Translations under genes and position numbers: made by a program
The notes under the pieces: model-generated
What the model saw: the letters and a program-made list of their open reading frames with translations, nothing else
Databases searched by the model: none
What the model was told of the DNA's origin: nothing
UHGV virus genome: UHGV-1354897
Reading direction: 5' to 3' (one strand)
Source of the DNA: a virus
Length of the DNA: 61,496 nt
Part shown: one piece after another, positions 1 to 61,496 of the stretch
Numbering within the stretch: the stretch's first letter is position 1
Layout: the number at the start of each line of letters is the position of its first letter

Positions 1-54
1 CCATAAACTCGTCAAATAATACCAATAGGTACTATATACATTAATAATAAATCC
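1..54. repeat. terminal direct repeat, left copy (identical to 61437..61490)
   Basis: Exact 54-nt identity between window start and end; sequence diverges at position 55. Confidence 0.8.
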
Positions 55-123
55 TTATTTTATATATATTTATAGTTATTATTTACTATTAGTTTAATTA
101 TATTTGTTTTAGTTAGTTGACTG

Positions 124-441
124 AAAGTTTATAAGTTTATAGGGAGCGAGCCAACCGAGATTTCATAAAATGCATAGTATAGTGGTATAGTGGCATTCAC
201 TATGTTTCACTACTACTACTAATTCTTTGTTTGAAAACGGGGTAATAAGGGGAAAACCGTAAACTTATAAACTTTGCTCTGTGTCAAAAATAAAATTAGT
301 GAATAGTGGAATAGTGGTTTATAGTGGCAAACTTTTATAAAGCCAGTAACGGCGCACTATACACATTTTGCCCACTATGTACGCCACTAAGCACTATATT
401 AAAACAATCCTTGCAAATAGCTAATGTCTGTTTTATAGTGG
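124..441. repeat. iteron-like array of (A/T)ATAGTGG octamers in both orientations, bracketed by a 16-bp inverted repeat
   Basis: TATAGTGG at 178..185, 186..193, 320..327, 434..441; AATAGTGG at 302..309 and 310..317; reverse copy CCACTAT at 372..378; inverted repeat AAAGTTTATAAGTTTA (124..139) vs TAAACTTATAAACTTT (260..275). Confidence 0.6.
411..439 (+). promoter_or_regulatory. sigma70-like promoter candidate (TTGCAA, 17-nt spacer, TATAGT)
   Basis: -35 at 411..416 and -10 at 434..439, followed by RBS AGGAGG and ATG at 467. Confidence 0.4.
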
Positions 442-466
442 CTTCACCAGTTGACTAGGAGGATTT

Positions 467-1210
467 ATGAGCGAAGAAACTATCACATCCGCACCATTAA
501 CATCTAAAACTGTGGTTAAAGATCTGTGTTTTGCTGCGTGGGTTGTGCAAGCTTGCTCGCAGTTGCGCGGTGCGCCAACCAAATCACAGGCGCTTGCTAT
601 GGTGGAGGATTACTTCAACGAAGATGTGGAACAGCCTGTTAAAAAAGCTGTAAGACAAAAAGCGGGAAAGCTGGATGCAGAACGGGCGGCTTTCCTTGCA
701 TGGGTTAGCGATAAGCTGGGACATGAACTGGATGCCAAAGAGCTTCGCAGCTATACGGGCAAATTCAATTACCACATGGGCAAGGGTAACGACCCATATG
801 AAGAAGCATTTAAGGTAAAAGAAGATAAGGGTAAGGCGGGGCGCAAGGAAAACGTCGAGCTTAAAGCATGGATAGAGCGCCAAGCCTTGCTCAAAGGGGA
901 TCCTCTGACAGATAAGGAAGCGGATAAATTGACACATCGCTGGTACAGGATGCGCCGGAGCGGCGATGTTCGGGACTGGGATAATCGCGGTCGCTGGCCT
1001 ACGTGTTCCCTGCACCATTACGAAACCGCTACCGCTATCCGTGTCAAGCTTGGCGCTCATTGGGTAGACCTTGCACTATACAGGGATGCTGAACAGGCTA
1101 AAAATATTCTTCCGAACATTGATAATTGGCTTATTAGCTTAAGACAGGGAAGGGAGCCGCAGGACGTTATGTTAGAAGTTAGTAACCATATTATCACAAC
1201 TCCGCAATAA
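467..1210 (+). CDS. hypothetical protein, first gene downstream of the iteron-like array
   Basis: 247-aa ORF with AGGAGG RBS; no motif recognised. Confidence 0.6.
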   Translation: MSEETITSAPLTSKTVVKDLCFAAWVVQACSQLRGAPTKSQALAMVEDYFNEDVEQPVKKAVRQKAGKLDAERAAFLAWVSDKLGHELDAKELRSYTGKFNYHMGKGNDPYEEAFKVKEDKGKAGRKENVELKAWIERQALLKGDPLTDKEADKLTHRWYRMRRSGDVRDWDNRGRWPTCSLHHYETATAIRVKLGAHWVDLALYRDAEQAKNILPNIDNWLISLRQGREPQDVMLEVSNHIITTPQ

Positions 1211-1275
1211 TGCAAAAATAGTTGCAAAGTAAGGCTTTACTGTGTATTGTGTGGACGGTTGTAACGGAGGGTATT

Positions 1276-1479
1276 ATGGATCACGAATCGGAATTTGATT
1301 TGAACTACATAACGGCAGCGGAAATCGAAGACCGTTATGGCATATCTAAGTTTAAGATGTCGCGCATACGTGACAGCATCCCGGGCGCTATCAGAATTGC
1401 TAACCAGTACATCTACAAACGCTCCTTAGCAGTGCCCGTTCTGGAAAAGATGCAAGGCGATAAGCGTCGGAGGTCTTAA
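1276..1479 (+). CDS. small putative DNA-binding protein (possible HTH)
   Basis: GGAGGG RBS before internal ATG at 1276; segment ITAAEIEDRYGISKFKMSRI looks like a helix-turn-helix. Confidence 0.5.
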   Translation: MDHESEFDLNYITAAEIEDRYGISKFKMSRIRDSIPGAIRIANQYIYKRSLAVPVLEKMQGDKRRRS

Positions 1480-1485
1480 TTAAAT

Positions 1486-3828
1486 ATGGAACTGTTTCCC
1501 GCTGAAATTAAAGCTTTCCCACAATGGGCGGTCGCCGATGCGGATAAAAAGCCTCTTGTATGGGACAACGATATTGGACGTTTGATGGCGGCGGACGTTA
1601 CCGATCCGGATATGCTTATGACGTTTGAAGCTGCCAAAGGTTGCGCCGCGCATTTCAACAAACCTTATATTGGCTTTGTGCTTACTGCACAAGACCCGTT
1701 CACCTGCATCGATCTGGATGTGAAGAACGCGACCAATGAACCTGATCCCAAGAAGCACACGACGCCGGAACAGTTGCGCCGCTTCGAACAGATCATGACT
1801 GCGTTCGATACTTACACCGAAGTAAGTCGCTCAGGTTTGGGTGTCCACCTGTGGTTAAGAGGTAACATCGGTAAAGGTCGCCGACGTGATGGTGTCGAGG
1901 TTTATAGTCAGGAGCGTTTTATTATCTGCACGGGCAATCCTGTTTATAACAAACCAGTTGCAGAACGTGATCATTATCTTACTATGCTTGTGAATGAAAT
2001 TGATCTTCAGCGCAAGACATATGAAATTGAACTGGTAGAAAAAGATCCGGTAGAAGACGATGCGACTATTCACCAGCGAGCACTTGAAGCGGACAACGGG
2101 GATAAGTATGCACGCCTATTCAATGGCGAATGGGTTGAAATGGGATTCCCTTCCCAGTCTGAAGCAGACCTTGCCCTTATTTCTATGTATGCATTCTACA
2201 CAGAAAGTAATGAGCAATGCCGTCGTCTGTTCCGTTACAGTGCACTGGGCAAACGTGAGAAGGCTAATAAGAACAATGTTCATATTGACCGTTGTTTGCG
2301 CATGTGCCGCGGTCGTATGGAGCGTGAGCGCATTGCCCAGGAAAACGTAGCGGCGCTGGCGCGGGATTACGCTGCTCGTATGCAAGCCGCACACAGTGCA
2401 ATGCAGCAGGTAACGGAAATGCCTGTGATTGTCGAAACAACACAGGGGCAGACAGTAGTTGCGGAAAGTACATCCATTGATGCAACAGCTATTGACTGGC
2501 CACCGGGACTCGCTGGGGAGCTTGCGAAGTACATCTACAAAGCATCCGTCCGACCAGTAAAAGAAATCTCTATTGTGACTGCGCTCGGCTTTATGGCTGG
2601 GGTATGCGGGAAAGTATGGCAGATTCCGCAATCCGGTCTTAATGGTTATTTTGTCTTAATTGCTCGTTCTGGTGTTGGTAAAGAGACGTTGAACAGTGGG
2701 CTGTCTAATATAGTTAGCCAGATTCAGGACCAGTTTCCGCAGATTCATAGCTTTGTATCTTTTGACAGATGCGCTTCTGGATCTGCACTGCGTAAATCTT
2801 TTGCAGACAAACAATCTTTTATCAACTTGAACGGTGAGTTTGGTAAGATTATCAAAGCAATGGCAACGGCTCCAGCAGGATCGCCGATGCAAAGTTTCAA
2901 GAATGACCTTACCGATGTTTATCAAAAGTCCGGTCAGATGTCTATCGTTGGTGGTATGTCTTATTCTGATAAGGCTAATAATACTGAAGCTCAACAAGGT
3001 GTGGCATATAGCATCATGGGCGAAACGACACCGGATACGTTCTTTGAAGCATTAACCCGTGAAATGATGGAGGACGGATTCTTATCCCGTTTCCATGTTG
3101 TACGCTATGAAGGTGATCGACCACCTTTAAACAAAAATCAGCAGACTACAATGGATCAGCATTTGAAGGACATGGTGTGCCATCTTGTTAACCACACTTT
3201 AGTAACAATGGCAAAGCATCAGAGTATTGAAGTACAGTTTAGCCCGGATGCGGAAACATTATGCGATCAGTTTAACGATGAATGTGATCGCAATATTAAC
3301 GCAACCAAAGACGAAGCGATCCGTCAGCCGTGGAACCGTGCTCACCTGAAGGTCTTGCGACTTTCTGCCTTGTTAGCTGTGGGTGAGAACTGGATCAATC
3401 CGGTGGTACAAACCTATCATGTGCAATGGGCTTTGGACTTCGTGCGTCATGGGCAGGATATTATTATGAAGGAATGGCATAGCGGAGGCATTGGGACTAA
3501 TGATGAAGCTCGTATCCGTACTATGTGTCAGGTCTGTGTGAATTATCTAACTAAAGACTGGGTGAAAGTTAAACGTGTAGATTTGCGCAAAGAAGGTATT
3601 ATCACGCGGGGTGATATTACTACGCGTCTTGCAAGTAAGTCCGCGTTTAAAAACTATCATCACGGATTATCCGCTGCAATCGAGTCTACAATCAAGGAGA
3701 TGGTTGCTATGGGTGCACTTGTTCCGGTAACACGGGAGGAGACTATTAAACTGGGATTTACTGGGGCAGCTTGGCGCATTACGCAAGATGTTGAAGGAAT
3801 TATGGCAAACTTAGGTGAAGAGGAATAA
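1486..3828 (+). CDS. DNA primase-helicase (AEP prim-pol N-terminal domain plus P-loop NTPase)
   Basis: AEP motifs CIDLDVKN and SGLGVHLWL; Walker A-like ARSGVGKET; 780 aa. Confidence 0.75.
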   Translation: MELFPAEIKAFPQWAVADADKKPLVWDNDIGRLMAADVTDPDMLMTFEAAKGCAAHFNKPYIGFVLTAQDPFTCIDLDVKNATNEPDPKKHTTPEQLRRFEQIMTAFDTYTEVSRSGLGVHLWLRGNIGKGRRRDGVEVYSQERFIICTGNPVYNKPVAERDHYLTMLVNEIDLQRKTYEIELVEKDPVEDDATIHQRALEADNGDKYARLFNGEWVEMGFPSQSEADLALISMYAFYTESNEQCRRLFRYSALGKREKANKNNVHIDRCLRMCRGRMERERIAQENVAALARDYAARMQAAHSAMQQVTEMPVIVETTQGQTVVAESTSIDATAIDWPPGLAGELAKYIYKASVRPVKEISIVTALGFMAGVCGKVWQIPQSGLNGYFVLIARSGVGKETLNSGLSNIVSQIQDQFPQIHSFVSFDRCASGSALRKSFADKQSFINLNGEFGKIIKAMATAPAGSPMQSFKNDLTDVYQKSGQMSIVGGMSYSDKANNTEAQQGVAYSIMGETTPDTFFEALTREMMEDGFLSRFHVVRYEGDRPPLNKNQQTTMDQHLKDMVCHLVNHTLVTMAKHQSIEVQFSPDAETLCDQFNDECDRNINATKDEAIRQPWNRAHLKVLRLSALLAVGENWINPVVQTYHVQWALDFVRHGQDIIMKEWHSGGIGTNDEARIRTMCQVCVNYLTKDWVKVKRVDLRKEGIITRGDITTRLASKSAFKNYHHGLSAAIESTIKEMVAMGALVPVTREETIKLGFTGAAWRITQDVEGIMANLGEEE

Positions 3829-3855
3829 ATAAAGGGCCTTTCGGCCCTTTATTGT
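3829..3855. terminator. bidirectional intrinsic terminator
   Basis: Palindromic hairpin AAAGGGCC-TTTC-GGCCCTTT with flanking A/T runs, between convergent genes. Confidence 0.7.
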
Positions 3856-4079
3856 TAGTTGAGATAGTAATCGTCGACGTCGTACCTTGCCATAATTTCG
3901 GATGCTTCCGCTGCACTTTCCGCTTCTTCATAAGCTTGCTCAGCGTCGTCATAAGTACCGTAATACATCCAACCTTCACCCATTGGACGGATATATGCTT
4001 CAAATTTGCCAGTACGCGGGTGACGTACAACTTTATAATCCGCGCCCATTGTGCTATATACTTTATTCAGCATGACCAT
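3855..4079 (-). CDS. hypothetical small protein on the opposite strand within the early block
   Basis: 74-aa ORF with GGAGG RBS; acidic C-terminal half; ends at the bidirectional terminator. Confidence 0.6.
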   Translation of the reverse strand: MVMLNKVYSTMGADYKVVRHPRTGKFEAYIRPMGEGWMYYGTYDDAEQAYEEAESAAEASEIMARYDVDDYYLN

Positions 4080-4182
4080 TTTGTAATCCTCCGTTTTGTT
4101 TATGAGTTAATAGTACAGTTAGACGGATCAGATGTAAAGGCAAATCGTGCTATTTCATAGATGCATTTCAAGTCTAAAGTTG

Positions 4183-4210
4183 TTGCACACATCGTAAGTC
4201 CTGCTATACT
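4183..4210 (+). promoter_or_regulatory. sigma70-like promoter candidate (TTGCAC, 16-nt spacer, TATACT)
   Basis: -35 at 4183..4188, -10 at 4205..4210, upstream of a run of small early genes. Confidence 0.45.
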
Positions 4211-4237
4211 TACAGCATAAAGTTAACGGAGGGAACA

Positions 4238-4312
4238 ATGTTCGAGCTTTTAAAATTATTTGCGGGTGCTATTTTCGTAGCTGGTTATTTCTGGTTTATG
4301 TACATTCTGTGA
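4238..4312 (+). CDS. micro-ORF encoding a 24-aa hydrophobic peptide (MFELLKLFAGAIFVAGYFWFMYIL)
   Basis: GGAGGG RBS 4 nt before ATG; stop overlaps the RBS of the next gene; below the ORF-track size cutoff. Confidence 0.35.
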   Translation: MFELLKLFAGAIFVAGYFWFMYIL

Positions 4313-4320
4313 GGTGTAAG

Positions 4321-4536
4321 ATGAAAATTGAATTAGAAGTTATTGAAGGTCAGGCTCCGGTTGATGAATTTGGTCACATTGACAATGATGTAATTATTAT
4401 CGGATTAGACGGTTCTTTACATGCTGTAGGTAATCAAAATGTAATGGGAGGTCTTTGTAATTGTTGCAGTGATAATTTTCCAAAACACAATCGATATATT
4501 CTCATCCCTAAAAATATCAAAGACTGTGAGGAATGA
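4321..4536 (+). CDS. hypothetical small early protein
   Basis: ORF with GAGGTG RBS before ATG at 4321. Confidence 0.6.
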   Translation: MKIELEVIEGQAPVDEFGHIDNDVIIIGLDGSLHAVGNQNVMGGLCNCCSDNFPKHNRYILIPKNIKDCEE

Positions 4537-4539
4537 AAA

Positions 4540-4773
4540 ATGAGTAAATTAAAAACAACTATCTACACTAAAAAAGCTATTGAAGGCTTTATGCAACATT
4601 TGTCTGAATTGGGTCTAAGCGTCTATGGACCTTGTATGAAGGAAGAGATTGAGTATCCTTCCCTTATGGATTACAATGTTGACGATATTATTAATCGGCG
4701 CAAATGTATTCAGGATGGGAGCTTATTCTATATAGATGATATTACATTAATTGATCACGAGGATGACAAATGA
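4540..4773 (+). CDS. hypothetical small early protein, acidic C-terminus
   Basis: 77-aa ORF, tightly packed with neighbours. Confidence 0.6.
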   Translation: MSKLKTTIYTKKAIEGFMQHLSELGLSVYGPCMKEEIEYPSLMDYNVDDIINRRKCIQDGSLFYIDDITLIDHEDDK

Positions 4774-4961
4774 ATCTTAAACTATTAAAGAATTTATATT
4801 GGACAGTTTGGACTATCCTTACAGTTATTCTTATCGTATATGTTAATAAATCAACTGTCCTGGGAATACTTTATGTAATAGCATATGGTATTAGCTGTAC
4901 TATTGGTTCTGCTGCTTTAGTTGTTATTTCTTATGAGGGTGATAAAGGGGAAGAAAAATGA
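4770..4961 (+). CDS. hypothetical small membrane protein
   Basis: 63-aa ORF with two hydrophobic helices; start overlaps previous stop. Confidence 0.55.
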   Translation: MNLKLLKNLYWTVWTILTVILIVYVNKSTVLGILYVIAYGISCTIGSAALVVISYEGDKGEEK

Positions 4962-5272
4962 GTATTGTAAACACTATCTGTGAGGCAATTTATGCGGAGC
5001 TTATCCGTATTGAAACTAATCTGCATAAAGAAGGACGAAAAGAAATCAAAAGAATTCTTGTAGATTTCCCTACAGCAATGGATATTCGAAGAGATGGTCA
5101 TTTATACTATTGGGGTAGTGAATACATCGATGAATGCGACGGAGGGCATTGTATCCACATGGCTATTATGAATTACCCTATTGTTCCAACCGATCAAGTA
5201 ACAGGTTTTGAGTTGATGTTAAATGATGGTACTTTAGCACCAAAAGCGGCAAAGGGAACCGCGCAAAATTGA
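4958..5272 (+). CDS. hypothetical protein
   Basis: 104-aa ORF, start overlaps previous stop. Confidence 0.6.
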   Translation: MSIVNTICEAIYAELIRIETNLHKEGRKEIKRILVDFPTAMDIRRDGHLYYWGSEYIDECDGGHCIHMAIMNYPIVPTDQVTGFELMLNDGTLAPKAAKGTAQN

Positions 5273-5289
5273 AGCTTGCCATTCAAGAC

Positions 5290-5584
5290 TGCATCCTTTA
5301 AGATAACCACAGTTAACGAGGTTTAACAATTTAACAACATTAACTTAGTGAACGATGCTTAACTCAAGCCCTTGAAAGCGGTAGCTGTACCTCCTTACAG
5401 CAACTACTTTCGCTGGGCTTCCTGGAGCGGACAGGGTAAACCCGCAACTTACTGAACGATGTGAACGATGTTTAACGCGACGGCGCCAGATGTACCAAAC
5501 CGTCACCAGCCTTTGGCGAGGCTGTACAAGTAGGCCAGGATAGACGAAGACGGCAGTCAAAGTAAGCTATCCGACAATCAAGAG
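5290..5584 (+). ncRNA. candidate structured noncoding RNA region
   Basis: About 300 nt without a convincing ORF, GC-richer than flanks, with TGAACGATG-yTTAAC repeated near 5348 and 5456, ending at a strong terminator. Confidence 0.25.
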
Positions 5585-5617
5585 AGCCCAGGAATCCTTA
5601 TGCCTGGGCTTTTTTGT
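5585..5617 (+). terminator. intrinsic terminator
   Basis: Hairpin AGCCCAGG...CCTGGGCT followed by TTTTTT. Confidence 0.8.
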
Positions 5618-5689
5618 TCCTTGTGATCAACAGAACTTCAATATAAAATTCTTTATGAAGTGTTTTACATTAAAGTTATGGAGACAAAC

Positions 5690-6157
5690 ATGGCAGTAAA
5701 TATTCGCGCTAAAGGTCAACGCGGTGAGCGGGAAGTATGCGATTTCTTTAATGCAATTTATGCTGAAATCTACGCAGAGCTGGGGATGCAGTTACCGGAA
5801 AAACCTATTGCTCAGCGTAACCAGAATCAAAGTGCGGTCGGTGGTTGTGACATTAGCAATACGTGCCACCATGCGGTTGAAGTAAAAAACCACGCTACGC
5901 CACAAGTAAACACATGGTGGAAGCAGACTGTTCAATCGGCTAAAGAGCTTGGAAGATATCCAGTTCTGATGTATAAAATAGAACGTAAAGGATGGAAGGT
6001 TGTTCTACCGCTCAATCCAGTCGTCTTTAGCAATGGTGAGTGGCAGTGGTATGAAGTTAAAGACTCCATCCGCGCGGAAATTAGTCTTGATGATTACCGC
6101 ATTATTTTTAAAGCGCACGCGAAACAATGGTTAATTGATCGCGGTTCAATTCAATAA
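5690..6157 (+). CDS. putative Holliday junction resolvase-like PD-(D/E)xK nuclease
   Basis: N-terminal KGQRGEREV, then CDIS and EVK motifs resembling Hjc/RecU-type resolvases; GGAG RBS before ATG at 5690. Confidence 0.5.
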   Translation: MAVNIRAKGQRGEREVCDFFNAIYAEIYAELGMQLPEKPIAQRNQNQSAVGGCDISNTCHHAVEVKNHATPQVNTWWKQTVQSAKELGRYPVLMYKIERKGWKVVLPLNPVVFSNGEWQWYEVKDSIRAEISLDDYRIIFKAHAKQWLIDRGSIQ

Positions 6158-6166
6158 GGTGAAATT

Positions 6167-6760
6167 ATGACTGACGTATTAAATAGCACAGAAAGTTCTT
6201 TTGTAATTGATGTTGAAAAATTTGCCGCAGTATTAAGCACAATTCCGGTCGGTGTGAAACGCTTAACAGACAGCGCCATCTTGCCAGCGTTCGCTACTGC
6301 TGGGGCAGCTTGCTTTGACCTGCACGCGGATCTCAAAAGTGAAGACGGTTGTGAACAAATCATTTTCTCTTACGAGCACATATTCCGCACAGGGTTGGCG
6401 TTTGATATCCCTAAAGGGTATGCGCTTATGGTCTATTCCCGTAGTGGGCACGGATTCAAAAATGACGTGCGTTTGGCAAACTGCGTGGGCGTTATTGATA
6501 GCGATTACACTGGCGAAGTTAAAGTTAAGCTTACTATTGATCATGATGGTTGTTTTACCGTTAGTCATGGTGATCGTATTGCGCAAGCTATGCTTATTAA
6601 GGTGCCTTGCGTGCAACTGGTAGAAGTAGAAGAACTCAAAACTACTGAGCGCGGTGCTAATGGATTCGGGTCAACTGGCACGTCTGCCAATGTGGTTACA
6701 GCAGAGGAAGAAGCTGCTACGCATCCGATCATGACTTCACGTCATTTAGATAAAAAATAA
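6167..6760 (+). CDS. dut: dUTP diphosphatase
   Basis: Conserved dUTPase motifs GVIDSDYTGE and ERGANGFGSTG. Confidence 0.85.
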   Translation: MTDVLNSTESSFVIDVEKFAAVLSTIPVGVKRLTDSAILPAFATAGAACFDLHADLKSEDGCEQIIFSYEHIFRTGLAFDIPKGYALMVYSRSGHGFKNDVRLANCVGVIDSDYTGEVKVKLTIDHDGCFTVSHGDRIAQAMLIKVPCVQLVEVEELKTTERGANGFGSTGTSANVVTAEEEAATHPIMTSRHLDKK

Positions 6761-6823
6761 GTCTTGCTTAAGCACATGGATGTGTTACTATACATACATC
6801 GAAACACAACAGAGGACAGAAAA

Positions 6824-7234
6824 ATGTTCGACGCAGATAAAGCAGTACAAGCAACAGAAGCAGATGTAATTGAGTGGTATAAAACTAAAGCGGAATTGCA
6901 GAAGCTGCAAGCTCGTGAGCGAGCACTCCGTGATAAGATTATTAAGTCCTATTTCCCAGCGCCGTCTGAGGGGACTAATAAAGTTGAAATTACTGGCGGG
7001 GTTATGAAAATGACCCACAAGATTGATCGTAAGATTGATCTTCCAAGCCTTAACGGAATCTTGGGCGATCTGATTAAAGTTGGTGTTAACGTTGATCAGC
7101 TTGTGGAAAATAAACCTGTATTGAAAGTTGCGGCTTGGCGTAAACTTACAGCGGAGCAAGCCGCAGTCTTCAACCAGTGCGTTGAATCTAAAGTTGGATC
7201 TGCGTCACTGGAAATTGTTCCAAATAAAGCTTAA
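6824..7234 (+). CDS. hypothetical protein
   Basis: ORF with AGAGGA RBS before ATG at 6824. Confidence 0.55.
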   Translation: MFDADKAVQATEADVIEWYKTKAELQKLQARERALRDKIIKSYFPAPSEGTNKVEITGGVMKMTHKIDRKIDLPSLNGILGDLIKVGVNVDQLVENKPVLKVAAWRKLTAEQAAVFNQCVESKVGSASLEIVPNKA

Positions 7235-7275
7235 CCACATTAACGGGCGGTCAATCCGCCCAACAGGAAACTAAA

Positions 7276-8067
7276 ATGCGTAAAGAATTTCAGAAAGCTT
7301 ATCATGCCCTGTTAAAAGGTGTTGTAACTGTCAAAGTTAAGTTTGAAGCAGGTGGTCGTCTTTATACCTACCGTGCCCTGGAAAGCGACGAATTACATCC
7401 GGGCGATACTGTTGTTATTCAATATAACGGCAAGTTCTTTACTACGGAAGTAGTAGAAGTGGATCAGTATCCGGACTTCAGCAAGGATGTTGAATATAAA
7501 TGGATTGTGTGCAAAGTGGACGAAGAACGCTATGCCCACTTCCTGGAACAGGAACACATGTTTGAACAACAGATGTTGGCTTTGTCCGCAAACAAAGAAG
7601 CAGAAGCAACCAAGAAAGAACTGATCGAGTTGTACGGTGAAGAAAATGTCGGTTACTTAGCGGGCATTGCTCAGGGTAAAGTGACGGTCCCGACGTTCAA
7701 TGACGTTATTGACACTCTGTTGCAAAATTTTGCAGATGGTGCAGATCTTAACGGTAGTGTTGTTGAGTTTAAAACAGCCCCTTATAATGGTGAAGCTGTG
7801 CAACGTCAGCATGATCTGTATGTTCAGGTGCTGGGACGCGGTTTACGCAAGATGGAAGGTCCGCGTCTAGACTGGGAAAGCCGTTACAATAAACACATTG
7901 CAAACATGCATACTCTGAACGGTTTCACCTGGCGTGACTTTATGGCACCGGGCGCAAATAAGGAGAATAAAGAGGACGTAAAAGCTGCTAAGATTTTGTT
8001 TGATCGTTTTAAGCGTAAGCAGTATCCGATCGAGCAATATATCGAAGAGTTCAAAAACAAACTGTAA
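7276..8067 (+). CDS. hypothetical protein
   Basis: 263-aa ORF followed by a terminator. Confidence 0.65.
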   Translation: MRKEFQKAYHALLKGVVTVKVKFEAGGRLYTYRALESDELHPGDTVVIQYNGKFFTTEVVEVDQYPDFSKDVEYKWIVCKVDEERYAHFLEQEHMFEQQMLALSANKEAEATKKELIELYGEENVGYLAGIAQGKVTVPTFNDVIDTLLQNFADGADLNGSVVEFKTAPYNGEAVQRQHDLYVQVLGRGLRKMEGPRLDWESRYNKHIANMHTLNGFTWRDFMAPGANKENKEDVKAAKILFDRFKRKQYPIEQYIEEFKNKL

Positions 8068-8072
8068 TAAAC

Positions 8073-8100
8073 TAAAGGGGTCTTTAGACCCCTTTTTAAC
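8073..8100 (+). terminator. intrinsic terminator
   Basis: Hairpin AAAGGGGTC-TTTA-GACCCCTTT followed by T run. Confidence 0.8.
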
Positions 8101-8110
8101 AGGAGTTATT

Positions 8111-8734
8111 ATGCGAGTAACAATTATTTCTGATGCAAGTTTTTGTCCAAATACAAAAGCCGCAGGCTATGGCGGATGGGTAGTTTGCAACCGCGGAAGT
8201 AATGCTAATGGCGGGCCATTACGCGGTGCTCCGGATAACAATGCAGCTGAAACAATGGCGATCTGCAATGTCATTTGGGAAGGATTGAAAGCTAATTTAA
8301 TTCAATCGGGTGATCATTTAATTGTGCAAACAGATTGTTCAACAGCTATTAAAGTGTATAAAGAGGCAAGCTGGAAAAGCGAACAGGAAGGTACAGCTTT
8401 CAAATGGTTGAACGATCAACTTCGTAAATATAACCTTACTATTGAGTTTCGCCACGTTAAAGGTCATACAAGTAATCAGGACCAGCGTAGCAAAGCTCAA
8501 AGATTTTGTGATGAACGTGCGCGTTCTGCTATGCGATTGGAAAGAAGTAAGATCCGTTTGCAAGAATGCAAAGAGCTTATTTCCGAAGCAAAGAAAAAGG
8601 AAAATAGACCTAAAAAGGGTAGCGGACATTTACGCCGTAATACCCGTATGAAAGAGAAAGCTCAAAAAGCTGCAATACTTTTAGAACGTTGCGGTATACG
8701 CAGCAGTTCCCATCAACATGATTATTATGAATGA
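8111..8734 (+). CDS. ribonuclease H-like protein
   Basis: RNase H-like motifs ISDASF...GYGGWV, AETMAI, QTDCS, HVKGH...DERAR; AGGAG RBS before ATG at 8111. Confidence 0.65.
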   Translation: MRVTIISDASFCPNTKAAGYGGWVVCNRGSNANGGPLRGAPDNNAAETMAICNVIWEGLKANLIQSGDHLIVQTDCSTAIKVYKEASWKSEQEGTAFKWLNDQLRKYNLTIEFRHVKGHTSNQDQRSKAQRFCDERARSAMRLERSKIRLQECKELISEAKKKENRPKKGSGHLRRNTRMKEKAQKAAILLERCGIRSSSHQHDYYE

Positions 8735-8742
8735 GGTTAACA

Positions 8743-9657
8743 ATGGCATTTAAACCACATTTAGCGACTGACGCGGTTGAAGAAAAGATTAAGTTTCCAT
8801 GCTGCATACTGCCTAAAATCGACGGTGTACGCGGTTTAAATCCGGATGGGCAAATAGTAGGGCGCAGCTTAAAGCTGTTTAAAAACCGCCATACAAGCGC
8901 AATTTTCAGCGGTCCTCAATACATGGGCTATGACGGTGAGCTTGCAGCAGGAGTTGAAACGGACCCGGATCTGTGCCGTAAAACAACCAGTGCGGTAAAC
9001 ACAATTGAAGGTGAACCATTCCTGAAATGGCACATCTTTGATCTGTGCGCGGAAAGTGTTGCCGAGCTGGGCTATGAAGCACGCTACAACATGATGAAAG
9101 ACTTTATAACCACACAGCACGCGAAAGGTGAACTGCTCGATCTGCAAGTTGTGCCAATGTATGTGGTTAAGTCTTTGCAAGAGCTGCTTTACTGGGAAAA
9201 CATCTGGCTTGATATGGGTTATGAAGGTATTATTATCCGTGATCCAAACAAGCCTTACAAACATGGGCGCGGTACAGTTCGAGAAGGCGGATACCTTCGT
9301 ATTAAACGCTTTATTCAGGAAGATGCTATTGTCCTCGATATTATTGAGGGTGAAACTAATCTTAATGAAGCTACCGTTAACGAGCTGGGAAGGACTACAC
9401 GATCTTCACATCAGGAAAATAAAGTTCCTAACGGTATGATTGGGACGCTTGTTTGTAAAGACGTTAAGACGGGTAATACAATCAACGTTAGTCCTGGTAA
9501 ACTAACACAAGAGGATAAGATTTATTATTGGAATAACCCTGACAAGATTAAAGGTTGGACTATTTCATATAAACACTTCCCTCATGGTGTTAAAGATAAA
9601 CCGCGTTTTGCTAACTTTATGCATTTCCGCGATGAAAGTGATCAGGCTTTAGATTAA
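8743..9657 (+). CDS. ATP-dependent DNA ligase
   Basis: Adenylation motif KIDGVRG near N-terminus; size comparable to compact phage ligases. Confidence 0.7.
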   Translation: MAFKPHLATDAVEEKIKFPCCILPKIDGVRGLNPDGQIVGRSLKLFKNRHTSAIFSGPQYMGYDGELAAGVETDPDLCRKTTSAVNTIEGEPFLKWHIFDLCAESVAELGYEARYNMMKDFITTQHAKGELLDLQVVPMYVVKSLQELLYWENIWLDMGYEGIIIRDPNKPYKHGRGTVREGGYLRIKRFIQEDAIVLDIIEGETNLNEATVNELGRTTRSSHQENKVPNGMIGTLVCKDVKTGNTINVSPGKLTQEDKIYYWNNPDKIKGWTISYKHFPHGVKDKPRFANFMHFRDESDQALD

Positions 9658-9722
9658 AAAGTAATTGAGGGTTCAAAGTATATTACGTTACAATGAGCAC
9701 GAACTTAAAAGAGAGGCGTTAA

Positions 9723-10451
9723 ATGGCCATTGAAATTAAAATGTCTTCACAAGTAGTGCAAGACACAGGCGTTAAAATTCTGGTTTACGGTGAAGCGGGT
9801 ATGGGTAAAACCAGCCTTGTAGCCACGCTACCTAAACCAATTTTGATCAGCGCAGAGTCCGGTCTGTTATCTATTGCAGCGGAAAACCTTAATCGCGTTT
9901 ATGGTAACATGGGATTGCCGATCGTTTATGATATCCCAGTTATCGAAGTTAAATGTCTGGAGGACGTTGAAGCTGCTTATCAGTGGTGCGTAACTCCAGC
10001 TAACCAGCAGTATTTCGATTCTATTGCGCTTGACAGCTTGAGCGAAATTGCTGAACAATGTTTAAACAATGCGAAAAAAGGAACAAAAGATCCTCGTCAA
10101 GCTTATGGTACTTTGCTTGAAAAGATGCAAGATCTGATCCGTAAATTTCGCGATATTCCTGGCAAACATGTTTATATGTCTGCTAAAATGGGCAAAGACA
10201 AAGATGAAGTCTCCGGTGTTACCGCGTATGCTCCATCTATGCCTGGGTCCAAATTGGGGCAAATGCTCCCTTATTTCTTCGACGAAGTATTTCGTCTGAA
10301 TGTAAATAAGGATCAGCAAGGTAACTCATATCGTTACTTGCAAACTCAACCGGACTTTAATACAATCGCTAAGGATCGTTCGGGACGTTTAGATGCGGTT
10401 GAAGTCCCACACTTAGGTTCTGTTATCAACAAAATGAAAGGTATCAACTAA
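9723..10451 (+). CDS. Sak4-like RecA-fold ATPase
   Basis: Walker A GEAGMGKTS near N-terminus; about 240 aa; sits beside a DUF669-like gene. Confidence 0.6.
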   Translation: MAIEIKMSSQVVQDTGVKILVYGEAGMGKTSLVATLPKPILISAESGLLSIAAENLNRVYGNMGLPIVYDIPVIEVKCLEDVEAAYQWCVTPANQQYFDSIALDSLSEIAEQCLNNAKKGTKDPRQAYGTLLEKMQDLIRKFRDIPGKHVYMSAKMGKDKDEVSGVTAYAPSMPGSKLGQMLPYFFDEVFRLNVNKDQQGNSYRYLQTQPDFNTIAKDRSGRLDAVEVPHLGSVINKMKGIN

Positions 10452-11320
10452 TGACTATGCCAACTAATTTCCACTTTGACGCGAGCAGCTATCAAGCACC
10501 TTCTTACGGCGCATTGCCGAAAGGTTGGTATAAAGCAGTAATTGAAGCATCTGAATTTAAACCGACCAAAAATGGCGGTATAGCAATCCAGGTAACGTTT
10601 AGCATCATTGATGGTTTTGCTAAAGGTCGTAAAATCTTTGCTCGTTATAACGTTATCAACGACAACGAAGATACTGTGCGTATCGCTTACGAGCAACTGG
10701 GCGCTCTTTCCCACGCTGTAGGCGTAATTCGCTGGGATACCCCTGCTCAACTGCACAACATTCCGCTGAACCTGCGTCTGAAAGTTCGTTCTCAGGAAGG
10801 CTATGAAGACAGCAACGAGCCGAACGGTTACGCTAACATCAACGATCCGGTTAAGTATGCAGAAAAAGAAGCAGGTGCTCCGGCAATGGGTGCTCAAGCA
10901 GCAGTAGCCAACCCGTTCGGTGCAGGTGCTCCAGCACAGCAGCCAGCATTCCCGGGCGCAGCACCGCAGCAGCCAGCAGCTAACCCGTTTGCTCAGCAAC
11001 AGCAAGCTCCGGTACAGCAACAGCAGCAGCCAGTTCAGCAGCCTGTTCAGCAACCAGCACCGCAGCAGGGCGCAGCAGCTCAACCGTGGCAGAACGCAGC
11101 ACCGCAGCCGTGGGATAATCCTGCTCAAAACGCAGCGCCGCAGCAGCCAGTTCAGCAAGCTCCGGTACAACAGCCAGTAGCACCGGAAGCAGCTCAGCAG
11201 CCGTGGGCGCAGCAGGTAGCACAGCCGGGTCAGGCAGCAGCACCACAGCAGCAAGCGCAGCCACAGCAGCAAGCTGAACCGCATCCGGCACAAGCAGCAG
11301 TCCCGCCGTGGCAGCAGTAA
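10451..11320 (+). CDS. DUF669-like phage protein (putative ssDNA-binding) with a long Gln/Pro/Ala-rich C-terminal tail
   Basis: Globular N-terminal ~140 aa, then ~150 aa of low-complexity Q/P/A repeats with PWQ/PWD motifs. Confidence 0.5.
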   Translation: MTMPTNFHFDASSYQAPSYGALPKGWYKAVIEASEFKPTKNGGIAIQVTFSIIDGFAKGRKIFARYNVINDNEDTVRIAYEQLGALSHAVGVIRWDTPAQLHNIPLNLRLKVRSQEGYEDSNEPNGYANINDPVKYAEKEAGAPAMGAQAAVANPFGAGAPAQQPAFPGAAPQQPAANPFAQQQQAPVQQQQQPVQQPVQQPAPQQGAAAQPWQNAAPQPWDNPAQNAAPQQPVQQAPVQQPVAPEAAQQPWAQQVAQPGQAAAPQQQAQPQQQAEPHPAQAAVPPWQQ

Positions 11321-11346
11321 GTTAACTCTCCCTCTGTAGTGTCCCT

Positions 11347-11375
11347 AAGCCGTCGAAAGACGGCTTATTTTTCTA
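11347..11375 (+). terminator. intrinsic terminator
   Basis: Hairpin AAGCCGTC-GAAA-GACGGCTT followed by ATTTTT. Confidence 0.75.
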
Positions 11376-11385
11376 AGGTACTCCA

Positions 11386-12294
11386 ATGGCTATTTATATT
11401 GCAGAAAAAACACTTCAAGCAATCAATGACGGTGTGCAAAAAGATCAGGGCGGGACTTACCGTAAATATCTCGGCGTAGTTATTCCCACAATTGAAGACG
11501 CATATCGCCCCGAAAGCGGCAACCGCAGTCACTTAGGTGCTTCCCTTATTGGACAACAATGTGCTCGCAAGCTGTTCTACGGGTATCGCTGGGCTACTCG
11601 TAAAGAGTTCGATGGACGCCAGCTCCGCCTATTTAACCGCGGACATCTGGAAGAAGCGCGTTTCATTGCTATGCTTCTTGCGGCAGGTATGCAGGTCTAC
11701 CAGCAGGATGAAAACGGACACCAGTTCCGTATCAGCGAAGCTGGCGGACACTTTGGCGGTTCCTGCGATGGTGTGGTTATAGGTTGTCCGGACGTTCAGC
11801 CTGGGATGCCCGTGCTTACTGAAATGAAAACTCACAACGATAAGTCATTCAAGAAGCTGAAAGCTAAAGGTGTCAAAGAAGCTAAACCTGAGCACTATGT
11901 ACAGATGAACGTGTACATGCGAAAGCTTGGACTTGGTGCAGCGTTATATCTTGCTGTAAACAAGAACGATGATGAAGTTTACGCAGAAATTATTCCATTT
12001 GATCCGGTTACTGCGGACATGTATATTGATCGTGGTGTGCAGATTGCTATTGCTACGGATATTCCTGACCGTGCTTTTAAAGACTCTACATTCTTCGAAT
12101 GCAAATGGTGCGACCACTCCTCATTGTGCTGGCGTAAAACTATGCCGGAAGTAAACTGTCGCACATGTCAATTTCTTGAGCCAAAAGATGATGGAACATG
12201 GTATTGCAATTTTCATTCCGTTGCAGTAGATACGCAGGGACAGAAAGTTGGTTGTCAAAACTATCAAGTAGCTAATTATTACGGGAAAGATTGA
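11386..12294 (+). CDS. Cas4/RecB-like PD-(D/E)xK exonuclease with C-terminal Cys cluster
   Basis: Motifs GGSCDGVV and EMKTH; cysteines in CKWCDH, CRTC, WYC, GCQ at the C-terminus. Confidence 0.6.
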   Translation: MAIYIAEKTLQAINDGVQKDQGGTYRKYLGVVIPTIEDAYRPESGNRSHLGASLIGQQCARKLFYGYRWATRKEFDGRQLRLFNRGHLEEARFIAMLLAAGMQVYQQDENGHQFRISEAGGHFGGSCDGVVIGCPDVQPGMPVLTEMKTHNDKSFKKLKAKGVKEAKPEHYVQMNVYMRKLGLGAALYLAVNKNDDEVYAEIIPFDPVTADMYIDRGVQIAIATDIPDRAFKDSTFFECKWCDHSSLCWRKTMPEVNCRTCQFLEPKDDGTWYCNFHSVAVDTQGQKVGCQNYQVANYYGKD

Positions 12295-12295
12295 T

Positions 12296-14272
12296 ATGCA
12301 ACTCCGCGATTATCAACAGGAAGCAGTTTATAGCGTATTCCGCTATTTTGATGCTGAAAAGGGTAACGCGGGGAACCCTTTGATCCTGTTACCAACAGGG
12401 ACAGGAAAATCGCTCGTTATCGCGGGGTTCCTCGATCTGCTTTATAAATGGTATCCAAACCAGCGCGTAATGATGTTAACTCACGTCAAAGAGTTAATTG
12501 CGCAAAACTATGATAAATTAATGAAAGTCTGGCCTGAAGCGCCAGCAGGTATTTACAGCGCAGGTTTGAAGCGTAAAGAAGTTTATAATCTTATCACATT
12601 TGCGGGGATTGCATCTGTTGCTAAGCATCCTAAAAAGTTCGGCAAGGTTGATCTAATCTTTGTGGATGAAGCGCACCTTATTAGTCCGCGTGATGCAACA
12701 ATGTATAAGAAGTTCTTTGCAGCATTGCGTGAAGTTAACCCGTATTTAAAAATTATCGGTCTTACCGCTACACCTTACCGACTGGGTTACGGCTCAATTG
12801 TTAAGGAAAACGAAGACGATGATGCTTTATTTGATAAAGTAACGTTTGATGCAACTACCCCTGAAGCCTTTAACTGGTTCCTGGAGCAAGGCTATTTGCT
12901 TCCGGTTGTGCCAAAGCGTACAAAGATGGAACTGGACCTCAATGGTGTAGGGAAACGCGGCGGTGAGTTTATTCAGAGTGAGCTGCAAAGTGCGGTGAAC
13001 CGCGACGACGCAACACTCCGAGCACTTGAGGAAGCCATTGAATGTGGTGAAGACCGTCAAAGTTGGCTTATATTTTGTTCTGGTATTGAACACGCTAAAG
13101 ATGCGTGTGATATGCTAAACGATATGGGTATTAGTTGCGGATGTATTCACTCAAAGCTTGATGCAAAAGAGCGTGACGAGATTATTGAAAAGTTCAAGCG
13201 TGGAGAGTTTCGAGCGCTGACAAATAACAACGTCTTAACCACAGGTTTCGACCATCCAATGCTTGATCTGATTATCATGCTTCGCCCAACTGCCTCGGCG
13301 GTGCTATGGGTTCAGATGTTGGGTCGCGGTACGCGTCCGGTATATGCGGAGGGCTTTGATCTTTCCACGCAGGAAGGCCGCTTGCAAGCTATTGCAGCAA
13401 GCCCTAAGCAGAACTGCCTTGTACTGGATTTCAGCGGTAATACGCGTCGTTTGGGCCCTATTAACGACCCTGTTAAACCCAAGCGCCCGGGCGAAAAAGG
13501 TGCTGGTACTGCTCCGGTTAAAGAATGCGATGTGTGCGGGTCGTATAATCATGCATCTGCTCGCTATTGTGGTGGCTTTGCACCAATTCCTATGGACAGC
13601 GTTACACAGGAACAAGTTCAACAATTATATTTGAAGGGATTCAGACTACGTGGAACGGATTATGTTAAAGAAGGATTTTGCGGTCATGAGTTTAAGTTCC
13701 AGACGAAACTTAAAAAGGCAGCAAGTACCGAAGCACTGATCAAACAGGACATTCCGGTAGTTGAAGACTTCAAAGTTACGCATGTGACTTATGCGAAGCA
13801 CACTAAACGCAATGACAGCTCCAAACCTCCAACAATGAAGGTGACTTATTATTGCGGTAGTAAAATATTCAGCGAATGGGTAGCTCTACTTCATGGTGAC
13901 TGGGCGGGTCGTAAAGCGGTCGCATGGTGGAAGAAAAGGACGCATCTTCCTTTACCACAAACTATTGAAGAAGCTCTTGATGTTGCTGCAATGCTTAAAA
14001 CACCGAAATACATCAAAGTTCATACCAATAAGAAATGGCCTGAGATATTGAACTACGATTATGATGGTACGTGTTTCGGTAAGTTTGAAGCTCCACAGGA
14101 CGACGAAGCTATTCAAGTTAAAGTATACGGGCAAGATGGAACAACCGAAGGTCCGAGCTATAACGATGATGTGAGCTGGGATGATATTGTTTCGCAGAAT
14201 ACGCAAGGTATAACAGTGAACAATGTGGTTAATCCTGTACAAGTAGATGATCCAGATTACGTTCCGTTCTAA
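12296..14272 (+). CDS. superfamily 2 DNA helicase (DEAH-type) with C-terminal Cys-rich region
   Basis: Walker A PTGTGKS, motif II DEAH, helicase C-domain features, CDVCGS...YCGG cysteines. Confidence 0.8.
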   Translation: MQLRDYQQEAVYSVFRYFDAEKGNAGNPLILLPTGTGKSLVIAGFLDLLYKWYPNQRVMMLTHVKELIAQNYDKLMKVWPEAPAGIYSAGLKRKEVYNLITFAGIASVAKHPKKFGKVDLIFVDEAHLISPRDATMYKKFFAALREVNPYLKIIGLTATPYRLGYGSIVKENEDDDALFDKVTFDATTPEAFNWFLEQGYLLPVVPKRTKMELDLNGVGKRGGEFIQSELQSAVNRDDATLRALEEAIECGEDRQSWLIFCSGIEHAKDACDMLNDMGISCGCIHSKLDAKERDEIIEKFKRGEFRALTNNNVLTTGFDHPMLDLIIMLRPTASAVLWVQMLGRGTRPVYAEGFDLSTQEGRLQAIAASPKQNCLVLDFSGNTRRLGPINDPVKPKRPGEKGAGTAPVKECDVCGSYNHASARYCGGFAPIPMDSVTQEQVQQLYLKGFRLRGTDYVKEGFCGHEFKFQTKLKKAASTEALIKQDIPVVEDFKVTHVTYAKHTKRNDSSKPPTMKVTYYCGSKIFSEWVALLHGDWAGRKAVAWWKKRTHLPLPQTIEEALDVAAMLKTPKYIKVHTNKKWPEILNYDYDGTCFGKFEAPQDDEAIQVKVYGQDGTTEGPSYNDDVSWDDIVSQNTQGITVNNVVNPVQVDDPDYVPF

Positions 14273-14286
14273 TTGACTTCAACATC

Positions 14287-14320
14287 TAATGCCCCTACTA
14301 TTGGGGCATTACTTATTTAT
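14287..14320 (+). terminator. intrinsic terminator
   Basis: Hairpin AATGCCCC...GGGGCATT followed by T-rich tract. Confidence 0.7.
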
Positions 14321-14331
14321 AGGGGATTGCA

Positions 14332-14826
14332 ATGTACGTCCTGATTGATACAGATAAATTTGAACTCTTGGCAAAGCATCCCAATTGGCTGACACTACAC
14401 CAACTTGGAATTATTTGTTGCCCTGAGTCAACACTGGTGACACCAGTAGACGATTTACATGATCTTGAAGATGTTGATCTTCAAATGCTTTATATTAACT
14501 TGACAGAAAACTTAGGAGCTGCACCTTATGAACGGGAAATCGTTGAGCGCATTTTGTTTGATTACTTTACGCAACTTCCAGAAACAATCCTGGATCACGC
14601 CCAAATCAGCGCACAAGCCGAATTCTGTGTGGAATACGATATCCAAGGCTTTTGCTCACCTCAAATTGGGCAATACGTTCCGTCAATGGATGAAGGACTT
14701 TGGAAACCTGCCCGTGCCAAATACGATGCTGAACGGGAGGGTGGTATTATTTCCGGTGCCAGGGTCGTTTGTGAGCAACCCGCATTGCAAGCCGCATGGA
14801 CACCGGGCAGAGGGGCAAAGAGTTAG
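14332..14826 (+). CDS. hypothetical protein
   Basis: 164-aa ORF. Confidence 0.6.
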   Translation: MYVLIDTDKFELLAKHPNWLTLHQLGIICCPESTLVTPVDDLHDLEDVDLQMLYINLTENLGAAPYEREIVERILFDYFTQLPETILDHAQISAQAEFCVEYDIQGFCSPQIGQYVPSMDEGLWKPARAKYDAEREGGIISGARVVCEQPALQAAWTPGRGAKS

Positions 14827-14838
14827 TAAGTTCTAAGC

Positions 14839-14866
14839 TTGATCAAAAATATTTTTAAAAATATTC
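14839..14866. promoter_or_regulatory. A/T palindrome (AAAAATATTTTT followed by AAAAATATT), candidate operator/promoter element
   Basis: Perfect self-complementary dodecamer just upstream of the Ala/Lys/Glu-rich gene. Confidence 0.35.
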
Positions 14867-14953
14867 AGATAAGGGGTTGCGTGTCACAAAATCCTTTGGT
14901 ACATTTAACCCCGTTGGTAACAAACGAACCCATAACAATTCGGAGTGAAGAGA

Positions 14954-15757
14954 ATGAGCAACATTGAAGACAAAAAAGCTGCTGCCGCAGCCGCTGCTGC
15001 CGCCGCTGCAAAATCTGCTAAACCTGCAAAGAAAGAAGCTACTGTGAATGATGCAGAAGCTAAGAAAGCCGCAGCCGCTGAAGCTGCACGCGTAGCAAAA
15101 GAGAAAAAAGAAGCAGAGAAAAAAGCTGCCGCTGAAAAGAAACAAGCTGAAATCCGCACTGAAGCGGAAAACAAATTCAATGCGATTGCTAACGCTGCTG
15201 AAATCCTGAAAAACTCTTTGGCTACCGTCACCGACGAAAGCACTGTTGAACAGATCACGGAAGCGGAAACTCAGGGATCTGCAAACCTGAAGACCATTAA
15301 AGAAGCTCTGAAAGAGCTGAAAGCTGTCGTTAAGAAGTCTAAAGGTGAAGACCTGTCCGGTGCTGTAACTTCTGCTCAGGGCCTGGTGGATGGTCTGGAA
15401 GCTACTATTAAAGGCTTCAAAGACAAGATCCGTGCTGCAAAACAGGCAGAAAAAGAAGCGGAAAAAGCGCGCGCTAAAGAGCTTCGTGAGAAAGAAAAAG
15501 AAGCTAACCGTATGCCGGAACAGAACGGTGTTCGTCGTCCACAACCGGAAACTTCCTGCGGTCGTGCCTGGGCTCTGATGGACCAGATTAGCGCTACGCT
15601 GGGTCAGCCTGCTCCGATCTCTTATGTTCTGAACCTGGCTGGTCGCCATGGTCTGAACGAAGATACCATTAAAACTCAGTATGCACGCTGGAAGAAATTT
15701 AATGGTGTGACTGGTCGCGTACCTGTACCCGTACCGGAAGCCCTGAACGGCTTGTAA
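14954..15757 (+). CDS. Ala/Lys/Glu-rich low-complexity protein with a conserved C-terminal domain (paralog of 60060..60674)
   Basis: GGAG RBS before ATG at 14954; run of 12 consecutive Ala codons; C-terminus aligns with the 60060..60674 product. Confidence 0.65.
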   Translation: MSNIEDKKAAAAAAAAAAAKSAKPAKKEATVNDAEAKKAAAAEAARVAKEKKEAEKKAAAEKKQAEIRTEAENKFNAIANAAEILKNSLATVTDESTVEQITEAETQGSANLKTIKEALKELKAVVKKSKGEDLSGAVTSAQGLVDGLEATIKGFKDKIRAAKQAEKEAEKARAKELREKEKEANRMPEQNGVRRPQPETSCGRAWALMDQISATLGQPAPISYVLNLAGRHGLNEDTIKTQYARWKKFNGVTGRVPVPVPEALNGL

Positions 15758-15782
15758 TATCAAAACATATCACGTTATAATG

Positions 15783-15810
15783 AAAGCGCCCAATGAGGCG
15801 CTTTCTTTTT
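15783..15810 (+). terminator. intrinsic terminator
   Basis: Hairpin AAAGCGCC-CAATGA-GGCGCTTT followed by CTTTTT. Confidence 0.8.
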
Positions 15811-15826
15811 CACTAGAGGATTTAAG

Positions 15827-16534
15827 ATGAATATTAATCAACAAGCTCCCGAGTCTCGTTCTAAAGAAAACGATATGTATTTAGACGTGCATTCGGTATT
15901 CTCTACCATTCAGGGTGAAGGTCCATTCTGCGGTCAACCTGCGGTATTTGTGCGCCTTGCTGGATGTAACCTGCAATGCCCGGGCTGCGACACGGATTAT
16001 ACTGTTGGTCGTTCTCTTTACCACATTGTTGATATCATGCGTTTAATCGAAAGCCGTAAGCTGGAATCTGGCAATAGCACCTCACTTGTGGTTATCACTG
16101 GGGGCGAACCATTCCGCCAGCAAATTAACCCGTTTATTGAACAACTGTTATCACGCGGGTATCTTGTGCAGATTGAAACGAATGGGTCTATGCCTTTACC
16201 TAAGAACTTTTCCCAGCTACCTGTCATTGTATGCAGTCCTAAGACTTCAAAAATTCATCCTACTGTGCTGTACCGAGCAAACGCATTTAAATATGTGCTT
16301 AAAGCGTGCTGTGTAAACGTGGAAGACGGTTTACCGCTTCAGGCATTAGATCATCAAGCTACGCCATTTATCGCTAGACCTCCGAAGGGGTTCAAGGGTA
16401 AGATATATTTACAGCCAATGGACGAGCAGGATGAAGATCTTAACCACAGTAACATCCAAGCGGTTGTCCAAAGCTGTATGAAACACGGGTACACGTTGCA
16501 GCTTCAGGTTCACAAATATATCGGGGTGGAATAA
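15827..16534 (+). CDS. queE: 7-carboxy-7-deazaguanine synthase (radical SAM)
   Basis: QueE-like N-terminus FSTIQGEGPFCG and cysteine cluster CNLQCPGCDT. Confidence 0.8.
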   Translation: MNINQQAPESRSKENDMYLDVHSVFSTIQGEGPFCGQPAVFVRLAGCNLQCPGCDTDYTVGRSLYHIVDIMRLIESRKLESGNSTSLVVITGGEPFRQQINPFIEQLLSRGYLVQIETNGSMPLPKNFSQLPVIVCSPKTSKIHPTVLYRANAFKYVLKACCVNVEDGLPLQALDHQATPFIARPPKGFKGKIYLQPMDEQDEDLNHSNIQAVVQSCMKHGYTLQLQVHKYIGVE

Positions 16535-16536
16535 CT

Positions 16537-16797
16537 ATGAGCGAAAAATATATGTTTGAAAATCGTCCTATTGATGGTATGACCTGGAACAAACTCCAGG
16601 AAGCTGCTTGTCACGGTGCATTAGTTTGCACTAAAGAGCGCGATGTTGAAAAGGCCGGACCTGTTTATAAACTCCGCGACCCTTGTAATGAAGAATACTG
16701 CTTTGTGTTTAGCGATGAAGCTGAACAGTTTAGTAATCCTTACCGCACCGCTGATGAAGCTGCGGAAATGAGTCGTAAATATGCGGATCAATTATGA
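16537..16797 (+). CDS. hypothetical protein inside the deazaguanine cluster
   Basis: 86-aa ORF between queE and queC. Confidence 0.55.
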   Translation: MSEKYMFENRPIDGMTWNKLQEAACHGALVCTKERDVEKAGPVYKLRDPCNEEYCFVFSDEAEQFSNPYRTADEAAEMSRKYADQL

Positions 16798-16806
16798 GGT
16801 GGAATA

Positions 16807-17019
16807 ATGATCACTTTGGAAGAAGCGAAACAGCATCAGGAAATGATCACTGAGCTGGTAGAAAAACTTAATTCTGCAATTGCTCACGCTACTATGCAGG
16901 GTGTGCATGTTGAATTAGATATTAATCACGTTAGTACAATTGGAGCACGCAATCATCCGATTGTGATGTCAAACGTAACAATCAACCCTTGTGATATTAA
17001 AGGTGTAGAAGATGAATGA
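16807..17019 (+). CDS. hypothetical protein inside the deazaguanine cluster
   Basis: 70-aa ORF. Confidence 0.5.
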   Translation: MITLEEAKQHQEMITELVEKLNSAIAHATMQGVHVELDINHVSTIGARNHPIVMSNVTINPCDIKGVEDE

Positions 17020-17200
17020 AGAAACTGTAATTCTTATGCAGAAAATTCAACGTTTACAGGACGAGTTGAATGACGCTATTTGCCGCGCTGCATCAAAGAA
17101 AATACATTCGGAGCTTGAAATACACCAGCGCCGGGTAACATCTGAAGCGGTGGTGGAACAAGTAGTCATTAACCTCAATATTAGTCTTAAAGGTTTCTAA
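17012..17200 (+). CDS. hypothetical protein inside the deazaguanine cluster
   Basis: 62-aa ORF, coiled-coil-like. Confidence 0.5.
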   Translation: MNEETVILMQKIQRLQDELNDAICRAASKKIHSELEIHQRRVTSEAVVEQVVINLNISLKGF

Positions 17201-17201
17201 A

Positions 17202-17924
17202 ATGAACAAATTAGATAAACTGGTATTCCCTGTAAAAAATCATAACTCCGCCGTTGTGGTCCTGTCTGGCGGTCAGGACAGCGTGACCTGTTTAGGTCTT
17301 GCACTTAATAACTATGATAAGGTTTACGCTATTGGTTTTGCATACGGTCAACGTCACACTGTGGAATTAGCTTGCGCTGAACAGATATGTAAAGAACACG
17401 ATGTCCCATTTGTTGTCTTTGAATTACCTGCTTTGAAACAGATTGGCAATAGCGCTTTAATTGGGAACGAAGGTGATGTTAACGAACATCACGAACAGCA
17501 CAACAACCTTCCAGCAAGCTTTGTGCCAAACCGTAATGCTCTTTTCCTGACTACCGCGCACGCCTACGCGCAGAAAGTTGGTGCCCGATATGTGGTTACA
17601 GGCGTCTGTGAAACAGACTATAGCGGTTATCCGGATTGCCGCCAGCAGTTTGTAGACTTGCTTGAAGCTACGTTAAACGTTGGATATGAAACAGATATTC
17701 ATTTCGTTACCCCGCTTATGCGTTTAAATAAAGCAGAAACGTTTGAGCTGGCGGATAAGGTTGGCTTCTTAACCACAGTAATTGAACAGTCCCATACTTG
17801 CTATAACGGTGTCCGTCGCACTCTGCATGACTGGGGCTATGGTTGCGGTGAATGCCCTGCGTGCAAACTGCGTGCTAAAGGGTACAGTGAATTTATGGAT
17901 AACGCTTACAGCAAACACGTTTGA
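17202..17924 (+). CDS. queC: 7-cyano-7-deazaguanine (preQ0) synthase
   Basis: PP-loop VVLSGGQDS and C-terminal zinc site CYNG...CGECPAC; standalone, no fused amidotransferase domain. Confidence 0.85.
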   Translation: MNKLDKLVFPVKNHNSAVVVLSGGQDSVTCLGLALNNYDKVYAIGFAYGQRHTVELACAEQICKEHDVPFVVFELPALKQIGNSALIGNEGDVNEHHEQHNNLPASFVPNRNALFLTTAHAYAQKVGARYVVTGVCETDYSGYPDCRQQFVDLLEATLNVGYETDIHFVTPLMRLNKAETFELADKVGFLTTVIEQSHTCYNGVRRTLHDWGYGCGECPACKLRAKGYSEFMDNAYSKHV

Positions 17925-18044
17925 TCTTACCGCGAAAACCGCACCGCTAGCGCATTGTTTAGGGTGCGGGAACCCAACTATACTACTAAACCTTTTAAAC
18001 CCAACAACCAGCGAATAACGCTGTTAAAACTGGAGAACAAAAGT

Positions 18045-18524
18045 ATGAAATTTATCGTTGCTTATCTGGCTGCAATTACATTCGTAAACCTGGGCTTTTC
18101 CTACCTTCCAATGCTCAATACGCCTCTTGGCGTGGTCCCGATGATGGCTTTCTTTGTAGGTATTATCTTTGTGTTGCGTGACTACGCACAGCGTAACGCT
18201 GGTAAAGGCGTTATCCCTGCAATGATTGTGGGTTGCATCCTTAGCTGGGTATTTGGGGATCCTGCTGTTGTAGTTGCATCCGTTGCATCCTTTGCTCTTA
18301 GCGAGTTTGCGGACTATGCGGTATACACGATTACTAAGAAGCCGTTTCATCAACGTGTATTTATTAGCTCTTTGGTAGCTGTACCGATTGACTCCATTGT
18401 GTTCTTAAGTATTATAGGTATTGTTAATCCGGGATCAATGGTAGCAATGAGCTTAAGTAAGTTCACAGCATCTGCTATTCTTTGGGTTGTTTACGAAGTT
18501 CATTCACGTACAGCGAGAGCGTAA
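18045..18524 (+). CDS. putative queuosine-precursor transporter-like membrane protein (YhhQ/DUF165-like)
   Basis: Multi-pass hydrophobic protein directly after queC; family assignment from context and general resemblance. Confidence 0.45.
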   Translation: MKFIVAYLAAITFVNLGFSYLPMLNTPLGVVPMMAFFVGIIFVLRDYAQRNAGKGVIPAMIVGCILSWVFGDPAVVVASVASFALSEFADYAVYTITKKPFHQRVFISSLVAVPIDSIVFLSIIGIVNPGSMVAMSLSKFTASAILWVVYEVHSRTARA

Positions 18525-18526
18525 AA

Positions 18527-19114
18527 ATGAAAGATAATTTGAATAAGATTTGGCACCAACACGACGGTAAAGGGATGCCTATTTTTCTTCGTAATGAGAA
18601 GTTTGAAGTTCGTTTGCGCAACGGCACACACGTTAAGAATTTATTAGATGGATGGGATTGGGCTATGGAAGGGCGTTCAGCTATGGATGAAAATAGCCCT
18701 TATAAAGTTCAAGATATTATAGCCTGGCGATATATCGTTGCGGATGATTACGTCAAACAAGCTAGCGAAAACACTCGCTCCGGATTGTACCATCAAGCTT
18801 CTGAAACAAGCATAAGTAATACATTTAATGGTGCAGTTTTTACGAAATATGAACCATCTAAAATTCCCATGAATAAATATCAGAAAATTATTTATGGTAA
18901 AGATCAAAACGGCAATGTTGTAAAGTGCATCGTGGATGTGTATGATGTCTTGGAAGCTTGGAAGACAACTAACCCAGCTTTGCAGCATTTAATTAAAAAA
19001 GCGTTGCAGCCGGGCGAACGCGGTCATAAAAGTCTGGTAGAAGACTTGAAAGATATTATTGCATCCGCACAGCGTGCATTAGAAATTGAACAGTCTAAAG
19101 AGGTATTAAAATGA
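18527..19114 (+). CDS. hypothetical protein inside the deazaguanine cluster (candidate tailoring enzyme)
   Basis: 196-aa ORF between the transporter-like gene and queD; no motif recognised. Confidence 0.6.
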   Translation: MKDNLNKIWHQHDGKGMPIFLRNEKFEVRLRNGTHVKNLLDGWDWAMEGRSAMDENSPYKVQDIIAWRYIVADDYVKQASENTRSGLYHQASETSISNTFNGAVFTKYEPSKIPMNKYQKIIYGKDQNGNVVKCIVDVYDVLEAWKTTNPALQHLIKKALQPGERGHKSLVEDLKDIIASAQRALEIEQSKEVLK

Positions 19115-19647
19115 GCTATACAGTAATTCGTTCACATGAAATTTGCGCCGGACATCGTGTTGTAGGTCACGAAAGCAAATGTCGCCACCTCCACGGTCAC
19201 AACTATAAGTTTCACTTTAAGGTTGCTCCGAAGCATGGATGCGGAAAAGTAGTGACACGAGGAAAGCTGATTGAGGACGGTCTGGACAGCGTTGGGCGCG
19301 TGATTGACTTTAGTGTGGTTAAAACTACGCTCTGCCAGTGGCTAGAAGATAACTGGGATCATAAGTTTCTACATTGGGAAAAGGATATGTTGATCAACGG
19401 ACTGCAATGTTGTATTGAAACGGATACTCAATCTGAACGCGGTTGGCCTACTTTCGGTGAAGGGGATGAAGATCTTAAAGCTTTTAACGATTCACTGGTA
19501 TCTTTGCCGTTCAACCCAACTGCGGAAAACCTAGCTGCATATATGGTTGAAGTGATTGGTCCGCTACTGCTTGACGAACATGGCGTTCAACTTGTAGAAT
19601 GCACCATCGAAGAAACTTCGAAATGTCACGTAAACTATAGCCTGTAA
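19111..19647 (+). CDS. queD: 6-carboxy-5,6,7,8-tetrahydropterin synthase
   Basis: Motif CAGHRVVGHESKCRHLHGHNY typical of QueD/PTPS; longer than bacterial QueD. Confidence 0.75.
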   Translation: MSYTVIRSHEICAGHRVVGHESKCRHLHGHNYKFHFKVAPKHGCGKVVTRGKLIEDGLDSVGRVIDFSVVKTTLCQWLEDNWDHKFLHWEKDMLINGLQCCIETDTQSERGWPTFGEGDEDLKAFNDSLVSLPFNPTAENLAAYMVEVIGPLLLDEHGVQLVECTIEETSKCHVNYSL

Positions 19648-19678
19648 TATGACCACATTAACAAGGAAACTGCAAACC

Positions 19679-20287
19679 ATGTCAAAATTTACTATTAATG
19701 ACGAAAGTATTCAATTTGAAATTACTCGCGCGGTGCGCGCTTTACTAACTCGAATTGAAAATTGCACTGAATTACGTCCAGGTTTGGAAGAGACTCCATA
19801 TCGTGTCGCTAAAGCCTATGCTACATGGTTCGGCGGTTATAATGTGGATATTGCTGGTCTGTTTAAGACCTTTGAAGACGGGGCGGAAGGTTCAAATGAA
19901 ATGGTCATCGTCCGTGATATTCCAGTTTATAGCCATTGTGAACACCATATAGCCCCTATTATCGGTCGCGCTGTTGTGGGGTATGTTCCTAACGGTCGCA
20001 TTGTGGGGCTCAGTAAACTGTCTCGCGTTGTGGATGCTTTTAGTCGTCGACTGCAAGTTCAGGAACGTCTTACTAACCAGATTGCTGACGCTATCCAGGA
20101 ACACCTGAATCCGAAAGCTGTATGTGTTTATATTGATGCCAAGCATATGTGCATGGAGTCGCGCGGTGTTAAGCAGGTATGCGGCAGCTCTACTATTACC
20201 AAAGCGTTCCGGGGCGCTACAGAACTGGAGCATGGTAGCGATATTGGTAAAGAATGGCGCCGGGAGTTCCTCGAAGCTTGTAAATAA
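19679..20287 (+). CDS. folE: GTP cyclohydrolase I
   Basis: FolE signature YSHCEHHIAPIIGRAVVGYVPNGRIVGLSKLSRVV; AAGGAA RBS favours ATG at 19679 over 19649. Confidence 0.85.
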   Translation: MSKFTINDESIQFEITRAVRALLTRIENCTELRPGLEETPYRVAKAYATWFGGYNVDIAGLFKTFEDGAEGSNEMVIVRDIPVYSHCEHHIAPIIGRAVVGYVPNGRIVGLSKLSRVVDAFSRRLQVQERLTNQIADAIQEHLNPKAVCVYIDAKHMCMESRGVKQVCGSSTITKAFRGATELEHGSDIGKEWRREFLEACK

Positions 20288-20304
20288 TAGATAGCTTTAC
20301 AGAT

Positions 20305-20343
20305 CAAGCCCATATCGGTCATAATACTGGTATGGGCTTTTTA
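20305..20343 (+). terminator. intrinsic terminator candidate
   Basis: Stem CAAGCCCATA...TATGGGCTT with long loop followed by TTTT. Confidence 0.5.
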
Positions 20344-20358
20344 GTCATTGGAGGAAAT

Positions 20359-20565
20359 ATGGTAAGACAATACTTTTTCAACGTTCGAGCTGTAGAAAAA
20401 GGTACTTTCAGAGTTCTGTTATGTATGGACGGTATTGCTGAAAGCAGTAACGCAAAACAAATTCATGCGGATCTGCATGTTAGAGTTGAACAGATCTTAA
20501 GCGAGCAATGCTTTAAGAAAGAAAATTATCTCATTGAAGTAGTCGCTTTAAACAACGTGGAGTAA
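20359..20565 (+). CDS. hypothetical protein
   Basis: GGAGGA RBS before ATG at 20359. Confidence 0.55.
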   Translation: MVRQYFFNVRAVEKGTFRVLLCMDGIAESSNAKQIHADLHVRVEQILSEQCFKKENYLIEVVALNNVE

Positions 20566-20568
20566 GAA

Positions 20569-21489
20569 ATGAACGTTTTTATGGCAGCAGTTTACACAAA
20601 CGGATATATGCCCGGGCAGCAGCGCTATGAAAAGCTGTCCGAGCATGAGAAAAATATCACGCGCAATCTGCCCCATATTTTGGAATCATACCACTACGTT
20701 GGACGTCAGAAGTATGTTGATCAAATGCGTGCGGATGGGGCTAAAGTGTTTCTCGACTCCGGTGCATTCTCCGCGCACTCGTTAGGTGCTCACATTGATA
20801 TTGTTGAATACTGCGAATACATCAAGCGCAACAAAGACATCCTTCGCGTAGAAGATGGTGCGGTGATGGCGTCAGTGCTCGATGGTATCGGTGATCCGTT
20901 GCAGACCTACCGTAACCAACTTGAAATGGAAGCACGCGGTGCTAAACCGTTACCTTGCTTTCACTTTGGGGAGGACTTCCGCTATCTTGAATACTACATG
21001 AAGAACTACGAATATATCACCATCGGGGGCATGGTAGGACGTTCCACAGACACGCTTAAAACTTGGCTGGACCGCATGTGGGACAAATACATTTGCGACG
21101 GTAGCGGACGTGCTAAGATTAAACTTCATGCGTTTGGTATTACGTCCACAACCATTATGGAACGTTATCCGTGGTATAGCTGTGACTCTTCCTCCTGGAT
21201 TCAAGCAGCAGCGTTTGGAAGTGTGGTTACTCCTCCGTGGGGCCCAATGCGCGTATCAGATAAGTCACCGGACCGCCATCATTTTGGTAAGCATGTTTCA
21301 ACATTAACTGAAATTGAACAAGACGCTGTCCTTAAATACCTTGAGCAAAACGGTTTCACTTACGAACGTTTATCAACAATCTATGAATCACGTGCTGCCT
21401 TCAACTTATGGGCGTATGGTGTAATTGCTACAAACATTAACGCTACCCATGACGGCACATTCCGTGATCGTGTAATGGAGTTATTTTGA
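20569..21489 (+). CDS. dpdA: DpdA-like 7-deazaguanine DNA transglycosylase (TGT superfamily)
   Basis: TGT-like motif FLDSGAFS; sits directly after folE/queD in the modification cluster. Confidence 0.7.
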   Translation: MNVFMAAVYTNGYMPGQQRYEKLSEHEKNITRNLPHILESYHYVGRQKYVDQMRADGAKVFLDSGAFSAHSLGAHIDIVEYCEYIKRNKDILRVEDGAVMASVLDGIGDPLQTYRNQLEMEARGAKPLPCFHFGEDFRYLEYYMKNYEYITIGGMVGRSTDTLKTWLDRMWDKYICDGSGRAKIKLHAFGITSTTIMERYPWYSCDSSSWIQAAAFGSVVTPPWGPMRVSDKSPDRHHFGKHVSTLTEIEQDAVLKYLEQNGFTYERLSTIYESRAAFNLWAYGVIATNINATHDGTFRDRVMELF

Positions 21490-21716
21490 TGGCTAACTTA
21501 AGAAGACCAAAAGGCAAACGTAAATATACTCACACAGGCGTAAGAATTAATTATTACGGTGAAAACAGAGTAGTATTTCTCCACAAGACACCTAAGCAGT
21601 GGCAGGATCCGTCAGGTACATGGTTTAATGCACAAGGAAAACAAATGGGGCTTTACGGATACCCTCCAACCTGCGAATTAGATTTAACCACAATTAGAGC
21701 AATCGAGGATCGCTAA
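21486..21716 (+). CDS. hypothetical protein
   Basis: 76-aa ORF overlapping the dpdA stop. Confidence 0.5.
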   Translation: MMANLRRPKGKRKYTHTGVRINYYGENRVVFLHKTPKQWQDPSGTWFNAQGKQMGLYGYPPTCELDLTTIRAIEDR

Positions 21717-21952
21717 TGACACCAGTATGTGAAGAATATATTACTTCTCAATCTAAAGCTGGGGGTAAAGCGGTAGGTCGTGTTGCTATCGCTAAGTTAA
21801 CAAACGCGGGCTATGAACCAAAAGTCACCCCGCCTCCCCCTGAGCCCTGGATATGGGAGAAAAACGGGGGTCGTATTATAGCCATTACATCGTATATGGG
21901 ACCTTTTAGATTAAAGATTGAGTATCTTGTAGACTTAGATGGGGACTCCTAA
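21716..21952 (+). CDS. hypothetical protein
   Basis: 78-aa ORF. Confidence 0.5.
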   Translation: MTPVCEEYITSQSKAGGKAVGRVAIAKLTNAGYEPKVTPPPPEPWIWEKNGGRIIAITSYMGPFRLKIEYLVDLDGDS

Positions 21953-22905
21953 TGCTTGACGCTCTTAAATTTGTTCAAGGCTCCGTCGCTAAAAAGGAAC
22001 TGGTAGAAGGGCTTACCAGCTTTCTTATCCGTGATGGGCAGGTACAGGGCTTTAACGGTGTTATTGCACTGGGTAGTCCTATTGAGTTGGATATTGATTG
22101 CAAGCCCGAAGCTGGGCCTATGATTAAAGCTATTTCCAACTGCGATGAAACAGTGCAGCTAACAATGATGGCTAACGGTAAGTTAAATATCAAGTCCGGT
22201 CCGTTTCGTGTTGCTATACGCTGCATTGATAAAGAAACGCCGCACGTATTTCCTGAAGGTGATTTGTACGAAATAGACGGCGCTCGCTTCGTGCATGGTG
22301 TAAAGTCCGTTGCTCCATTTGTTGGGTCCGATGCTTCCCGTCCGTGGGCTTGCGGTATCCTGATTAATAACGGTAGCCTGTTTGCTACAAATAACGTCAC
22401 TATTGCGGAATACTGGTTTGGTAATCAGTTCCCTATTGATTGCATAATACCTTCCGTTGCAATTAAAGAAATACTGCGTATTAAAGCTAACCCGACGCAT
22501 ATTCAGGTTAGCAAGAATAACGTAACGTTTCATTATCCGGAAGGTCGCTGGTTGCGGACACAGCTTATTGATGCGGAATGGCCCGATATACGTCGTATTT
22601 TAAATGTTCAATGCAATGCACATCCTGTTGATCCAGGTCTTTTTGAAGGCTTGCATAAAATTAAACCGTTCGCAGAAGACCGACCGCGTGTATATATTGA
22701 AAACGGTCTAGCCCGTACTCACTATGATGATGCAGAAGGTGCAAGCTTCGTATTACAGGACCGCACTATAACGGGAGTGTACAATATTGACATCCTGCTA
22801 TTGCTTGAAAATGTGGTTAAGACGGCGGACTTTAGTTTATATCCGCAACCTTGCGCATTCTTTGGGGAAAACCTTCGCGGTGTATTAATTGGAGAACGTG
22901 TATGA
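21952..22905 (+). CDS. DNA polymerase sliding clamp-like protein (DnaN-like)
   Basis: C-terminal segment LIDAEWPDIRRIL resembles the beta-clamp segment LVDGRFPDYRRVLP (recalled from memory); placed directly upstream of the polymerase. Confidence 0.5.
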   Translation: MLDALKFVQGSVAKKELVEGLTSFLIRDGQVQGFNGVIALGSPIELDIDCKPEAGPMIKAISNCDETVQLTMMANGKLNIKSGPFRVAIRCIDKETPHVFPEGDLYEIDGARFVHGVKSVAPFVGSDASRPWACGILINNGSLFATNNVTIAEYWFGNQFPIDCIIPSVAIKEILRIKANPTHIQVSKNNVTFHYPEGRWLRTQLIDAEWPDIRRILNVQCNAHPVDPGLFEGLHKIKPFAEDRPRVYIENGLARTHYDDAEGASFVLQDRTITGVYNIDILLLLENVVKTADFSLYPQPCAFFGENLRGVLIGERV

Positions 22906-23048
22906 CAAATGAAGAAACATATAAAGAGGCTTGTGATAAGGTTATACTTTCGCGCTCAAATAAAAACCATAAACCTACACCTGCTCCGGAAGGGTTAAGC
23001 GACGATGAACTTTTAAAATGGTTGGAGTCTTTTAAAGATGAGGACTGA
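22902..23048 (+). CDS. hypothetical small protein
   Basis: ATG at 22902 overlaps the clamp stop. Confidence 0.45.
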   Translation: MTNEETYKEACDKVILSRSNKNHKPTPAPEGLSDDELLKWLESFKDED

Positions 23049-25023
23049 TGCTATTGGTTTCTTTTGGCAGGACTTACCGCCTGAGCCAAAAGCAAAGAAA
23101 GAAAAGGTTAAACGTTTACCGCCGGAGCGCACTTGGGAGCGCCCGGATTATCTGCCAAACTTAGAGGAAGCGCGGAACTTCCAATACAACCTGTATACGC
23201 AGGACGAACTTATTCAAGCATGGATTAACCGCGAACCGCTTGTATACGATATTGAATGTTATCCAAACTATTTCTTAATCGCGTTTCGCGGAGTACGGAC
23301 TAAGAAAGTTGTCTACTTCGAAATGTATCACGGTTGTAGTTTGAATTGCTTGTTACTTAACTGGATAATGACAAACTTCCTTATCGTAAGCTTTAACGGT
23401 AACGGGTACGATATGCTAATTGCTACGCTTGCGCTTAACGGCTGCTCTAATGCTCAGCTTAAAGATGCAACCGATAAGATAATCGTTGAAGACTGGCGTC
23501 CTTCTGATGTGTTGAAGAGTTACCGCCTTAAGCGTATGCAGAACGTTAACCACATTGATATTATGGAAGTTCTGCCTGGATCTGGTGGTTTGAAACAATA
23601 TGGCGGACGTGTACATACTCGCCGTATGCAGGATTTACCGTTCAAGCCAAATACAATGCTGACGCAGGACCAGATGTTGATTGCACGCTGGTACTGTATT
23701 AACGACCTTGTACAGACGGAAGAATGTTTTATTGCATTGCAAGAGCCTTTGCACCTTCGTGAAATTATGTCGCAAGAATATGGTGTGGATCTGCGTTCAC
23801 GTTCTGATGCGCAGATTGCAGAAGACGTAATTAAACACGAAATTCAAGCGTTAACTGGTGTGCGTCCCCAGCGTCCCCAAGTTTATCCTGGAACAAAGTA
23901 TGCGTATAACATACCGAACTTTATTCGTTTTCAAACACCTCTGATGAATAGTGTTTTGGATATTGTTCGCGACTGCCGCTTTGTTGTTAGTGATAACGGT
24001 GGTGTTAGCTTGCCCCCAGCGTTAACAGGTCTTGAAATCAAGATTGCGGACGGTGTCTACCGTATGGGTATTGGCGGTCTGCACAGCTCCGAAGAATGTG
24101 CTGGACATGGTAAAGAGCCAGGTATTAAGAAGCGGGACATTGACGTAACGTCCTATTACCCTTCAATTATTCTTAATCAGGGCTTATACCCCGAACAGTT
24201 GGGACCAGCTTTCCTTCGTGTTTATAAAAGCATTGTAGACCGTCGTATTGCGGCTAAGCACTCAGGGGACAAGAACACAGCCAACACGCTGAAGATCGTT
24301 ATCAACGGATCGTTCGGTAAATTGGGTTCAATGTGGTCTGTATTGTACGCGCCACAATTATTGATACAGGTAACTATCACCGGACAGCTATCCCTGTTAA
24401 TGCTTATTGAAGCATTCGAGCTAAACGGTGTTAAAGTAATTTCAGCGAATACCGATGGTATTGTGGTTAAGTATCCCGACCACATGCAGGACTTCGTTGA
24501 TAACATGATCAAGTGGTGGGAATCCGTCACAGGTTTTGAAATGGAATCCACTTATTATGACAAGCTATACAGTGCCAACGTCAATAACTATGTAGCTGTC
24601 AAAGAACCTGATGCAGAAGGTAACGTTGAAGTTAAGCGTAAGGGCTGGTTTGCCAAGACAGGACTTCAAAAGAACTGTACGGGCGAAATTATCATGGAAG
24701 CGGTATGTGAATGCCTGGCCCACGGTACGCCTGTTTCTCGTACTATACGCAATTGCAACGATATTAGAAAATTCATTATCCTACGTGCGGTGAAAGGTGG
24801 CGCGGTATGGAATGGCGAATTTTTGGGTAAGGTTGTACGCTGGTATTTAAGCACCAATGAAGAAACTCCCGAAATAATCTATGCTAACTCGGGCAACCGT
24901 GTAGCTGGTAGCGCGGGAGGTGTCCCAATCATGACGCTACCGGATAAAATACCGGACGACATAGATTATGATGCTTATATAGCTAAAGCAGAGAAGTATC
25001 TCGAAGACATGGGATACGCCTAA
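23038..25023 (+). CDS. DNA polymerase with family B-like motifs (compact, 661 aa)
   Basis: Exo I-like YDIE; motif A DVTSYYPSIIL; motif B KIVINGSFGKLG; motif C-like SANTDGIVV. Confidence 0.75.
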   Translation: MRTDAIGFFWQDLPPEPKAKKEKVKRLPPERTWERPDYLPNLEEARNFQYNLYTQDELIQAWINREPLVYDIECYPNYFLIAFRGVRTKKVVYFEMYHGCSLNCLLLNWIMTNFLIVSFNGNGYDMLIATLALNGCSNAQLKDATDKIIVEDWRPSDVLKSYRLKRMQNVNHIDIMEVLPGSGGLKQYGGRVHTRRMQDLPFKPNTMLTQDQMLIARWYCINDLVQTEECFIALQEPLHLREIMSQEYGVDLRSRSDAQIAEDVIKHEIQALTGVRPQRPQVYPGTKYAYNIPNFIRFQTPLMNSVLDIVRDCRFVVSDNGGVSLPPALTGLEIKIADGVYRMGIGGLHSSEECAGHGKEPGIKKRDIDVTSYYPSIILNQGLYPEQLGPAFLRVYKSIVDRRIAAKHSGDKNTANTLKIVINGSFGKLGSMWSVLYAPQLLIQVTITGQLSLLMLIEAFELNGVKVISANTDGIVVKYPDHMQDFVDNMIKWWESVTGFEMESTYYDKLYSANVNNYVAVKEPDAEGNVEVKRKGWFAKTGLQKNCTGEIIMEAVCECLAHGTPVSRTIRNCNDIRKFIILRAVKGGAVWNGEFLGKVVRWYLSTNEETPEIIYANSGNRVAGSAGGVPIMTLPDKIPDDIDYDAYIAKAEKYLEDMGYA

Positions 25024-25032
25024 ATTCTACTT

Positions 25033-25057
25033 GCAGACCCTTCGCGGGTCTGTTTTA
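25033..25057 (+). terminator. intrinsic terminator
   Basis: Hairpin CAGACCC-TTCG-CGGGTCTG followed by TTTT. Confidence 0.75.
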
Positions 25058-25087
25058 ATATATGCATACAACAAGAGGAGATACAAA

Positions 25088-25372
25088 ATGAGCTTAGTAG
25101 ACGATTACAATAAAGGTAAAATCGACGCGGTGGAACTTAACCGTCAGCTTAATAAACAAAATGAAGAACGCAAACAAGGTAAGTACCTTACAATGATTGT
25201 TGCACTTATCTTCACTGTTATTGGCGGATGTGTTTACGGCTACATTAACCACACTGTTGAAGCTGGCAATGAATGTCGCGCTAAATATCCAATTCACGTT
25301 GGTGTAACTCCACAGGAAGACATTGATGCGCTTCTGGAACTTCAAGCCTTATGTCGTAAAGGGAAAGCATAA
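25088..25372 (+). CDS. hypothetical membrane-anchored protein
   Basis: GAGGAG RBS before ATG at 25088; one central hydrophobic helix. Confidence 0.55.
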   Translation: MSLVDDYNKGKIDAVELNRQLNKQNEERKQGKYLTMIVALIFTVIGGCVYGYINHTVEAGNECRAKYPIHVGVTPQEDIDALLELQALCRKGKA

Positions 25373-25905
25373 TGAAACGTTTATTACTCGTAGCCTTGCT
25401 GATAGCGCCTGGTGTCCAAGCTGTGGATTTAAAAGATGCAGCAAAGAAACTATGCCAAGACCATCCTATTAAGTTACAATGTGAAGAGCTTGTATCCAGC
25501 ATGTTAACCAATTCTTACGTGATGGGACAAACGCAGCTTGGATGTGAGTTAGGTATTATTGATGCGTGCAAAGCAGCGCGTACCAATAAACATTTTGAAA
25601 AGAACGCACGTTGGCTGGAGCAGCGCATTAGAACCCTTGATCATAGGGGTACTTTTGGGGGGCTAGCCGCGTGTAAAACCTTAAAGGGGTACATTAGCAT
25701 GGCTGGTAAAGAAAAGAGCGTAGCAAGCGATTTAGCTGCGGATGTAGCAAGTCGCGAACCGTGGCAACATGGTGACAAACCAGTAGTTTACATTCACGTC
25801 TATTACTGGAATAATATGACAGCGGAGCAACAAGAAGCGTTGAAAGTTTTAGCCGACGTTATTGTTGTTCCTGAGGAACCATCACCGGAAACACCGGAAG
25901 CGTAA
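25372..25905 (+). CDS. putative secreted/periplasmic protein with cleavable signal peptide
   Basis: N-terminus MKRLLLVALLIAPGVQA with AxA-type cleavage site; six cysteines in the mature part. Confidence 0.6.
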   Translation: MKRLLLVALLIAPGVQAVDLKDAAKKLCQDHPIKLQCEELVSSMLTNSYVMGQTQLGCELGIIDACKAARTNKHFEKNARWLEQRIRTLDHRGTFGGLAACKTLKGYISMAGKEKSVASDLAADVASREPWQHGDKPVVYIHVYYWNNMTAEQQEALKVLADVIVVPEEPSPETPEA

Positions 25906-25911
25906 CAAATA

Positions 25912-25936
25912 AATACCCGCGTTCGCGCGGGTATTT
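25912..25936 (+). terminator. intrinsic terminator
   Basis: Hairpin TACCCGCG-TTCG-CGCGGGTA followed by TTTT. Confidence 0.8.
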
Positions 25937-25948
25937 TAAGGAGCGAGC

Positions 25949-26134
25949 ATGGCTAAAGCAGCAAAAGGTTATCGACAGACCTTTAAATTGATAGGCGGAC
26001 CGTGGGACGGGCAGAAGGTGCAATTATATAGCGCTGGAACGCTGGAATTTTCAGTGAAAAGCTTCGACTCACGTCCAGGGCGCTATGTACCCACGGGCAA
26101 TAATTATAATCTAATTTGGGAGTTTGCTAAATAA
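25949..26134 (+). CDS. hypothetical small protein
   Basis: 61-aa ORF with GGAG RBS. Confidence 0.5.
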   Translation: MAKAAKGYRQTFKLIGGPWDGQKVQLYSAGTLEFSVKSFDSRPGRYVPTGNNYNLIWEFAK

Positions 26135-26341
26135 ATGAATGAATATGTGGTTATGTATTTTGTGATTGGCGCAATTGTTGCAGCAATGACTTATTTCTTT
26201 TGTTGGAATAACTATGACTATGCGCTAGCCCATAAGAAACGTTGGGAGAAGATTGTGGGTCTTCTATGTATACTCGCTTGCTGGCCAGTCACTATTATTG
26301 CGACTGCGTATGATCAATACATGTACAGGAGACGCAAATGA
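26135..26341 (+). CDS. hypothetical small membrane protein
   Basis: 68-aa ORF with two hydrophobic helices. Confidence 0.5.
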   Translation: MNEYVVMYFVIGAIVAAMTYFFCWNNYDYALAHKKRWEKIVGLLCILACWPVTIIATAYDQYMYRRRK

Positions 26342-26619
26342 TGGAATATCTATTAGTTGTCGTTGCGCTATTTCTAATCATTGTTGTTATAATGACCGGA
26401 GATAGTAATGAGAAGGGCTTTACAGCAATGAGCAGGGCGTTATTACGCGCCCTTGCTGTAGCACTACTTGGGACCAGCTTTGCTATGGCGTTTGGGATTG
26501 TAGACATCCCTAGCACCTATTATGGCTTTGTTAAAGTTCAACACCAACTTACTTATGCTACCGTCGTCGGATTGGGTGCTGTAACACTTGCAATCCTGTC
26601 AGCTTTTCATAAGCGTTAA
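26338..26619 (+). CDS. hypothetical small membrane protein
   Basis: 93-aa ORF with three hydrophobic segments; last gene of the rightward block. Confidence 0.5.
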   Translation: MMEYLLVVVALFLIIVVIMTGDSNEKGFTAMSRALLRALAVALLGTSFAMAFGIVDIPSTYYGFVKVQHQLTYATVVGLGAVTLAILSAFHKR

Positions 26620-26621
26620 AC

Positions 26622-26648
26622 AAAAAGGGGCTCTAGCGGCCCCTTTTC
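26622..26648. terminator. bidirectional intrinsic terminator at the convergence of the two transcription blocks
   Basis: Hairpin AAAAAGGGGC...GCCCCTTTT with A run on one side and T run on the other. Confidence 0.8.
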
Positions 26649-26653
26649 TCTTC

Positions 26654-26857
26654 TTAGAATATACGAAAGAAAGCACCGTATGGGTATACGCCAAAAGTAT
26701 TGAAAACAGGCGGTGCAAAAGCATTTACAAACACAGGAGTTGGCGCTACTGGTTGAAAAGTTTTGCAATTACACGCTGCTTGAGCCAATTGCCCCTGAAG
26801 TATACCTGCTTGTGTTGCAGGACTGCCTAGACAGCAACGGTTAGTATTACCACACAT
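26654..26857 (-). CDS. small Cys-rich protein, last gene of the leftward block
   Basis: 67-aa ORF with AGGAGG RBS; six cysteines (CC, CNC); Pro/Phe-rich C-terminus. Confidence 0.55.
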   Translation of the reverse strand: MCGNTNRCCLGSPATQAGILQGQLAQAACNCKTFQPVAPTPVFVNAFAPPVFNTFGVYPYGAFFRIF

Positions 26858-26868
26858 AGTAGACCTCC

Positions 26869-27153
26869 TTAAAGGTCGCTTTCGTTATCCTGCTTGGAAC
26901 TGGGCTTTTCGGCTTCAATCATCCCAAGTACCGCAATAACTTTAACAGCAATACGCTGAGCCAGACTGATTTGCTGCTGTGTTAATTTTCCGGTCGACAC
27001 CACAGTCATTAATCCGCTTAAGTTTCCAAGAGACTTGAAATCACTGAATGCGGATTTCATAATAGTAAGTTGATCATGACCTTCATCAGCTATAACATGA
27101 GCACGAATAGAAAGTCCTTCAACAACTTTATCAATACCTTCATTCTTCGTCAT
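26869..27153 (-). CDS. hypothetical protein
   Basis: 94-aa ORF. Confidence 0.55.
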   Translation of the reverse strand: MTKNEGIDKVVEGLSIRAHVIADEGHDQLTIMKSAFSDFKSLGNLSGLMTVVSTGKLTQQQISLAQRIAVKVIAVLGMIEAEKPSSKQDNESDL

Positions 27154-37243: not shown

Positions 37244-37802
37244 CTTTTTTACTCCCCCAAAAGATTGAACGTTCAGCCATTTGCGCAACATATCTAAAGA
37301 ACCGATCACCCGGATGTAAACGTTGCTGACTTTCATCCGTATAGCGATCCGGTAAACCCTGCGACCAACGCTCAAAGACATTGGCAATAACATAACTCAA
37401 CGCATTCTGTTGCCCTGCTTGTAAAGCAGTGTCTGTGATAAACCCTTCAAATAATACGTTTGCACCAGTGACAACGCCTTGATCGTTCATAACCGCAAGA
37501 TAGCAAATAACATTGCGGCCAATAACTTCTTCGTTTAACGTTTCTCCTACAAGACTCATATCCAGACCGCTAAGTGCCATGGACATAGTGCTTGAGCTTG
37601 TGCTGTTTTCTTCTGTAACCGATCCAACATCCCCTAGAGTGCCTACACCAAGAAAAGTCTGACCATTGATAATAACAGTTCCTGTTCCAGTATGAACGCG
37701 GGTTATACCGGAAGGGAAGTCTATTTCCGCTGCCAACACTAGCGCAACGTTTGGTTGCTCCATTGCGCTAAGAAGGCTGTCGCTAAACGGACTGAATAAC
37801 AT
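37218..37802 (-). CDS. minor tail protein
   Basis: Position between tape measure and J-like gene; translationally coupled to neighbours. Confidence 0.55.
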   Translation of the reverse strand: MLFSPFSDSLLSAMEQPNVALVLAAEIDFPSGITRVHTGTGTVIINGQTFLGVGTLGDVGSVTEENSTSSSTMSMALSGLDMSLVGETLNEEVIGRNVICYLAVMNDQGVVTGANVLFEGFITDTALQAGQQNALSYVIANVFERWSQGLPDRYTDESQQRLHPGDRFFRYVAQMAERSIFWGSKKDAPGFTYE

Positions 37803-38386
37803 TAAAATGCCTCCGAGAATTTTAAAGTAAAGGAGTTATTAAAAGCAGGCTGACGTTTAACTCCATTTGTGTTTTCGGCTAAACGGAAAGATCCTTGTGG
37901 TTTCTGAGTTTCAATCTTTGCACCGTTTGGAGGGATGCTTCTTAACATCGGGGCAATATTTAAAATCACGTTACCAGAAGAATCACTCCAAGCATCTTCT
38001 GTTATTAATTTTAATTCATTGTTCACTGCGATGTAGTCCCCTTCCCATAATACCTTACGGTCAGGAGTCCAGCCCTTAGTTGACAAAGTTGTCCCAGTGT
38101 TATTTGCCCCATTAACCACAGGTGATCCCATTGGAGGTCGACCCCAGCGACCAAAATCCTGAAGCATAATCCGACCAGCTTTACCATCAAGTTTGGCTAA
38201 CGTTGATTCAAGCTTTCTAGACTGCCAATCATTTAAATTGCTGAATGTTAGCGTAGCTTCCCATCGCGATCCAGGATAGGACACAGTTTGGGAAGCCCCA
38301 TTGAAGGGGCTTGTAAATTCTACAGCGTTTGAGACTAGATACCATTCCATTTCCGATGGTCTAAGCTCTTCGGGCCAAGTGAGCAT
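37802..38386 (-). CDS. minor tail protein
   Basis: Immediately downstream of the tape measure gene, overlapping stop/start. Confidence 0.55.
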   Translation of the reverse strand: MLTWPEELRPSEMEWYLVSNAVEFTSPFNGASQTVSYPGSRWEATLTFSNLNDWQSRKLESTLAKLDGKAGRIMLQDFGRWGRPPMGSPVVNGANNTGTTLSTKGWTPDRKVLWEGDYIAVNNELKLITEDAWSDSSGNVILNIAPMLRSIPPNGAKIETQKPQGSFRLAENTNGVKRQPAFNNSFTLKFSEAF

Positions 38387-38389
38387 ATA

Positions 38390-41300
38390 TTACCCCATTG
38401 CAGTTCTACGAATTGTTCCTCGGGATGCAAAGTCAGTAAGAACTTTATTATATCCCTGCTCCGCACCATCACGAGCTGCTTGCTGCATGGCTTGCGTGAG
38501 CGCAGCATCGCCATTTCCTTGCACCGTGATATACTGAACAATGCTAACACCACCGGACATATTCACGCCACCTTGTTGTGAAGCTTGACTATCCAGGAAG
38601 CGGTTTAACTTGTCATTAGACGGGGCATTAAGTACACGTTCACCTTTATCCAATAACCATGTACCTTCGCGCGGAACATTATCAATACCGTCATGCGCCA
38701 TACCAGCGATTGCTAAGCCACCCACAGTAGCAGCAGACGCATAACCCATAGCTTTCACTATACCAGCCATAGCTGCGCCCATTGTAGCACCGCCTTGCTG
38801 TGTACCCCACGCAAGCGCCGCTGATGCCGCTGTCTCCGTGTTAGCAAGGATTGATGGAATTTGCATTGCTTTCTGTGCGGCAAACATTGCCTTATAAATA
38901 AAGTTCTGTTTACTAACACCTTCTTCCAGCCCTGACAGTATAATACCCAACGATTCCTGAGAAAAGGATATCATTCTGTTCATAAGAACTTTATCCAGGT
39001 TTTCCCTTTCCATACTTGCTTTCTTCAGGACTTGTGTTTTAGCATCTTCGTAAAGCTGATAGTAAGCTAGATCATCGGCTCGTTGTTTTGCATTAAGCTC
39101 TGCAATCTTTGTATTTTGCTCGTACGCGATTTTTTCATAGTCCGTCATACCTTCATCTAACAGACCCTGAGCAAACTTACGATTCTTCTTACGCTCGTCC
39201 AGTTTCTTTTGAGCTTCTTCTGCATCGTAAATTGCAGCAGCAAGACTAACAACTTCTGCTTTTTCCGCAGCAGTTGCAGACGCATTGAGCTTATTGAGGG
39301 CGACAGCTTGGGCTTTCGCTTTGGCGTTTTCCTTAACCCCTGTGGTTACTTCGTTAAGCTTGTTTCGTAAATCGTCAATAACCTTGGCGTTTTGTTGATC
39401 CGCCTTAATAGCGTCTTTTGTAGCTTTAGTCCTGTTTCTCTCTGCTTCTTCAAGATCGTAGTTTTTGCCAAGGGCTTGGGCTAAATCTTGAGCATACTTA
39501 ACAAGCTCTTTAGCGGATTCGCTTGTTGCCTCTGAGCTAACGTCCTGACCCATAGCTACTTTGCGAATAAGACTTCCGTATGTATCCGCATCCTTGCCCA
39601 GCGTCTGATACAGTCCCCTAAGGATTGCAGCTTGGCGAGCATTGCCAGCACCTTTAACCGTGTTAACATCAATCTCACGGTTAACGTCCCCGAGTTGGCC
39701 TTTAAAGCGATCCAATACTTTTTCGTCAATTAGCGGACCGGATTTAATGTTAAGGACAGCCTTCATATCCGCAGCAAGCTGACGCGCTAGAGGGATTATT
39801 TTCTCTATAGCGGGGCTTGTCATTTCAAGTACATTGTTATATCGACGTTGTGCGTCTTCCGCGCGTTCAGCGGCTAGCTTGACGTTATCCGTAGCAATCT
39901 GTAAGTTCTTTTCTGCACTAGCAGTATCTCGACCGGATGCAGCTCGACGCTTCAATTGTGCTTCATAGAACTTCTGCGTTTCCGTTGCAGATTTTAGAGC
40001 GGTCTGTTCCCGCTTCATTTGCTCTTCAAGTTCAGGAAGAATTGCTCTAGCTTTGACCGCGTTAGCTGCCAACTGAGCTTCTGTCATTTGCATCAGTTTT
40101 TCGCGTACACTGTCAACACTATCCGCAAACTGATTGTTTTCCGCACGACCTGCTTCCAGCGACGCTTTATAGGAGTAAATTGCACCCGCTGCCAGCATTG
40201 CTACACCAACAGGACCGCCAATTAACCCCATAGCACCGCGCAGCACGCTCATTGCTGTAGCTGCCCGGCTTGCTGCTGGTACAGTTGCATTAAGAGCAGC
40301 ATTGAGCGCTTGCCGCGCTTGTACGTCCGCCATAATTGCCGCAGAGTGAGCACGGGTAGCATTGATAAGCGCAAGACGAGCACCCGCTTCCGCTGCCGTA
40401 CCCTTAGCAACCGCTAACGCACCGCGTGCAACCTGCAAAGATGCAAGGGAAGCAGCACGGTCCGCAGCCGCTTTTTGTGCAGTAACGCCAATGGAGCTTT
40501 GCATCACCGCCGTAGTTGCCGCAGTTTGTGCAGCTTCCATCTGAGATGCTTTTGCAGCAGCTATAGACGCTTTAGTCTTAGCAAGCATTGCCGTAATGAT
40601 ACGGGCGGTGATTACTGTGGCTAAAGCTGAACCAACCGTTACAACCGTTCCTAAGTTTTCGGATAATGCAACAAACGTCTGTCCCAATGCAGCAACAGCA
40701 CCTTGAGTCTTTTGGGATTCGCCCATAAACTTAGTCAGGTTGTTTGTTGCAACTGTCCATTGCTGGTTGAACGTTGGCATAGTGCGGCTGAATTCTTTAT
40801 CAATTGTATCCGCGGCACCAGACAACGATTTGATAACCACATCTGCGGTTAACTTACCGCTGTAGGCCAGTTCACGCAATTGTCCAATGGTAACGCCTAA
40901 CGAATCGGACATGATTTGAGTTAAGCGCGGAGCTTGTTCTGCAACAGAGCGGAATTCATCCCCACGCAGAACACCGGATGCCATTGCTTGCGAAAACTGA
41001 ATAAGGGCAGCACTTGCTTCATGGGATGTTGCACCGGAAACAATCATTGCTTTGTTAATTGTTTCGGTAATGCGTCCAAGCTCCATCCCTGTCATACCAG
41101 TATTCTTCATCGCACGCTGGAGACGGGAGTACAGAGTTGCAGTCGCTTCTAAGCTTGTACGAGAACGCTGGGCAATATCAAACACGCGTTGCTGCGCATC
41201 TGCAACGGTTTCATTACCCGTACGAGCCAGTTCAAGTTTGTTGGTGAGGATAGTCCAGGAGTCCGATAGCGAAATAACACGGCTAATAGTGTCAACGCTA

Positions 41301-41506
41301 ATCATTCCTACAATTGCAGCATCCAAACGACTTGTGACAGTTGCAAGTTCGTTAGATGTGTTAGACAATGTTTTATAGCTGGAGGTAACACGTTGAGCAG
41401 ACCGCTCCGCTGTGTCACCTGTACGCGCTAAGTTCCGCAACATAGAGTCCGCGGTAGTAATCCCTCTCGCGTCAACTCTGATTACTAGCGAAGCGGTTTC
41501 GGCCAT
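38390..41506 (-). CDS. tail tape measure protein
   Basis: 1038-aa largely alpha-helical Ala/Gln-rich protein with central hydrophobic Gly/Ala-rich segment; preceded by the chaperone frameshift pair. Confidence 0.85.
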   Translation of the reverse strand: MAETASLVIRVDARGITTADSMLRNLARTGDTAERSAQRVTSSYKTLSNTSNELATVTSRLDAAIVGMISVDTISRVISLSDSWTILTNKLELARTGNETVADAQQRVFDIAQRSRTSLEATATLYSRLQRAMKNTGMTGMELGRITETINKAMIVSGATSHEASAALIQFSQAMASGVLRGDEFRSVAEQAPRLTQIMSDSLGVTIGQLRELAYSGKLTADVVIKSLSGAADTIDKEFSRTMPTFNQQWTVATNNLTKFMGESQKTQGAVAALGQTFVALSENLGTVVTVGSALATVITARIITAMLAKTKASIAAAKASQMEAAQTAATTAVMQSSIGVTAQKAAADRAASLASLQVARGALAVAKGTAAEAGARLALINATRAHSAAIMADVQARQALNAALNATVPAASRAATAMSVLRGAMGLIGGPVGVAMLAAGAIYSYKASLEAGRAENNQFADSVDSVREKLMQMTEAQLAANAVKARAILPELEEQMKREQTALKSATETQKFYEAQLKRRAASGRDTASAEKNLQIATDNVKLAAERAEDAQRRYNNVLEMTSPAIEKIIPLARQLAADMKAVLNIKSGPLIDEKVLDRFKGQLGDVNREIDVNTVKGAGNARQAAILRGLYQTLGKDADTYGSLIRKVAMGQDVSSEATSESAKELVKYAQDLAQALGKNYDLEEAERNRTKATKDAIKADQQNAKVIDDLRNKLNEVTTGVKENAKAKAQAVALNKLNASATAAEKAEVVSLAAAIYDAEEAQKKLDERKKNRKFAQGLLDEGMTDYEKIAYEQNTKIAELNAKQRADDLAYYQLYEDAKTQVLKKASMERENLDKVLMNRMISFSQESLGIILSGLEEGVSKQNFIYKAMFAAQKAMQIPSILANTETAASAALAWGTQQGGATMGAAMAGIVKAMGYASAATVGGLAIAGMAHDGIDNVPREGTWLLDKGERVLNAPSNDKLNRFLDSQASQQGGVNMSGGVSIVQYITVQGNGDAALTQAMQQAARDGAEQGYNKVLTDFASRGTIRRTAMG

Positions 41507-41913
41507 TATCTTCTCCTTTTTCTTCTACCTTTATTTTGATTTTGCATTTGACTTTCCATGAGTTTAGCATTTTGTTCAGCTTCTGACACGCGCTTTTCAA
41601 GCCATAGCTGCCGCAGTATTTCGCATTCGTATGGTTGAAGATGTAAGCCCATTGTCACTTGATAGCTGTGCAATTCTGTATAACTAAAATCTCCTCCAGT
41701 GTAGATATCATCAAATAAAGTAGATAGATATTCGAAGCAAAGCGGTATTTCCTTTTCCCGATATTCTTTAAGCTTAGGTGGCGTCTTACCAGACTGTTCC
41801 TCAACCTTTTGCAGTTGCGATAATAAAGAAGATCCCCCGCCGGGGACTTTACTATTTAGTTCCCATTGGAGGATCTTCTTATCAATTAACTGTCTGCGCG
41901 CTTTTAGAAAAAA
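41506..41913 (-). CDS. T-domain extension of the tail assembly chaperone, reached by -1 programmed frameshift (G-T fusion)
   Basis: Slippery heptamer T-TTT-TTC at 41907..41913 just before the stop of the upstream gene; the -1 frame stays open for about 134 codons and ends at a TAA overlapping the tape measure ATG. Confidence 0.7.
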   Translation of the reverse strand, partial: FFLKARRQLIDKKILQWELNSKVPGGGSSLLSQLQKVEEQSGKTPPKLKEYREKEIPLCFEYLSTLFDDIYTGGDFSYTELHSYQVTMGLHLQPYECEILRQLWLEKRVSEAEQNAKLMESQMQNQNKGRRKRRR

Positions 41914-42311
41914 TTACTATCTTTAGCGGCAAATACGTTAAGGTCTTCTCGAACAGTTGGGTTCTCCGTTAAGAACTCAAACACGTTGTCAACAGTCGGT
42001 GGCTCGTCAAAAGTCCAACCTGCTACAAGGTTACACAGTGAACGGGTAAGGATGTCTTCCTTCATAGCATCTGTTACTTCCCCGTCTTTACCCTGCATAA
42101 GTGCCAACAGTTGACGTTGTGCTTTCAATTCTGCGTCACGATACTCTGTGCAGTAGCGACTACGAATGTAGAGTTTTTCGCCAGTGTCGCCTACACCAGG
42201 AATAACCACATTCATAGGCTTAGTGTTTGCCGGATCGTTAGCCCGGCTCACAGTTTTAAAATCACGGAAGCTTTTAGCTACTGCAACTTTGCCTTTTTTG
42301 GTGTCGGTCAT
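41904..42311 (-). CDS. tail assembly chaperone (gpG-like)
   Basis: 135-aa ORF between major tail protein and tape measure, ending at the slippery site. Confidence 0.7.
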   Translation of the reverse strand: MTDTKKGKVAVAKSFRDFKTVSRANDPANTKPMNVVIPGVGDTGEKLYIRSRYCTEYRDAELKAQRQLLALMQGKDGEVTDAMKEDILTRSLCNLVAGWTFDEPPTVDNVFEFLTENPTVREDLNVFAAKDSNFF

Positions 42312-42320
42312 TTCTTATCC

Positions 42321-43244
42321 TTATTCTGCCGCTAAAACGCGGGTAATTTTGATGGAACTTGCGGTTGTTGGGTCCAGCAATCCGCGGTAGCCCATATTAA
42401 GCATGATATCACCTTCACCGTCAATAGGACGCGGAGCCTCAGTGAATTTCACGCGAGGGATTTCCACTGTGTATTTCTGTTCCGGATTGGTCGGGTCAAT
42501 CAGGTCAAACTTGATTGATGTCTCCACTTCATCCAGATACTTCATACGCAGTTTATTATCCAGGAAGTAAACGTTAGCTGTACCAGTTACAGCACGGCGA
42601 CCAGCAGACGGTTCAATGGAGAACTTCGAGCCAACAACGAAGCGTGGGGCGATATCGTTTTCAACGGTAAGACCGATTTCCGTAATAACGCTGATCTCTT
42701 CGTTGTTTTCCAGCAAGCGACCGGAGAAACCATCCATCGGTGAAGTAGTTGTACGCTCTTTGATAGTTGCACCAGCAGGAAGCGATTCCGCAATTTCCAT
42801 CGAGCGACCAACAATGCCGAACTCTACTGTGGTCATGTTTTCAGCAGACAATGCGAAAGTCATGCTATTAACTTCACAACCGCGATAGATTGTATATTTA
42901 CCTGACGGCAGATCTGCGTTATAGTCTACGAAAGTAAATGACTGACGGACAATACCACCTTTAAGGACGTTGTCTTGCCATTCACCGCGCAGTGCTGCCG
43001 CAATGAGGTCGTCAAATGTACCGAAGGACATTTCGCCTGTTACCGTACCTTCAACGCTTCGAGCGCCAAGACGGAAATCTGCGGTTTCTGCGTCATCGCG
43101 CAACTCTTCAGACTCCAGCGTCGCGATGTTAATATCCAGACCGGAACTCGTCACACGAAACGGGGTAAACTTTGCGTTCGCTGGAGTTGTGTTGCTCACA
43201 TCTTCTTTGACGTAATAACACGAATAACGTGAACCTGTAGCCAT
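42321..43244 (-). CDS. major tail (tube) protein
   Basis: 307-aa ORF immediately upstream of the chaperone pair; beta-rich composition. Confidence 0.65.
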   Translation of the reverse strand: MATGSRYSCYYVKEDVSNTTPANAKFTPFRVTSSGLDINIATLESEELRDDAETADFRLGARSVEGTVTGEMSFGTFDDLIAAALRGEWQDNVLKGGIVRQSFTFVDYNADLPSGKYTIYRGCEVNSMTFALSAENMTTVEFGIVGRSMEIAESLPAGATIKERTTTSPMDGFSGRLLENNEEISVITEIGLTVENDIAPRFVVGSKFSIEPSAGRRAVTGTANVYFLDNKLRMKYLDEVETSIKFDLIDPTNPEQKYTVEIPRVKFTEAPRPIDGEGDIMLNMGYRGLLDPTTASSIKITRVLAAE

Positions 43245-43258
43245 ATTTAGATCCTCTC

Positions 43259-43708
43259 TTACCTCGGCTCACGAGCCGACCAATAGATTGTGATAAAGTT
43301 AACGTCCCAGTTATCTTCAACCCCGCCTTTGGTAAAATCGTTCAGCGAAGTTTGCCCACCTTGCGAAAAGTCTAAACTGACAATCCGTAACGTGTGGTCA
43401 TCCGGGCACGGGATACGCAAGCCCAGTTTAAACTTTTTCCGAATGGAATCCAAGATTTGATTCTGTTTAGATGTTCCGGTGTTTAACGGACTGTACACTG
43501 TGACTTGATAGAATCCTGGAATTTCATTCAGACCGTTGTCACCTAACGTTGCCGCGTATGTGGATGCAGGTGCATTGATTGCCTTTAACCACATCTGATT
43601 CGCTTTAGGTGTAAACTTCTTGTTCTTCCACGCTATACCTATATCCGGTCCAACGGCTTCGCGTAGCATCTTATTAAATGCGTCATTGATAAAATCGTAT
43701 CCCAGCAT
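43259..43708 (-). CDS. tail completion/terminator-like protein
   Basis: Position between head-tail joining genes and major tail protein. Confidence 0.45.
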   Translation of the reverse strand: MLGYDFINDAFNKMLREAVGPDIGIAWKNKKFTPKANQMWLKAINAPASTYAATLGDNGLNEIPGFYQVTVYSPLNTGTSKQNQILDSIRKKFKLGLRIPCPDDHTLRIVSLDFSQGGQTSLNDFTKGGVEDNWDVNFITIYWSAREPR

Positions 43709-44115
43709 TATAGTTTTCCTTCTACAATAGCTTGGCGTATCAACATTGGAAGCTTCGCTACGTTAATACGCACCATGCCATTTGGCGCTTGCTGCGACCA
43801 ACCAAGATATTCAAGTTTCGGAGCATACGGGGTTAAGTTGCTAAAGTAGAAAGTCCAGTCTTTATCATCTGGCAACTGTCTTACGATAACCCTAGCTTCC
43901 GCTTTAGCTAATTCCCCAGTAGGATCAAGGCGGATAGTTTCCGTCGCATATGGTGCACCAATGGATGAACGCCAACCGCCTTTTGTGCGTCCTGTCTTAA
44001 CAGGGGTATCCTGAATCACGTTCTCCGTAAACTTGACAACAACCTTTTTGGCTTGCTCCCCAGTCTGGACAAGCACCTTTTGACTTGCACGCCGTATATC
44101 CGCCCCGAATCCCAT
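43708..44115 (-). CDS. head-tail joining / tail completion protein
   Basis: Gene order; translationally coupled. Confidence 0.45.
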   Translation of the reverse strand: MGFGADIRRASQKVLVQTGEQAKKVVVKFTENVIQDTPVKTGRTKGGWRSSIGAPYATETIRLDPTGELAKAEARVIVRQLPDDKDWTFYFSNLTPYAPKLEYLGWSQQAPNGMVRINVAKLPMLIRQAIVEGKL

Positions 44116-44495
44116 TATCGCGTCACCTTGAAAGTATAAAGAACAGAAACATTAGCAGGTCTTGTATCAACGAACTCGTTGATTGTCCATACTTCCAACT
44201 CACCGTCGGGAGACATGCGCTCAATGCGTGCAGTCATTGCTTTATCACGTGTCAGCGGCGGAGTCATTGGATAGGTTAAGACTTTCAATTCGCCAGTAGC
44301 AACAAGGCTCCCACCGATCATTTTTTCCTTCGGAGAAAGAAAAGCTCCAATAAATGGGTAGCGTTTTTCAACACTAGGATTGTCCCACTCATCTTGACCT
44401 TCTCCTTCTTCCATGACCACAAGGGTACAGTTCACGCCAGCGTCGTTGATCATTTGCTTTGAAGCTTCAACTAACTGCTCATAAGGAAAGCTCAT
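44115..44495 (-). CDS. head-tail adaptor-like protein
   Basis: Gene order; translationally coupled. Confidence 0.45.
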   Translation of the reverse strand: MSFPYEQLVEASKQMINDAGVNCTLVVMEEGEGQDEWDNPSVEKRYPFIGAFLSPKEKMIGGSLVATGELKVLTYPMTPPLTRDKAMTARIERMSPDGELEVWTINEFVDTRPANVSVLYTFKVTR

Positions 44496-44498
44496 AAA

Positions 44499-45005
44499 TC
44501 ACCGTATTAATCTGTTACCCATTTGATAACCCAGCAAAGGTGATAAAAACGTCATTGCTTTATCGTAAGTCTTTGCTGGTCCGGATTGCGCGGTACTACC
44601 AGTTGCATATTCAATCTCAAGCCCTTCCACTTTAGTTCTTTTGACTGCATATGCTGTAGTTTTACCGTTAAGAGGACCGCCAGATGCAGAGTCCGCTGTA
44701 AGCTGGCAAACCGCGTTTATAAGCGCCTTTGGTAAAGGGCTTTGGGGTAGCTCGAACCCATCCACAAACACCCCGTAGCGTGGCCAATTTAGCGGTTGCT
44801 GTGGGTCCATTTTATAACCCTTAAACCGTTGGCCGTATCCTTCCACAAAATCCATAGCGTCGAAGATCTTTGTCTTTAGATCTTCATCTTCACTTGGAAG
44901 TACAATACCTCGCATTGCGGCATACATGCGGACTTGTTCAATGGTCACATAACTGTTGGCGTCCGATACACCAGTACCATCTTCAACTATCAGTGGAATC
45001 TCCAT
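44499..45005 (-). CDS. head-tail connector / head completion protein
   Basis: Gene order. Confidence 0.45.
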   Translation of the reverse strand: MEIPLIVEDGTGVSDANSYVTIEQVRMYAAMRGIVLPSEDEDLKTKIFDAMDFVEGYGQRFKGYKMDPQQPLNWPRYGVFVDGFELPQSPLPKALINAVCQLTADSASGGPLNGKTTAYAVKRTKVEGLEIEYATGSTAQSGPAKTYDKAMTFLSPLLGYQMGNRLIR

Positions 45006-45143
45006 CTTTCTTCCTCATTGCGATGGTTGTAGGGATAAGTGGCGGGAGCTCTTCTTCAGGAACAGAAACGGCGTCTTCTTGACGCCGTTTTCTATTACGT
45101 CGGAGGAGCCACAACACATATTGTCTATGGCTCATTTCCATGA

Positions 45144-45797
45144 TTAACCTCGACGCATCATATTACGTGCAACCATACGGGCGACCGGATCGTCAATAGG
45201 GTTCTGGAAGCGATGGTCAGAAAGCATGTCTTCCGGTTTACGTTTTTTCTGCGCTTCAAGATACATCTGAGTTGCAGTAAGACCGGACTTAGGACGACGA
45301 CTTTCTTGCTCAACGATAATCTTATCCAGATCCGCTTGAACGTCTGCAATAGCAAGCTCCAGCGCGTGCTTAGTGTGGGCAATCTCTTTAACCACATCGC
45401 TAAGCTTTTCGCTCTTCGCTTTCAGTTCTTCATCGGTTAAGCTGGAAGCGTCACCGATTTTTTCCGGCTCCAGAAGAGCACGCAGTGCTTCGCTAATCTT
45501 AACTTCAATTTGCATCGTTGCAACCGCGACTTTCTTTTGTTCTTCATGAGCTTTCTCCTGTTTAACAGCTTCATGTAAAACTGGATCAGCAGATTTAACA
45601 GGTTCCACTGGCTCTGGCTCTTCCAGCACGCGGTTATCGCGGGTAAACAGTGGAGCAGCAGTTGTAATATCGTCGCGGGTTAAAGATGGGTTAGCGGTAG
45701 CGAAACGCAAAGCATCCACTTTAGGTAGACCGTCGCTAGTCCAATGATTCGGGTTATCCGGATCAAGTTCTAACAATGCTTCAATTAATGTCTTCAT
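45144..45797 (-). CDS. hypothetical acidic coiled-coil protein
   Basis: 217-aa ORF between the Ig-like gene and head-tail genes. Confidence 0.55.
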   Translation of the reverse strand: MKTLIEALLELDPDNPNHWTSDGLPKVDALRFATANPSLTRDDITTAAPLFTRDNRVLEEPEPVEPVKSADPVLHEAVKQEKAHEEQKKVAVATMQIEVKISEALRALLEPEKIGDASSLTDEELKAKSEKLSDVVKEIAHTKHALELAIADVQADLDKIIVEQESRRPKSGLTATQMYLEAQKKRKPEDMLSDHRFQNPIDDPVARMVARNMMRRG

Positions 45798-45813
45798 TGT
45801 TTAATCCTTATTT

Positions 45814-46137
45814 TTAGGTCACATTAATAACACATGTACCAGTAACACTATCCTTTGCCTTGGACGTTACTGTCAAGTTTGAAGTACCACTGCTTGCGGT
45901 TGTGGTCACGGTAATTGTACCGTCCCCGTTGTCTTTAATTGTAGCAGAGGAACCGTCAACTGACGCACTATACGCTTTGTTTGTAGTTCCGCCTGGGACA
46001 AAGTTTATTTTAACAGTAACCGTTTTTACTTCTGAAGTTGTGGTGTCAATCTTAGCAGGATCGAGAGTAATCGAAATTGGCTCCACCTGCAACGATTTTT
46101 CCATCAAGTCATGTCGTTCATAACGTTGATAACGCAT
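45814..46137 (-). CDS. Ig-like domain protein (putative capsid decoration)
   Basis: Thr/Ser/Val-rich beta-strand pattern typical of bacterial Ig-like domains; directly downstream of the capsid gene. Confidence 0.5.
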   Translation of the reverse strand: MRYQRYERHDLMEKSLQVEPISITLDPAKIDTTTSEVKTVTVKINFVPGGTTNKAYSASVDGSSATIKDNGDGTITVTTTASSGTSNLTVTSKAKDSVTGTCVINVT

Positions 46138-46206
46138 GGTTGTTCTCCTAAAAAAGAGGGGACATAAATGTCCCCAAAATACTACAGCGCGGCGTTGAGT
46201 GAAGCC

Positions 46207-47268
46207 TTAGGAACCCTGATACTCACGAGTGATCAGGCGAGCAACTTTAAGCTGCTTGCGCTCAGGGAACGCACGACGCCAGGAATCTGCATGGGCCAGG
46301 TTGTTAGTAGTTGCAGCGTTAGACGGACCACCTTTAGCAGTTTGAGCAGCAGCCCAAGCATGGCCAACAGGATGCAGAATCCATTCAACACGGTTGTGAA
46401 GAACTTCTTCACCAGCGCCTTGGTTAGCAGCTTCGTCACGAACAACCGCAGTCGGCACTTTCGGTGAACCAGCACCCATTGCAGTCGCGCCCGGGCCAAA
46501 CAGCCAGCTTTCAAAGATACCAGTACGCGGATCGTGCGGCATGGAGTCGTCTTCAATAATACGCAGACCCTGATAATACTCAAACTGAGTTTCACCGCGA
46601 GCATCTGGAATGAAGTCGATCAGGTTCAACTGACGCATACGGTTACGAACGGTAGAGTGTACCATAATCATGGTCAGACCGCGAGCAGCATCACCCATCG
46701 TTGCCGTTGCGTTGATGAAGTTAGACGCGGTAAAGTTGGTCTGGTTATTCGTAAAGGACTCGCCAGAAATATCGAAAGTCAAATCGTCGTTATGGGATTT
46801 CTTCGCATTGGCAAATACACCTTTCCAGGTTGCAATGTATGCAGCTTGCAGACGGCGAACCCACCACGCAGACACGCGATTACCGATAGCGGTCATTGGG
46901 TCGTTACCAATCAAAGCAGATACCAGATCCGCAGAACCCCAGGATTTTGAACGACTCATACGAACCTGAACTTCAGATCCGGTAGTGATGTTAGAAGGTT
47001 TGGACGGATCGCCTTTATCAACAGCGATATCTTCGTCTTCATCTTTCAGGTCGTTATAGAACGGCTCGTTAAAAGTCAGACCTGCACCAGCAAGGTTAGC
47101 AGATAAACGCTCGTCCATTACAACCGCACCGGATTGGATCAGAGCAGAAAGTTCGGCGGTCTGCGTCTGCACATAACCAGTGAAGATCTCAGGGACAATG
47201 ACATCCTTCAAACGAGTCAGGTCAGTTTCGCCACGACCAAAGGGTAGAATAATTTTAGATTTAGACAT
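46207..47268 (-). CDS. major capsid protein
   Basis: 353-aa ORF directly downstream of the scaffold gene, with structured leader hairpins. Confidence 0.7.
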   Translation of the reverse strand: MSKSKIILPFGRGETDLTRLKDVIVPEIFTGYVQTQTAELSALIQSGAVVMDERLSANLAGAGLTFNEPFYNDLKDEDEDIAVDKGDPSKPSNITTGSEVQVRMSRSKSWGSADLVSALIGNDPMTAIGNRVSAWWVRRLQAAYIATWKGVFANAKKSHNDDLTFDISGESFTNNQTNFTASNFINATATMGDAARGLTMIMVHSTVRNRMRQLNLIDFIPDARGETQFEYYQGLRIIEDDSMPHDPRTGIFESWLFGPGATAMGAGSPKVPTAVVRDEAANQGAGEEVLHNRVEWILHPVGHAWAAAQTAKGGPSNAATTNNLAHADSWRRAFPERKQLKVARLITREYQGS

Positions 47269-47343
47269 ACTTGTCTCCAGGAAAAGGATTGATTTGTTTA
47301 CTGTTGGTAGCCTTTCCCCGTGGAAGGCTGTTTAGGAACCCGT

Positions 47344-47376
47344 GTCCCTGATGTGTTGAAACTTAACATCAGGGAC
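47344..47376 (-). promoter_or_regulatory. stable hairpin in the scaffold-capsid intergenic region
   Basis: Perfect 10-bp stem GTCCCTGATG...CATCAGGGAC with 13-nt loop; a second imperfect hairpin lies at about 47308..47330. Confidence 0.5.
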
Positions 47377-47390
47377 GTCGGGATGTCAAC

Positions 47391-48263
47391 TTATTTCTTA
47401 GCAGGACGTACAGGCTTCAGCGGGTCTACGCCATTCTTTTCAGCTAAACGTTTAGCTAAAGATTGATTAGTTTTCCAGAGGTTCATCTGCTTAGAGATGT
47501 TCCAGCCGTCGTGACTGTATGGGTCTTCACCGTGATGGCCGCCAGCGCCCGGACCAGATGCACCGCCACCAGCAGATCCTTCAACCCAGTGCGGACGCTT
47601 CGGAAGGATTTCGTTCAGCCAGTCCGCCGGAGTCAGGTAAGGAGTTACACCAGCCCCATCTTTCGTAACCACATTGCCGTTCTCGTCGACGGTCATCTGC
47701 AACTGTGCATAAGTTACAGCGTCTTCGATAGCAGATGGACGCAATTTAGCACCAGAAGCAGCGGCAATAACTGCATCTTTAATCTTCGCTTTAGTTTCGC
47801 GAGTGCGGTAGCCTTCAATTTCCTGCTTAACCGTGTCACGCTCGGTGATAACAGTTTGCAATTGGCGCTCAAGCGGCGCAAGACGGGCTTTAACCATCTT
47901 TTCGATGTCTTCCGGAGTACCTTTACCGTTAGCGGCAGCTTCCAGTTGAGGGATACGATCAAGGTCCGCAAGAACTTCTTCAACCGGACGCCCAAGTGCG
48001 CTAATTTGTTGCTTCACTTGACGATGATCGTTACGCTCTTTTGCTAATGCACTTTCCAGACGACGAACGCTATCAGCAGGGGCTACACCTTTGACTTTTG
48101 CAAGAACGTATTTACCACCCTGCTCTTCGTAAAGAGCAGCAAACTCTGCCGGGATCTCTTCCGCAGATGCATATTCGTATTCCAGTTCCACATCACCTTC
48201 ACCGCGAGCGCGTGGATTAATTAGAGCAAAACCAACACTAATAGCTACAGAACTCTTTTTCAT
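47391..48263 (-). CDS. capsid scaffolding protein
   Basis: 290-aa acidic alpha-helical protein between portal and capsid genes; Gly-rich C-terminus. Confidence 0.6.
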   Translation of the reverse strand: MKKSSVAISVGFALINPRARGEGDVELEYEYASAEEIPAEFAALYEEQGGKYVLAKVKGVAPADSVRRLESALAKERNDHRQVKQQISALGRPVEEVLADLDRIPQLEAAANGKGTPEDIEKMVKARLAPLERQLQTVITERDTVKQEIEGYRTRETKAKIKDAVIAAASGAKLRPSAIEDAVTYAQLQMTVDENGNVVTKDGAGVTPYLTPADWLNEILPKRPHWVEGSAGGGASGPGAGGHHGEDPYSHDGWNISKQMNLWKTNQSLAKRLAEKNGVDPLKPVRPAKK

Positions 48264-48358
48264 TTCTTATCTCCGTTGTCACCCGTGTGACGTTTTTGGG
48301 GCTGAGCCGTCCCAGCCCCGTGTTCGTTAATATAAACCAATCAACTTGCAAGTTGCAA

Positions 48359-49855
48359 CTATTCTTTATTGGAAGCGTCGTCTTCCTTAGGATCTTTGTT
48401 TACTTGCTGCTCTGCGTTTAAATCAGCTTTAGCATCATCGGGCAGAGGCCACTTCTTAAGCTCTTCTTCAAGAATTGCCATTTCTTCTTCAAAGCTTAGT
48501 GTGGTCAAGCCCTGATCAACAAGCCAGCCATGAATAGACTGCAAGCTGATTGGAGCCTTAAGGTTGCGTGCAGTAATAATTTGAACAAAGTCCTGACCGT
48601 TAAACATGCTCTTGGTAAATTCAAGATTAGGCTTAACCACAACTTTCTCTGGATCAGCACCCATCCATTTAGCGCAGACCTTCAGCAAGTTTTCCAAACC
48701 TGCCGCACCAGTATATGCAATTCGAATCAGGCTAGCGGTACGCGCAGCAATACGCGTTTTCATAGCTTCGCCTGATTCCTGCGTGCTCTTGGTGTTGTTT
48801 ACCATCTGCCCAGCTTTAATCTGAGCTTCCTGCTTATCCGCTGCCAATGCAAGGCGTTGCTCGGACAAACCATCGCCGCTAACGCCTACATATTTAGCGT
48901 CACCCCCAAGAGCAACGTTAATCACCGCACCAGGACCAATACGTTGAGGGGCTTTATCCCCATTCTCACCCGAGCCACCAACAACAACTAACGTGTCCTG
49001 ACCTTGCATATGCAGACTTTGACGGTAATCGGCGTCACTTCGGTACATGCTTAAGCAGATGTTAGCTAGCCCCAACAATGGAGGCGCTTCCGGTGCTGGG
49101 GTAATATCTGTTGTATTAACAAACTGGAAAGGTATTTCGTCCAGCGTCTTACCTTTATAATAAGGAGCAATCATTTGCCCTTCATCATAATTGGTATTGT
49201 TGATAAATAAATGCTGGGAGTAGACCGCCCCACCTGCAACTTCATCTGTGTCCATCGGACCTAATTGCAGGACGCGATAACGCTTCTCTTCTTTCCAGTC
49301 AAACTGATTGACACGTACAGGCCCACTTTCATCCAGAACAACCATGTTCAAGTTAATATTGCCTAATTCATCTTTACCATCATCCCAGTTGATAATGGAT
49401 AAAGCATCATAAACGCTAATATACGGTCTGTTATTTACATCCTCACCTTTTGGCAAGTCCAGCAGCAGACCCAAACGTCCATTTTTTAACTGCATTTCGT
49501 TGATGCGACGTAGCAGAGCAATAATGTCTTCACCATCCGCAGTACACAGCTCCCGCATGTATTCCATTTCAGGGGGAAGCTGGATTGTAGGAGGCTTCTG
49601 GTGCAACAGACCTAAATTGTTTGTGACAGCACTTGAATAATCGTCAGGGAAGTTGGCACGCAGACGATAAGCGAGCCAACGTTGAAAGCCCAAATCATTA
49701 GGATTATTCATCCCATCAATAAGCATGGAAGCTAAAGGTGGCAGATATTTAACACCTTCTTCCTTAATTTTATCTTCACCCTCATAGCAGTCGTTGCACT
49801 TAACCCATGCATCCTTCCACTTGTCATATAGCGGGTGAGTTGCATCAATACCCAT
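48359..49855 (-). CDS. portal protein
   Basis: 498-aa ORF immediately downstream of the large terminase. Confidence 0.7.
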   Translation of the reverse strand: MGIDATHPLYDKWKDAWVKCNDCYEGEDKIKEEGVKYLPPLASMLIDGMNNPNDLGFQRWLAYRLRANFPDDYSSAVTNNLGLLHQKPPTIQLPPEMEYMRELCTADGEDIIALLRRINEMQLKNGRLGLLLDLPKGEDVNNRPYISVYDALSIINWDDGKDELGNINLNMVVLDESGPVRVNQFDWKEEKRYRVLQLGPMDTDEVAGGAVYSQHLFINNTNYDEGQMIAPYYKGKTLDEIPFQFVNTTDITPAPEAPPLLGLANICLSMYRSDADYRQSLHMQGQDTLVVVGGSGENGDKAPQRIGPGAVINVALGGDAKYVGVSGDGLSEQRLALAADKQEAQIKAGQMVNNTKSTQESGEAMKTRIAARTASLIRIAYTGAAGLENLLKVCAKWMGADPEKVVVKPNLEFTKSMFNGQDFVQIITARNLKAPISLQSIHGWLVDQGLTTLSFEEEMAILEEELKKWPLPDDAKADLNAEQQVNKDPKEDDASNKE

Positions 49856-49866
49856 ATACCCTCCAG

Positions 49867-51426
49867 TTAAATACCGATAGTTTTACCGACACCTGTATAA
49901 ACAGCTTGATCCAGAACCATATAACGTACTTCATCGCCCATATGGTCTTCACATTCCGTATCAACGTCGTCCTGATCTACTTCATCACGAGGAAGACTTG
50001 GAACAAGTTCAAAAAAATAATTGCAATTATCGAAAACATACATTGCTGGATTTTCACGTGGTCCCGGCAAAGGTTTACCGTTTGCATCTTCCCGCAACGC
50101 GGCTTTAAGAAACTCACGCATTTTCTGCCATCCGCGTTTACGCGACCCAGCAGATTTATCACTTCTCTTCCAATGGATGCCGTTATACAGCTTGCCGTTG
50201 AGACGGATTTTCTTCGCCATTGTTGCAGCGGTGGAGTTATTGTTCTCCAGATCCCAAATAGAATTATCCGCAGGTCCAGGAACTACACGGTCGTGTATAC
50301 CCCAGGCCAATTCCCGCTCCAGTATACCGCTTGCAATCTCTGAGTCCAGCAAATGTAGGCCTTCGTTTGTTTTACCGTTAGTGCCGTACCATTCGTTAAT
50401 ACGGAACAAGTCACCGCGAACAGTAGAGAATGTAGTACCATCTTCACGTACAACATCCGAACCGTCACTAATAGCCCACCAGCCAACGGAGAATGGTTTT
50501 GAAGAACCCCAGTCGAAAGAACGTGTAATCTTCCAGCTTGATGGGATTGGGAATGGGCGTATTTTATGAACAGTGCTACGCCACAGATCATCGAACATAC
50601 CGCCGGAGGTGATATCCCAGCTACCGCCTAACCATGCAGCTCGTTTGTTCGGGTCTGTGATGGACATAAGCTCTGCAATATATTTCGGGCTCAGGTTTTT
50701 GTTCTCGCGGTAAGATCCGAAGATATGACATTGCGTCGTAACCACATCTTCCTCTTTCTGCGTCCGCGGGTTAAACACTCGCGTAGTTTTCCTGAGTATC
50801 TTACCCATCGGTGCAGCGTCAATGAAGCGTTTCTTAACCCAGTTATGTCCCGCGCCAAACGGGTTACTGGTAGCAAACACTTCCAGAGGAATGTCTGGTA
50901 AATATGTAACAGTACCGTCCGGATTGATAATCGGATTATCTTCTGGTAGGAATGATGAACGGTTACAGGACATCATTGCTTCAAACAAACGCCCGTCCGG
51001 ATACTTTGTTAATTCGTTCCATCCGATAAACGGGTATTCGTGACCATGATAAGACCAATAATCCTTTTCTTTGCAAGCAACACGGAACAGCAATTCTTCC
51101 CCAGTGGGCCAAACCCATTTATAATCAGACTTGGAACTAAGGAATTTAGCACCATCTTTAAATTCAGGGAACCAACGCTGTGATTTGGTTACAAGGTCAT
51201 CAAGGTTTTTATATTCACGGTCGAATATAATGCCTTTCCAGAATTTACCGTACCCTACGCCAACATTCTTACGGAAACGCATAAGCTGGCAGTCTGTTTT
51301 TCCAGGACCGCGAGTTCCGTGGTATAAGATGATATCGGCAGGGCAGGATAAAGCGAGCGTCTGTGAACCTGGATGTGGCTTCCAGACTACTCGCGGCATG
51401 TTATCAGGTTGTCGGTTTAGCTCCAT
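49867..51426 (-). CDS. terL: terminase large subunit
   Basis: 519-aa ORF with P-loop-like GTRGPGKTD near N-terminus; follows the small-subunit gene. Confidence 0.75.
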   Translation of the reverse strand: MELNRQPDNMPRVVWKPHPGSQTLALSCPADIILYHGTRGPGKTDCQLMRFRKNVGVGYGKFWKGIIFDREYKNLDDLVTKSQRWFPEFKDGAKFLSSKSDYKWVWPTGEELLFRVACKEKDYWSYHGHEYPFIGWNELTKYPDGRLFEAMMSCNRSSFLPEDNPIINPDGTVTYLPDIPLEVFATSNPFGAGHNWVKKRFIDAAPMGKILRKTTRVFNPRTQKEEDVVTTQCHIFGSYRENKNLSPKYIAELMSITDPNKRAAWLGGSWDITSGGMFDDLWRSTVHKIRPFPIPSSWKITRSFDWGSSKPFSVGWWAISDGSDVVREDGTTFSTVRGDLFRINEWYGTNGKTNEGLHLLDSEIASGILERELAWGIHDRVVPGPADNSIWDLENNNSTAATMAKKIRLNGKLYNGIHWKRSDKSAGSRKRGWQKMREFLKAALREDANGKPLPGPRENPAMYVFDNCNYFFELVPSLPRDEVDQDDVDTECEDHMGDEVRYMVLDQAVYTGVGKTIGI

Positions 51427-51961
51427 CTTCAGTCTCTTTAACTAGTCGTTGTTGAGACTCGGATGCAGTTTTTTCCCATTCGTCAATATTTGCTACAGCA
51501 GGGACTATCATTACGCCGCCTCTGTTAGTAACATCAATTTTAGCCTTCTTGGGAGCATCCAAATCATAAATTTGTGCAAGCTTGCCCAATGCGGCTACTC
51601 TAGCAGCTTGAGAAGATCCCGGTCCTGTATAATGAGCTTCACGTTTTAATGCTTCAATGATATGCTGACGCTCTAGGTCTGCTTCAATGTTAGCTTGCTC
51701 AGAAGTACGTTGAACACGGGATCTTTCAATCTCCTTGAGCTTCCATCGAACGTAACAGTCCGTGGCAAAGCGTTGGCCAAGCTCCTGTGCAAACATAGCA
51801 TTGAACCCGCATCTCATGCAAGCGTTAGTCCAATTGTAGTCGAACATATACTCAGCAACAACTTTGTCACGTATTGCCATCTCGTCAGCGGACAAGCTAT
51901 TTGCATACTGGATATAGTTCGTCCAGTCACGATCATATTGCTCTTGACTTGCCCCGTTCAT
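51404..51961 (-). CDS. terS: terminase small subunit
   Basis: 185-aa ORF immediately upstream of and overlapping terL. Confidence 0.55.
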   Translation of the reverse strand: MNGASQEQYDRDWTNYIQYANSLSADEMAIRDKVVAEYMFDYNWTNACMRCGFNAMFAQELGQRFATDCYVRWKLKEIERSRVQRTSEQANIEADLERQHIIEALKREAHYTGPGSSQAARVAALGKLAQIYDLDAPKKAKIDVTNRGGVMIVPAVANIDEWEKTASESQQRLVKETEDGAKPTT

Positions 51962-51981
51962 GGAAGCTCCCCTTCTTATTG

Positions 51982-52287
51982 CTATTTAGGCTGAATATAA
52001 TTGCTTGATCCTACAAAATCAAGCGAAACATTTTCAGCTTCATAGCGTATGATTTCCTTAACCCTTAGCTTACATTCAGTCAGAGCAGTTTCTGTATCCT
52101 GTAAACGTCGGATAATATCTCTTGTGTAAACCAAAGGAATTTTCTCAACTTCCCGACATTCCACCAGTAGATGTGCGGGTAGTCTTACCTTCACTATCTG
52201 TGGAGCTGGAGGAGGTTGAGTTTGCGTCGAGCAACCTGCGCAAATCATCAGGAATACGCTCGTTAAGATAAGCTTTGACGTCAGCAT
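51982..52287 (-). CDS. putative outer-membrane spanin lipoprotein (o-spanin), overlapping the i-spanin gene
   Basis: From internal Met: MLTSKLILTSVFLMICAGCS with lipobox-like Cys, then Pro-rich PPPAPQ; different frame from the i-spanin 3' end. Confidence 0.45.
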   Translation of the reverse strand: MLTSKLILTSVFLMICAGCSTQTQPPPAPQIVKVRLPAHLLVECREVEKIPLVYTRDIIRRLQDTETALTECKLRVKEIIRYEAENVSLDFVGSSNYIQPK

Positions 52288-52621
52288 TGCTTTTCTCCAG
52301 TGTCTGCAACTTGTCCTGAAGCAACTTGTGGTTATGTTGTTCATCTTGAATTGCAGAAGTTAGTTTCTTGAAAGAGTCCGTGTCCTTCTCCCTTTGTGCA
52401 GCAAGAAATACAACAGCCTCGCCCAGCTTTGCATTGTCTTTCTCCACAACGGTTAAACGTTCTTCAGCCAAACTTAAATTTGATTTGTTAAGCTCGTTCT
52501 GTGACCACAGGTAGGCGGCCACCCCGCATAAAAACACTACCGCGCCGATCATCAAATACTCGATAAACAGACGCGGTTTAGCTTTTATGAAGCCGAAGAA
52601 GTTATTTAGAATCATTTTCAT
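52145..52621 (-). CDS. putative inner-membrane spanin (i-spanin)
   Basis: N-terminal transmembrane helix followed by coiled-coil; immediately after the holin. Confidence 0.55.
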   Translation of the reverse strand: MKMILNNFFGFIKAKPRLFIEYLMIGAVVFLCGVAAYLWSQNELNKSNLSLAEERLTVVEKDNAKLGEAVVFLAAQREKDTDSFKKLTSAIQDEQHNHKLLQDKLQTLEKSNADVKAYLNERIPDDLRRLLDANSTSSSSTDSEGKTTRTSTGGMSGS

Positions 52622-52946
52622 GTTTGCAGTCCTCTGAGTCGAGTTTGATCCCTGTCCGCGATGCTAGAAGCGACTTTAGAGCTTTTAGCGTAGCACGTGA
52701 ACCCGCCCAAGCGAATAGGCCAGCAAGGCCAAAAGCGAACCAAAGGCTGATATTAAACTCCCTGTAGATCGCGTACATTATAACGCCGAAGAACGCGGCG
52801 GATAAGCCCTCAAGACATGCAATGCTTAACCGTACTTTCTTACCAGCGTCAATTGTGCGCATGACGTAACCGAGAGCTCCCCCAATGAGGGAAATCAGAG
52901 CAAACCCCGCTAGAACTGCCCAATGTTCGTTTGATGAGTTGAACAT
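52602..52946 (-). CDS. putative holin
   Basis: Small protein with three hydrophobic helices and charged C-terminus; GGAGGG RBS before ATG at 52946; between endolysin and spanin candidates. Confidence 0.55.
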   Translation of the reverse strand: MFNSSNEHWAVLAGFALISLIGGALGYVMRTIDAGKKVRLSIACLEGLSAAFFGVIMYAIYREFNISLWFAFGLAGLFAWAGSRATLKALKSLLASRTGIKLDSEDCKHENDSK

Positions 52947-52982
52947 GTTCCCTCCAATAAAAAGGGGCTGACGCCCCATCAG

Positions 52983-53420
52983 TTAAATTACCATTGCAAT
53001 AGCGCGGTCGATCACGTCATCAGTATAAGGCATCATGCCATTTTCATGACGAATGATTGCTTTCACCAAACCTGACATTATCGTCTTGTCGAAGACATTA
53101 ATTGGATCGTTAGGTTGAACACCAATTGCTTTAGCAACAGAGCGAATATACGCTTCCGTATCGTTTTCGTTAGGTGGTGCCCAGCGAGCGATAATTTCAC
53201 GTACAGTGTCGATGTTTTTCTTACCCACATTGGGCAAGCCTTCACGTTTGGTGTAGTTTGTCAGGACTTTCGCCAGAGCGCGGATGCCGTAGATCGGTTG
53301 CGTAAATTGTGCAAAAGATTTGTCGGTCCGCTTATCAACAGGGACCAATCCCTGCCAATTATCACCCCAGCGAATGTTACCTGGATTGTTGTTACGAATA
53401 CCACGAGGTTGAAGCGCCAT
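52983..53420 (-). CDS. putative endolysin (family not identified)
   Basis: 145-aa product from ATG at 53420 with GGAGGA RBS; N-terminal motif GIRNNNPGNIRWGDNWQGL; assignment mostly from position. Confidence 0.4.
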   Translation of the reverse strand: MALQPRGIRNNNPGNIRWGDNWQGLVPVDKRTDKSFAQFTQPIYGIRALAKVLTNYTKREGLPNVGKKNIDTVREIIARWAPPNENDTEAYIRSVAKAIGVQPNDPINVFDKTIMSGLVKAIIRHENGMMPYTDDVIDRAIAMVI

Positions 53421-53502
53421 ATCGAGTTCCTCCGCTTGACATGAACCACTCAAGGGTAACAGAGAAACTTGATACGGCGCAAGGAGAATTGATCTAAGAA
53501 GA

Positions 53503-53763
53503 TTACCCGTCAAACCACTCGCTAATGTACCAGCTAACAAGACCTTTTCCACCTTTATCGACCCCGTAGCTGGAGTAAAAAGTGAAGTTATCGGGTTCGT
53601 GTTGCAGGATAACCATAAAGTCATGCTGAGTGCTGTCAATAATTGCAATGGCGATTTCCTCGTTATCTGTGATAAAGATTTCGCCACCAATTACAACATG
53701 CGTCCCGTGGTCAACTACCTTGCTGTGATAAGCAGGTGGGATCAGGTGACTGAATGTAGTCAT
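53503..53763 (-). CDS. hypothetical protein
   Basis: 86-aa ORF. Confidence 0.5.
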   Translation of the reverse strand: MTTFSHLIPPAYHSKVVDHGTHVVIGGEIFITDNEEIAIAIIDSTQHDFMVILQHEPDNFTFYSSYGVDKGGKGLVSWYISEWFDG

Positions 53764-54228
53764 TTAAAAACCCTCAAACGATATTGTATCAACGCCAAGA
53801 AATGCACATGTGGTATGCTTGATTGCTAGCTCGATAGCTTCGCGTGCGCTTGCACCAGCAGCCAGAGCTCCCGCAGCAAACACGCAACCACTGCCATCCG
53901 ACCCCCATCCATCCAGCATGGGTTCGCTCAAAGTACCATCATTATAAATAAAATGGCAAGTACCTTCCGGAGTAACAGCAAGACCGCAAGTTTGCCCATA
54001 ATCGTCATCTTTGCTGTAAACTTTAATATCTGGGAACTTAACAGGCTCAGGACTATTAAAATAGCGCAACACCTGATCGGTAAATGCTGTAAGACCGCAC
54101 AAGCCTAGTAAAAACCGTCCACGATGTCCATTTACGCTGTGAACTTTCTTATATGCAGTCACAACTTCCCCGCGCATAACTCCACGGTCCGCAGCTAATA
54201 CTTTTCCATCGTAAGCAATGGTTGTCAT
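53764..54228 (-). CDS. HslV/proteasome-beta-like Ntn-hydrolase peptidase
   Basis: N-terminus MTTIAYDGKVLAADR with Thr at position 2; C-terminal GWGSDGSGCVFAAGALAAGASAREAIELAIKHT resembles HslV segment GSGGPYAQAAARALLE...ARDIAEKALDIA (recalled from memory). Confidence 0.55.
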   Translation of the reverse strand: MTTIAYDGKVLAADRGVMRGEVVTAYKKVHSVNGHRGRFLLGLCGLTAFTDQVLRYFNSPEPVKFPDIKVYSKDDDYGQTCGLAVTPEGTCHFIYNDGTLSEPMLDGWGSDGSGCVFAAGALAAGASAREAIELAIKHTTCAFLGVDTISFEGF

Positions 54229-54410
54229 TTAATTTTCCTTTGGTCTTGGATAATAACAATACATAAAACAAACAGAATAAGACAGATGCACAGTCCTGTA
54301 CTTGCAAAGATTCGGATAACCGTGGAAGGTTGTTCGACTACTGTATAGGTATAAAGCCCAGCGAACATTAACGTCGCAAATAAAAACAATCCGGCGTATA
54401 GTTTGGTCAT
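54225..54410 (-). CDS. hypothetical small membrane protein
   Basis: 61-aa ORF with two hydrophobic helices. Confidence 0.45.
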   Translation of the reverse strand: MTKLYAGLFLFATLMFAGLYTYTVVEQPSTVIRIFASTGLCICLILFVLCIVIIQDQRKIK

Positions 54411-54472
54411 TGTGTACCCCTCTTATTCGATGGGTACACAATACAATGAAGGATTATCTGATAGCAAGGTTT

Positions 54473-54895
54473 TTAATTAAGCACAATCTCAACGTCTTTA
54501 ACCCAAGTATGAATGATAAATGCTCCTGGCTGTTCAGGATCTTGATCCGGGCCAACGTAGAACTTTTTACCTTCCCAACCTTTAATTGGGTCATGTACAA
54601 TAAACTTGTGATTAGTTGTATCGATCACAACCTGATGCAGTGCTCCAGGAACATTGAGACTTGGGACAGTGCACAAAAACAAACCACCCATGTATATAGT
54701 TTCACGCCCACCGCCTACAGAACAGATGTGGTCAACATTGTTTTGTACTAAATATTCGGAAATTGTTATTTCCCAGTTATTGTAATATCGATCATGAAAT
54801 TCCGCAATTACTTCTTCTACAGGTCTATTAAGGATCATCGCCAGACACGCAGAAACGCATGTATTCAATGTTGGTTGCTTGACGTGTTTAATCAT
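54473..54895 (-). CDS. papain-like cysteine peptidase (C39-like)
   Basis: QPTLNTCVSACLAMIL matches the C39 catalytic-Cys signature; downstream His/Asp candidates in NHKFIVHDP. Confidence 0.5.
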   Translation of the reverse strand: MIKHVKQPTLNTCVSACLAMILNRPVEEVIAEFHDRYYNNWEITISEYLVQNNVDHICSVGGGRETIYMGGLFLCTVPSLNVPGALHQVVIDTTNHKFIVHDPIKGWEGKKFYVGPDQDPEQPGAFIIHTWVKDVEIVLN

Positions 54896-54896
54896 C

Positions 54897-55367
54897 TTAT
54901 GCCTCGTATATGACTTCCGGCTCGTTATTATAAGGACGCAGCAGCAAACGCGCTACCAGCGCCGTACGCTCGCTCAACCCTTGCGGATGCACAAACCCAA
55001 CGAACTGGTAGTGACAACCGCGCAGGTGGTGCAAGCTCTTAGCACAATGACACGCTTCCAAACGAAGTGTCTCGCCCGACTGCCATTTAACCACAATGGT
55101 AGAACTCGCGGTCATGTTAATTTCTACGTCACCAATATCTATTTGAAGACGTAAAAGATCTTCTACAACATTACGGACATAGACAAGGATCTGTGATGTA
55201 GGCATAACAATGAGCCCATTCCAATCCTTCCCGCGACCCAATCCGCAATAACGCGCAAAGTTGGCTATCAACTGCGTTTCTGTAACCTGTTTTACTTCAA
55301 ACGACTTCTTCAGTTGGCAGTCTTTGGATTCGTCCATTGCATCAACAATAGTTTTAACGTCAGTCAT
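54897..55367 (-). CDS. hypothetical protein
   Basis: 156-aa ORF; Cys/His cluster EACHCAKSLHHLRGCH. Confidence 0.55.
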   Translation of the reverse strand: MTDVKTIVDAMDESKDCQLKKSFEVKQVTETQLIANFARYCGLGRGKDWNGLIVMPTSQILVYVRNVVEDLLRLQIDIGDVEINMTASSTIVVKWQSGETLRLEACHCAKSLHHLRGCHYQFVGFVHPQGLSERTALVARLLLRPYNNEPEVIYEA

Positions 55368-55370
55368 TAT

Positions 55371-55763
55371 TTACTCCGCTAATGTGTAAGGAATACCGGA
55401 TGCTTTAATCCGTCTGTACATGTCCATAGTACCAGCTCCGCCCGGAAACACAATAGCGTGATCTGGTTTGGGATCAGTATCCAGCATTACTTGATTGCGG
55501 TAAGCGCCTGCTTGCGCATTATAAGCTCCCTTGGCGTTATACCGTATCTTGGTATTTGGTAAGGAAAGATTGTCCCACGGGGCAGGGAACGCTTCTGTCT
55601 TAACACCGTTGCGCTCTGCCCAATGTGCGCAAATCCGGTCAACACCGTCAGCGTCACCGTGACGAAGTGTGGTTATCCTTCTTTGCGTATGCAACTTATC
55701 CAGTTGAGCATAAATATACTCTACATGTTTAAAATCACGCCCTCCGGTGACGACTAATAGCAT
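55371..55763 (-). CDS. DUF2493-like (SLOG-type Rossmann) protein
   Basis: Pattern VVTGGRDF...LD...HGDADGVD...FPGGAGT matches the DUF2493 consensus as I recall it. Confidence 0.55.
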   Translation of the reverse strand: MLLVVTGGRDFKHVEYIYAQLDKLHTQRRITTLRHGDADGVDRICAHWAERNGVKTEAFPAPWDNLSLPNTKIRYNAKGAYNAQAGAYRNQVMLDTDPKPDHAIVFPGGAGTMDMYRRIKASGIPYTLAE

Positions 55764-55826
55764 TATTTCTTCTCCAATGGTTTCAACATTTCATCAATAA
55801 AGCCTTTCCAATATTTGATATTTTCT

Positions 55827-56369
55827 TCAATCACCAATAACCTCCTTAAAACGGTTATACAAATCACGATAGAACAAAGGACCATATTTGTTACGACGCA
55901 GGAAGTCCTTTGCTACAGCTTCCAGAGCTTCGCAGCGATCACGCAACTCTTGAGCCTTCTTCTCGGTATGCGCCCACACCTCTTCGCTGGTCACACCCGG
56001 CGGATTCATTGCACCAACAATTTGACGCAAACGAATATAAGAATCGGATAAAGCGTGTTCAGCAGCACGCATGTCGACAAGGTTAGTTTCAGCATTTTCG
56101 GCACGTTCTTCCTGAGCTCGCCATTCAGCTTCTAACTGGTCAATGCGCATGTCACGATAACCCAGCTCCGCAGCAATATCACCTTTGCTGTGCAAGCCTT
56201 CGGACGTCATCGCCATAACATGACGGGAGTAATAACCTCCAGCTTGATCCAGTTCCCAAGCGTCACGCTCACGGTATAAACAATCACACTCCACCAGAAT
56301 AGGTTCACCCCACGGTTGAACGCCACCACTATCAACCATTCCTGTCCCGTTACATTTTTGACAGCTCAT
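55827..56369 (-). CDS. hypothetical protein with N-terminal CxxCxGxG zinc-ribbon-like motif
   Basis: MSCQKCNGTGM...CDC; AGGTGGAG RBS before ATG at 56369. Confidence 0.55.
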   Translation of the reverse strand: MSCQKCNGTGMVDSGGVQPWGEPILVECDCLYRERDAWELDQAGGYYSRHVMAMTSEGLHSKGDIAAELGYRDMRIDQLEAEWRAQEERAENAETNLVDMRAAEHALSDSYIRLRQIVGAMNPPGVTSEEVWAHTEKKAQELRDRCEALEAVAKDFLRRNKYGPLFYRDLYNRFKEVIGD

Positions 56370-56371
56370 TA

Positions 56372-56596
56372 TTATCTCCACCTGTTACGGTCATTGCATT
56401 TATATTCATACTCGGTAATAACCTGAGGATACATTGGCATAACATTACCTTTTGCATCGTAGATATATTGCCAAATGATAACCTCCCGGCTATTACCAGT
56501 ACGTTGACAATTTTGCCGCTCCATTTCTTTGGAGTCTACAATTGCAAATACAACGAAAGCGGCAATTATAGCGCCTAATATCATGAATATTTTCAT
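56372..56596 (-). CDS. hypothetical small membrane protein
   Basis: 74-aa ORF with one N-terminal hydrophobic helix. Confidence 0.5.
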   Translation of the reverse strand: MKIFMILGAIIAAFVVFAIVDSKEMERQNCQRTGNSREVIIWQYIYDAKGNVMPMYPQVITEYEYKCNDRNRWR

Positions 56597-56895
56597 GGGT
56601 TAAGCCTATATTCTTTGATTTCCCTTAGCGTATCACGCCAGTCCATACCTTCAAGGTCAACTTCACCGCAGTAGCGAACTCGCCAACCATCAAAGTTTAT
56701 CAACCATTGTTTCTCCGCTTCATAGAAATCAGGTTCTTCGTCATAGCAATGTACTTTACCGTCTGCATCTACAGCGATAAAGTTAGCCCAGGGCTCAACA
56801 GGGATAGTAAACCCATAATAGTCGGTAAATACTTGCGTCTCCTTGTTAACAGAAGGAATTTCGTGTCCAGTTTCATCCATTCCTAAATAAAGCAT
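56593..56895 (-). CDS. hypothetical protein, member of a two-gene paralog family (partner 57226..57507)
   Basis: Shared motifs P-x-WAN-[FW]-[IL]-AVD and Y-x-E-P-x-[FI]-[YD]-E with the 57226..57507 product. Confidence 0.6.
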   Translation of the reverse strand: MLYLGMDETGHEIPSVNKETQVFTDYYGFTIPVEPWANFIAVDADGKVHCYDEEPDFYEAEKQWLINFDGWRVRYCGEVDLEGMDWRDTLREIKEYRLNP

Positions 56896-56946
56896 AACAA
56901 CCTCCAGATAATTAAGGGCTCCGTAGAGCCCATTATAGATTGATAA

Positions 56947-57225
56947 TTATACTTCTTCCAAGAAATTGGGACTTACAAGACCATTATAAGGTACTTCATA
57001 GGTATCCATATCTTCGTTATACCCGTCTTTACCAAAGGTAACGATAACCGTATGTGGCCATCCTTCGTGACAGCTGTATAAATCCTTCACCACCTTATTA
57101 ACAGTAACAATAGTACCAGCTTTTAACTCCAGAAACTGCGTAACGTCATCCGGAGTATAGCCTACAGCGCCAATATCTGTGGTTAAACGATACTCTTTAC
57201 CTTCAACAATATCTTCTACAAACAT
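56947..57225 (-). CDS. hypothetical protein
   Basis: 92-aa ORF. Confidence 0.55.
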   Translation of the reverse strand: MFVEDIVEGKEYRLTTDIGAVGYTPDDVTQFLELKAGTIVTVNKVVKDLYSCHEGWPHTVIVTFGKDGYNEDMDTYEVPYNGLVSPNFLEEV

Positions 57226-57507
57226 TTAAGCCTCCGAACTAACATTAACTAAAGAATTTACCCAACGACCTTCTTCGAAAGGAAACTTGCAGATATATTC
57301 GGATTTACCCATATCCTCATACCATTTGTCGTAATCGTCGCATTCGTCTATATAAGGTTCCTTTTCATATGCGTATAGATCTTCGCATTTATCAACCGCA
57401 AGCCAGTTTGCCCAGGCAGGTACTACAACCTGAGTCCCAAAATAGTTAACAATCTTTTTCCCCTCTTCTACACGCATTCTTCTTTCCTCTATATATTTTT
57501 CTGCCAT
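57226..57507 (-). CDS. hypothetical protein, paralog of 56593..56895
   Basis: See the 56593..56895 entry. Confidence 0.6.
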   Translation of the reverse strand: MAEKYIEERRMRVEEGKKIVNYFGTQVVVPAWANWLAVDKCEDLYAYEKEPYIDECDDYDKWYEDMGKSEYICKFPFEEGRWVNSLVNVSSEA

Positions 57508-57845
57508 TCACGAACAGTTTCTAACATAGATTTATAATCGTCATCCCAATCATAATTCTCAACATCCTTTTGAAGTTTGGCGATCATTTCTTCAAGGCTG
57601 TTAGCTGGTAAGTAGCTTTCACCAAATGCAGCAAGACGTTTCTGATAATCGGGGCTTTGTTCATCCACCCAGCCAAATTCAGCTTCAAATGAATCACAAC
57701 CAGAGCACGATCCATAAGAACCTTCACAAACCCCCAATACACCATCTTTTCTTATCAGGGCAAGCCATTCACCCTGATAACAACCAAACTCAACAAAATC
57801 TAATACTTCGCATCCAGCAGCTTCTAATGCTAATTGGTAAGACAT
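57489..57845 (-). CDS. hypothetical acidic protein
   Basis: 118-aa ORF; Cys cluster CEGSYGSCSGC. Confidence 0.55.
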   Translation of the reverse strand: MSYQLALEAAGCEVLDFVEFGCYQGEWLALIRKDGVLGVCEGSYGSCSGCDSFEAEFGWVDEQSPDYQKRLAAFGESYLPANSLEEMIAKLQKDVENYDWDDDYKSMLETVREWQKNI

Positions 57846-58087
57846 TCTTCTTGCTCCTCTACATATTTAGTGACACATTTTTGAAAATTAAGAACGATAT
57901 TTTTCTCTTTTACGGAGTGAAATTTAACACGTTCCGGGCAGATAATCCAGCCTTTAAAACGTTGAGTAGCGTCATTCCATGCAGCACGACCATAATAGCC
58001 GCGATATGGACCTAATCGCATTGTATTTACCTCTGTAACCACATTGTTGGAGGAGTTTGTCGTGGTGCTTGCGCTGGGGTCGCACAT
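57830..58087 (-). CDS. hypothetical protein
   Basis: 85-aa ORF with AGGAGG RBS. Confidence 0.55.
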   Translation of the reverse strand: MCDPSASTTTNSSNNVVTEVNTMRLGPYRGYYGRAAWNDATQRFKGWIICPERVKFHSVKEKNIVLNFQKCVTKYVEEQEECLTN

Positions 58088-58455
58088 AAATACCTCCTTG
58101 ATGCTCTAAAAACTGGTGAGAATTGATAGAAATTGGTTGCATCCGCTTAAAGATGGTAGCTATGGGTAGCTACAAGACGGATTATACGTTGACGACTCAG
58201 AATTTACTACCAAAATCCATATATTTAGAAAGGATGAGTGCAATATATTCAAAAAGAAGGTAGGTGGGGTCATGGATGTAGGTGGATAGGCTATGTGACA
58301 GGTGAGATTTAGACAAGGACTTACTATCAGGATGGACAGGGCACGCCCCGGCGATCCAAGTACCTGGAAAAGGATGGGTCGGGTCGCGCGGCTGGGCCTG
58401 CGTGGGTCGGTGTGCGCTGTGCGAGCTGTGCGCGACGCTGTGCGCCTGTTTCGCC

Positions 58456-58494
58456 CGAGCTAATGCATTACCATTACCTTTGTGCATTAGCTCG
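58456..58494. promoter_or_regulatory. perfect 12-bp inverted repeat (CGAGCTAATGCA / TGCATTAGCTCG) with 15-nt loop, in a GC-rich repeat-laden noncoding region
   Basis: Direct reading; neighbourhood also has GCTGTGCG repeats, GTAGGTGG repeats and palindrome GTAGCTATGGGTAGCTAC near 58158..58175. Confidence 0.5.
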
Positions 58495-58514
58495 CTAGCG
58501 TGGCGCTGTGTGCG

Positions 58515-58673
58515 TTATAGCGCGGTTCCCCATTTCCGTTCGTGGCGCTCTGCATACCGCTGTTCCATTACTTCGTTGTATTTGCGATCCCATTTAGCAT
58601 CACATACTTCGGTTACAATTAGTGCCACCAGTGGACCAACTACCGCAACGACCATCATGATTAAAATTAACAT
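58515..58673 (-). CDS. putative small membrane protein (52 aa)
   Basis: ACGGAGG RBS before ATG at 58673; hydrophobic N-terminus MLILIMMVVAVVGPLVALIV. Confidence 0.4.
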   Translation of the reverse strand: MLILIMMVVAVVGPLVALIVTEVCDAKWDRKYNEVMEQRYAERHERKWGTAL

Positions 58674-58729
58674 TTTGTACCTCCGTATTTGGTTGATGTG
58701 TGTAGTATCCACCAGACCGATCATGTTGT

Positions 58730-58873
58730 CTAGGCATTTTGTGCTATTAATTGCGCGTAGAACTCGCGCCCTGTCTGCATAGCCTGCGCCCATGTAGTCT
58801 CTTCGTACTCCATGCGCATGACCTGCAATAATAACGCGTGCTGTGCGCGTGTAAGCGTGTATTTGCGTGACAT
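58730..58873 (-). CDS. putative small protein (47 aa)
   Basis: Hand-translated ORF MSRKYTLTRAQHALLLQVMRMEYEE... with GAGG RBS; below ORF-track cutoff. Confidence 0.3.
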   Translation of the reverse strand: MSRKYTLTRAQHALLLQVMRMEYEETTWAQAMQTGREFYAQLIAQNA

Positions 58874-58874
58874 G

Positions 58875-59024
58875 TTAATATACCTCTACCAGTTTAACGA
58901 TGGCGCTAAAATCAGCGATTCCAAGTTGCATCTCTGAGCGGACGAAACCTTCTGCGGCTGCACGGTTCGGAGCTTTAACGTCTCCAATGTAGTTACCGTA
59001 GTACATGACTTTAAACTTTCTCAT
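58875..59024 (-). CDS. putative small protein (49 aa)
   Basis: Hand-translated ORF MRKFKVMYYGNYIGDVKAPNRAAAEGF... with GGTGGAGG RBS; stop coupled to the next start. Confidence 0.35.
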   Translation of the reverse strand: MRKFKVMYYGNYIGDVKAPNRAAAEGFVRSEMQLGIADFSAIVKLVEVY

Positions 59025-59247
59025 TTTATTTTCCTCCACCTTTCGGCTTTATCTTTCCTTTGACTATATAGTACGCCATGACTTGATCTATGTCTAGGCC
59101 AAACGTGGCATTTTAGCGTAGCGTTGCTGCAAAGCTGTAGATGCAAAACAATTCTAAAATAGCACTTTTGGCCTATTCAATATCACGATGCAAGGCTATT
59201 ATTACTTCAACAAAGCAATACTGCTTAACCACATTAAGGGTTACATC

Positions 59248-59400
59248 ATGGAATTCAAATTAGTGGAACTCGAGTCCGGTAAAATAGCTGGTTATGTATC
59301 TGCCCCAAGCTGGGAGGAGGCTGAAATCTTCTTAATGGGTCAGTTCGATATGTACATTAGCGACATCTACAAGGAATACGATTTAGTCCAAATTAAGTGA
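59248..59400 (+). CDS. small acidic protein (50 aa), first gene of the rightward block
   Basis: AAGGGT RBS before ATG at 59248; Glu/Asp-rich. Confidence 0.5.
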   Translation: MEFKLVELESGKIAGYVSAPSWEEAEIFLMGQFDMYISDIYKEYDLVQIK

Positions 59401-59441
59401 TTTATATCTTGCCTAGTTGATCCAACTGGGCAATAATAAGT
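59398..59441 (+). repeat. 44-nt intergenic element, copy 1 (TGATTTATATCTTGCCTA...TAATAATAAGT)
   Basis: Starts on the TGA stop codon; contains an imperfect hairpin; near-identical flanks shared with 59971..60014. Confidence 0.6.
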
Positions 59442-59469
59442 CAACTTAAACAAAACGAGGATATACATC

Positions 59470-59973
59470 ATGGCTACCAAACTAATTGGCAAGGGTGCTT
59501 TCACTAAAGCATACCTTCTGGATTCAGGTCGCGTACTTCTAAAATCTTGCGACCCTATTAAAGAATGCATGGCGTGGGGATGGTTTCCTGAGCATGAATT
59601 ATTTCCCCATGTCACAATGATAGACACAGGAGTCTACGAAATGGATTATTATCCTCGTGTTCGCAGCTTAAAGAGCGCTTTACAACCTGAGCAATACGCA
59701 CTCTATAAACAACTCCGCAGCTTGTGCGCAGGGTTAGAGATGCCGCGTAATACATATGACAACTATAGCTATCTATATGATGTTTTCAGTAATAGCGACC
59801 TGGCCCAAGACATTAAAGATGTGCTCCTGGAAGCTTTGGATGCTTGCGCTAATATTGGTCCGCAAATGTGGTTTGAAATCAGTCCTCGCAATGTGGCGGT
59901 AAAAAACGGAAAACTTGTTTTGCTGGATGTTTTCTTTTGTACACAAGCTCTAAAGAATATCAGAAATAGTTGA
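59470..59973 (+). CDS. minimal protein-kinase-like protein (T7 gp0.7-like)
   Basis: Gly-rich loop LIGKGAFTKAY, candidate Lys in RVLLKS, catalytic-loop-like ISPRNVAVKNGKLVLLDVFF; only 167 aa. Confidence 0.45.
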   Translation: MATKLIGKGAFTKAYLLDSGRVLLKSCDPIKECMAWGWFPEHELFPHVTMIDTGVYEMDYYPRVRSLKSALQPEQYALYKQLRSLCAGLEMPRNTYDNYSYLYDVFSNSDLAQDIKDVLLEALDACANIGPQMWFEISPRNVAVKNGKLVLLDVFFCTQALKNIRNS

Positions 59974-60014
59974 TTTATATCTTGCCTACTTCAACTTAGT
60001 AGGTAATAATAAGT
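59971..60014 (+). repeat. 44-nt intergenic element, copy 2
   Basis: TGATTTATATCTTGCCTACTTCAACTTAGTAGGTAATAATAAGT; same flanks as copy 1, different central hairpin. Confidence 0.6.
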
Positions 60015-60059
60015 ACAACTTAGCAAGACTACTAAACAATCCAACAGAAGGAATATACC

Positions 60060-60674
60060 ATGTCTAAAGTAACCCACCGCGAACAGGATAAAATGCGCTA
60101 CACCATGAAAACGAATGCACGCCGCGCTCTGAAGACCCGCTGGGGCCAGGTTGCACGCGATGCACACGAACAGCTTATCCATCAGGACGACATTGGTTTT
60201 TACATTATCGAGAAGGAAGTCCTTCAGGTGCTGCGCGATCACGAAAAAGCGCAACAGCCGGAGCACAAAGTCCCGGCACCGACCGCCGCGCCAGCTGCCA
60301 GCGTCTCGGTACTGCGCCCGATGGTAAATCCGGAAATTGTCAAAAGCTGCCTCGAAGCTCTGGAGCAGGAGGAAGAGAAAGATATGAAACATGCAAAAGC
60401 TGCCACGCAGGTTTCTGAAATCAAAATCGAAGAGCCAAAAGCTGCCGCGCCAAAACAGGATGTAAAAGCTGCTCGCTGTGATTTCAAAAATGGCGCTCGC
60501 AAGCCTCTGAAAGGAAAAACTGCCGAAGTGTGGGCAATGGGTGACAAACTTTTAGCCGAACTGGGCCGCACGCCGGAGCTGAAAGAAATGAAAGCTGCAA
60601 TGCCTTCTTACAACGGGACGACGGTAGCCATTCAGTTCTACGCTTGGCGCAAATATAACGGCCTGGACGCATAA
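60060..60674 (+). CDS. Ala/Pro/Lys-rich protein sharing a C-terminal domain with the 14954..15757 product
   Basis: C-terminus NGARKP...EVWAMGDKLLAELGR...AIQFYAWRKYNGL aligns with NGVRRP...RAWALMDQISATLGQ...KTQYARWKKFNGV; GC-richer than neighbours by eye. Confidence 0.65.
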   Translation: MSKVTHREQDKMRYTMKTNARRALKTRWGQVARDAHEQLIHQDDIGFYIIEKEVLQVLRDHEKAQQPEHKVPAPTAAPAASVSVLRPMVNPEIVKSCLEALEQEEEKDMKHAKAATQVSEIKIEEPKAAAPKQDVKAARCDFKNGARKPLKGKTAEVWAMGDKLLAELGRTPELKEMKAAMPSYNGTTVAIQFYAWRKYNGLDA

Positions 60675-60729
60675 TCTATAACCACACTGTTCACTGACGG
60701 GCTTCTGCGGGAGCCCTAAGGATAAGAAG

Positions 60730-60906
60730 ATGCAATTAGATAGTTTCGCAACTCAATACTTAAAAGACCTTCAGCGTCGTGTGAATGAAGCACGTGCCAA
60801 AGAAGGCCTTAAACCTCTAAACCAGTCCCAGCTTGTTGGCGAATTAATCGAGCAAGCTGCCACTCAGTCAACATTATTCGTCGGCTCTGTGTTCGTAAGG
60901 AAATAA
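60730..60906 (+). CDS. hypothetical small protein (58 aa)
   Basis: AAGGA RBS before ATG at 60730; stop coupled to the next start. Confidence 0.45.
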   Translation: MQLDSFATQYLKDLQRRVNEARAKEGLKPLNQSQLVGELIEQAATQSTLFVGSVFVRK

Positions 60907-60907
60907 T

Positions 60908-61234
60908 ATGAAAAAGTTCATCCGCTCTTACACTGACATCCGAGGCTTGCGAAAAGGAACGGTTTATGAAGTTGCCGACTTCGGAAATAAAATATTGGTC
61001 CCTTATTACAATAAAGACGAAAAGCCGGTTCCAATGACCAGCGTATGCTTCACCCGCCTTATGCAGGACAAGTTCCTTGTAGAAGTGCAACCGATGCGCA
61101 AAGAAGGCACATCCGAAATCTGGTTTGTGCACCGCCAGGAACCGGATAGTATTTGGTCCGACTGGATAAGCGAAAAACTGTCGGGTATTATGTCCGACGA
61201 TACGCTAGCCCACTTCACACCTGTACAGCTCTAA
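60908..61234 (+). CDS. hypothetical protein
   Basis: 108-aa ORF with AAGGAA RBS. Confidence 0.6.
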   Translation: MKKFIRSYTDIRGLRKGTVYEVADFGNKILVPYYNKDEKPVPMTSVCFTRLMQDKFLVEVQPMRKEGTSEIWFVHRQEPDSIWSDWISEKLSGIMSDDTLAHFTPVQL

Positions 61235-61436
61235 AATACTCCCGGGCCAGCCCTCCTACTGGTCCGGTTAACCGCGCAATAAAGTCCTCCTCCAATATCT
61301 CGCGATTAAGCGCATTATAGCTTGATATACCTTCCGATCACAATAGTTCAATAAATTTCCCTCAAAAGCACTTGACTTCTCATTTTTGATCTGCATCCGT
61401 TCAGGTTTATGAAAATTTATAGAGTTTATATAATGA

Positions 61437-61490
61437 CCATAAACTCGTCAAATAATACCAATAGGTACTATATACATTAATAATAAATCC
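61437..61490. repeat. terminal direct repeat, right copy (identical to 1..54)
   Basis: Exact 54-nt match to the window start. Confidence 0.8.
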
Positions 61491-61496
61491 CCAAAC

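What the first reader, a model, noticed from the sequence alone, without database searches (positions are those of the whole stretch)
124..441. Iteron-like array of TATAGTGG octamers next to the terminal repeat
At least six perfect (A/T)ATAGTGG copies in two tandem clusters, plus reverse copies, lie upstream of the first rightward gene, and a 16-bp inverted repeat brackets the first cluster. The final copy coincides with the -10 of a promoter candidate. This architecture fits a replication origin or a multi-site operator.
Basis: seen in the sequence. Interest (0 to 1): 0.55.

Follow-up and report, generated by a model that had tools for sequence, protein, structure and literature searches.

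The report
Phage origin-region protein-binding repeat array
The TATAGTGG repeats are real and are most likely docking sites for the phage's own 247-residue protein, sitting beside what looks like this coliphage's replication origin, a region nobody has described for this phage group.

Summary
There are six perfect WATAGTGG octamers and five reverse copies between 178 and 441, and a perfect 16-bp inverted repeat. In dinucleotide shuffles of the span, 0 of 2000 reach the observed count. The 'terminal repeat' does not hold: it is a 54-nt assembly overlap, and the window is a circularly opened Seuratvirus genome (98% identical to phiG7).

Comparison of 18 related genomes shows two independent repeat systems.

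It switches to ATAGGG/TAGGGG exactly where the N-terminal 118 residues of the downstream 247-aa orphan protein switch type. It does not follow the small HTH protein gp67, the primase or the host.
- **Motif B (GTTTATA).** This motif makes up the 16-bp inverted repeat and flanks an 87-92% AT tract at 15-120, the least stable DNA in the genome. It switches to GTTTTG or TTTTAY with the C-terminal domain allele of the prim-pol/MCM-like helicase (1486-3828).

My best reading is a composite origin. B sites plus the AT tract would load a SaPI-PriRep-like self-loading helicase. The TATAGTGG array would be a gp247-bound iteron/operator set that also overlaps the operon promoter. No binding or initiation data exist, so this rests on co-variation and anatomy. 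I class it as a new variant of a known kind, of moderate interest.

The parts
178..193 (+). Motif A cluster I, forward copies: TATAGTGG TATAGTGG. A degenerate ATAGTAT lies at 172-178.
   Evidence: ATAGTGGCAT is invariant across T-type relatives.
197..221 (-). Motif A cluster I, reverse side: TCACTAT (197-203) and the conserved CACTACTACTACTA (208-221), read on the + strand.
   Evidence: The block is invariant in alignment A7.
296..327 (+). Motif A cluster II, forward copies: TTAGTGA, AATAGTGG, AATAGTGG, TATAGTGG. Starts are 8 and 10 bp apart.
   Evidence: TATAGTGGCA at 320-329 is invariant in T-type relatives.
340..354 (.). Conserved non-repeat spacer AAGCCAGTAACGGCG between the forward and reverse sets of cluster II. 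Its role is unknown.
   Evidence: Nearly invariant across five diverged T-type phages.
354..397 (-). Motif A cluster II, reverse copies: GCACTAT (354-360), CCACTAT (372-378), CCACTAA (384-390) and GCACTAT (391-397), read on the + strand.
   Evidence: All four are conserved in alignment A7.
411..441 (+). Sigma-70-like promoter candidate TTGCAA-17-TATAGT. The last motif A copy (434-441) overlaps the -10 hexamer.
   Evidence: TTGCAA/TTGCTA-type promoters with a copy of the cognate motif in or next to the core occur in the Seurat, L021 and L019 lineages. A promoter is annotated at the equivalent place in SA126VB.
124..141 (+). Motif B, right-hand pair: AAAGTTTATAAGTTTATA (GTTTATA at 127-133 and 135-141). 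This is the left arm of the 16-bp inverted repeat.
   Evidence: It is replaced by GTTTTAGGTTTTTGG in phages with primase allele 2 and by T-rich TTTTAY units in allele 3.
258..275 (-). Motif B, inverted pair: right arm of the inverted repeat, TAAACTTATAAACTTT (GTTTATA at 266-272 on the - strand).
   Evidence: In CSP1 it becomes CCAAAAACCCAAAACTTT, so the arms change together.
61405..61436 (+). Motif B, left-hand cluster: GTTTATG, ATTTATA and GTTTATA in direct order. Across the contig junction it continues into a reverse GTTTATG at window 2-8.
   Evidence: Between window and CSP1 this roughly 50-bp patch is 58% identical while its flanks are 96-98% identical.
2..8 (-). Motif B, inverted copy (CATAAAC on the + strand) that closes the left-hand cluster.
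   Evidence: It becomes CCCAAAAAC in allele 2 phages and CTATAAAA(T/C) in allele 3 phages.
15..120 (.). AT-rich tract, a candidate DNA unwinding element, lying between the two motif B groups.
   Evidence: Windows of 60-100 bp here are 87-92% AT, the highest in the genome. The 100-bp window starting at 15 has nearest-neighbour dG -96.2 kcal/mol, against -110.2 for the next least stable and a genome mean of -135.7 (sd 7.7).
467..1210 (+). gp247, an orphan 247-aa protein and the candidate binder of motif A through residues about 1-118.
   Evidence: No Pfam or NCBIfam family.
1276..1479 (+). gp67, a small Xis/MerR-like helix-turn-helix protein (phrog_11967). It is always found immediately upstream of the primase gene.
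   Evidence: It does not co-vary with either motif.
1486..3828 (+). Prim-pol / MCM-like helicase / C-terminal domain protein (780 aa), the candidate binder of motif B through residues 661-780.
61437..61496 (.). Assembly overlap: a copy of window 1-54 plus 6 unmatched bases. It is not a biological terminal repeat.
   Evidence: The sequence is internal and single-copy in relatives.

Best explanation
The window is a Seuratvirus (Queuovirinae) coliphage genome opened inside a 670-bp non-coding region just upstream of the replication operon gp247 - gp67 - primase/helicase. I read that region as a composite replication origin with two separate recognition systems. System B has three parts. The first is the most AT-rich, least stable 100 bp of the genome (15-120). 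The third is the protein these units would bind, the C-terminal (probably winged-helix) domain of the 780-aa prim-pol/MCM-like helicase. That helicase would load itself and melt the AT tract, as SaPI PriRep5/Rep and P4 alpha do. About eleven ATAGTGG sites form two clusters, each with forward copies followed by reverse copies, plus one site on the -10 of the operon promoter. These are cognate sites for the adjacent orphan protein gp247, with specificity set by its N-terminal ~118 residues. Occupancy of the array would (i) autoregulate the TTGCAA-17-TATAGT promoter and (ii) organise or license the neighbouring origin. In this it would resemble a plasmid Rep or lambda O protein, which serves as both initiator and autorepressor. 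Shown here: the repeats, their non-random clustering, the AT tract, the protein architectures and the two co-variation patterns. Inferred: every binding event, origin firing, and which of the two roles (origin accessory or operator) dominates.
For: (1) The repeats are real and far beyond chance.
(2) Motif A follows the gp247 type. Nine phages with a window-like gp247 N-half carry 6-10 ATAGTG and 0-2 TAGGG. Five phages with the Seurat-like N-half carry 11-14 TAGGG and 0-1 ATAGTG, in the same layout.
(3) Only gp247 residues 1-118 group by motif type: at least 60% identity within the T type, 42-57% between types. Fixed differences concentrate at residues 61-109, with a 4-residue insertion. Residues 119-170 and 171-247 group differently.
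(4) Between window and CSP1 the array DNA is 40-70% identical, yet the sites themselves are kept, and gp247 codons 20-120 are 80-98% identical.
(5) Other binders are excluded. The primase is at least 98.6% identical between window (ATAGTGG) and Seurat (ATAGGGT). All these phages infect E. coli, which argues against a host factor. Contig L017 has a gp67 whose recognition helix (SKFKMSRLR) and wing match the T-type phages, but it carries ATAGGGTA repeats.
(6) Cognate motif copies sit in the promoter core in three lineages.
(7) Origin context: the tract at 15-114 is the least stable DNA of the genome by 14 kcal/mol.
(8) Motif B follows the primase C-terminal domain allele. GTTTATA occurs 4-5 times only with allele 1 (and with yong3, allele 4), GTTTTG 4-7 times only with allele 2, and TTTTAY 8-19 times with allele 3.
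(9) Between alleles 1 and 2 the primase is 100% identical over residues 1-300, 71% over 301-660 and 42% over 661-780.
(10) The B patches are not contiguous with the primase 3' half. They are separated by conserved DNA and by the A module, which assorts independently: 7 of the 9 possible A x B combinations are seen.
(11) The primase N-terminus matches SaPI5 PriRep5 (7OLA, E 7e-11) and NrS-1 prim-pol. Its middle part is MCM-like. Its last 100 residues are predicted as helix-strand-helix-helix-strand-strand.
(12) SaPI Reps bind iterons on both sides of an AT-rich region through a C-terminal winged helix (PMC9371898).
(13) No DnaA or IHF consensus is present, which fits a self-contained phage origin.
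Against: There is no experimental binding, footprint or origin-mapping data for any Seuratvirus.

The T-versus-G split of gp247 is in effect one evolutionary switch, maintained across recombinant backgrounds, so the co-variation is suggestive and not statistical proof.

Close relatives (GottfriedDienst, VogelGryff, contig L022) lack gp247 altogether and carry GGAATAA repeats instead, with no shared candidate binder identified. gp247 therefore cannot be a universally required initiator.

Site spacing of 7-10 bp, with sites abutting, is unlike classic ~22-bp plasmid iterons.

Hafnia phage yong3 has a fourth C-terminal domain allele (47% identical to allele 1) but GTTTATA-type units, so the allele-to-motif mapping is not strictly one-to-one.

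The winged-helix assignment of the primase C-terminal domain rests on secondary-structure order only. A profile search of the PDB found nothing.

GC skew cannot help, because it follows gene orientation.
Confidence: 0.5

Rival explanations
1. The array is a pure transcriptional operator. The octamers are sites for gp247 acting only as a transcription factor (autorepressor or temporal switch) on the promoter of the replication operon. They have no role in initiation, and the origin is either the B/AT-tract element alone or lies elsewhere.
For: One copy lies on the -10 hexamer of TTGCAA-17-TATAGT. Cognate copies lie in the promoter core in the Seurat-type and L019 lineages. gp247 is dispensable in related phages that have identical primases, which suits a regulator better than an essential initiator. 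Specificity-swapping regulator/operator modules are common in phages (established knowledge of lambdoid immunity regions).
Against: Ten of the eleven sites lie 40-260 bp upstream of the promoter, in two convergent clusters, and cluster I is nested inside the inverted motif B pairs next to the AT tract. That is many sites, and an odd placement, for simple autorepression. CSP1 and SA126VB keep the distal clusters but lack a promoter-overlapping copy. This reading is not exclusive of the best explanation, because iteron initiators commonly autoregulate.
Confidence: 0.25
2. The octamers are bound by gp67 (1276..1479), the small Xis/MerR-like helix-turn-helix protein. It would form head-to-tail filaments on closely spaced direct repeats, as lambda Xis does.
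For: gp67 is the only small protein here with a DNA-binding signature by sequence. Its PSTCR7 homologue hits HTH_17 at E 3e-5, below the Pfam cut-off, and MerR at E 2e-3. It is present in every module type, including phages without gp247. Abutting repeats spaced 8-10 bp suit Xis-like proteins (established knowledge of lambda Xis X1/X1.5/X2 sites). Its recognition helix differs between window (SKFKMSRIR) and Seurat (SRYKLCRNR).
Against: Contig L017 carries ATAGGGTA repeats but has a gp67 whose helix (SKFKMSRLR) and wing are those of ATAGTG phages. It differs from the window's helix by one Ile-to-Leu change. L021 and Seurat share an identical gp67, yet their repeat units differ in detail. gp67 homologues sit upstream of the primase in PSTCR7, Vid5 and JG054, and none of the intergenic stretches checked in PSTCR7 and JG054 shows a strong repeat array.
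Confidence: 0.08
3. The octamers are the true origin iterons of the primase-helicase itself (P4 alpha / SaPI Rep style), or recognition sequences for its prim-pol domain.
For: Octamers in both orientations in two clusters resemble the P4 type I iterons of ori and crr (my recollection of the P4 literature; not checked here because search failed). The gene lies 1 kb downstream. NrS-1-type prim-pols are the closest solved relatives.
Against: The primase is at least 98.6% identical, and 100% over residues 661-780, between phages with ATAGTGG (window), ATAGGGT (Seurat, CAjan) and TAGGGGTA (L021) arrays. The same motif A occurs with three different C-terminal domain alleles. The prim-pol domain is 100% identical across alleles 1 and 2.
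Confidence: 0.04
4. The array has no sequence-specific function: slippage or duplication debris in an AT-rich spacer, a structural bend or cruciform element, an RNA element, or a packaging or partition site.
For: The region is non-coding and repeat-rich. The RNA fold of 115-285 is slightly better than shuffles (z = -2.0, 10 of 200 shuffles as good). The CSP1C record labels the gp67 homologue a 'redirecting packaging protein'.
Against: Sites are kept while the DNA between them diverges to 40-70% identity. Whole sets of sites switch sequence coordinately between lineages. There is no Rfam match. No ParA/ParB-like genes were seen in the neighbourhood. In the relatives' records the array lies about 10 kb from the record ends. 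The CSP1C annotation sits among several implausible names in the same record.
Confidence: 0.05

Closest known systems
SaPI replication origins with Rep / PriRep5 self-loading helicases (Staphylococcus aureus pathogenicity islands)
   Same: The protein is of similar length and order: prim-pol, then an NTD, then an SF3/MCM-type ATPase, then a small C-terminal domain. The N-terminus is homologous to PriRep5 (7OLA, E 7e-11). Short repeats lie on both sides of an AT-rich tract, with units in opposite orientation. Repeat sequence follows a highly variable C-terminal domain while the enzymatic core stays constant (PMC9371898).
   Different: The putative origin lies upstream of the gene, separated from it by two other genes; in SaPIs it lies immediately downstream of rep. 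The element is a virulent 61-kb siphovirus, not a satellite. A second, independent repeat system with its own orphan protein is interleaved, and SaPI origins have nothing like it. Winged-helix identity of the C-terminal domain is not established.
Iteron origins with an autoregulated initiator (plasmid Rep proteins such as RepA/pi/TrfA; phage lambda O at ori-lambda)
   Same: There are multiple copies of one short sequence next to an AT-rich unwinding element. The cognate protein is encoded next door. A site overlaps the protein's own promoter. Initiator and site specificity swap as a module between relatives, as in lambdoid O/ori (established knowledge; review PMC4980987 listed).
   Different: Units are 7-8 bp and abut (starts 8-10 bp apart), against 17-22 bp units in helical phase. 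Forward and reverse sets converge. gp247 matches no Rep_3, lambda-O or other initiator family. gp247 is absent from close relatives. No DnaA boxes accompany the array.
Phage P4 ori/crr with the alpha primase-helicase
   Same: Octamer repeats in both orientations, arranged in two separated clusters, near a fused primase-helicase gene (from my memory of the P4 literature).
   Different: In P4 the helicase-primase itself binds the octamers through its C-terminal domain. Here the octamer type is independent of the primase. P4 alpha has a DnaG-type primase, not a prim-pol.
Lambda Xis / excisionase-type filaments on tandem sites
   Same: Closely spaced direct repeats, with a small Xis/MerR-like HTH protein (gp67) encoded nearby.
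   Different: gp67 does not co-vary with the repeats. There is no integrase or attachment site, and the phage group is virulent.

Membership tests
Iteron-type replication origin | Several copies of one short sequence clustered in a non-coding region | tested here: met
   Eleven ATAGTGG-type sites lie in 264 bp. None of 2000 shuffles reaches the observed count.
Iteron-type replication origin | Adjacent AT-rich DNA unwinding element | tested here: met
   The tract at 15-120 is 87-92% AT and is the least stable 100 bp of the genome, at -96.2 against a mean of -135.7 kcal/mol. It lies about 60 bp left of the first octamer cluster, and motif B units lie between them.
Iteron-type replication origin | Cognate initiator protein binds the repeats | tested here: inconclusive
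   Only co-variation is available: motif type follows gp247 residues 1-118. There is no binding assay, and gp247 has no known DNA-binding fold.
Iteron-type replication origin | Units of about 17-22 bp repeated in helical phase | tested here: not met
   Units are 7-8 bp, with starts 8, 8 and 10 bp apart (forward) and 18, 12 and 7 bp apart (reverse).
Iteron-type replication origin | Replication starts at the site | not testable with these tools
   This needs marker-frequency sequencing, 2D gels or a plasmid ori assay. GC skew is confounded by gene orientation.
SaPI/PriRep-type self-loading helicase origin | Fused prim-pol plus SF3/MCM-like ATPase | tested here: met
   7OLA at E 7e-11 and NrS-1 at E 2e-7 by sequence. 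Foldseek gives NrS-1 N300 at E 1e-10 and MCM at E 1e-5. Pfam finds DUF3987 and the NrS-1 HBD domain.
SaPI/PriRep-type self-loading helicase origin | C-terminal winged-helix domain that reads the iterons | tested here: inconclusive
   The AF2 model gives H673-689, E705-707, H708-715, H728-742, E745-747 and E762-765, an order like a winged helix, at pLDDT around 90. A profile search of PDB sequences found nothing, and the isolated domain could not be fold-searched.
SaPI/PriRep-type self-loading helicase origin | Iterons on both sides of an AT-rich tract, with opposite orientations represented | tested here: met
   This holds for motif B only: 61405-61430 (three forward) and 2-8 (reverse) on the left; 127-141 (two forward) and 258-272 (reverse) on the right. 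It does not hold for the TATAGTGG octamers.
SaPI/PriRep-type self-loading helicase origin | Iteron sequence follows the C-terminal domain allele | tested here: met
   Across 16 genomes, alleles 1, 2 and 3 carry GTTTATA, GTTTTG and TTTTAY respectively without exception. Allele 4 (yong3) also has GTTTATA.
SaPI/PriRep-type self-loading helicase origin | Origin lies immediately downstream of the rep gene | tested here: not met
   The repeats lie 1-1.5 kb upstream of the primase gene, with gp247 and gp67 between.
Known initiator or regulator protein families (Rep_3, lambda O, DnaD-like, TetR and others) for gp247 | Significant match to the family profile or fold | tested here: not met
Xis/MerR-type HTH (HTH_17) for gp67 | Score above the Pfam gathering threshold | tested here: inconclusive
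   The window protein has no hit. The PSTCR7 homologue scores 24.4 bits against a cut-off of 27 (E 3e-5), and the JG054 homologue has E 0.036. All belong to the same PHROG family.
Sigma-70 promoter with overlapping operator | -35/-10 hexamers with 16-18 bp spacing, and a regulator site within the core | tested here: inconclusive
   TTGCAA-17-TATAGT scores 9 of 12, and the number of such sites in the region is no higher than in shuffles. The position and the cognate-site overlap recur in relatives. There is no transcript data.
Direct terminal repeat of a phage genome | The same sequence at both physical ends of virion DNA | tested here: not met
   The duplication is 54 nt plus a 6-nt unmatched tail. 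In related records the sequence is internal and single-copy. This is typical of an assembly overlap.

The most novel reading that the evidence does not exclude
Seuratviruses may carry a 'two-key' origin. Two non-homologous recognition systems are interleaved in one 670-bp region and recombine independently among co-circulating phages. One pairs the helicase-primase C-terminal domain with GTTTATA-type units. The other pairs the orphan gp247, through a previously unrecognised DNA-binding module at about residues 60-110, with TATAGTGG-type units. Together they would give each phage a private replication address (7 of 9 possible combinations are already seen). gp247 would then found a new family of sequence-specific origin or operator proteins. 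Its loss in GottfriedDienst-type phages, which carry GGAATAA repeats, would point to a third, still unidentified key.
Probability: 0.3. Interest if true: 0.7.

Novelty: new variant of a known kind. Interest (0 to 1): 0.55.

Why it matters
No replication origin or early regulatory circuit has been described for the Queuovirinae. These are common coliphages, included in the BASEL collection and known so far mainly for 7-deazaguanine DNA. This region gives concrete, cheap experiments: two protein/site pairs with natural specificity variants that serve as built-in controls. If confirmed, it would extend the SaPI/P4 'self-loading helicase reads its own iterons' principle to virulent siphoviruses. 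It would add a new orphan DNA-binding family. It would also show origin specificity being shuffled by recombination inside a helicase gene: residues 1-300 are identical and residues 661-780 are 42% identical between alleles. That bears on how co-infecting phages keep their replicons distinct, and on engineering phage chassis. If instead the array is only an operator, it is an ordinary autoregulatory site set.

Tried and rejected
- **Homologue scan in IMG/VR with the gp247 alignment:** only one locus, which was slur01 itself.
- **AP2-like reading of gp247 171-247:** this rests on my inspection of the sequence pattern only and is not claimed.
- **Family and profile searches for gp247:** Pfam and NCBIfam gave nothing. 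The exhaustive profile search found only its own family plus one spurious eukaryotic BTB protein.
- **Profile of the primase C-terminal domain against PDB sequences:** nothing found.
- **RNA readings:** Rfam finds no family in the whole window. The RNA fold of 115-285 is only marginally better than shuffles, so I dropped an RNA-element reading.
- **Tandem Repeats Finder:** nothing in the region.
- **Host-factor sites:** no DnaA, IHF or LexA consensus in the window's intergenic region.
- **A second origin-like site:** I considered the second most AT-rich spot (about 33.1 kb), where a lone TATAGTGG (33471) and two GTTTATA lie nearby. It is an ordinary divergent promoter gap, and the octamer there is inside a gene.
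- **gp67 as the octamer binder:** considered first, then rejected on L017.
- **The primase as the octamer binder:** rejected.
- **Binder of the GGAATAA repeats in gp247-less phages:** I looked for a protein shared by GottfriedDienst and L022. Only a diverged gp67 is shared, so the question is unresolved.
- **Distant relatives of the primase:** the JG054 and PSTCR7 intergenic stretches checked show no strong repeat array, and the Vid5 and JenK1 loci show no long non-coding gap upstream of the primase in their gene tables. The arrangement could not be generalised beyond Seuratvirus-like genomes.
- **Literature:** nothing on Seuratvirus origins. The P4 search failed on a term-length rule.
Full report
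**What the window is.** The first 4 kb match Escherichia phage phiG7 at 98% and SeppeHuegi at 95%. The part from 1450 onward matches Seurat and CAjan at 93-94%. All of these are Seuratvirus (Queuovirinae) siphoviruses of E. coli. Window 1-54 is repeated at 61437-61490 and followed by six unmatched bases. In the relatives this sequence is internal and single-copy. The 'terminal repeat' is therefore an assembly overlap, and the contig was opened inside a non-coding region. Rejoined, that region is 61235-61436 plus 1-466, about 670 bp. It lies between a 108-aa gene ending at 61234 and three co-oriented genes:
- 467-1210: gp247, which belongs to no known family.
- 1276-1479: gp67 (phrog_11967).
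- 1486-3828: a 780-aa primase/helicase with Pfam DUF3987 and the NrS-1 HBD domain.

**Checking the observation.** Only one other copy exists in the genome, and it lies inside a gene at 33471. Reverse copies lie at 197-203, 354-360, 372-378, 384-390 and 391-397. Seven of the nine ATAGTGG in the genome fall within 264 bp. None of 2000 dinucleotide shuffles of the span reaches the observed counts of ATAGTGG, ATAGTG or TAGTG. The 16-nt inverted repeat 124-139/260-275 is perfect. TTGCAA-17-TATAGT at 411-439 puts the last octamer on the -10 hexamer, although that promoter match alone is no better than chance. Each cluster has forward copies followed by reverse copies.

The arms of the inverted repeat are each two units of GTTTATA. 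Further units (three direct and one inverted) lie at 61405-61430 and 2-8. Between the two groups, 15-120 is 87-92% AT. It is the least stable 100 bp of the whole genome: -96.2 kcal/mol, against -110.2 for the next window and a genome mean of -135.7 with sd 7.7. There are no DnaA, IHF or LexA consensus sites here, no Rfam family, and only a marginal RNA-fold signal.

**Comparative evidence for the octamers (motif A).** I collected the homologous region from 18 genomes and contigs.
- Seurat, CAjan, slur01, L017 and L021 keep the same layout, but the repeated unit is ATAGGGT or TAGGGGTA. They carry 11-14 TAGGG and 0-1 ATAGTG. The nine window-like phages carry 6-10 ATAGTG and 0-2 TAGGG.
- CSP1, WildeMaa, SA126VB, Dru_SM1 and L019 have array DNA that has diverged to 40-70% identity, yet the ATAGTG sites are kept. 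Kept sites include ATAGTGGCA, all four reverse copies, a CACTACTACTACTA block and an AAGCCAGTAACGGCG spacer.

**Which protein follows the switch in motif A.**
- Not the primase. It is at least 98.6% identical between window and Seurat, and 100% identical over residues 661-780.
- Not a host factor, since all these phages grow on E. coli.
- Not gp67. Contig L017 has ATAGGGTA repeats, but its gp67 has the helix SKFKMSRLR and a wing like those of ATAGTG phages, one Ile/Leu change away from the window's helix.
- gp247 does follow it, and only in its first 118 residues. Identity there is at least 60% within the T type and 42-57% between types. Fixed differences concentrate at 61-109, with a 4-residue insertion. 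Residues 119-170 and 171-247 group in other ways.
- Between window and CSP1, gp247 codons 20-120 are 80-98% identical while the rest of the gene and the array DNA are not.

**What is known about gp247.** The family is tiny. There are 11 clusters among 5.8 billion proteins, and an exhaustive profile search of 1.84 billion proteins adds nothing. The AF2 model (pLDDT 75.6) shows helical hairpins followed by a three-stranded sheet plus helix, with no convincing fold match. gp247 is therefore the best candidate binder, but by correlation only.

**Comparative evidence for GTTTATA (motif B).**
- The primase exists in discrete alleles. Between allele 1 (window, phiG7, SeppeHuegi, Seurat, CAjan, L021) and allele 2 (CSP1, WildeMaa, SA126VB, Dru_SM1, GottfriedDienst, VogelGryff), residues 1-300 are 100% identical, 301-660 are 71% identical and 661-780 are 42% identical. 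Allele 3 (L017, L019, L022) and allele 4 (yong3) differ again.
- GTTTATA occurs 4-5 times with allele 1 and never with alleles 2 or 3. GTTTTG occurs 4-7 times with allele 2 only. TTTTAY units dominate with allele 3.
- Both arms of the inverted repeat change together. In CSP1 they become AAAGTTTTAGGTTTTTGG and CCAAAAACCCAAAACTTT.
- The left-hand cluster is a 50-bp patch of 58% identity inside flanks of 96-98% identity.
- Motif A types and motif B types assort independently: 7 of the 9 possible combinations are seen. Simple linkage therefore does not explain the pairing.
- yong3 is a partial exception, with a fourth allele but GTTTATA-type units.

**The primase/helicase.** Its N-terminus is homologous to SaPI5 PriRep5 (7OLA, E 7e-11) and to NrS-1 prim-pol. 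The AF2 model (pLDDT 86.7) matches NrS-1 N300 and MCM ATPases. The last 100 residues fold as helix-strand-helix-helix-strand-strand. That order is like a winged helix, but no sequence match confirms it. In SaPIs the Rep C-terminal winged helix reads short iterons placed on both sides of an AT-rich region, and the helicase loads itself (PMC9371898). The Seuratvirus B units, AT tract and variable C-terminal domain reproduce that logic. The differences are that the site lies upstream of the gene and that the host element is a virulent phage.

**Synthesis.** The most economical reading is a composite origin.
- The B units and the AT tract form the helicase-loading core.
Cluster I is nested between the inverted B pairs, cluster II lies further right, and one site sits on the operon promoter.
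- Cognate motif copies also sit in the promoter core of the Seurat-type and L019 lineages. Autoregulation is therefore likely, and a role in organising or licensing the origin is plausible.
- The main rival is that the array is only an operator. I cannot separate the two readings without experiments.

**Cautions.**
- GottfriedDienst, VogelGryff and L022 lack gp247 and carry GGAATAA repeats with no identified binder. gp247 is therefore not universally required.
- The site spacing is unlike that of classic iterons.
- No paper in the library addresses replication or regulation in this genus.

**Verdict.** The array is best filed as a new variant of the iteron/operator theme next to a SaPI-like self-loading helicase origin. 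Confidence in the composite model is about 0.5.

Noticed in passing
window 61437-61496 and 1-54: The contig ends with a 54-nt copy of its start plus six unmatched bases (CCAAAC). This looks like a circular-assembly overlap with a trimming artefact, not a direct terminal repeat.
   Followed up: yes
window 1486-3828 (primase) compared with L005, L010, L017, L023: There is a sharp mosaic boundary inside the primase gene. Residues 1-300 are 100% identical between two phage groups, while residues 661-780 are only 42% identical. At least four C-terminal domain alleles circulate.
   Followed up: yes
window 61314-61343, minus strand: A leftward sigma-70-like promoter, TTGTGA-18-TATAAT (10 of 12 matches), is the best promoter match in the region. 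Its sequence (GCATTATAGCTTGATATACCTTCCGATCACAA) is conserved in all relatives, including the distant L017 and yong3. It would read antisense into the 108-aa gene. Its function is unknown.
   Followed up: partly
window 61242-61267: A conserved GC-rich hairpin (CCGGGCCAG...CTGGTCCGG) lies right after the 108-aa gene and has no T-run. The equivalent site is annotated as a rho-independent terminator in SA126VB.
   Followed up: partly
window 340-354 and 208-221: Two non-octamer blocks inside the array, AAGCCAGTAACGGCG and CACTACTACTACTA, are almost invariant across diverged T-type phages. G-type phage L021 has analogous AGTAGTAG runs fused to its own motif. The functional unit may be longer than the octamer.
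   Followed up: partly
window 237-259: A G-tract element (CGGGGTAATAAGGGGAAAACCG) lies between cluster I and the right arm of the inverted repeat. GGGG-containing counterparts occur at the same place in the Seurat, CSP1, L017 and L019 lineages. It is unexplained.
   Followed up: no
window 324-458: A 44-aa GTG-start ORF lies within the repeat array. Its equivalents are annotated as hypothetical proteins in SeppeHuegi, KurtStettler and WildeMaa. The stretch has indels and about 40-70% identity between lineages, so it is probably a miscalled gene.
   Followed up: partly
L010 1429-2258, L011, L022 1873-3202, L009 (Dru_SM1): Related phages without gp247 carry 8-9 GGAATAA/TTATTCC repeats in the equivalent region. 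Dru_SM1 has an upstream TTATTCC cluster together with ATAGTG clusters. In GottfriedDienst, VogelGryff and Dru_SM1 a LexA-box-like CTGTATATCCATACAC lies beside the TTATTCC cluster (L010 1591, L011 1579, L009 919). No binder was identified.
   Followed up: partly
between gp67 and the primase: L001 6479-6691, L002 5477-5692, L009 2516-3040, L021 4564-5097: The gp67/primase junction is an insertion hot spot. phiG7, SeppeHuegi and KurtStettler carry an extra 71-aa ORF that the window lacks. Dru_SM1 and L021 carry HNH endonuclease genes there. GottfriedDienst carries two small ORFs, one with a weak AP2-domain hit.
   Followed up: partly
L013 3294-3497 (phage CSP1C record): The gp67 homologue is annotated as a 'redirecting packaging protein'. 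Neighbouring small ORFs in the same record carry implausible names (maltose-binding protein, coproporphyrinogen oxidase), so the label is probably unreliable.
   Followed up: no
L014, L015, L024 (PSTCR7, JG054, Vid5): A gp67-like Xis/MerR-type HTH gene sits directly upstream of the homologous primase gene, even in phages of other genera with only 44-58% primase identity. This suggests a conserved functional pair.
   Followed up: partly
window 33072-33196: The second most AT-rich stretch of the genome lies in a short gap between divergent genes. It has no repeat array.
   Followed up: yes

What the first reader, a model, noticed from the sequence alone, without database searches (positions are those of the whole stretch)
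3855..4312. Antisense small gene plus a 24-aa hydrophobic micro-ORF in the early region
A 74-aa gene with acidic C-terminal half is transcribed against the flow of the early block and ends at a bidirectional terminator. Just downstream, a promoter candidate drives a 24-aa hydrophobic peptide with a strong RBS, coupled to the next small gene. Both are below or near annotation thresholds and fit typical anti-defence or membrane-acting early peptides.
Basis: seen in the sequence. Interest (0 to 1): 0.4.

Follow-up and report, generated by a model that had tools for sequence, protein, structure and literature searches.

The report
Two-way promoter cassette with hidden micro-gene
In this Seurat-like E. 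coli phage, a short two-way promoter region drives a small acidic protein built on a plant-type (AP2) DNA-binding fold on one side and, on the other, a real but almost never annotated 24-amino-acid membrane peptide that heads a block of ever-changing accessory genes; the functions of both are still untested.

Summary
The window is a Seuratvirus (Queuovirinae) genome.

**24-codon ORF, 4238-4312 (+).** It is a genuine gene.
- It is intact and exactly 24 codons in all 38 matching phage records and 36 fetched loci (one of these has ATA instead of ATG).
- There are 15 peptide variants, with pN/pS below 1 in 28 of 28 pairs and a third-codon-position excess of changes.
- A conserved extended -10 promoter and a GGAGG site precede it.
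- Only one GenBank record annotates it.
- It encodes one aromatic-rich membrane helix.

**Cassette.** At least ten unrelated gene families follow its stop at a fixed 7-9 nt gap. The roughly 500-bp cassette is 93-100% identical between phages whose flanks are only about 50-59% identical. Its right part also occurs in two Felix-O1-like phages.

Anti-defence activity is untested. I rate this a new member of known kinds, of moderate interest.

The parts
3828..3853 (.). Two-way intrinsic terminator hairpin (11-bp stem, 4-nt loop) shared by the primase gene (+) and the 74-aa gene (-)
   Evidence: Found by scan. Folds at -16.9 and -17.3 kcal/mol, with 0 of 200 shuffles as stable on either strand. Annotated as a terminator on both strands in Seurat, SA126VB and SA80RD.
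3855..4079 (-). Gene for a 74-aa acidic stand-alone AP2-fold protein (pI 4.4, net charge -7). Equivalent to CPT_Seurat59, phiG7_81 and phrog_22269.
4087..4092 (-). Shine-Dalgarno GGAGGA of the 74-aa gene, 7 nt before its ATG
   Evidence: Read from the sequence. CCTCC is conserved in nine of the ten aligned relatives, the exception being L081 (CTCCTTG).
4110..4138 (-). Leftward sigma-70-type promoter: TTTACA, 17-nt spacer, TACTAT
   Evidence: Found by scan, 9 of 12 positions matched. The -10 TACTA core is invariant or nearly so in ten relatives; the -35 is less conserved.
4158..4178 (+). Conserved block TAGATGnnTTTCAnGTCTAAA just upstream of the rightward -35 element. Candidate UP element or operator; its function is unknown.
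   Evidence: Conserved in the aligned relatives except yong3, where only part is kept. Single copy in the window.
4183..4210 (+). Rightward promoter: TTGCAC (-35), 16-nt spacer, TGcTATACT (extended -10)
   Evidence: Read from the sequence. In ten divergent relatives T, A, T, A and the final T of the -10 hexamer are invariant, TG is at least 90% conserved, and the GTTGC of the -35 is conserved. The generic scan did not call it because the -35 matches only 3 of 6 positions.
4216..4232 (+). 5' leader with Shine-Dalgarno site, CATAAAGTTAACGGAGG. It is an inverted copy of the leftward leader at 4088-4104.
   Evidence: Inverted repeat I1, 82% complementary. There are only these two exact copies in the window. 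AAAGTTAA is conserved in all ten relatives except for an A-to-G change at its first base in STP-SP5 and L081. The leader and ORF are not unusually structured as RNA (z=+1.5).
4238..4312 (+). Gene for a 24-aa hydrophobic, aromatic-rich micropeptide, MFELLKLFAGAIFVAGYFWFMYIL. F8, I12, F13, Y17, F18 and W19 are invariant.
   Evidence: ORF. Present and 24 codons long in 38 of 38 matching phage records and in 36 fetched loci, giving 15 peptide variants. pN/pS is 0.04-0.61 in 28 of 28 pairs. Variable sites by codon position are 5/5/17, p=0.0015. GRAVY 1.66 with 33% aromatic residues. Annotated only in CSP1, as CSP1_063.
4311..4323 (+). Junction: GAGG Shine-Dalgarno site overlapping the micro-ORF stop, an 8-nt gap, and the ATG of the next gene
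   Evidence: Read from the sequence. The gap is 7-9 nt in 35 of 35 loci, whichever of at least 10 unrelated genes follows.
4321..4536 (+). First variable cargo gene (71 aa, no family match), the first of three small genes before the conserved 104-aa gene at 4958-5272
   Evidence: ORFs. No Pfam or PHROG match. Replaced by other genes in relatives.

Best explanation
Positions 3828-4323 form a conserved two-way, host-type (sigma-70) promoter cassette of Seuratvirus phages. It expresses accessory genes in both directions from the gap after the primase gene.

**Leftward.**
- A short transcript carries one small gene and stops at the hairpin it shares with the primase gene.
- Here that gene encodes a 74-aa acidic protein that is a homologue of the AP2 domain. 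In phages this domain is normally the DNA-binding module of HNH homing endonucleases. This protein has no nuclease domain.
- I infer that it is a domain taken over from such an endonuclease, and that it now binds a specific macromolecule without cutting it.
- I lean slightly (about 55:45) towards a protein target, for host take-over or counter-defence, rather than DNA. The whole family is acidic and keeps only one invariant arginine of the DNA-contacting set.

**Rightward.**
- The transcript begins with a translated 24-codon gene.
- Its product is a single aromatic-rich hydrophobic helix. At 24 residues it is too short to leave the ribosome before termination, so it must enter the inner membrane after translation.
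- Selection acts on the amino-acid sequence itself. I therefore infer that the peptide works in the membrane, either by associating with a host or phage membrane protein or by forming small assemblies.
- Its stop overlaps the ribosome-binding site of the next gene at a fixed 8-nt spacing. The promoter, leader and micro-gene therefore also act as a constant expression head for a hypervariable set of cargo genes.

**Shown:** both genes are real, the fold is assigned, the promoter, terminator and junction are conserved, the surroundings are mosaic, and part of the cassette has moved to another phage family.

**Inferred:** membrane insertion, translational coupling, expression timing, and every biochemical activity.
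For: **Genome identity.** The window is a Seuratvirus; the closest record is phiG7.

**The 74-aa gene.**
- It shows coding-type substitution, with variable sites 15/10/31 by codon position, p=6e-4.
- Its profile matches the solved AP2 domains of WRI1 (E=4e-6), ERF096 and AtERF1.
- An exhaustive HMM search of 1.84 billion proteins gave 39 hits. All 10 non-family hits that I sampled carry Pfam AP2, with E values from 5.5e-17 to 2e-64.
- The AlphaFold model has pLDDT 78 and shows strands followed by a helix.
- Net charge is -7, and -2.5 to -12 in other family members.

**The micro-ORF.**
- 38 of 38 matching phage records carry it.
- It is always 24 codons long, across 15 peptide variants.
- pN/pS is below 1 in 28 of 28 pairs.
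- Changes are biased to the third codon position, p=0.0015.
- The control ORF at 4100-4192 fails both tests.
- No RNA structure or Rfam family explains the conservation.
- It persists in yong3 and SWJM-02, where a different antisense gene sits opposite.

**Cassette and cargo.**
- Promoter elements are conserved in ten divergent relatives.
- At least ten unrelated gene families follow at a 7-9 nt gap.
- The cassette is 93-100% identical where the primase 3' end is 58-59% identical and the downstream sequence about 50%.
- The right part is present in two Felixounavirus genomes at about 93% identity.
Against: - There are no expression data of any kind. Promoters, start sites and translation are inferred from sequence and conservation.
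- One metagenomic relative (L089) has ATA in place of the micro-ORF's ATG.
- Conservation around the micro-peptide helix shows no single conserved face (moment 0.05, permutation p=0.97), so a simple one-face helix-helix contact is not supported.
- The AP2 match is below Pfam's own threshold (17.3 against 33.3 bits), and Foldseek against the PDB found nothing significant.
- The structure model rests on a four-sequence alignment.
- Much of the near-identity among close relatives reflects recent shared ancestry or exchange of the cassette. The strongest evidence for selection therefore comes from only about six divergent lineages.
Confidence: 0.7

Rival explanations
1. The micro-ORF is only a leader (upstream ORF). 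What matters is that ribosomes translate it and are delivered to the next gene; the peptide itself has no function.
For: The stop overlaps the next gene's ribosome-binding site, and the 7-9 nt gap is kept whichever of at least 10 genes follows. The recombination joint sits at the ATG of the next gene.
Against: The amino-acid sequence is under purifying selection, with pN/pS 0.04-0.61 in 28 of 28 pairs. Synonymous sites are near saturation in several pairs while six residues are invariant and the length is fixed. Each downstream gene also has its own Shine-Dalgarno site, so it does not obviously need coupling.
Confidence: 0.1
2. The 74-aa protein is a sequence-specific DNA-binding regulator. 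It binds the shared intergenic region, for example the conserved block at 4158-4178, and controls its own promoter and/or the rightward accessory operon.
For: It is homologous to a DNA-binding domain. It is transcribed divergently from a conserved control region. The sheet half is basic in the window's version, at +2.6. R31, which corresponds to AtERF1 R162, is invariant (residue numbering from my own knowledge of 1GCC). Phage AP2 domains are known to be re-used as repressors: CasPRs (bioRxiv 10.64898/2026.02.23.707548), and co-option of endonuclease DNA-binding domains is discussed in PMC10448857.
Against: The family is acidic overall. In the STP-SP5 and P0017 branch even the sheet half is acidic, and K25, R19 and R22 are lost. 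Only 2 of the 7 AtERF1 base-contact residues are identical. The cassette and micro-ORF persist unchanged where the AP2 gene has been replaced by unrelated genes, in yong3 and SWJM-02. The conserved block is only partly kept in yong3, which lacks the protein, but it is kept in SWJM-02, which also lacks it.
Confidence: 0.3
3. The 74-aa gene is a decaying fragment of an HNH-AP2 homing endonuclease gene with no function of its own.
For: AP2-only ORFs next to broken HNH ORFs are known in phage ICP1 (gp115-gp116; PMC10448857). Intact HNH-AP2 endonuclease genes insert immediately after the micro-ORF in STP-SP5, SA126VB and L050, and one lies next to the remnant in SWJM-02.
Against: The gene is under purifying selection and its length is kept (65-74 aa) over family members down to 39% identity. 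It has its own promoter, Shine-Dalgarno site and terminator. There is no HNH remnant upstream on its strand, and no HNH-AP2 homologue elsewhere in the window.
Confidence: 0.05
4. Conservation of 4238-4312 reflects a DNA or RNA element (a recombination site, homing-endonuclease target or RNA structure), not a coding sequence.
For: The 3' end of the ORF co-varies with the presence of an endonuclease gene downstream: all 3 loci with the endonuclease have YW[LV]-TAG endings and none of the other 33 does. This suggests that the 3' end of the ORF is a homing target.
Against: Changes are biased to the third codon position, the reading frame and length are preserved at 69-73% nucleotide identity, and 9-11 synonymous changes occur in several pairs. 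The RNA is no more structured than shuffled sequence (z=+1.5). There is no Rfam match.
Confidence: 0.03

Closest known systems
AP2/ERF DNA-binding domain (Pfam PF00847), as found at the C-terminus of phage HNH homing endonucleases
   Same: Detectable sequence homology over residues 14-57, including the G-K-F, I-R and G-T-Y...AE.A motifs. The predicted topology, a beta-sheet followed by a helix, is the same.
   Different: There is no nuclease domain. The protein is strongly acidic, with a long acidic helix (residues 46-72). It has an extra, highly conserved N-terminal segment, MVMLNKVYS. Most DNA-contact residues are not kept. Its score is below Pfam's gathering threshold.
CasPR anti-CRISPR repressors (CapR + AP2; bioRxiv 10.64898/2026.02.23.707548)
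   Same: A phage-encoded protein that re-uses an AP2 domain for a non-nuclease role in an accessory locus.
   Different: CasPRs need a cysteine-rich CapR zinc-finger domain and conserved AP2 arginines, and they are found in prophages of Bacillota. The 74-aa protein has no cysteine and no CapR domain, and it belongs to a virulent coliphage.
Bacterial small single-helix membrane proteins (for example the 27-aa YohP, PMC7549839; reviewed in PMC12648545) and type I toxin peptides
   Same: Size of 19-35 aa, a single hydrophobic helix, missed by gene callers, and a need for post-translational membrane insertion.
   Different: There is no sequence similarity. The peptide is phage-encoded and is the first cistron of an accessory operon. 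No antisense RNA partner is evident. Aromatic content is unusually high (33-42%), and the peptide has almost no charged residues (none in yong3).
PeSL promoter-early stem-loop cassettes of T4-type phages (named from my own knowledge; not checked in a paper here)
   Same: A conserved promoter-containing element that bounds a hypervariable set of small accessory genes and marks recombination joints.
   Different: It is single copy in the genome, has no stem-loop, works in two directions, and carries a protein-coding micro-gene.

Membership tests
AP2/ERF domain (PF00847) | Score above Pfam's gathering threshold for the AP2 model | tested here: not met
   17.3 bits against a cut-off of 33.3; E=0.0059 over residues 17-59.
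AP2/ERF domain (PF00847) | Profile-level homology to bona fide AP2 domains | tested here: met
   The family profile hits solved WRI1 AP2 (E=4e-6), ERF096 (0.03) and AtERF1 (0.04). In the exhaustive search of 1.84 billion proteins, 10 of 10 sampled hits are strong Pfam AP2 proteins.
AP2/ERF domain (PF00847) | Three-stranded antiparallel sheet packed against a C-terminal helix | tested here: met
AP2/ERF domain (PF00847) | Conserved DNA-contacting Arg/Trp residues (AtERF1 R150, R152, W154, E160, R162, R170, W172; numbering from my own knowledge of 1GCC) | tested here: inconclusive
   By the HMM alignments, R19 and R31 match R150 and R162, and Y39 replaces W172. The other positions differ. Only R31 is invariant in the family.
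HNH-AP2 homing endonucleases | N-terminal HNH nuclease domain on the same polypeptide or as an adjacent fragment | tested here: not met
   The protein is 74 aa with no HNH match. Upstream on its strand there are only promoters and short ORFs with no family match. There is no homologue of the STP-SP5 or SWJM-02 endonucleases anywhere in the window.
CasPR (CapR + AP2) anti-CRISPR repressors | CapR zinc-finger domain with conserved cysteines | tested here: not met
   The 74-aa sequence contains no cysteine. The defining features are taken from bioRxiv 10.64898/2026.02.23.707548.
Small single-helix membrane proteins | One hydrophobic segment long enough to span the membrane | tested here: met
   Residues 7-24 have GRAVY 1.9-2.3 in all variants, and each variant has at most two charged residues.
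Small single-helix membrane proteins | Demonstrated translation and membrane localisation | not testable with these tools
   Only evolutionary evidence for translation is available.
Type I toxin-antitoxin peptides | Overlapping or adjacent antisense RNA antitoxin; toxicity on expression | tested here: inconclusive
   The scan found no promoter-like site on the opposite strand within 4238-4330. Toxicity cannot be tested here.
Attenuation leader peptides (for example the pheA leader) | Alternative terminator and antiterminator structures between the leader ORF and the regulated gene | tested here: not met
   Only 8 nt separate the stop from the next ATG, and the RNA is not structured (z=+1.5).
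PeSL-type mobile regulatory cassettes | Many dispersed copies per genome, each with a promoter and a stem-loop | tested here: not met
   The leader, promoter and conserved-block motifs each occur once, or only as the local inverted pair, in the 61.5-kb window.

The most novel reading that the evidence does not exclude
The promoter-leader-micro-gene unit is a portable, two-way expression platform. It is exchanged between phage lineages, and even between families (Seuratvirus to Felixounavirus). Its 24-aa aromatic-rich peptide is a new class of phage membrane effector, for example one that blocks superinfection or a membrane-anchored defence system. The 3' end of the micro-gene doubles as the homing site of an HNH-AP2 endonuclease. 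The neighbouring nuclease-less AP2 protein might then be a co-opted binder of such sites.
Probability: 0.2. Interest if true: 0.6.

Novelty: new member of a known kind. Interest (0 to 1): 0.4.

Why it matters
**Annotation.** A 75-nt gene lies below the usual gene-caller length limit (my own knowledge: Prodigal's minimum is 90 nt). It is missing from 37 of 38 deposited genomes, and three of those carry a wrong call over it. It is nevertheless one of the best-conserved coding elements of the accessory region of a phage genus that is well represented in the BASEL collection.

**Testability.**
- The family gives a clean case for studying phage micropeptides. It is 24 residues long, has six invariant positions, and culturable hosts and phages are available.
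- The fixed 'stop, 8 nt, ATG' joint in front of at least ten different cargo genes shows how accessory genes can be swapped while keeping ready-made expression signals.
- The AP2 assignment adds a nuclease-free, acidic AP2 protein from a virulent coliphage to the recent examples of endonuclease DNA-binding domains being re-used.

**Limit.** None of this overturns current ideas, and no function has been demonstrated.

Tried and rejected
**No informative match**
- Pfam, PHROGs and PADLOC gave nothing for the micro-peptide or the downstream small genes.
- Foldseek of the 74-aa model against the PDB found nothing significant. Against viral models it found only uncharacterised small phage proteins and one putative HNH endonuclease.
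- Rfam and RNA folding gave nothing for the leader or micro-ORF region.
- Papers on Seuratvirus (CSP1 lysis suppression, KpAvs2/Ksap1, daunorubicin) do not concern these genes. A full-text search for the peptide strings found nothing.

**Wider family searches**
- IMG/VR added one new contig with the micro-ORF.
- JGI and ENA metagenomes added 12 true members among 63 pattern matches.
- None of 71 pattern matches in 185,579 bacterial and archaeal genomes was a true member.
- E. coli complete genomes and plasmids gave no match.
- No counterpart exists after the primase gene in Nonagvirus JenK1, Providencia phage PSTCR4 or Pseudomonas phage JG054.

**Homology tests that failed**
- The antisense genes of JenK1, PSTCR4 and yong3 show no detectable homology to the AP2-like family.

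**Ideas tested and dropped**
- One-sided conservation on the micro-peptide helix is absent.
- Repeated copies of the promoter or leader elsewhere in the window are absent.
- The STGCTAT motif is clustered: 4 of its 18 window copies lie within 222 nt. Only two of these copies are conserved, and one of them is the -10 region, so I make no claim for an operator.
- A Phe-attenuation leader is rejected because there is no room for a terminator.
- The 30-aa ORF at 4100-4192 (-), annotated in some relatives, is rejected as a gene.
Full report
**What the window is.** The region matches Escherichia phages of the genus Seuratvirus (subfamily Queuovirinae). phiG7 is the closest at 98.9% identity, followed by Seurat, CAjan, slur01 and several BASEL phages. 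The finding lies directly after the 780-aa primase gene (1486-3828, +). It sits at the head of a run of small plus-strand genes that ends with a conserved 104-aa gene (4958-5272).

**Check of the observation.**
- The 74-aa ORF occupies 3855-4079 on the minus strand.
- Its C-terminal 31 residues carry a charge of about -10. The first 43 carry +2.6.
- An 11-bp, GC-cored hairpin (3828-3853) lies between its stop and the primase stop. It folds at -16.9 kcal/mol on the plus strand and -17.3 on the minus strand, better than all 200 shuffles on either strand. T-rich tracts follow on both strands.
- Three GenBank records annotate this hairpin as a terminator on both strands.
- The 24-codon ORF is at 4238-4312, with GGAGG 5 nt upstream of its ATG.
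- An extended -10 element TGcTATACT (4202-4210) lies 16 nt after TTGCAC (4183-4188).
- The stop codon overlaps GAGG, and the next ATG follows 8 nt later at 4321.

**The 74-aa gene is real and is an AP2-fold protein.**
- *Annotation and selection.* It is annotated as hypothetical in its relatives and forms phrog_22269. Among 24 distinct nucleotide versions, variable sites fall 15/10/31 by codon position (p=6e-4).
- *Family size.* The family is small. A word-indexed search of 5.8 billion proteins found four clusters. An exhaustive HMM search found three more divergent members of 66-74 aa. All of these that could be traced lie after the primase gene of Seuratvirus-like contigs.
- *Sequence evidence.* Pfam gives a sub-threshold AP2 match (E=0.006, 17.3 against 33.3 bits). 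A profile of the family matches the solved AP2 domains of WRI1 (E=4e-6), ERF096 and AtERF1. In the exhaustive search of 1.84 billion representatives there were 39 hits. The non-family hits are multi-domain proteins, and all ten that I sampled carry Pfam AP2 at E from 5.5e-17 to 2e-64.
- *Differences from known AP2 proteins.* There is no nuclease domain, no HNH remnant and no cysteine.
- *Charge and contact residues.* The protein is acidic (pI 4.4). Other family members range from -2.5 to -12 in charge, and in one branch even the sheet half is acidic. Only R31 of the DNA-contacting set is invariant.

**The micro-ORF is a real gene.**
- *Presence.* tblastn finds it in all 38 matching phage records: 36 Seuratvirus-type records and two Felixounavirus. 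With metagenomic and SRA-derived contigs I collected 36 loci, 25 distinct nucleotide versions and 15 peptide variants.
- *Form.* Every copy is exactly 24 codons long, with F8, I12, F13, Y17, F18 and W19 invariant.
- *Divergent copies.* The most divergent copies are in STP-SP5, yong3, L081, L087 and L089. STP-SP5 and yong3 share only about 69-73% nucleotide identity with the window, yet all five keep frame, start position and stop position.
- *Selection.* pN/pS is 0.04-0.61 in all 28 pairs of eight representatives. Synonymous differences approach saturation in several pairs. Variable sites fall 5/5/17 by codon position among close relatives (p=0.0015).
- *Negative control.* The 30-aa minus-strand ORF at 4100-4192, which some records annotate, is absent from six of ten divergent relatives. 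It shows no codon-position bias (6/5/4).
- *Other explanations excluded.* RNA structure and Rfam do not account for the conservation.
- *Peptide properties.* The peptide is very hydrophobic (GRAVY 1.7-1.9) and 33-42% aromatic. It has at most two charged residues.
- *Annotation status.* Only CSP1 annotates it, as CSP1_063. KurtStettler, KS_A8 and SeppeHuegi instead extend the downstream gene across it in another frame. That frame puts the excess of variable sites at its first codon position.
- *Exception.* L089 has ATA in place of ATG, with the rest of the ORF intact.

**Control region.** An alignment of ten divergent intergenic regions shows several conserved elements.
- The rightward -10 hexamer has five of six positions invariant.
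- The TG of the extended -10 and the GTTGC of the -35 are conserved.
- A block TAGATGnnTTTCAnGTCTAAA lies just upstream.
- The leader motif AAAGTTAA is conserved.
- The leftward promoter (TTTACA, 17 nt, TACTAT) keeps its -10 core but not its -35.
- The two 5' leaders are inverted copies of each other (CATAAA-N4-ACGGAGG), and these are the only two such sites in the window.

**A conserved island with changing cargo on both sides.**
- *Island of identity.* In phages whose primase 3' end is only 58-59% identical to the window's, and whose downstream 300 nt are about 50% identical (unrelated), the terminator, 74-aa gene, intergenic region and micro-ORF are 84-100% identical.
- *Variable cargo on the right.* At least ten unrelated gene families directly follow the micro-ORF in 35 loci. 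The gap between stop and ATG is always 7-9 nt.
- *Endonuclease insertions.* One of these cargo genes is an HNH-AP2 homing endonuclease, found in STP-SP5, SA126VB and L050. All three loci, and no others, have the altered micro-ORF ending YW[LV]-TAG. This is what co-conversion or target-site immunity at a homing site would produce (inference).
- *Variable cargo on the left.* yong3 carries a 102-aa gene in place of the AP2-like gene. SWJM-02 carries a 127-aa gene with its own copy of the leader, next to a seven-codon remnant of the AP2 gene.
- *A recurrent slot.* Nonagvirus JenK1 and Providencia phage PSTCR4 also have a small antisense gene after the primase gene. Neither has a micro-ORF, and neither gene is homologous to the 74-aa protein.
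- *Transfer between families.* In the two Felixounavirus genomes the right part of the cassette, with the micro-ORF and the window's own first cargo gene, is about 93% identical to the window.
- *Absences.* The cassette is absent from bacterial genomes, E. coli genomes and plasmids.

**How it most likely works.**
- *Shown.* There are two real genes, a two-way terminator, two conserved divergent host-type promoters, a fixed junction to variable cargo, and evidence of mobility.
- *Inferred, rightward unit.* The rightward transcript starts near 4217. Its first cistron makes a 24-residue helix that is too short to emerge from the ribosome before release. It must therefore enter the membrane after translation, as shown for the 27-aa YohP (PMC7549839). 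Because selection acts on the residues themselves, the peptide has a function of its own in the membrane. Termination next to the following ribosome-binding site probably also helps to load ribosomes onto whichever cargo gene is present.
- *Inferred, 74-aa protein.* I read it as cargo of the leftward slot, an AP2 module taken from a homing endonuclease. The precedents are CasPRs (bioRxiv 10.64898/2026.02.23.707548) and the re-use of endonuclease domains discussed in PMC10448857. Whether it binds DNA or a protein remains open. The family's acidity and loss of contact residues tilt me slightly towards a protein target.
- *A negative result.* I found no one-sided conservation on the micro-peptide helix, so a simple single-interface model is not supported.

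**Novelty and verdict.**
- The 74-aa gene was known as a hypothetical protein. The AP2 assignment is new, but it places the gene in a known kind.
- The micro-gene is essentially unannotated, has no described family and is not mentioned in the searchable literature. It still belongs to the known class of tiny membrane proteins.
- The cassette behaviour is of moderate interest to people who study phage genome mosaicism.
- Nothing here is functionally demonstrated.
- Interest 0.4; new member of a known kind.

Noticed in passing
window 5273-5659: An ORF-free gap of about 390 nt before the 165-aa gene, whose homologues are annotated as a Holliday-junction resolvase (yong3) or hit Pfam PDDEXK_15. 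It holds several GTGAACGATG(N)TTAAC-like direct repeats, folds well as RNA (-109 kcal/mol, z=-3.3) and ends in a terminator-like hairpin with a T-run (5579-5616). It is a candidate iteron-type origin or structured non-coding RNA. PSTCR4 has a similarly placed gap of about 640 nt (L021 3640-4280).
   Followed up: partly
L003 (Salmonella phage SWJM-02, Felixounavirus) 1960-2850; also SPJ41: The right part of the cassette lies between the DNA polymerase/homing endonuclease genes and the DNA ligase gene of a Felix-O1-like myovirus, at about 93% identity. It comprises the first 7 codons of the AP2 gene, both leaders, the promoters, an identical micro-ORF and the window's first cargo gene. A 127-aa gene (phrog_4301) with its own duplicated leader is inserted in the antisense slot. 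This is apparent transfer between phage families.
   Followed up: partly
L004 2181-2818 (STP-SP5), L014 801-1231 (SA126VB), L050: An HNH-AP2 homing endonuclease gene (truncated in SA126VB) sits immediately after the micro-ORF. Only these loci have the micro-ORF ending YW[LV] with a TAG stop. This suggests that the 3' end of the micro-ORF is the homing site and that these alleles are immune variants.
   Followed up: partly
L089 (Logan SRR15237817), micro-ORF start: ATA replaces the ATG of the micro-ORF, directly after an in-frame TAG. The other 23 codons and the Shine-Dalgarno site are intact. This could be a non-canonical start, a recent loss or an assembly error.
   Followed up: no
window 4100-4192 (-); relatives L016, L017, L019 663-755: A 30-aa ORF annotated as a gene in SA80RD, KS_S4 and Dru_SM1 lies across both promoters. 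It is absent from 6 of 10 divergent relatives and shows no codon-position bias, so it is probably a false call. KurtStettler, KS_A8 and SeppeHuegi instead extend the downstream gene over the micro-ORF in another frame.
   Followed up: yes
L023 3495-3725 (JenK1 gp57), L021 3460-3639 (PSTCR4), L005 1570-1878 (yong3): The position directly after the primase gene holds a small antisense gene in several related genera, but the genes are unrelated to one another. It appears to be a recurrent antisense cargo slot.
   Followed up: partly
protein P0004 (ENA contig of 1218 nt): A 45-aa predicted protein joins the N-terminus of the Seurat58-type cargo gene (MDQQLFNIALQAIVDTAKQAY) to the C-terminal helix of the 74-aa protein at a shared QAY motif, although the two genes lie on opposite strands. 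It is a likely assembly chimera or a rare inversion recombinant.
   Followed up: no
window 4770-4961 (+): The third cargo gene of the same operon encodes a 63-aa protein whose sequence shows two hydrophobic stretches that could span the membrane. The operon would then carry more than one small membrane protein.
   Followed up: no
window 4088-4104 and 4216-4232: The 5' leaders of the two divergent genes are inverted copies of one another (CATAAA-N4-ACGGAGG), each placed 5 nt after its -10 hexamer. This suggests that the two-way promoter arose by inverted duplication.
   Followed up: partly

What the first reader, a model, noticed from the sequence alone, without database searches (positions are those of the whole stretch)
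5290..5617. About 300-nt untranslated, GC-richer segment with internal repeats ending in a strong terminator
No ORF with an RBS is evident; the only track ORF (5345..5560, reverse) is Arg-rich and looks spurious. The motif TGAACGATG-yTTAAC occurs twice about 110 nt apart, and the segment ends at a textbook terminator. This is a candidate small RNA or regulatory leader within the early region.
Basis: seen in the sequence. Interest (0 to 1): 0.5.

Follow-up and report, generated by a model that had tools for sequence, protein, structure and literature searches.

The report
Structured small RNA gene of Seuratvirus phages
The segment is very likely a real, previously undescribed ~300-nucleotide non-coding RNA gene with its own promoter and terminator. 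It is found in every sequenced Seuratvirus phage of E. coli and Salmonella, its folding is preserved by matching mutations, and its job is still unknown.

Summary
Window 5273-5689 has no conserved ORF, is GC-richer than its flanks, carries the stated repeats and ends in a strong intrinsic terminator.

The window is a complete Seuratvirus (Queuovirinae) genome. The element lies between a variable 104-aa gene and a RusA-like nuclease gene. A sigma70-type promoter (5276-5304) precedes it; the hexamers are kept or improved in divergent relatives.

Comparison with Salmonella phage STP-SP5 and other variants shows 12 base pairs with compensatory double changes, against about 2 in controls. About 10% of pairs are G-U, so the fold is specific to the + strand. 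The supported parts are:
- a 19-bp hairpin whose loop, ACCUCCUUA, matches the 16S rRNA 3' end (anti-Shine-Dalgarno);
- an H-type pseudoknot;
- three further hairpins;
- the terminator.

Two unstructured tracts carry nine phased U(U/G)AAC motifs, three of them as UGAACGAUG.

Nothing matches in Rfam, E. coli genomes, plasmids, GTDB genomes or sister genera. The literature searched does not describe it.

Best reading: an independently transcribed, trans-acting RNA, probably made early, that works as a decoy or regulator. The mechanism is inferred, not shown. A cis attenuator and a replication origin are weaker rivals.

The parts
5276..5304 (+). Sigma70-type promoter: TTGCCA, 17-nt spacer, TAAGAT. 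Predicted transcription start near A5311/G5312.
   Evidence: Found by the pattern scan. It is TTGACA-17-TAATAT in STP-SP5 and TTGACA in ECP2304, and substitutions fall in the spacer, not the hexamers. The start site is inferred from spacing, not measured.
5311..5366 (+). Unstructured 5' tract with six U(U/G)AAC motifs spaced 8-10 nt. It includes the tandem UUUAACAA x2 (5322-5337) and the first copy of GUGAACGAUGCUUAAC (5348-5363).
   Evidence: Fold z = -0.19, meaning no stable structure. STP-SP5 lacks 8 nt, about one repeat unit. The cluster is unique in the genome.
5367..5419 (+). P2: a 19-bp interrupted hairpin.
   Evidence: Free energy -25.9 kcal/mol, z = -5.2. Six pairs carry compensatory double changes and three carry wobble changes. 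P2 is only 64% identical to STP-SP5, yet 18 of 19 pairs are kept.
5389..5397 (+). ACCUCCUUA at the tip of P2, with CCUCCU (5390-5395) as the loop. It is identical to the last 9 nt of E. coli 16S rRNA (the anti-Shine-Dalgarno sequence).
   Evidence: Invariant in all 12 aligned copies although the flanking stem has diverged. ACCTCCTTAC is a 10-nt identity to the end of rrsH.
5420..5445 (+). Proposed H-type pseudoknot. S1 is 5420-5424 paired with 5432-5436. S2 is 5427-5430 paired with 5442-5445. Loop L3 is UAAAC.
   Evidence: All cells pair in both stems. S2 has one compensatory change (C5428U with G5444A in STP-SP5). The S1 closing pair alternates U-A and U-G (7 versus 5 sequences). The three-dimensional fold itself is inferred.
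5446..5478 (+). Second unstructured tract, AACUUAC-UGAACGAUG-UGAACGAUG-UUUAAC: a tandem 9-nt repeat plus a UUAAC motif.
   Evidence: Fold z = +0.9. Copy number varies: Dru_SM1 has three perfect units. Contig L141 tolerates a ~100-nt hairpin insert here.
5479..5524 (+). Hairpins P3b (5479-5483 / 5500-5504, 16-nt loop) and P3c (5507-5513 / 5518-5524). A loop-loop pairing CGCCA (5485-5489) with UGGCG (5514-5518) is possible.
   Evidence: All cells pair. P3c has two wobble-preserving changes (A-U to G-U, G-C to G-U). The sequence is otherwise invariant, so the kissing contact cannot be tested by covariation.
5538..5572 (+). P5 hairpin: 5538-5543 / 5567-5572, with an inner stem 5549-5551 / 5556-5558.
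   Evidence: Free energy -10.4 kcal/mol, z = -3.6. Five pairs carry compensatory changes, seen in the SA80RD and Dru_SM1 variants.
5579..5616 (+). Intrinsic terminator: 14-bp stem, 10-nt loop, U6 tract at 5610-5615.
   Evidence: Free energy -21.9 kcal/mol, z = -4.6. SA80RD-type phages have a different terminator at the same place.
5621..5649 (+). Promoter-like site for the downstream RusA-like gene (TTGTGA, 17-nt spacer, TAAAAT). It is not part of the RNA but marks the RNA as a separate transcription unit.
   Evidence: Found by the pattern scan. A promoter is annotated at the equivalent place in SA80RD. This rests on consensus match only.

Best explanation
Window 5276-5616 is an independent gene for a highly structured non-coding RNA of about 300 nt, specific to Seuratvirus phages.

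Proposed layout. Host RNA polymerase would start at a sigma70 promoter (5276-5304), near position 5311, and stop at the intrinsic terminator (5579-5616). In order, the RNA is:
- an unstructured 5' tract with six U(U/G)AAC motifs;
- a long hairpin (P2) that displays the anti-Shine-Dalgarno sequence ACCUCCUUA at its tip;
- an H-type pseudoknot;
- a second unstructured tract with tandem UGAACGAUG units;
- three hairpins;
- the terminator.

Shown here: the boundaries, the absence of coding capacity, the + strand structure and the narrow distribution.

Inferred: the RNA acts in trans during early infection as a decoy or regulator. In this reading the C-rich CCUCC loop pairs with GGAGG ribosome-binding sites to limit translation. 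The reiterated single-stranded motifs titrate an RNA-binding protein of the host or the phage.

My probabilities: about 0.85 that it is a genuine structured RNA gene, about 0.55 that it acts in trans (the confidence given for this explanation as a whole), and about 0.25 each for the two specific modes (Shine-Dalgarno pairing; protein sponge), which could coexist.
For: Transcription unit.
- The promoter hexamers are conserved or improved (TTGACA-17-TAATAT in STP-SP5) while the spacer varies.
- The terminator is strong.

Not coding.
- No ORF survives comparison with STP-SP5, SA80RD or L141.

Structure.
- In a two-sequence comparison, 7 of 75 predicted pairs have compensatory changes and none is broken.
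- On 12 sequences, 98.5% of cells pair. Twelve pairs have double changes, against 2.1 +/- 1.2 in shuffles (0 of 500 reach it) and 1-2 in slid controls.
- P2 has diverged as much as the neighbouring gene (64% versus 63% DNA identity) yet keeps 18 of 19 pairs.
- 9.8% of paired cells are G-U. Pairing falls from 98.5% to 89.2% on the opposite strand.
- The loop ACCUCCUUA is invariant within a diverged stem.
- The repeat tracts are predicted to be single-stranded.

Autonomy.
- The RNA stays at least 99% identical where the upstream protein is only 53-64% identical.
- The downstream gene differs between lineages.

Distribution.
- It is present in all 35 Seuratvirus records.
- It is absent from 80 related loci of other genera, from E. 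coli genomes and plasmids and from GTDB genomes.
- It sits in the variable accessory region between the primase and RusA-like genes. Klebsiella phage K4PH164 has no such region there.
Against: - There is no expression data, so the promoter and start site are predictions. The scan finds as many promoter-like sites as chance predicts in this region (10 versus 10.1).
- Covariation rests on few independent lineages: E. coli type, STP-SP5, the SA80RD/Dru_SM1 3' variant, and the IMGVR29643/L102 type.
- Three single sequences (Greed, KS_A3, slur01) each carry a G-to-A change that breaks a pair at the base of P2.
- The invariant 3' half in STP-SP5 may reflect recent recombination rather than selection, because its RusA-like protein is also 95% identical.
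- No target was found. Complementarity to the phage's own genome is at chance level.
- Only two other sites in the window, both on the - strand and each just upstream of a small ORF, read UAAGGAGGU.
- Host targets could not be searched.
- No RNA-binding protein with U(U/G)AAC specificity is known to me.
- The phased repeats would also fit a DNA-level function.
Confidence: 0.55

Rival explanations
1. Cis-acting leader or attenuator. The folded P2-pseudoknot domain senses a ligand or protein and decides whether the terminator forms. Read-through from the strong promoter into the RusA-like, dUTPase and following genes would be controlled this way.
For: - The layout matches a riboswitch: promoter, complex structured domain, terminator, then genes.
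- GGCUUCCUGG (5416-5425, the 3' base of P2 plus pseudoknot stem S1) is 90% complementary to CCAGGAAUCC (5588-5597, the 5' half of the terminator). It could act as an antiterminator (pair I3).
- About 6-7 of these pairs remain possible in STP-SP5 (read from the alignment).
Against: - SA80RD-type phages keep the 5' two-thirds of the RNA unchanged but have an unrelated terminator with no such complementarity.
- The compensatory changes in STP-SP5 keep P2 but weaken the alternative pairing.
- The next gene differs between lineages: RusA-like, an 82-aa ORF, or HNH.
- A separate promoter-like site follows the terminator.
- No riboswitch family matches, including preQ1 classes, at E up to 10.
Confidence: 0.12
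2. DNA-level element: the phage origin of replication, or another protein-binding array. The phased T[TG]AAC / GTGAAC direct repeats would be iterons or primase recognition sites, and transcription through them would activate the origin, for example through an R-loop.
For: - The element lies about 1.5 kb downstream of the primase-helicase gene (NrS-1-like HBD domain plus DUF3987), inside the replication module.
- Nine same-strand repeats are spaced 8-10 bp, the densest cluster in the genome.
- The number of units varies between phages.
- An AT-rich stretch follows.
- The NrS-1 primase-polymerase recognises GTGA/GTGG and TTTGGTTA (PMC8718748), and GTGAAC occurs twice here.
- From my own knowledge, phage P4 alpha primase-helicase binds TGTTCACC iterons, whose reverse complement is GGTGAACA.
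Against: - Compensatory changes and about 10% G-U pairs show selection on a + strand single-stranded fold, not on duplex DNA.
- The repeat core is only 5 nt.
- A 100-nt insertion inside the second cluster is tolerated.
- Cumulative GC skew has no inflection here.
- Relatives with an orthologous primase lack the element, and K4PH164 has the primase directly next to the RusA-like gene.
- The element is bounded by a promoter and a terminator.
Confidence: 0.08
3. The RNA is real but has no trans function. It would be a structured 3' end that stabilises and insulates the upstream operon's mRNA, or a remnant of a mobile element flanked by the 16-22-nt direct repeats.
For: - The stop codon of the upstream gene (5270-5272) lies 4 nt before the -35 element, so upstream transcripts would run into the element and end at its terminator.
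- The repeat AACUUA[G/C]UGAACGAUG[C/U]UUAAC flanks the P2-pseudoknot module on both sides.
Against: - A terminator alone would be enough for stabilisation. It does not explain conservation of five further structural elements, an invariant loop and the element's own promoter.
- No similar sequence exists elsewhere in phages, plasmids or bacterial genomes, which argues against a mobile element.
Confidence: 0.1

Closest known systems
Regulatory RNAs with C-rich loops that pair with Shine-Dalgarno sequences (Staphylococcus aureus RNAIII hairpins, RsaE); from my own knowledge
   Same: A stable hairpin presents a conserved C-rich loop (CCUCC here, UCCC there) complementary to GGAGG/GGGA ribosome-binding sites. 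The RNA has its own promoter and an intrinsic terminator.
   Different: No sequence or structural homology. The host is a Gram-negative bacterium and the gene is in a lytic phage. No target has been identified. The 9-nt identity to the 16S rRNA 3' end goes beyond what pairing alone requires.
Protein-sponge RNAs with reiterated single-stranded motifs (CsrB/CsrC/RsmZ with GGA, CrcZ with A-rich motifs); from my own knowledge
   Same: A short motif is repeated many times in accessible regions of a structured RNA of a few hundred nucleotides. The copy number varies between relatives.
   Different: The motif is U(U/G)AAC / UGAACGAUG, not GGA. It lies in linear tracts rather than hairpin loops. No cognate protein is known. 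No Rfam family matches.
Phage T4 gene 32 translational operator (a 5' pseudoknot followed by an unstructured tract of UUAAA/UAAA repeats bound cooperatively by gp32); from my own knowledge
   Same: An H-type pseudoknot is immediately followed by an unstructured tract with short A-rich repeats (5420-5478).
   Different: In T4 the tract overlaps the ribosome-binding site of gene 32 itself. Here no gene is attached, the repeats differ, and further domains are present.
Known phage-encoded small RNAs (lambda OOP, P22 sar, P1/P7 C4, P4 CI RNA, T4 band C/D RNAs, EHEC prophage AgvB/AsxR); from my own knowledge
   Same: A small non-coding RNA encoded by a phage and made by host RNA polymerase.
   Different: Those are mostly 70-150 nt antisense or sponge RNAs with a known complementary partner nearby. 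This RNA is about 300 nt with multiple domains and has no complementary partner in its own genome. The C4 family and all other Rfam families gave no match.
E. coli rrn leader BoxA and the 16S rRNA 3' end
   Same: The two longest identities to the rrnH region are TTTAACAATTTA, which lies in BoxA (UGCUCUUUAACAAUUUA), and ACCTCCTTAC, the 3' end of 16S rRNA.
   Different: The GCUC half of BoxA is absent. Local alignment scores are within the range of shuffled sequences. The similarity upstream of the anti-SD sequence is not kept in STP-SP5. This is a lead only.

Membership tests
Any Rfam 15 family | Covariance-model score at or above the family's gathering threshold | tested here: not met
   No hits in the whole window at gathering thresholds. 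At E up to 10 on 5100-5800, the only matches are weak ones over the terminator or to unrelated families (best: Thr_leader, 23.7 bits against a gathering score of 55).
Intrinsic (Rho-independent) terminator | A GC-rich hairpin immediately followed by a U tract | tested here: met
   Position 5579-5616, free energy -21.9 kcal/mol, z = -4.6, U6 tract at 5610-5615.
Independent sRNA gene | Own promoter, own terminator and no conserved ORF | tested here: met
   The promoter is conserved, the terminator is strong and no ORF is conserved. Transcription itself could not be tested with these tools.
Structured RNA (general) | Base pairs maintained by compensatory substitutions on one strand | tested here: met
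   Twelve pairs have double changes, against 2.1 +/- 1.2 in shuffles and 1-2 in slid controls. Pairing is 98.5% on the + strand and 89.2% on the - strand.
Hfq-dependent base-pairing sRNA | Binding to Hfq and a conserved seed complementary to target mRNAs | not testable with these tools
   A terminator with a U6 tail is present. No target was found in the phage genome beyond chance. The host transcriptome was not searchable.
Riboswitch or transcription attenuator | A conserved, mutually exclusive antiterminator/terminator pairing coupled to a conserved downstream gene | tested here: not met
   Candidate pairing I3 exists in the window. It is lost in SA80RD-type phages, which have a different terminator, and the downstream gene varies.
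preQ1 riboswitches (considered because the phage makes 7-deazaguanine DNA) | A match to the preQ1-I, -II or -III covariance models | tested here: not met
   No preQ1 family appears among matches at E up to 10. The pseudoknot shares only the generic H-type topology.
Iteron-type replication origin | Phased direct repeats | tested here: met
   The phased direct repeats are present.
Iteron-type replication origin | Conservation together with the initiator protein | tested here: not met
   The element is absent from relatives that carry the orthologous primase.
Iteron-type replication origin | Constraints that are the same on both strands | tested here: not met
   Selection is on a strand-specific fold.
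Iteron-type replication origin | Binding of the repeats by the initiator protein | not testable with these tools
   Initiator binding would need biochemical assays.
Type III toxin-antitoxin antitoxin RNA (ToxI-like) | A tandem array of ~34-45-nt repeats followed by a terminator and a ToxN-family toxin gene | tested here: not met
   The repeat units are 8-9 nt with about two copies each. The downstream gene is a PDDEXK_15 nuclease, not a ToxN-like toxin.
rrn/lambda BoxA antitermination site | The full BoxA consensus (U/C)GCUCUU(U)A... | tested here: not met
   Only the 3' part, UUUAACAAUUUA, is shared. The GCUC part is replaced by GAGG, or GAGU in STP-SP5. The alignment score is not above shuffles.
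Small protein-coding gene | An ORF kept in frame across relatives, with a ribosome-binding site | tested here: not met
   All candidate ORFs change frame or length between the window, STP-SP5, SA80RD and L141.

The most novel reading that the evidence does not exclude
The RNA is a mimic of pre-ribosomal RNA. It would display the exact 3'-terminal nonamer of 16S rRNA (ACCUCCUUA) in a hairpin loop and a BoxA-like UUUAACAA repeat at its 5' end. This would let it titrate a factor that normally reads those rRNA features. Candidates are a 30S maturation or initiation factor that binds the 16S 3' end such as Era, NusB/S10, or an rRNA-targeting defence or toxin nuclease. The phage would thereby redirect or protect the host translation apparatus.
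Probability: 0.07. Interest if true: 0.85.

Novelty: new variant of a known kind. Interest (0 to 1): 0.55.

Why it matters
Few non-coding RNAs of strictly lytic phages have been characterised. This one is large, has several domains and is universal in its genus. It sits in phages that grow on E. coli K-12; several Seuratvirus members are in the BASEL collection, for example Bas21 (GottfriedDienst).

Public annotations either leave the region blank or place spurious CDSs on it.

The invariant anti-Shine-Dalgarno loop, the pseudoknot and the reiterated single-stranded motifs are clear handles for mutagenesis and pull-downs. The function could therefore be settled quickly, whether it turns out to be translational takeover, factor titration, anti-defence or replication. 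If the RNA acts on the translation apparatus or on a defence system, it would add an RNA-based mechanism to phage takeover of the host.

Tried and rejected
- Known RNA families: Rfam at gathering thresholds and at E up to 10 gave nothing beyond terminator-like noise. There are no tRNA or tmRNA genes.
- Coding: rejected.
- Host or plasmid origin of the GC-richer segment: no blastn match in 5,426 E. coli genomes or in PLSDB. There is no exact 24-mer match in GTDB genomes.
- Wider family:
  - nhmmer and a covariance model (R1) found nothing in 80 RusA-anchored loci of other Queuovirinae-like phages.
  - Three degenerate-pattern scans of IMG/VR recovered only the same three Seuratvirus contigs.
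  - The metagenome scan gave 50 loci, of which only 8 carry the full element (a further match in L137 covers only the searched motif); all are about 98-100% identical or of the SA80RD type.
- Donor of the SA80RD-type 3' end: none found outside those five phages.
- Analogous RNAs in the same position in 9g, PSTCR4, EC151 and 83AMN: these gaps exist and end in terminators. They show no homology and appear, by eye, to be partly coding.
- Long-range helices proposed by the two-sequence fold (5354-5361 with 5563-5571; 5420-5425 with 5535-5540): no compensatory support, and several pairs are broken in SA80RD and Dru_SM1. I prefer the local P5 hairpin and the pseudoknot.
- Antisense targets in the phage genome: at chance level. 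A full duplex-energy scan timed out.
- rRNA mimicry: the two longest identities fall in BoxA and the 16S 3' end, but they are not statistically distinguishable from shuffles.
- CRISPR-repeat mimicry: by eye there are 7-9-nt similarities to the type I-E repeat as I recall it (GGAUAAACC in the relatives that carry A at window 5436; GCGCCAG in the window). They are not collinear and there is no Cas6e hairpin, so I rejected this.
- Literature: several searches and three papers checked gave no description of a Seuratvirus ncRNA. Two of the searches were poorly designed and uninformative.
Full report
WHAT THE WINDOW IS. The 61,496-nt window is a complete genome of a Seuratvirus (subfamily Queuovirinae), a lytic siphovirus of E. 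coli. Region 5200-5700 is 99.8% identical to Escherichia phage Skure and 98-99.6% identical to about 30 other Seuratvirus records. The first 54 nt recur at 61437-61490. Genes on the + strand (1-26 kb) are the replication and nucleotide-metabolism block. The finding lies between a 104-aa gene with no family match (4958-5272) and a PDDEXK_15 nuclease gene annotated as 'RusA-like' (5690-6157). It is about 1.5 kb downstream of a 780-aa primase-helicase (NrS-1-like HBD domain plus DUF3987).

THE OBSERVATION.
- GC content rises to 0.455-0.53 inside the segment, against 0.30-0.41 in the flanks.
- TGAACGATG[C/T]TTAAC lies at 5349 and 5462, 113 nt apart, with a third TGAACGATG at 5453. These are the only three copies of that 9-mer in the genome.
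- The repeats are more extensive than reported. A 16-mer occurs three times (5312, 5348, 5461). AACTTA[G/C]TGAACGATG occurs twice. TTTAACAA is tandemly duplicated.
- Nine T[TG]AAC motifs lie on the + strand only, spaced 8-10 nt in two clusters. The cluster of six in 52 nt is the densest in the genome and was not reached in 200 simulated genomes. The motif was defined after the fact.
- The terminator (5579-5616) folds at -21.9 kcal/mol with z = -4.6 and is followed by U6.
- The 71-aa reverse ORF and every other short ORF change frame or length in relatives.

A TRANSCRIPTION UNIT OF ITS OWN. A sigma70-type promoter (TTGCCA, 17 nt, TAAGAT; 5276-5304) begins 4 nt after the upstream stop codon. On consensus alone such sites are no more frequent here than chance. 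In the divergent Salmonella phage STP-SP5, however, the same site reads TTGACA-17-TAATAT. In ECP2304 the -35 element is TTGACA, while substitutions accumulate in the spacer. The predicted start is near 5311. Another promoter-like site follows directly after the terminator (5621-5649; annotated in SA80RD). The element therefore looks like a separate, insulated unit of about 300 nt.

EVIDENCE FOR AN RNA STRUCTURE. STP-SP5 is the key comparison.
- Its upstream protein is only 46% identical to the window's, which is 63% at the DNA level.
- The P2 segment of the element is 64% identical.
- Despite that divergence, the two-sequence consensus fold has 75 pairs, none broken, and 7 with changes on both sides.
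- I aligned 12 distinct copies (alignment A4) and scored a structure of eight helices. 98.5% of cells pair. Twelve pairs have compensatory double changes, against 2.1 +/- 1.2 in column shuffles (0 of 500 reach it) and 1-2 when partners are slid by 1-3 columns.
- Support is concentrated in three places. P2 (5367-5419) has six double changes. P5 (5538-5572) has five, which come from the SA80RD and Dru_SM1 variants and are independent of STP-SP5. Stem S2 of the proposed pseudoknot has one (C5428U with G5444A).
- Stem S1 of the pseudoknot has a closing pair that alternates U-A and U-G among phages. P3c shows two wobble-preserving changes.
- 73 of 742 paired cells are G-U. On the opposite strand, pairing would drop to 89.2%. 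The constraint therefore acts on a + strand single-stranded molecule, in the orientation of the promoter and terminator.
- Alternative long-range helices have no such support.

Caveats: there are only about four independent lineages. Three individual sequences each carry one G-to-A change that breaks a pair at the base of P2. The near-identity of the 3' half in STP-SP5 probably reflects recombination, because its RusA-like protein is 95% identical.

ANATOMY (window coordinates).
- 5311-5366: an unstructured tract (fold z about 0) with six U(U/G)AAC motifs.
- 5367-5419: hairpin P2 (-25.9 kcal/mol, z = -5.2). Its loop region ACCUCCUUA (5389-5397) is invariant although the stem has diverged.
- 5420-5445: an H-type pseudoknot. 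S1 is 5420-5424 / 5432-5436. S2 is 5427-5430 / 5442-5445. Loop L3 is the A-rich UAAAC.
- 5446-5478: a second unstructured tract (z = +0.9) with tandem UGAACGAUG units.
- 5479-5524: hairpins P3b and P3c, whose loops could kiss (CGCCA with UGGCG). This cannot be tested because the region is invariant.
- 5538-5572: hairpin P5.
- 5579-5616: the terminator.

The two repeat tracts are the places where length varies. STP-SP5 lacks one leader unit and Dru_SM1 has a third perfect UGAACGAUG. One metagenomic phage carries a ~100-nt insert, folding at -36.5 kcal/mol, inside the second tract.

DISTRIBUTION.
- The element is in all 35 Seuratvirus records, three IMG/VR contigs and about a dozen metagenome or Logan contigs.
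- It remains at least 99% identical where the adjacent 104-aa protein is only 53-64% identical.
- Five phages with an HNH homing endonuclease inserted downstream have the last third of the RNA replaced. The replacement is a diverged but structurally equivalent P5 and an unrelated terminator.
- It has no match in Rfam, E. coli genomes, plasmids or GTDB genomes.
- Neither nhmmer nor a covariance model finds it in 80 loci of other Queuovirinae-like phages anchored on the RusA-like gene.
- Those relatives often have a non-coding-looking gap ending in a terminator at the same place. The gaps are unrelated in sequence and, by eye, partly coding.
- Klebsiella phage K4PH164 has the primase directly next to the RusA-like gene. 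The element therefore sits in a variable accessory region.

HOW IT MOST LIKELY WORKS. What is shown: a + strand structured RNA that is delimited, non-coding, autonomous from its neighbours and specific to one genus. What follows is inference.

The most conserved exposed features are the CCUCC-containing loop and the reiterated single-stranded motifs. A C-rich loop on a stable hairpin is how S. aureus RNAIII and RsaE engage ribosome-binding sites (my own knowledge). Many short motifs in accessible RNA is how CsrB and CrcZ titrate proteins (my own knowledge). A pseudoknot followed by an unstructured repeat tract also recalls the T4 gene 32 operator (my own knowledge).

I therefore favour a trans-acting decoy or regulator that is made early, with Shine-Dalgarno pairing and protein titration as the two candidate modes, at about 0.25 each. 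I found no target:
- Complementarity to the phage genome is at chance.
- Only two other sites in the window, both on the - strand and each just upstream of a small ORF, read UAAGGAGGU.
- The host transcriptome could not be searched.

RIVALS.
(a) Attenuator. GGCUUCCUGG (5416-5425) could pair with the 5' half of the terminator. This pairing is lost in SA80RD-type phages and weakened in STP-SP5, the downstream gene is not constant, and no riboswitch model matches.
(b) Replication origin or other DNA site. The phased same-strand repeats next to the primase gene, the variation in unit number and the GTGA motif recognised by the NrS-1 primase-polymerase (PMC8718748) speak for it. Against it are the strand-specific covariation, the tolerated 100-nt insert, the flat GC-skew profile and the absence from relatives with the same primase.
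(c) A mere 3'-end stabiliser or a remnant of a mobile element. This does not explain the conserved multi-domain fold, the invariant loop or the element's own promoter.

A LEAD, NOT A FINDING. The two longest identities between the RNA and the E. coli rrnH region are TTTAACAATTTA, inside the BoxA antitermination site, and ACCTCCTTAC, the 3' end of 16S rRNA. This suggests mimicry of pre-rRNA. However, the GCUC half of BoxA is missing and the alignment scores are within the shuffled range. I give this reading about 7%.

VERDICT. This is a new, narrowly distributed family of structured phage RNA that has not been described in Rfam or in the literature I could search. Its function is unknown but readily testable in E. 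coli K-12 phages.

Noticed in passing
window 1-54 and 61437-61490: The first 54 nt of the window recur near its end. This is either a terminal direct repeat or an assembly overlap of a complete genome of about 61.4 kb.
   Followed up: partly
L003 2830-3441 (SA80RD); also L095 and L125: Five Seuratvirus phages carry an HNH homing endonuclease just downstream of the RNA. The last third of their RNA gene is replaced by a diverged P5 and an unrelated terminator. This looks like a co-conversion tract from an unsampled lineage; no donor was found.
   Followed up: partly
L141 about 1145-1255 (ERZ1026901 NODE-154): A ~100-nt insert that folds into a -36.5 kcal/mol hairpin sits inside the second repeat tract of the RNA, flanked by UUAACGAUG and UUAAUGAUG. 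It contains AAACCCGC and GGATAAAC, which resemble the pseudoknot region, so it may be a module duplication.
   Followed up: partly
L001 2646-2807 (-), L099 446-661 (-), CSP1C record PQ202980.1: Public records annotate CDSs over the RNA gene: hypothetical proteins on the reverse strand, and in CSP1C a 'sulfatase-like protein' is listed among the features under the matched stretch. The reverse-strand ORFs are not conserved and are probably spurious; the CSP1C feature was not examined.
   Followed up: partly
L002 (STP-SP5), equivalent to window ~5479: STP-SP5 is mosaic, with a breakpoint inside the RNA gene. To the left it is 64-78% identical to the window. To the right it is about 92% identical, and its RusA-like protein is 95% identical.
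   Followed up: partly
window 3828-3853: A perfect 11-bp hairpin (AATAAAGGGCC GAAA GGCCCTTTATT) lies between the convergent primase gene and a 74-aa reverse-strand gene that has a weak AP2-domain hit. It is a likely bidirectional terminator.
   Followed up: no
L010 3543-4000 (phage 9g), L012 3360-4000 (PSTCR4), L014 3512-4000 (Vibrio phage 83AMN): Other Queuovirinae-like phages have unannotated gaps of 450-640 nt ending in a terminator just upstream of their RusA-like gene. The gaps are unrelated in sequence to this RNA. The 9g gap seems to hold an unannotated ORF of about 79 aa. PSTCR4 and 83AMN carry GTGAAC/GTAAAC/GTTAAA-type short repeats.
   Followed up: partly
window 26857-26871 (-) and 55834-55848 (-): These are the only two other places in the genome with the full UAAGGAGGU sequence that is complementary to the RNA's loop. 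One precedes a 67-aa Cys-rich ORF and the other a ~24-aa ORF upstream of a 130-aa gene.
   Followed up: no

What the first reader, a model, noticed from the sequence alone, without database searches (positions are those of the whole stretch)
10451..11320. DUF669-like protein carrying a ~150-aa Gln/Pro/Ala-rich disordered tail
A globular N-terminal domain is followed by a long low-complexity tail with recurring PWQ/PWD motifs. This is reminiscent of SSB C-terminal tails that recruit partners, but much longer. The tail also creates a spurious 281-aa antisense ORF.
Basis: seen in the sequence. Interest (0 to 1): 0.45.

Follow-up and report, generated by a model that had tools for sequence, protein, structure and literature searches.

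The report
Phage SSB with tryptophan-tipped tail
This gene encodes the likely single-stranded-DNA-binding protein of a Seurat-like E. coli phage; its long floppy tail is conserved and ends in a non-acidic Pro-Pro-Trp motif in place of the acidic tip that such proteins normally use to recruit partners.

Summary
ORF 10451-11320 (+) encodes 289 aa: a Pfam DUF669 domain (aa 8-144) that AlphaFold2 models as an OB fold, then a 144-aa tail that is 78% Gln/Ala/Pro, has no Lys or Arg, and is predicted disordered.

The tail is not junk. Across 12 Seuratvirus alleles its dN/dS (0.058) is as low as the domain's (0.076), all indels are in frame, and all 3 Phe and 4 Trp are invariant. The antisense ORF is spurious.

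The tail is typical of its clade. Of the 149 nearest 50%-identity representatives, 144 carry a Trp within 12 residues of the C-terminus (117 as PPW). Tails range from 0 to 217 aa (median 141). Long tails add evenly spaced Phe motifs proximally and QPW motifs distally.

The gene always sits in a cassette: Sak4 annealase, SSB, Cas4-type exonuclease, RadD-like helicase.

Best reading: a replication/recombination SSB with a disordered linker and a private, non-acidic docking tip. The partner is not identified; Sak4 and the RadD-like helicase are the best candidates. I found no prior description of this tip. It is a new variant of a known kind.

The parts
9723..10451 (+). Sak4-like (AAA_24, RecA-core) ssDNA annealing ATPase. 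Its TAA stop overlaps the SSB ATG (TAATG).
   Evidence: Pfam AAA_24 E=1.2e-27; phrog_124 'Sak4-like' E=1.7e-59; overlap seen. Immediately upstream of the SSB in 11/11 phage relatives and 62/62 viral contigs. No nonsynonymous differences among 9 Seuratviruses.
10451..11320 (+). Complete CDS of the DUF669-family putative SSB (289 aa plus stop).
10451..10885 (+). Globular N-terminal domain (aa 1-145): DUF669, OB-fold topology b1-b2-b3-alpha-b4-b5.
10886..11317 (+). Disordered Q/A/P-rich tail (aa 146-289).
   Evidence: Composition; AF2 pLDDT 38-58, no secondary structure; dN/dS 0.058, with 61 of 81 variable sites at codon position 3.
10907..10993 (+). Proximal 'F-zone' (aa 153-181): NPF, AFP, NPF motifs.
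   Evidence: All F invariant in 12 alleles. Family-wide, F lies proximal to internal W (median relative position 0.27 vs 0.49, p=2e-17).
10994..11053 (+). QQQAPV/QQPV micro-repeat (aa 182-201), the in-frame indel hotspot that sets linker length.
   Evidence: TRF periods 12 and 21 at 10993-11057. Nearly all length differences among 12 alleles map here and all are in frame.
11081..11122 (+). W doublet QPWQNAAPQPWDNP (aa 211-224).
   Evidence: Invariant apart from one Q-to-P change (L006) in 12 alleles. Alignable as W-x5-6-QPW-[DEA]-x-P in representatives whose domain is only 45-61% identical.
11195..11215 (+). Third internal W motif QQPWAQQ (aa 249-255).
   Evidence: The commonest internal W context family-wide is QPW[AQ][QP].
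11279..11317 (+). C-terminal tip PHPAQAAVPPWQQ (aa 277-289), the conserved near-terminal PPW motif.
   Evidence: 144 of 149 nearest representatives have W within 12 aa of the end; P at -2 in 131/144 and at -1 in 129/144. 69/69 complete genes in viral contigs. HPAQ-x3-4-PPW recurs in 18 representatives.
11346..11377 (+). Intrinsic terminator-like hairpin (9-bp stem, GAAA loop) plus T-run, directly after the SSB gene.
   Evidence: Annotated as a rho-independent terminator in phages SA126VB and SA80RD.
11386..12294 (+). Cas4-domain (PD-(D/E)xK-type) exonuclease of the cassette.
   Evidence: phrog_1990 E=1.3e-117. Downstream of the SSB in 10/11 phages and 41/42 contigs.
12296..14272 (+). RadD-like SF2 helicase of the cassette, a candidate receptor for the tip.
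   Evidence: E=9.8e-55 to E. coli RadD 6jde over aa 3-348. Present in 42/42 contigs. Equivalents of the SSB-tip pocket are V14 F15 F18 F45 L120 I154. Rim equivalents are R21->D19, R49->N55, R145->K152.
10448..11293 (-). Spurious 281-aa antisense ORF (not a gene).
   Evidence: L/R/C-rich; interrupted in 6 of 12 alleles. Variable sites fall at position 3 of the + frame.

Best explanation
The gene encodes the phage's single-stranded-DNA-binding protein. It has an OB-fold DUF669 domain that coats ssDNA, a 144-aa intrinsically disordered linker, and a conserved C-terminal docking motif.

The docking motif differs from the acidic, Phe-terminal tip of bacterial SSBs and of the HK620-type DUF669 SSBs. 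It is neutral and near-terminal ([TVAL]-P-P-W-[AMQ]-[QRK]; here PHPAQAAVPPWQQ).

I infer that the tip, helped by the three internal QPW copies, tethers enzymes of the invariant cassette to SSB-coated ssDNA. The cassette is Sak4 annealase, SSB, Cas4-type exonuclease and RadD-like helicase. The leading candidates are Sak4 (precedent: HK620) and the RadD-like helicase (precedent: E. coli RadD, whose ATPase is switched on by the SSB tip). A non-acidic tip would keep this interaction network separate from that of the host SSB.

Linker length is adjustable through in-frame slippage in a QQPV micro-repeat. The evenly spaced aromatic residues probably also give weak SSB-SSB cohesion.

Shown here: domain family and fold, disorder, purifying selection, family-wide conservation of the tip and motif order, and cassette synteny. 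Inferred: ssDNA binding, docking, and the identity of the partner.
For: Family and fold:
- Pfam DUF669, and PHROG families annotated as SSB.
- 111 DUF669-type phage proteins match in BFVD.
- No other SSB is annotated in the non-structural two-thirds (20-56.8 kb) of the reference genome Seurat, and the gene lies in the replication/recombination module.
- The Sak4-then-SSB gene order also occurs for two experimentally proven SSBs, HK620 and N4. The HK620 SSB needs its last 6 residues to load and stimulate Sak4 (PMC5928155).

The tail is functional:
- dN/dS is 0.058 against 0.076 for the domain. Indels are in frame only, and all F and W are invariant.

The tip behaves as a linear motif:
- 144/149 representatives and 69/69 viral-contig genes have a near-terminal W, with PP preceding in about 90%.
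- It is retained with tails of 14-217 aa, including basic short forms such as KKPWQK.
- Internal motifs are alignable and in the same order across genera.

Cassette:
- Sak4 62/62, exonuclease 41/42, helicase 42/42, also in short-tail phages.
- DNA polymerase and the clamp-like factor are absent from 20 kb of one short-tail phage.

Helicase:
- It is a RadD homologue (E=1e-54). E. coli RadD binds the SSB tip in a pocket made of T16/L17/F20/L44/L113/L147 framed by R21/R49/R145 (PMC10238739).
- In 72 cassette helicases the pocket stays hydrophobic and becomes aromatic, while the R49 equivalent is basic in only 3/72.

Expression:
- The Sak4 stop overlaps the SSB start, and a terminator follows the SSB gene.
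Against: - There is no direct evidence of ssDNA binding or of any protein contact.
- I could not reproduce homology to the experimentally proven SSBs. BLASTP finds nothing and hhalign gives 1-11% probability (E=0.013 profile-profile, collinear over b1-alpha only). HK620 SSB does not reach the current Pfam DUF669 threshold.
- The GenBank record of phage NP1 has TGG->TGA at the first tail Trp. This removes about 100 aa including the tip in a propagated phage, so the tip may be dispensable in the laboratory, unless this is a sequencing error.
- AF2 monomer models do not dock the tip anywhere.
- The helicase beside the only acidic-tip exception with usable context (L034) also lacks the R21/R49 equivalents, so tip and pocket do not clearly co-vary.
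- The alignment around R49 contains a 5-residue insertion with nearby basic residues.
- Because the cassette is invariant, co-occurrence cannot tell the partners apart.
Confidence: 0.6

Rival explanations
1. The tail is mainly a 'sticker-and-spacer' cohesion module. Evenly spaced aromatic residues in a Q/P/A spacer would drive SSB-SSB cooperativity or a liquid-like replication/recombination compartment, as the E. coli SSB linker does. On this view the W motifs have no specific receptor. This is not exclusive of the best explanation.
For: - Aromatic residues occur about once per 19 residues and are spaced more evenly than chance (CV 0.72 against 0.93 +/- 0.03 for shuffles).
- The tail is uncharged and Q/P/A-rich, like the Q/G/P-rich E. 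coli SSB linker.
- For E. coli SSB, linker-linker contacts drive condensation, and aromatic or basic linker residues tune it (PMC7584906 and PMC12143593).
- Tail length and composition vary while disorder is kept.
Against: - Relatives with 14-30-aa tails keep only the tip, inside the same cassette. The conserved core is therefore the motif, not the bulk.
- W motifs have specific flanks (QPW[AQ][QP]; PPW at the end) and are positionally alignable between genera.
- dN/dS of 0.06 constrains the exact sequence more than composition alone would require.
Confidence: 0.3
2. The tip contacts the host RNA polymerase and activates late transcription, as the non-acidic C-terminus of N4 SSB does through the beta-prime subunit. 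This would couple late gene expression to replication.
For: - N4SSB is the published distant relative of DUF669 (PMC4889955) and also follows a Sak4-like gene.
- Its tip is non-acidic with a near-terminal aromatic residue (AAKSLFGKK).
- Its C-terminal residues are essential for late transcription, independently of ssDNA binding (PMC4496689).
- No phage RNA polymerase is annotated in the 20-56.8 kb part of the Seurat genome examined.
Against: - No sequence similarity to N4SSB is detectable here.
- The PW tip is found across phages of very different hosts (Escherichia, Pseudomonas, Vibrio, Rhizobium, Paracoccus). It tracks the recombination cassette, not any transcription feature.
Confidence: 0.1
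3. The W motifs fold back onto the protein's own OB fold, with Trp mimicking stacked bases. This would autoregulate ssDNA binding or mediate contacts between neighbouring SSBs, as the E. coli SSB and T7 gp2.5 tips do with their OB folds.
For: - A tip-OB contact is documented for E. coli SSB (PMC7584906).
- pLDDT rises slightly at the last block of the window protein (66 against about 51).
Against: - AF2 of a natural short-tail relative leaves the linker below 50 and the tip at 54, with no added strand or helix.
- Monomer models cannot see contacts in trans.
- The tail carries almost no negative charge, so it cannot mimic DNA electrostatically.
Confidence: 0.12
4. The tip is a clamp-binding (PIP-box-like) motif, Q-x-x-[VLT]-P-P-W, that tethers the phage's DnaN-like processivity factor and polymerase.
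For: - The tip profile has Q enriched at -6 (57/144) and T/V/A/L at -3.
- The phage encodes a clamp-like factor (22165-22902) with a weak DnaN match, E=6e-7, below the cut-off.
- Phage 73 also has both polymerase and clamp-like factor.
Against: - Short-tail forms (KKPWQK) lack the Q at -6.
- One such phage shows no polymerase or clamp homologue in 20 kb of non-structural genes while keeping the tip.
- Pro-Pro before the aromatic residue is not typical of clamp-binding motifs (my own knowledge).
Confidence: 0.05
5. The tail is functionless low-complexity sequence produced by replication slippage and tolerated because it is disordered.
For: - The DNA contains micro-repeats, and alleles differ by repeat-unit indels.
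- The NP1 record carries a premature stop in the tail.
Against: - dN/dS is 0.058 at pS of about 0.2. Indels are strictly in frame and aromatic residues are invariant.
- The tip and the motif order are conserved across thousands of distant relatives.
Confidence: 0.02

Closest known systems
E. coli SSB (OB fold + intrinsically disordered linker + acidic C-terminal peptide MDFDDDIPF)
   Same: It has the same three-part logic. An OB fold is followed by a linker whose length and composition drift while disorder is kept, and then by a conserved short C-terminal motif. The linker is Q/P-rich with scattered aromatic residues (PMC7584906, PMC12143593).
   Different: - There is no detectable sequence relationship; the OB fold belongs to a different family (DUF669).
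- The linker is 144 aa against 56, is A-rich rather than G-rich, and has 7 aromatic residues and no Arg or Lys.
- The tip is neutral, Trp-based and 2 residues from the end (1-11 across the family). E. coli SSB instead has an acidic tip whose terminal Phe carboxylate is recognised.
HK620 SSB (HkaK/Abc1), reported as DUF669, with its Sak4 partner
   Same: It shares the gene order Sak4 then SSB with overlapping stop and start. It is experimentally a true SSB whose last 6 residues are needed to load and stimulate Sak4 (PMC5928155). The tip contains Pro-Pro-aromatic (NDYPPF).
   Different: - It is not detectably similar in sequence here.
- Its tail is short (about 40 aa). Its tip is acidic with a terminal Phe: 107/117 of its family end in F, with 2-5 acidic residues nearby.
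- Within the 8 kb fetched around the HK620 recombination module, no homologue of the cassette's exonuclease or RadD-like helicase is detected.
Phage N4 SSB (gp45)
   Same: It was linked to DUF669 by published HHsearch (98% probability, PMC4889955). It follows a Sak4-like gene. It has a non-acidic tip with a near-terminal aromatic residue, and its C-terminus is functionally essential.
   Different: - The link could not be reproduced here (11% probability).
- The N4 tail is about 35 aa and G/A/K-rich, with Phe rather than Trp.
- Its documented tip function is activation of the host RNAP, which is not established for this clade.
E. coli RadD-SSB tip interaction
   Same: The cassette helicase is a RadD homologue (E=1e-54). 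RadD ATPase is activated by the SSB tip docking in an RD1 hydrophobic pocket, and RadD accelerates RecA strand exchange (PMC10238739, PMC8887467). Here a RecA-like Sak4 is part of the same cassette.
   Different: The pocket equivalents are more aromatic, and the R49 and R21 equivalents that are modelled to clamp the carboxylate are mostly lost. No binding has been tested.
PrgE of plasmid pCF10 (PDB 8s4s), the closest solved structure
   Different: Sequence identity is only 12%. PrgE has no long Q/P/A tail or PW tip, and it binds dsDNA as well as ssDNA as a filament.

Membership tests
Pfam DUF669 (PF05037) | Match to the family HMM above the curated gathering score | tested here: met
   53.4 bits against a cut-off of 21, E=3.9e-14, aa 8-144 covering profile positions 2-138 of 138.
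Pfam DUF669 (PF05037) | Acidic C-terminal tail, stated as typical of DUF669 by Kazlauskas et al. 2016 | tested here: not met
   The tail has 3 D/E in 144 aa and the tip is PPWQQ. 144/149 nearest representatives have a PW-type tip and only 2 have an acidic-F tip. This is a descriptive generalisation, not a formal criterion of the family.
SSB-type architecture (OB fold + disordered linker + conserved C-terminal motif) | OB-fold nucleic-acid-binding domain | tested here: met
SSB-type architecture (OB fold + disordered linker + conserved C-terminal motif) | Intrinsically disordered linker of variable length and composition | tested here: met
   pLDDT 38-58 with no secondary structure. Tails range from 0 to 217 aa across representatives and composition varies (Q/P/A, Q/G, Q/N).
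SSB-type architecture (OB fold + disordered linker + conserved C-terminal motif) | Conserved short C-terminal peptide | tested here: met
   P at -2 in 131/144 and at -1 in 129/144, with W invariant by anchoring. 69/69 in viral contigs.
SSB-type architecture (OB fold + disordered linker + conserved C-terminal motif) | Binds ssDNA preferentially and without sequence specificity | not testable with these tools
   Needs EMSA or fluorescence titration with purified protein.
Canonical bacterial SSB family (E. coli SSB type) | Acidic tip ending in a C-terminal Phe (D-D-D-I-P-F type) recognised through its alpha-carboxylate | tested here: not met
   The protein ends ...AAVPPWQQ. W is followed by 1-11 residues across the family.
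Canonical bacterial SSB family (E. coli SSB type) | Sequence homology of the OB domain | tested here: not met
   The only Pfam hit is DUF669. phmmer against all PDB sequences finds nothing at E<=10.
HK620-type Sak4-associated SSB (experimentally validated) | Detectable homology to HK620 HkaK | tested here: inconclusive
   BLASTP finds nothing. hhalign gives probability 1.2% with a single sequence and 3.3% profile-profile (E=0.013, collinear over 66 columns).
HK620-type Sak4-associated SSB (experimentally validated) | Gene immediately downstream of sak4, translationally coupled | tested here: met
   TAATG overlap in the window. Adjacent in 11/11 phages and 59/62 contigs. HK620 has the same layout.
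HK620-type Sak4-associated SSB (experimentally validated) | The C-terminal tip mediates Sak4 loading and stimulation | not testable with these tools
   Needs annealing and EMSA assays with and without the tip. Structure prediction of complexes was not available here.
N4 SSB family | Detectable homology to N4 gp45 | tested here: inconclusive
   hhalign probability is 11% over 25 columns. The published HHsearch link of 98% (PMC4889955) was not reproduced.
T7 gp2.5-type SSB | Structural similarity to gp2.5 | tested here: not met
RadD family (for the cassette helicase 12296-14272) | Homology across the SF2 motor core | tested here: met
   E=9.8e-55, aa 3-348 against RadD aa 5-344.
RadD family (for the cassette helicase 12296-14272) | SSB-tip pocket framed by three conserved arginines (R21, R49, R145) | tested here: not met
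   The window equivalents are D19, N55 and K152. Across 72 helicases the R49 equivalent is basic in 3, the R21 equivalent in 14 and the R145 equivalent in 71. The hydrophobic pocket is retained.

The most novel reading that the evidence does not exclude
The tail may be an ordered, multivalent assembly platform rather than a simple tether. On this reading each motif class (proximal F motifs, the W doublet, the third QPW, the PPW tip) recruits a different enzyme of the invariant cassette of Sak4, SSB, Cas4 exonuclease and RadD-like helicase. A large clade of phage SSBs would then have replaced the near-universal acidic, carboxylate-read SSB tip with a Trp-based code read by an aromatic pocket, for example the re-tuned RD1 pocket of the RadD-like helicase. 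That would create a recombination hub orthogonal to the host SSB interaction network.
Probability: 0.25. Interest if true: 0.75.

Novelty: new variant of a known kind. Interest (0 to 1): 0.55.

Why it matters
SSB C-terminal tips are the address labels that bring repair, recombination and replication enzymes to ssDNA. The acidic Phe-terminal tip is treated as the rule for bacteria and many phages, and the one survey of DUF669 proteins described their tails as acidic (PMC4889955).

This window represents a very large phage clade. There are 5,073 cluster representatives at E<=1e-3, and the PW tip occurs in about 97% of the 149 nearest. In this clade the tip is neutral, Trp-based and not terminal. 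It is embedded in some of the longest SSB linkers I know of, and it is always linked to the same four-gene recombination cassette.

If the inferred docking is real, three things follow.
- It defines a second, host-orthogonal SSB recognition code.
- It would explain why some phage SSB/annealase pairs may not be portable between hosts in recombineering. For example, the ssb of phage PA73, which belongs to this clade, was toxic in E. coli (PMC5928155).
- It gives concrete peptides and pocket residues to test.

It also matters practically. The gene is left as 'hypothetical protein' or misnamed FtsK, chemotaxis protein or transpeptidase in GenBank records, and the tail breaks metagenome assemblies.

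Tried and rejected
(1) A word-index homology search with the N-domain alone returned a single protein. I replaced it with a profile of ten diverse N-domains.

(2) tblastn of the full protein covered only the N-domain, because the low-complexity filter masks the tail. I therefore extracted and compared tails by script.

(3) I tried to link the domain to proven SSBs. BLASTP against HK620 SSB, hhalign of the family profile against HK620 SSB and N4 SSB, and a profile-profile run against 117 HK620-type proteins all gave non-significant results. HK620 SSB and N4 SSB do not hit Pfam DUF669 at E<=0.1.

(4) phmmer of the N-domain, Sak4 and the exonuclease against PDB sequences found nothing.

(5) I tested cis-docking of the tip with AF2 on the window protein and on a natural short-tail relative. 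The tip is not placed with confidence.

(6) I used phyletic co-occurrence to single out the partner. The cassette is invariant, so it cannot discriminate among Sak4, exonuclease and helicase. It only argues against the polymerase and clamp-like factor, and only on one contig.

(7) I looked for co-variation using the two acidic-tip exceptions. One contig is too short. The other lacks the Cas4 exonuclease, but its helicase also lacks the arginines. With n=1 this is not conclusive.

(8) No other protein in the window carries a terminal PW motif.

(9) Literature searches for a PPW or Trp-type SSB tip, and for Seuratvirus SSB work, found nothing relevant. 'PPW' matched only an author's initials.

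(11) The antisense ORF as a real gene is rejected.
Full report
WHAT THE WINDOW IS. The 2.6 kb around the finding is 94-97% identical to 35 phage genomes of the genus Seuratvirus (Queuovirinae), including Seurat, CAjan and the BASEL phages GottfriedDienst, KurtStettler and WildeMaa. The 61.5-kb window therefore has the size and content of a complete Seurat-like E. coli siphophage genome.

THE OBSERVATION. ORF 10451-11320 (+) encodes 289 aa. Pfam DUF669 matches aa 8-144 (E=3.9e-14, 53.4 bits against a cut-off of 21). PHROG 13350 matches the full length including the tail (E=5e-138), and phrog_6015, annotated as SSB, matches at 7e-40. Residues 146-289 are 31.9% Gln, 25.7% Ala and 20.1% Pro. They have no Lys or Arg, three acidic residues, three Phe (NPF, AFP, NPF) and then four Trp (QPWQ, QPWD, QPWA and the terminal PPWQQ). 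The chance that all four Trp fall in [QP]PW is about 1e-4 by shuffling. AlphaFold2, run with an 87-sequence alignment, gives pLDDT 93-97 for the domain. For aa ~140-280 it gives pLDDT 38-58 with no secondary structure.

THE ANTISENSE ORF. The 281-aa ORF on the minus strand (10448-11293) is real as an open frame but is not a gene. It is L/R/C-rich. It is broken by stops in 6 of 12 alleles, usually at CDS nt 435. In addition, 61 of 81 variable tail sites lie at position 3 of the plus-strand frame. Only the ~145 codons opposite the tail are systematically open. That follows from CAG/GCA/CCG codons, whose complements contain no stop.

IS THE TAIL UNDER SELECTION? I compared 12 Seuratvirus alleles of 282-296 aa.
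- All length differences are in-frame indels, concentrated in the QQQAPV/QQPV micro-repeat (aa 182-201), which is also a DNA tandem repeat.
- All three Phe and all four Trp are invariant.
- Nei-Gojobori dN/dS is 0.058 for the tail and 0.076 for the globular domain, at pS of about 0.2.
The exact tail sequence is therefore under purifying selection as strong as that on the fold. This excludes the 'tolerated slippage junk' reading.

HOW WIDESPREAD IS IT? Orthologues from other genera all carry a long Q/P/A/G/N-rich tail with periodic Trp and a P-[PAS]-W motif a few residues from the end. The phages examined were Nonagvirus JenK1, the Nipunavirus-type Xanthomonas phage DoCa3 and the near-identical Variovorax phage VPv62, Craquatrovirus PSTCR4, Vibrio phage 033B, Paracoccus phage R3, Iggyvirus Pa-V, Kleczkowskavirus RHEph04 and Septimatrevirus phage 73.

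A profile search gave 964 relatives. All but two of the best 120 have a near-terminal Trp, whether the tail is 14 or 116 aa, and the short forms end in basic tips such as KKPWQK or TPPWKR.

An exhaustive phmmer search of 1.84 billion representatives gave 5,073 hits at E<=1e-3. Of the 149 nearest representatives:
- 144 have their last Trp within 12 residues of the C-terminus, and 117 of those are exactly PPW.
- Pro is at -2 in 131/144 and at -1 in 129/144.
- One to eleven residues follow the Trp (mode 5).
- The median tail is 141 aa (range 0-217).
- Only two have a classical acidic tip.

In 80 IMG/VR loci, all 69 complete genes have the PW tip. The window's tail is therefore typical of its clade. 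The conserved element is the tip, consensus [TVAL]-P-P-W-[AMQ]-[QRK], often preceded by HPAQ.

INTERNAL ARCHITECTURE.
- In tails of at least 80 aa, Phe lies proximally and internal Trp centrally. Median relative positions are 0.27 and 0.49 (Mann-Whitney p=2e-17), and the order holds in 77 of 98 proteins.
- Internal Trp is mostly QPW[AQ][QP].
- Aromatic residues occur once per ~19 residues and are more evenly spaced than chance (CV 0.72 against 0.93 +/- 0.03).
- At intermediate distance (domains 45-61% identical) the tails align at their motifs in a fixed order: F motifs, a W-x5-6-QPW-[DEA]-x-P doublet, a third QP(A)WA, then (E)PHPAQA-x-[VL]-PPWQ.
These behave as short linear motifs, not merely as compositional stickers.

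The literature supports an SSB function at the family level. Kazlauskas et al. linked DUF669 to N4 SSB by HHsearch and noted that DUF669 phages lack other SSBs (PMC4889955). Hutinet et al. showed that the HK620 protein HkaK, which they assign to DUF669, is a true SSB whose last six residues (NDYPPF) are needed to load and stimulate the adjacent Sak4 (PMC5928155).

I could not reproduce these remote links. BLASTP and hhalign give only non-significant, though collinear, matches, and HK620 SSB does not reach the current Pfam threshold. The SSB assignment for the window protein therefore rests on four points:
- DUF669 membership.
- The predicted OB fold.
- The absence of another annotated SSB in the non-structural 20-56.8 kb of the Seurat genome.
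- Synteny. ssDNA binding itself is inferred.

CONTRAST OF TIPS. In the HK620-type family, 107 of 117 proteins end in a terminal Phe with 2-5 acidic residues in the last 15, and some end literally in DDDIPF. N4 SSB ends ...AAKSLFGKK, which is non-acidic with a near-terminal aromatic residue. Its C-terminus is essential for activating late transcription through RNAP beta-prime (PMC4496689). The window's clade has a third solution: a neutral or basic, near-terminal PPW.

GENOMIC CONTEXT. The Sak4 stop overlaps the SSB start (TAATG), and a 9-bp-stem intrinsic terminator follows the SSB gene. The order Sak4, SSB, Cas4-type exonuclease, SF2 helicase holds in all sampled relatives:
- Sak4 lies upstream in 11/11 phages and 62/62 contigs, directly adjacent in 59.
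- The exonuclease is present in 41/42 contigs and the helicase in 42/42.
- The same cassette surrounds short-tail, basic-tip forms.
- One such phage shows no polymerase or clamp homologue in 20 kb of non-structural genes.
- Phage 73 has the whole module, including polymerase and clamp-like factor.
Among 9 Seuratviruses, Sak4 has no amino-acid differences at all (pS 0.12).

A CANDIDATE RECEPTOR. The cassette helicase is a clear homologue of E. coli RadD (E=9.8e-55 over the motor core). RadD binds the acidic SSB tip in an RD1 hydrophobic pocket (T16, L17, F20, L44, L113, L147) framed by R21, R49 and R145. This binding switches on its ATPase, and RadD accelerates RecA strand exchange (PMC10238739, PMC8887467).

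In the window helicase the pocket equivalents are V14, F15, F18, F45, L120 and I154, and the rim equivalents are D19, N55 and K152. Across 72 cassette helicases:
- The pocket stays hydrophobic and becomes aromatic. Position 17 is Y/F/W in 60, position 20 is F/W in 70, and position 44 is F in 58.
- The R49 equivalent is basic in 3, the R21 equivalent in 14 and the R145 equivalent in 71.
This is what one would expect if the pocket had been re-tuned from clamping a terminal carboxylate to holding an internal Trp, but it is not proof. The helicase next to the one acidic-tip exception (L034) also lacks these arginines. The R49 region contains a 5-residue insertion with other basic residues. And the hydrophobic residues could be conserved for structural reasons.

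MOST LIKELY MECHANISM (confidence about 0.6). The protein is the SSB of a self-contained recombination/replication cassette. Its OB domain coats ssDNA. The uncharged linker projects a PPW tip and three weaker QPW copies. These tether Sak4 and/or the RadD-like helicase, and possibly the exonuclease, to SSB-ssDNA. The non-acidic chemistry keeps the network separate from the host SSB interaction network. Linker length is tuned by in-frame repeat slippage, and evenly spaced aromatic residues may add SSB-SSB cohesion. The steps shown and the steps inferred are listed under 'best explanation'.

EVIDENCE AGAINST, AND OPEN POINTS.
- There are no biochemical data.
- The NP1 GenBank record has TGG->TGA at the first tail Trp, with the remaining ~100 codons intact down to TPPWAQPQQ*. 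Either the tip is dispensable for propagation in the laboratory or the record has an error.
- AF2 monomer models do not dock the tip in cis.
- Rival functions cannot be excluded and are scored separately: condensate scaffold, N4-like RNAP activation, autoregulation and clamp binding.

NOVELTY. I found no description of a Trp-type SSB tip in the searchable literature. The only general statement on DUF669 tails calls them acidic. I rate this a new variant of a known kind: an SSB with a disordered linker and a docking tip, but with a different and widely conserved tip chemistry, and multi-copy ordered motifs in an unusually long linker.

Noticed in passing
L002:3035-3037 (Pseudomonas phage NP1, NC_031058.1): The annotated 181-aa NP1 orthologue ends at a TGA that replaces the TGG of the first tail Trp. 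The next ~100 codons are intact and in frame down to TPPWAQPQQ*, matching the full-length orthologue of the near-identical phage DoCa3 over the tail. This is a recent nonsense mutation or a sequencing error, and the 360-nt 'gap' in the annotation is the rest of the gene.
   Followed up: partly
window 9723-10451: The Sak4-like ATPase has no nonsynonymous differences among 9 Seuratvirus genomes despite pS = 0.12. It is the most constrained of the four genes or segments compared (Sak4, SSB domain, SSB tail, Cas4 exonuclease).
   Followed up: partly
L035, L049, L050, L060, L073, L074, L076, L079, L082, L104, L112; also P0001: 11 of 80 IMG/VR contigs end inside the SSB tail, so this GC-rich low-complexity stretch breaks metagenome assemblies. 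Protein cluster P0001 is 99% identical in the domain but goes out of frame at the start of the tail, which looks like the same artefact.
   Followed up: no
GenBank records PQ202980.1 (CSP1C), KX198614.1, KX982260.1, MN988482.1: In several phage records the features at this locus carry names that do not fit a DUF669 SSB. They include 'cell division protein FtsK', 'methyl-accepting chemotaxis protein', 'multimodular transpeptidase-transglycosylase' and 'DUF669 domain-containing NTP-binding protein'. I suspect these come from low-complexity matches to the tail, but I did not check this.
   Followed up: no
L002, L008, L009; hits H2 and H4: Near-identical loci come from phages reported on different host genera. 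NP1 (Pseudomonas), DoCa3 (Xanthomonas) and VPv62 (Variovorax) have identical SSB domains. 'Cronobacter phage CSP1' and 'Aeromonas phage SD04' are 97% identical to E. coli Seuratviruses. This suggests broad host range, mislabelling or contamination.
   Followed up: no
window 12296-14272: The RadD-like helicase has a ~310-aa C-terminal extension beyond the region that aligns to RadD, containing a Cys-rich, zinc-finger-like stretch (CDVCGSYNHASARYCGG). In some Seuratviruses (SA80RD, VogelGryff) an HNH endonuclease gene follows the exonuclease gene where the helicase gene lies in this window.
   Followed up: partly
window 22165-22902: The 246-aa 'DNA polymerase processivity factor' next to the polymerase has a weak, sub-threshold match to the DnaN beta-clamp (TIGR00663, E=6e-7, 28.8 bits against a cut-off of 137.65).
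   Followed up: no
L026:4481-5068 (HK620 hkaK): The experimentally characterised HK620 SSB is called DUF669 in the literature and by NCBI. It does not match the current Pfam DUF669 model at E<=0.1 and is not detectably related to the window's clade by hhalign. 'DUF669' as used in annotation seems broader than the current Pfam model.
   Followed up: partly
L034:1772-4657: The one acidic-tip member of the clade with usable context (tip GDDVPPFE) has RusA where the Cas4-type exonuclease normally lies, and no exonuclease homologue is found on its 8-kb contig. This may hint that the PW tip and the exonuclease go together, but it is a single case.
   Followed up: partly
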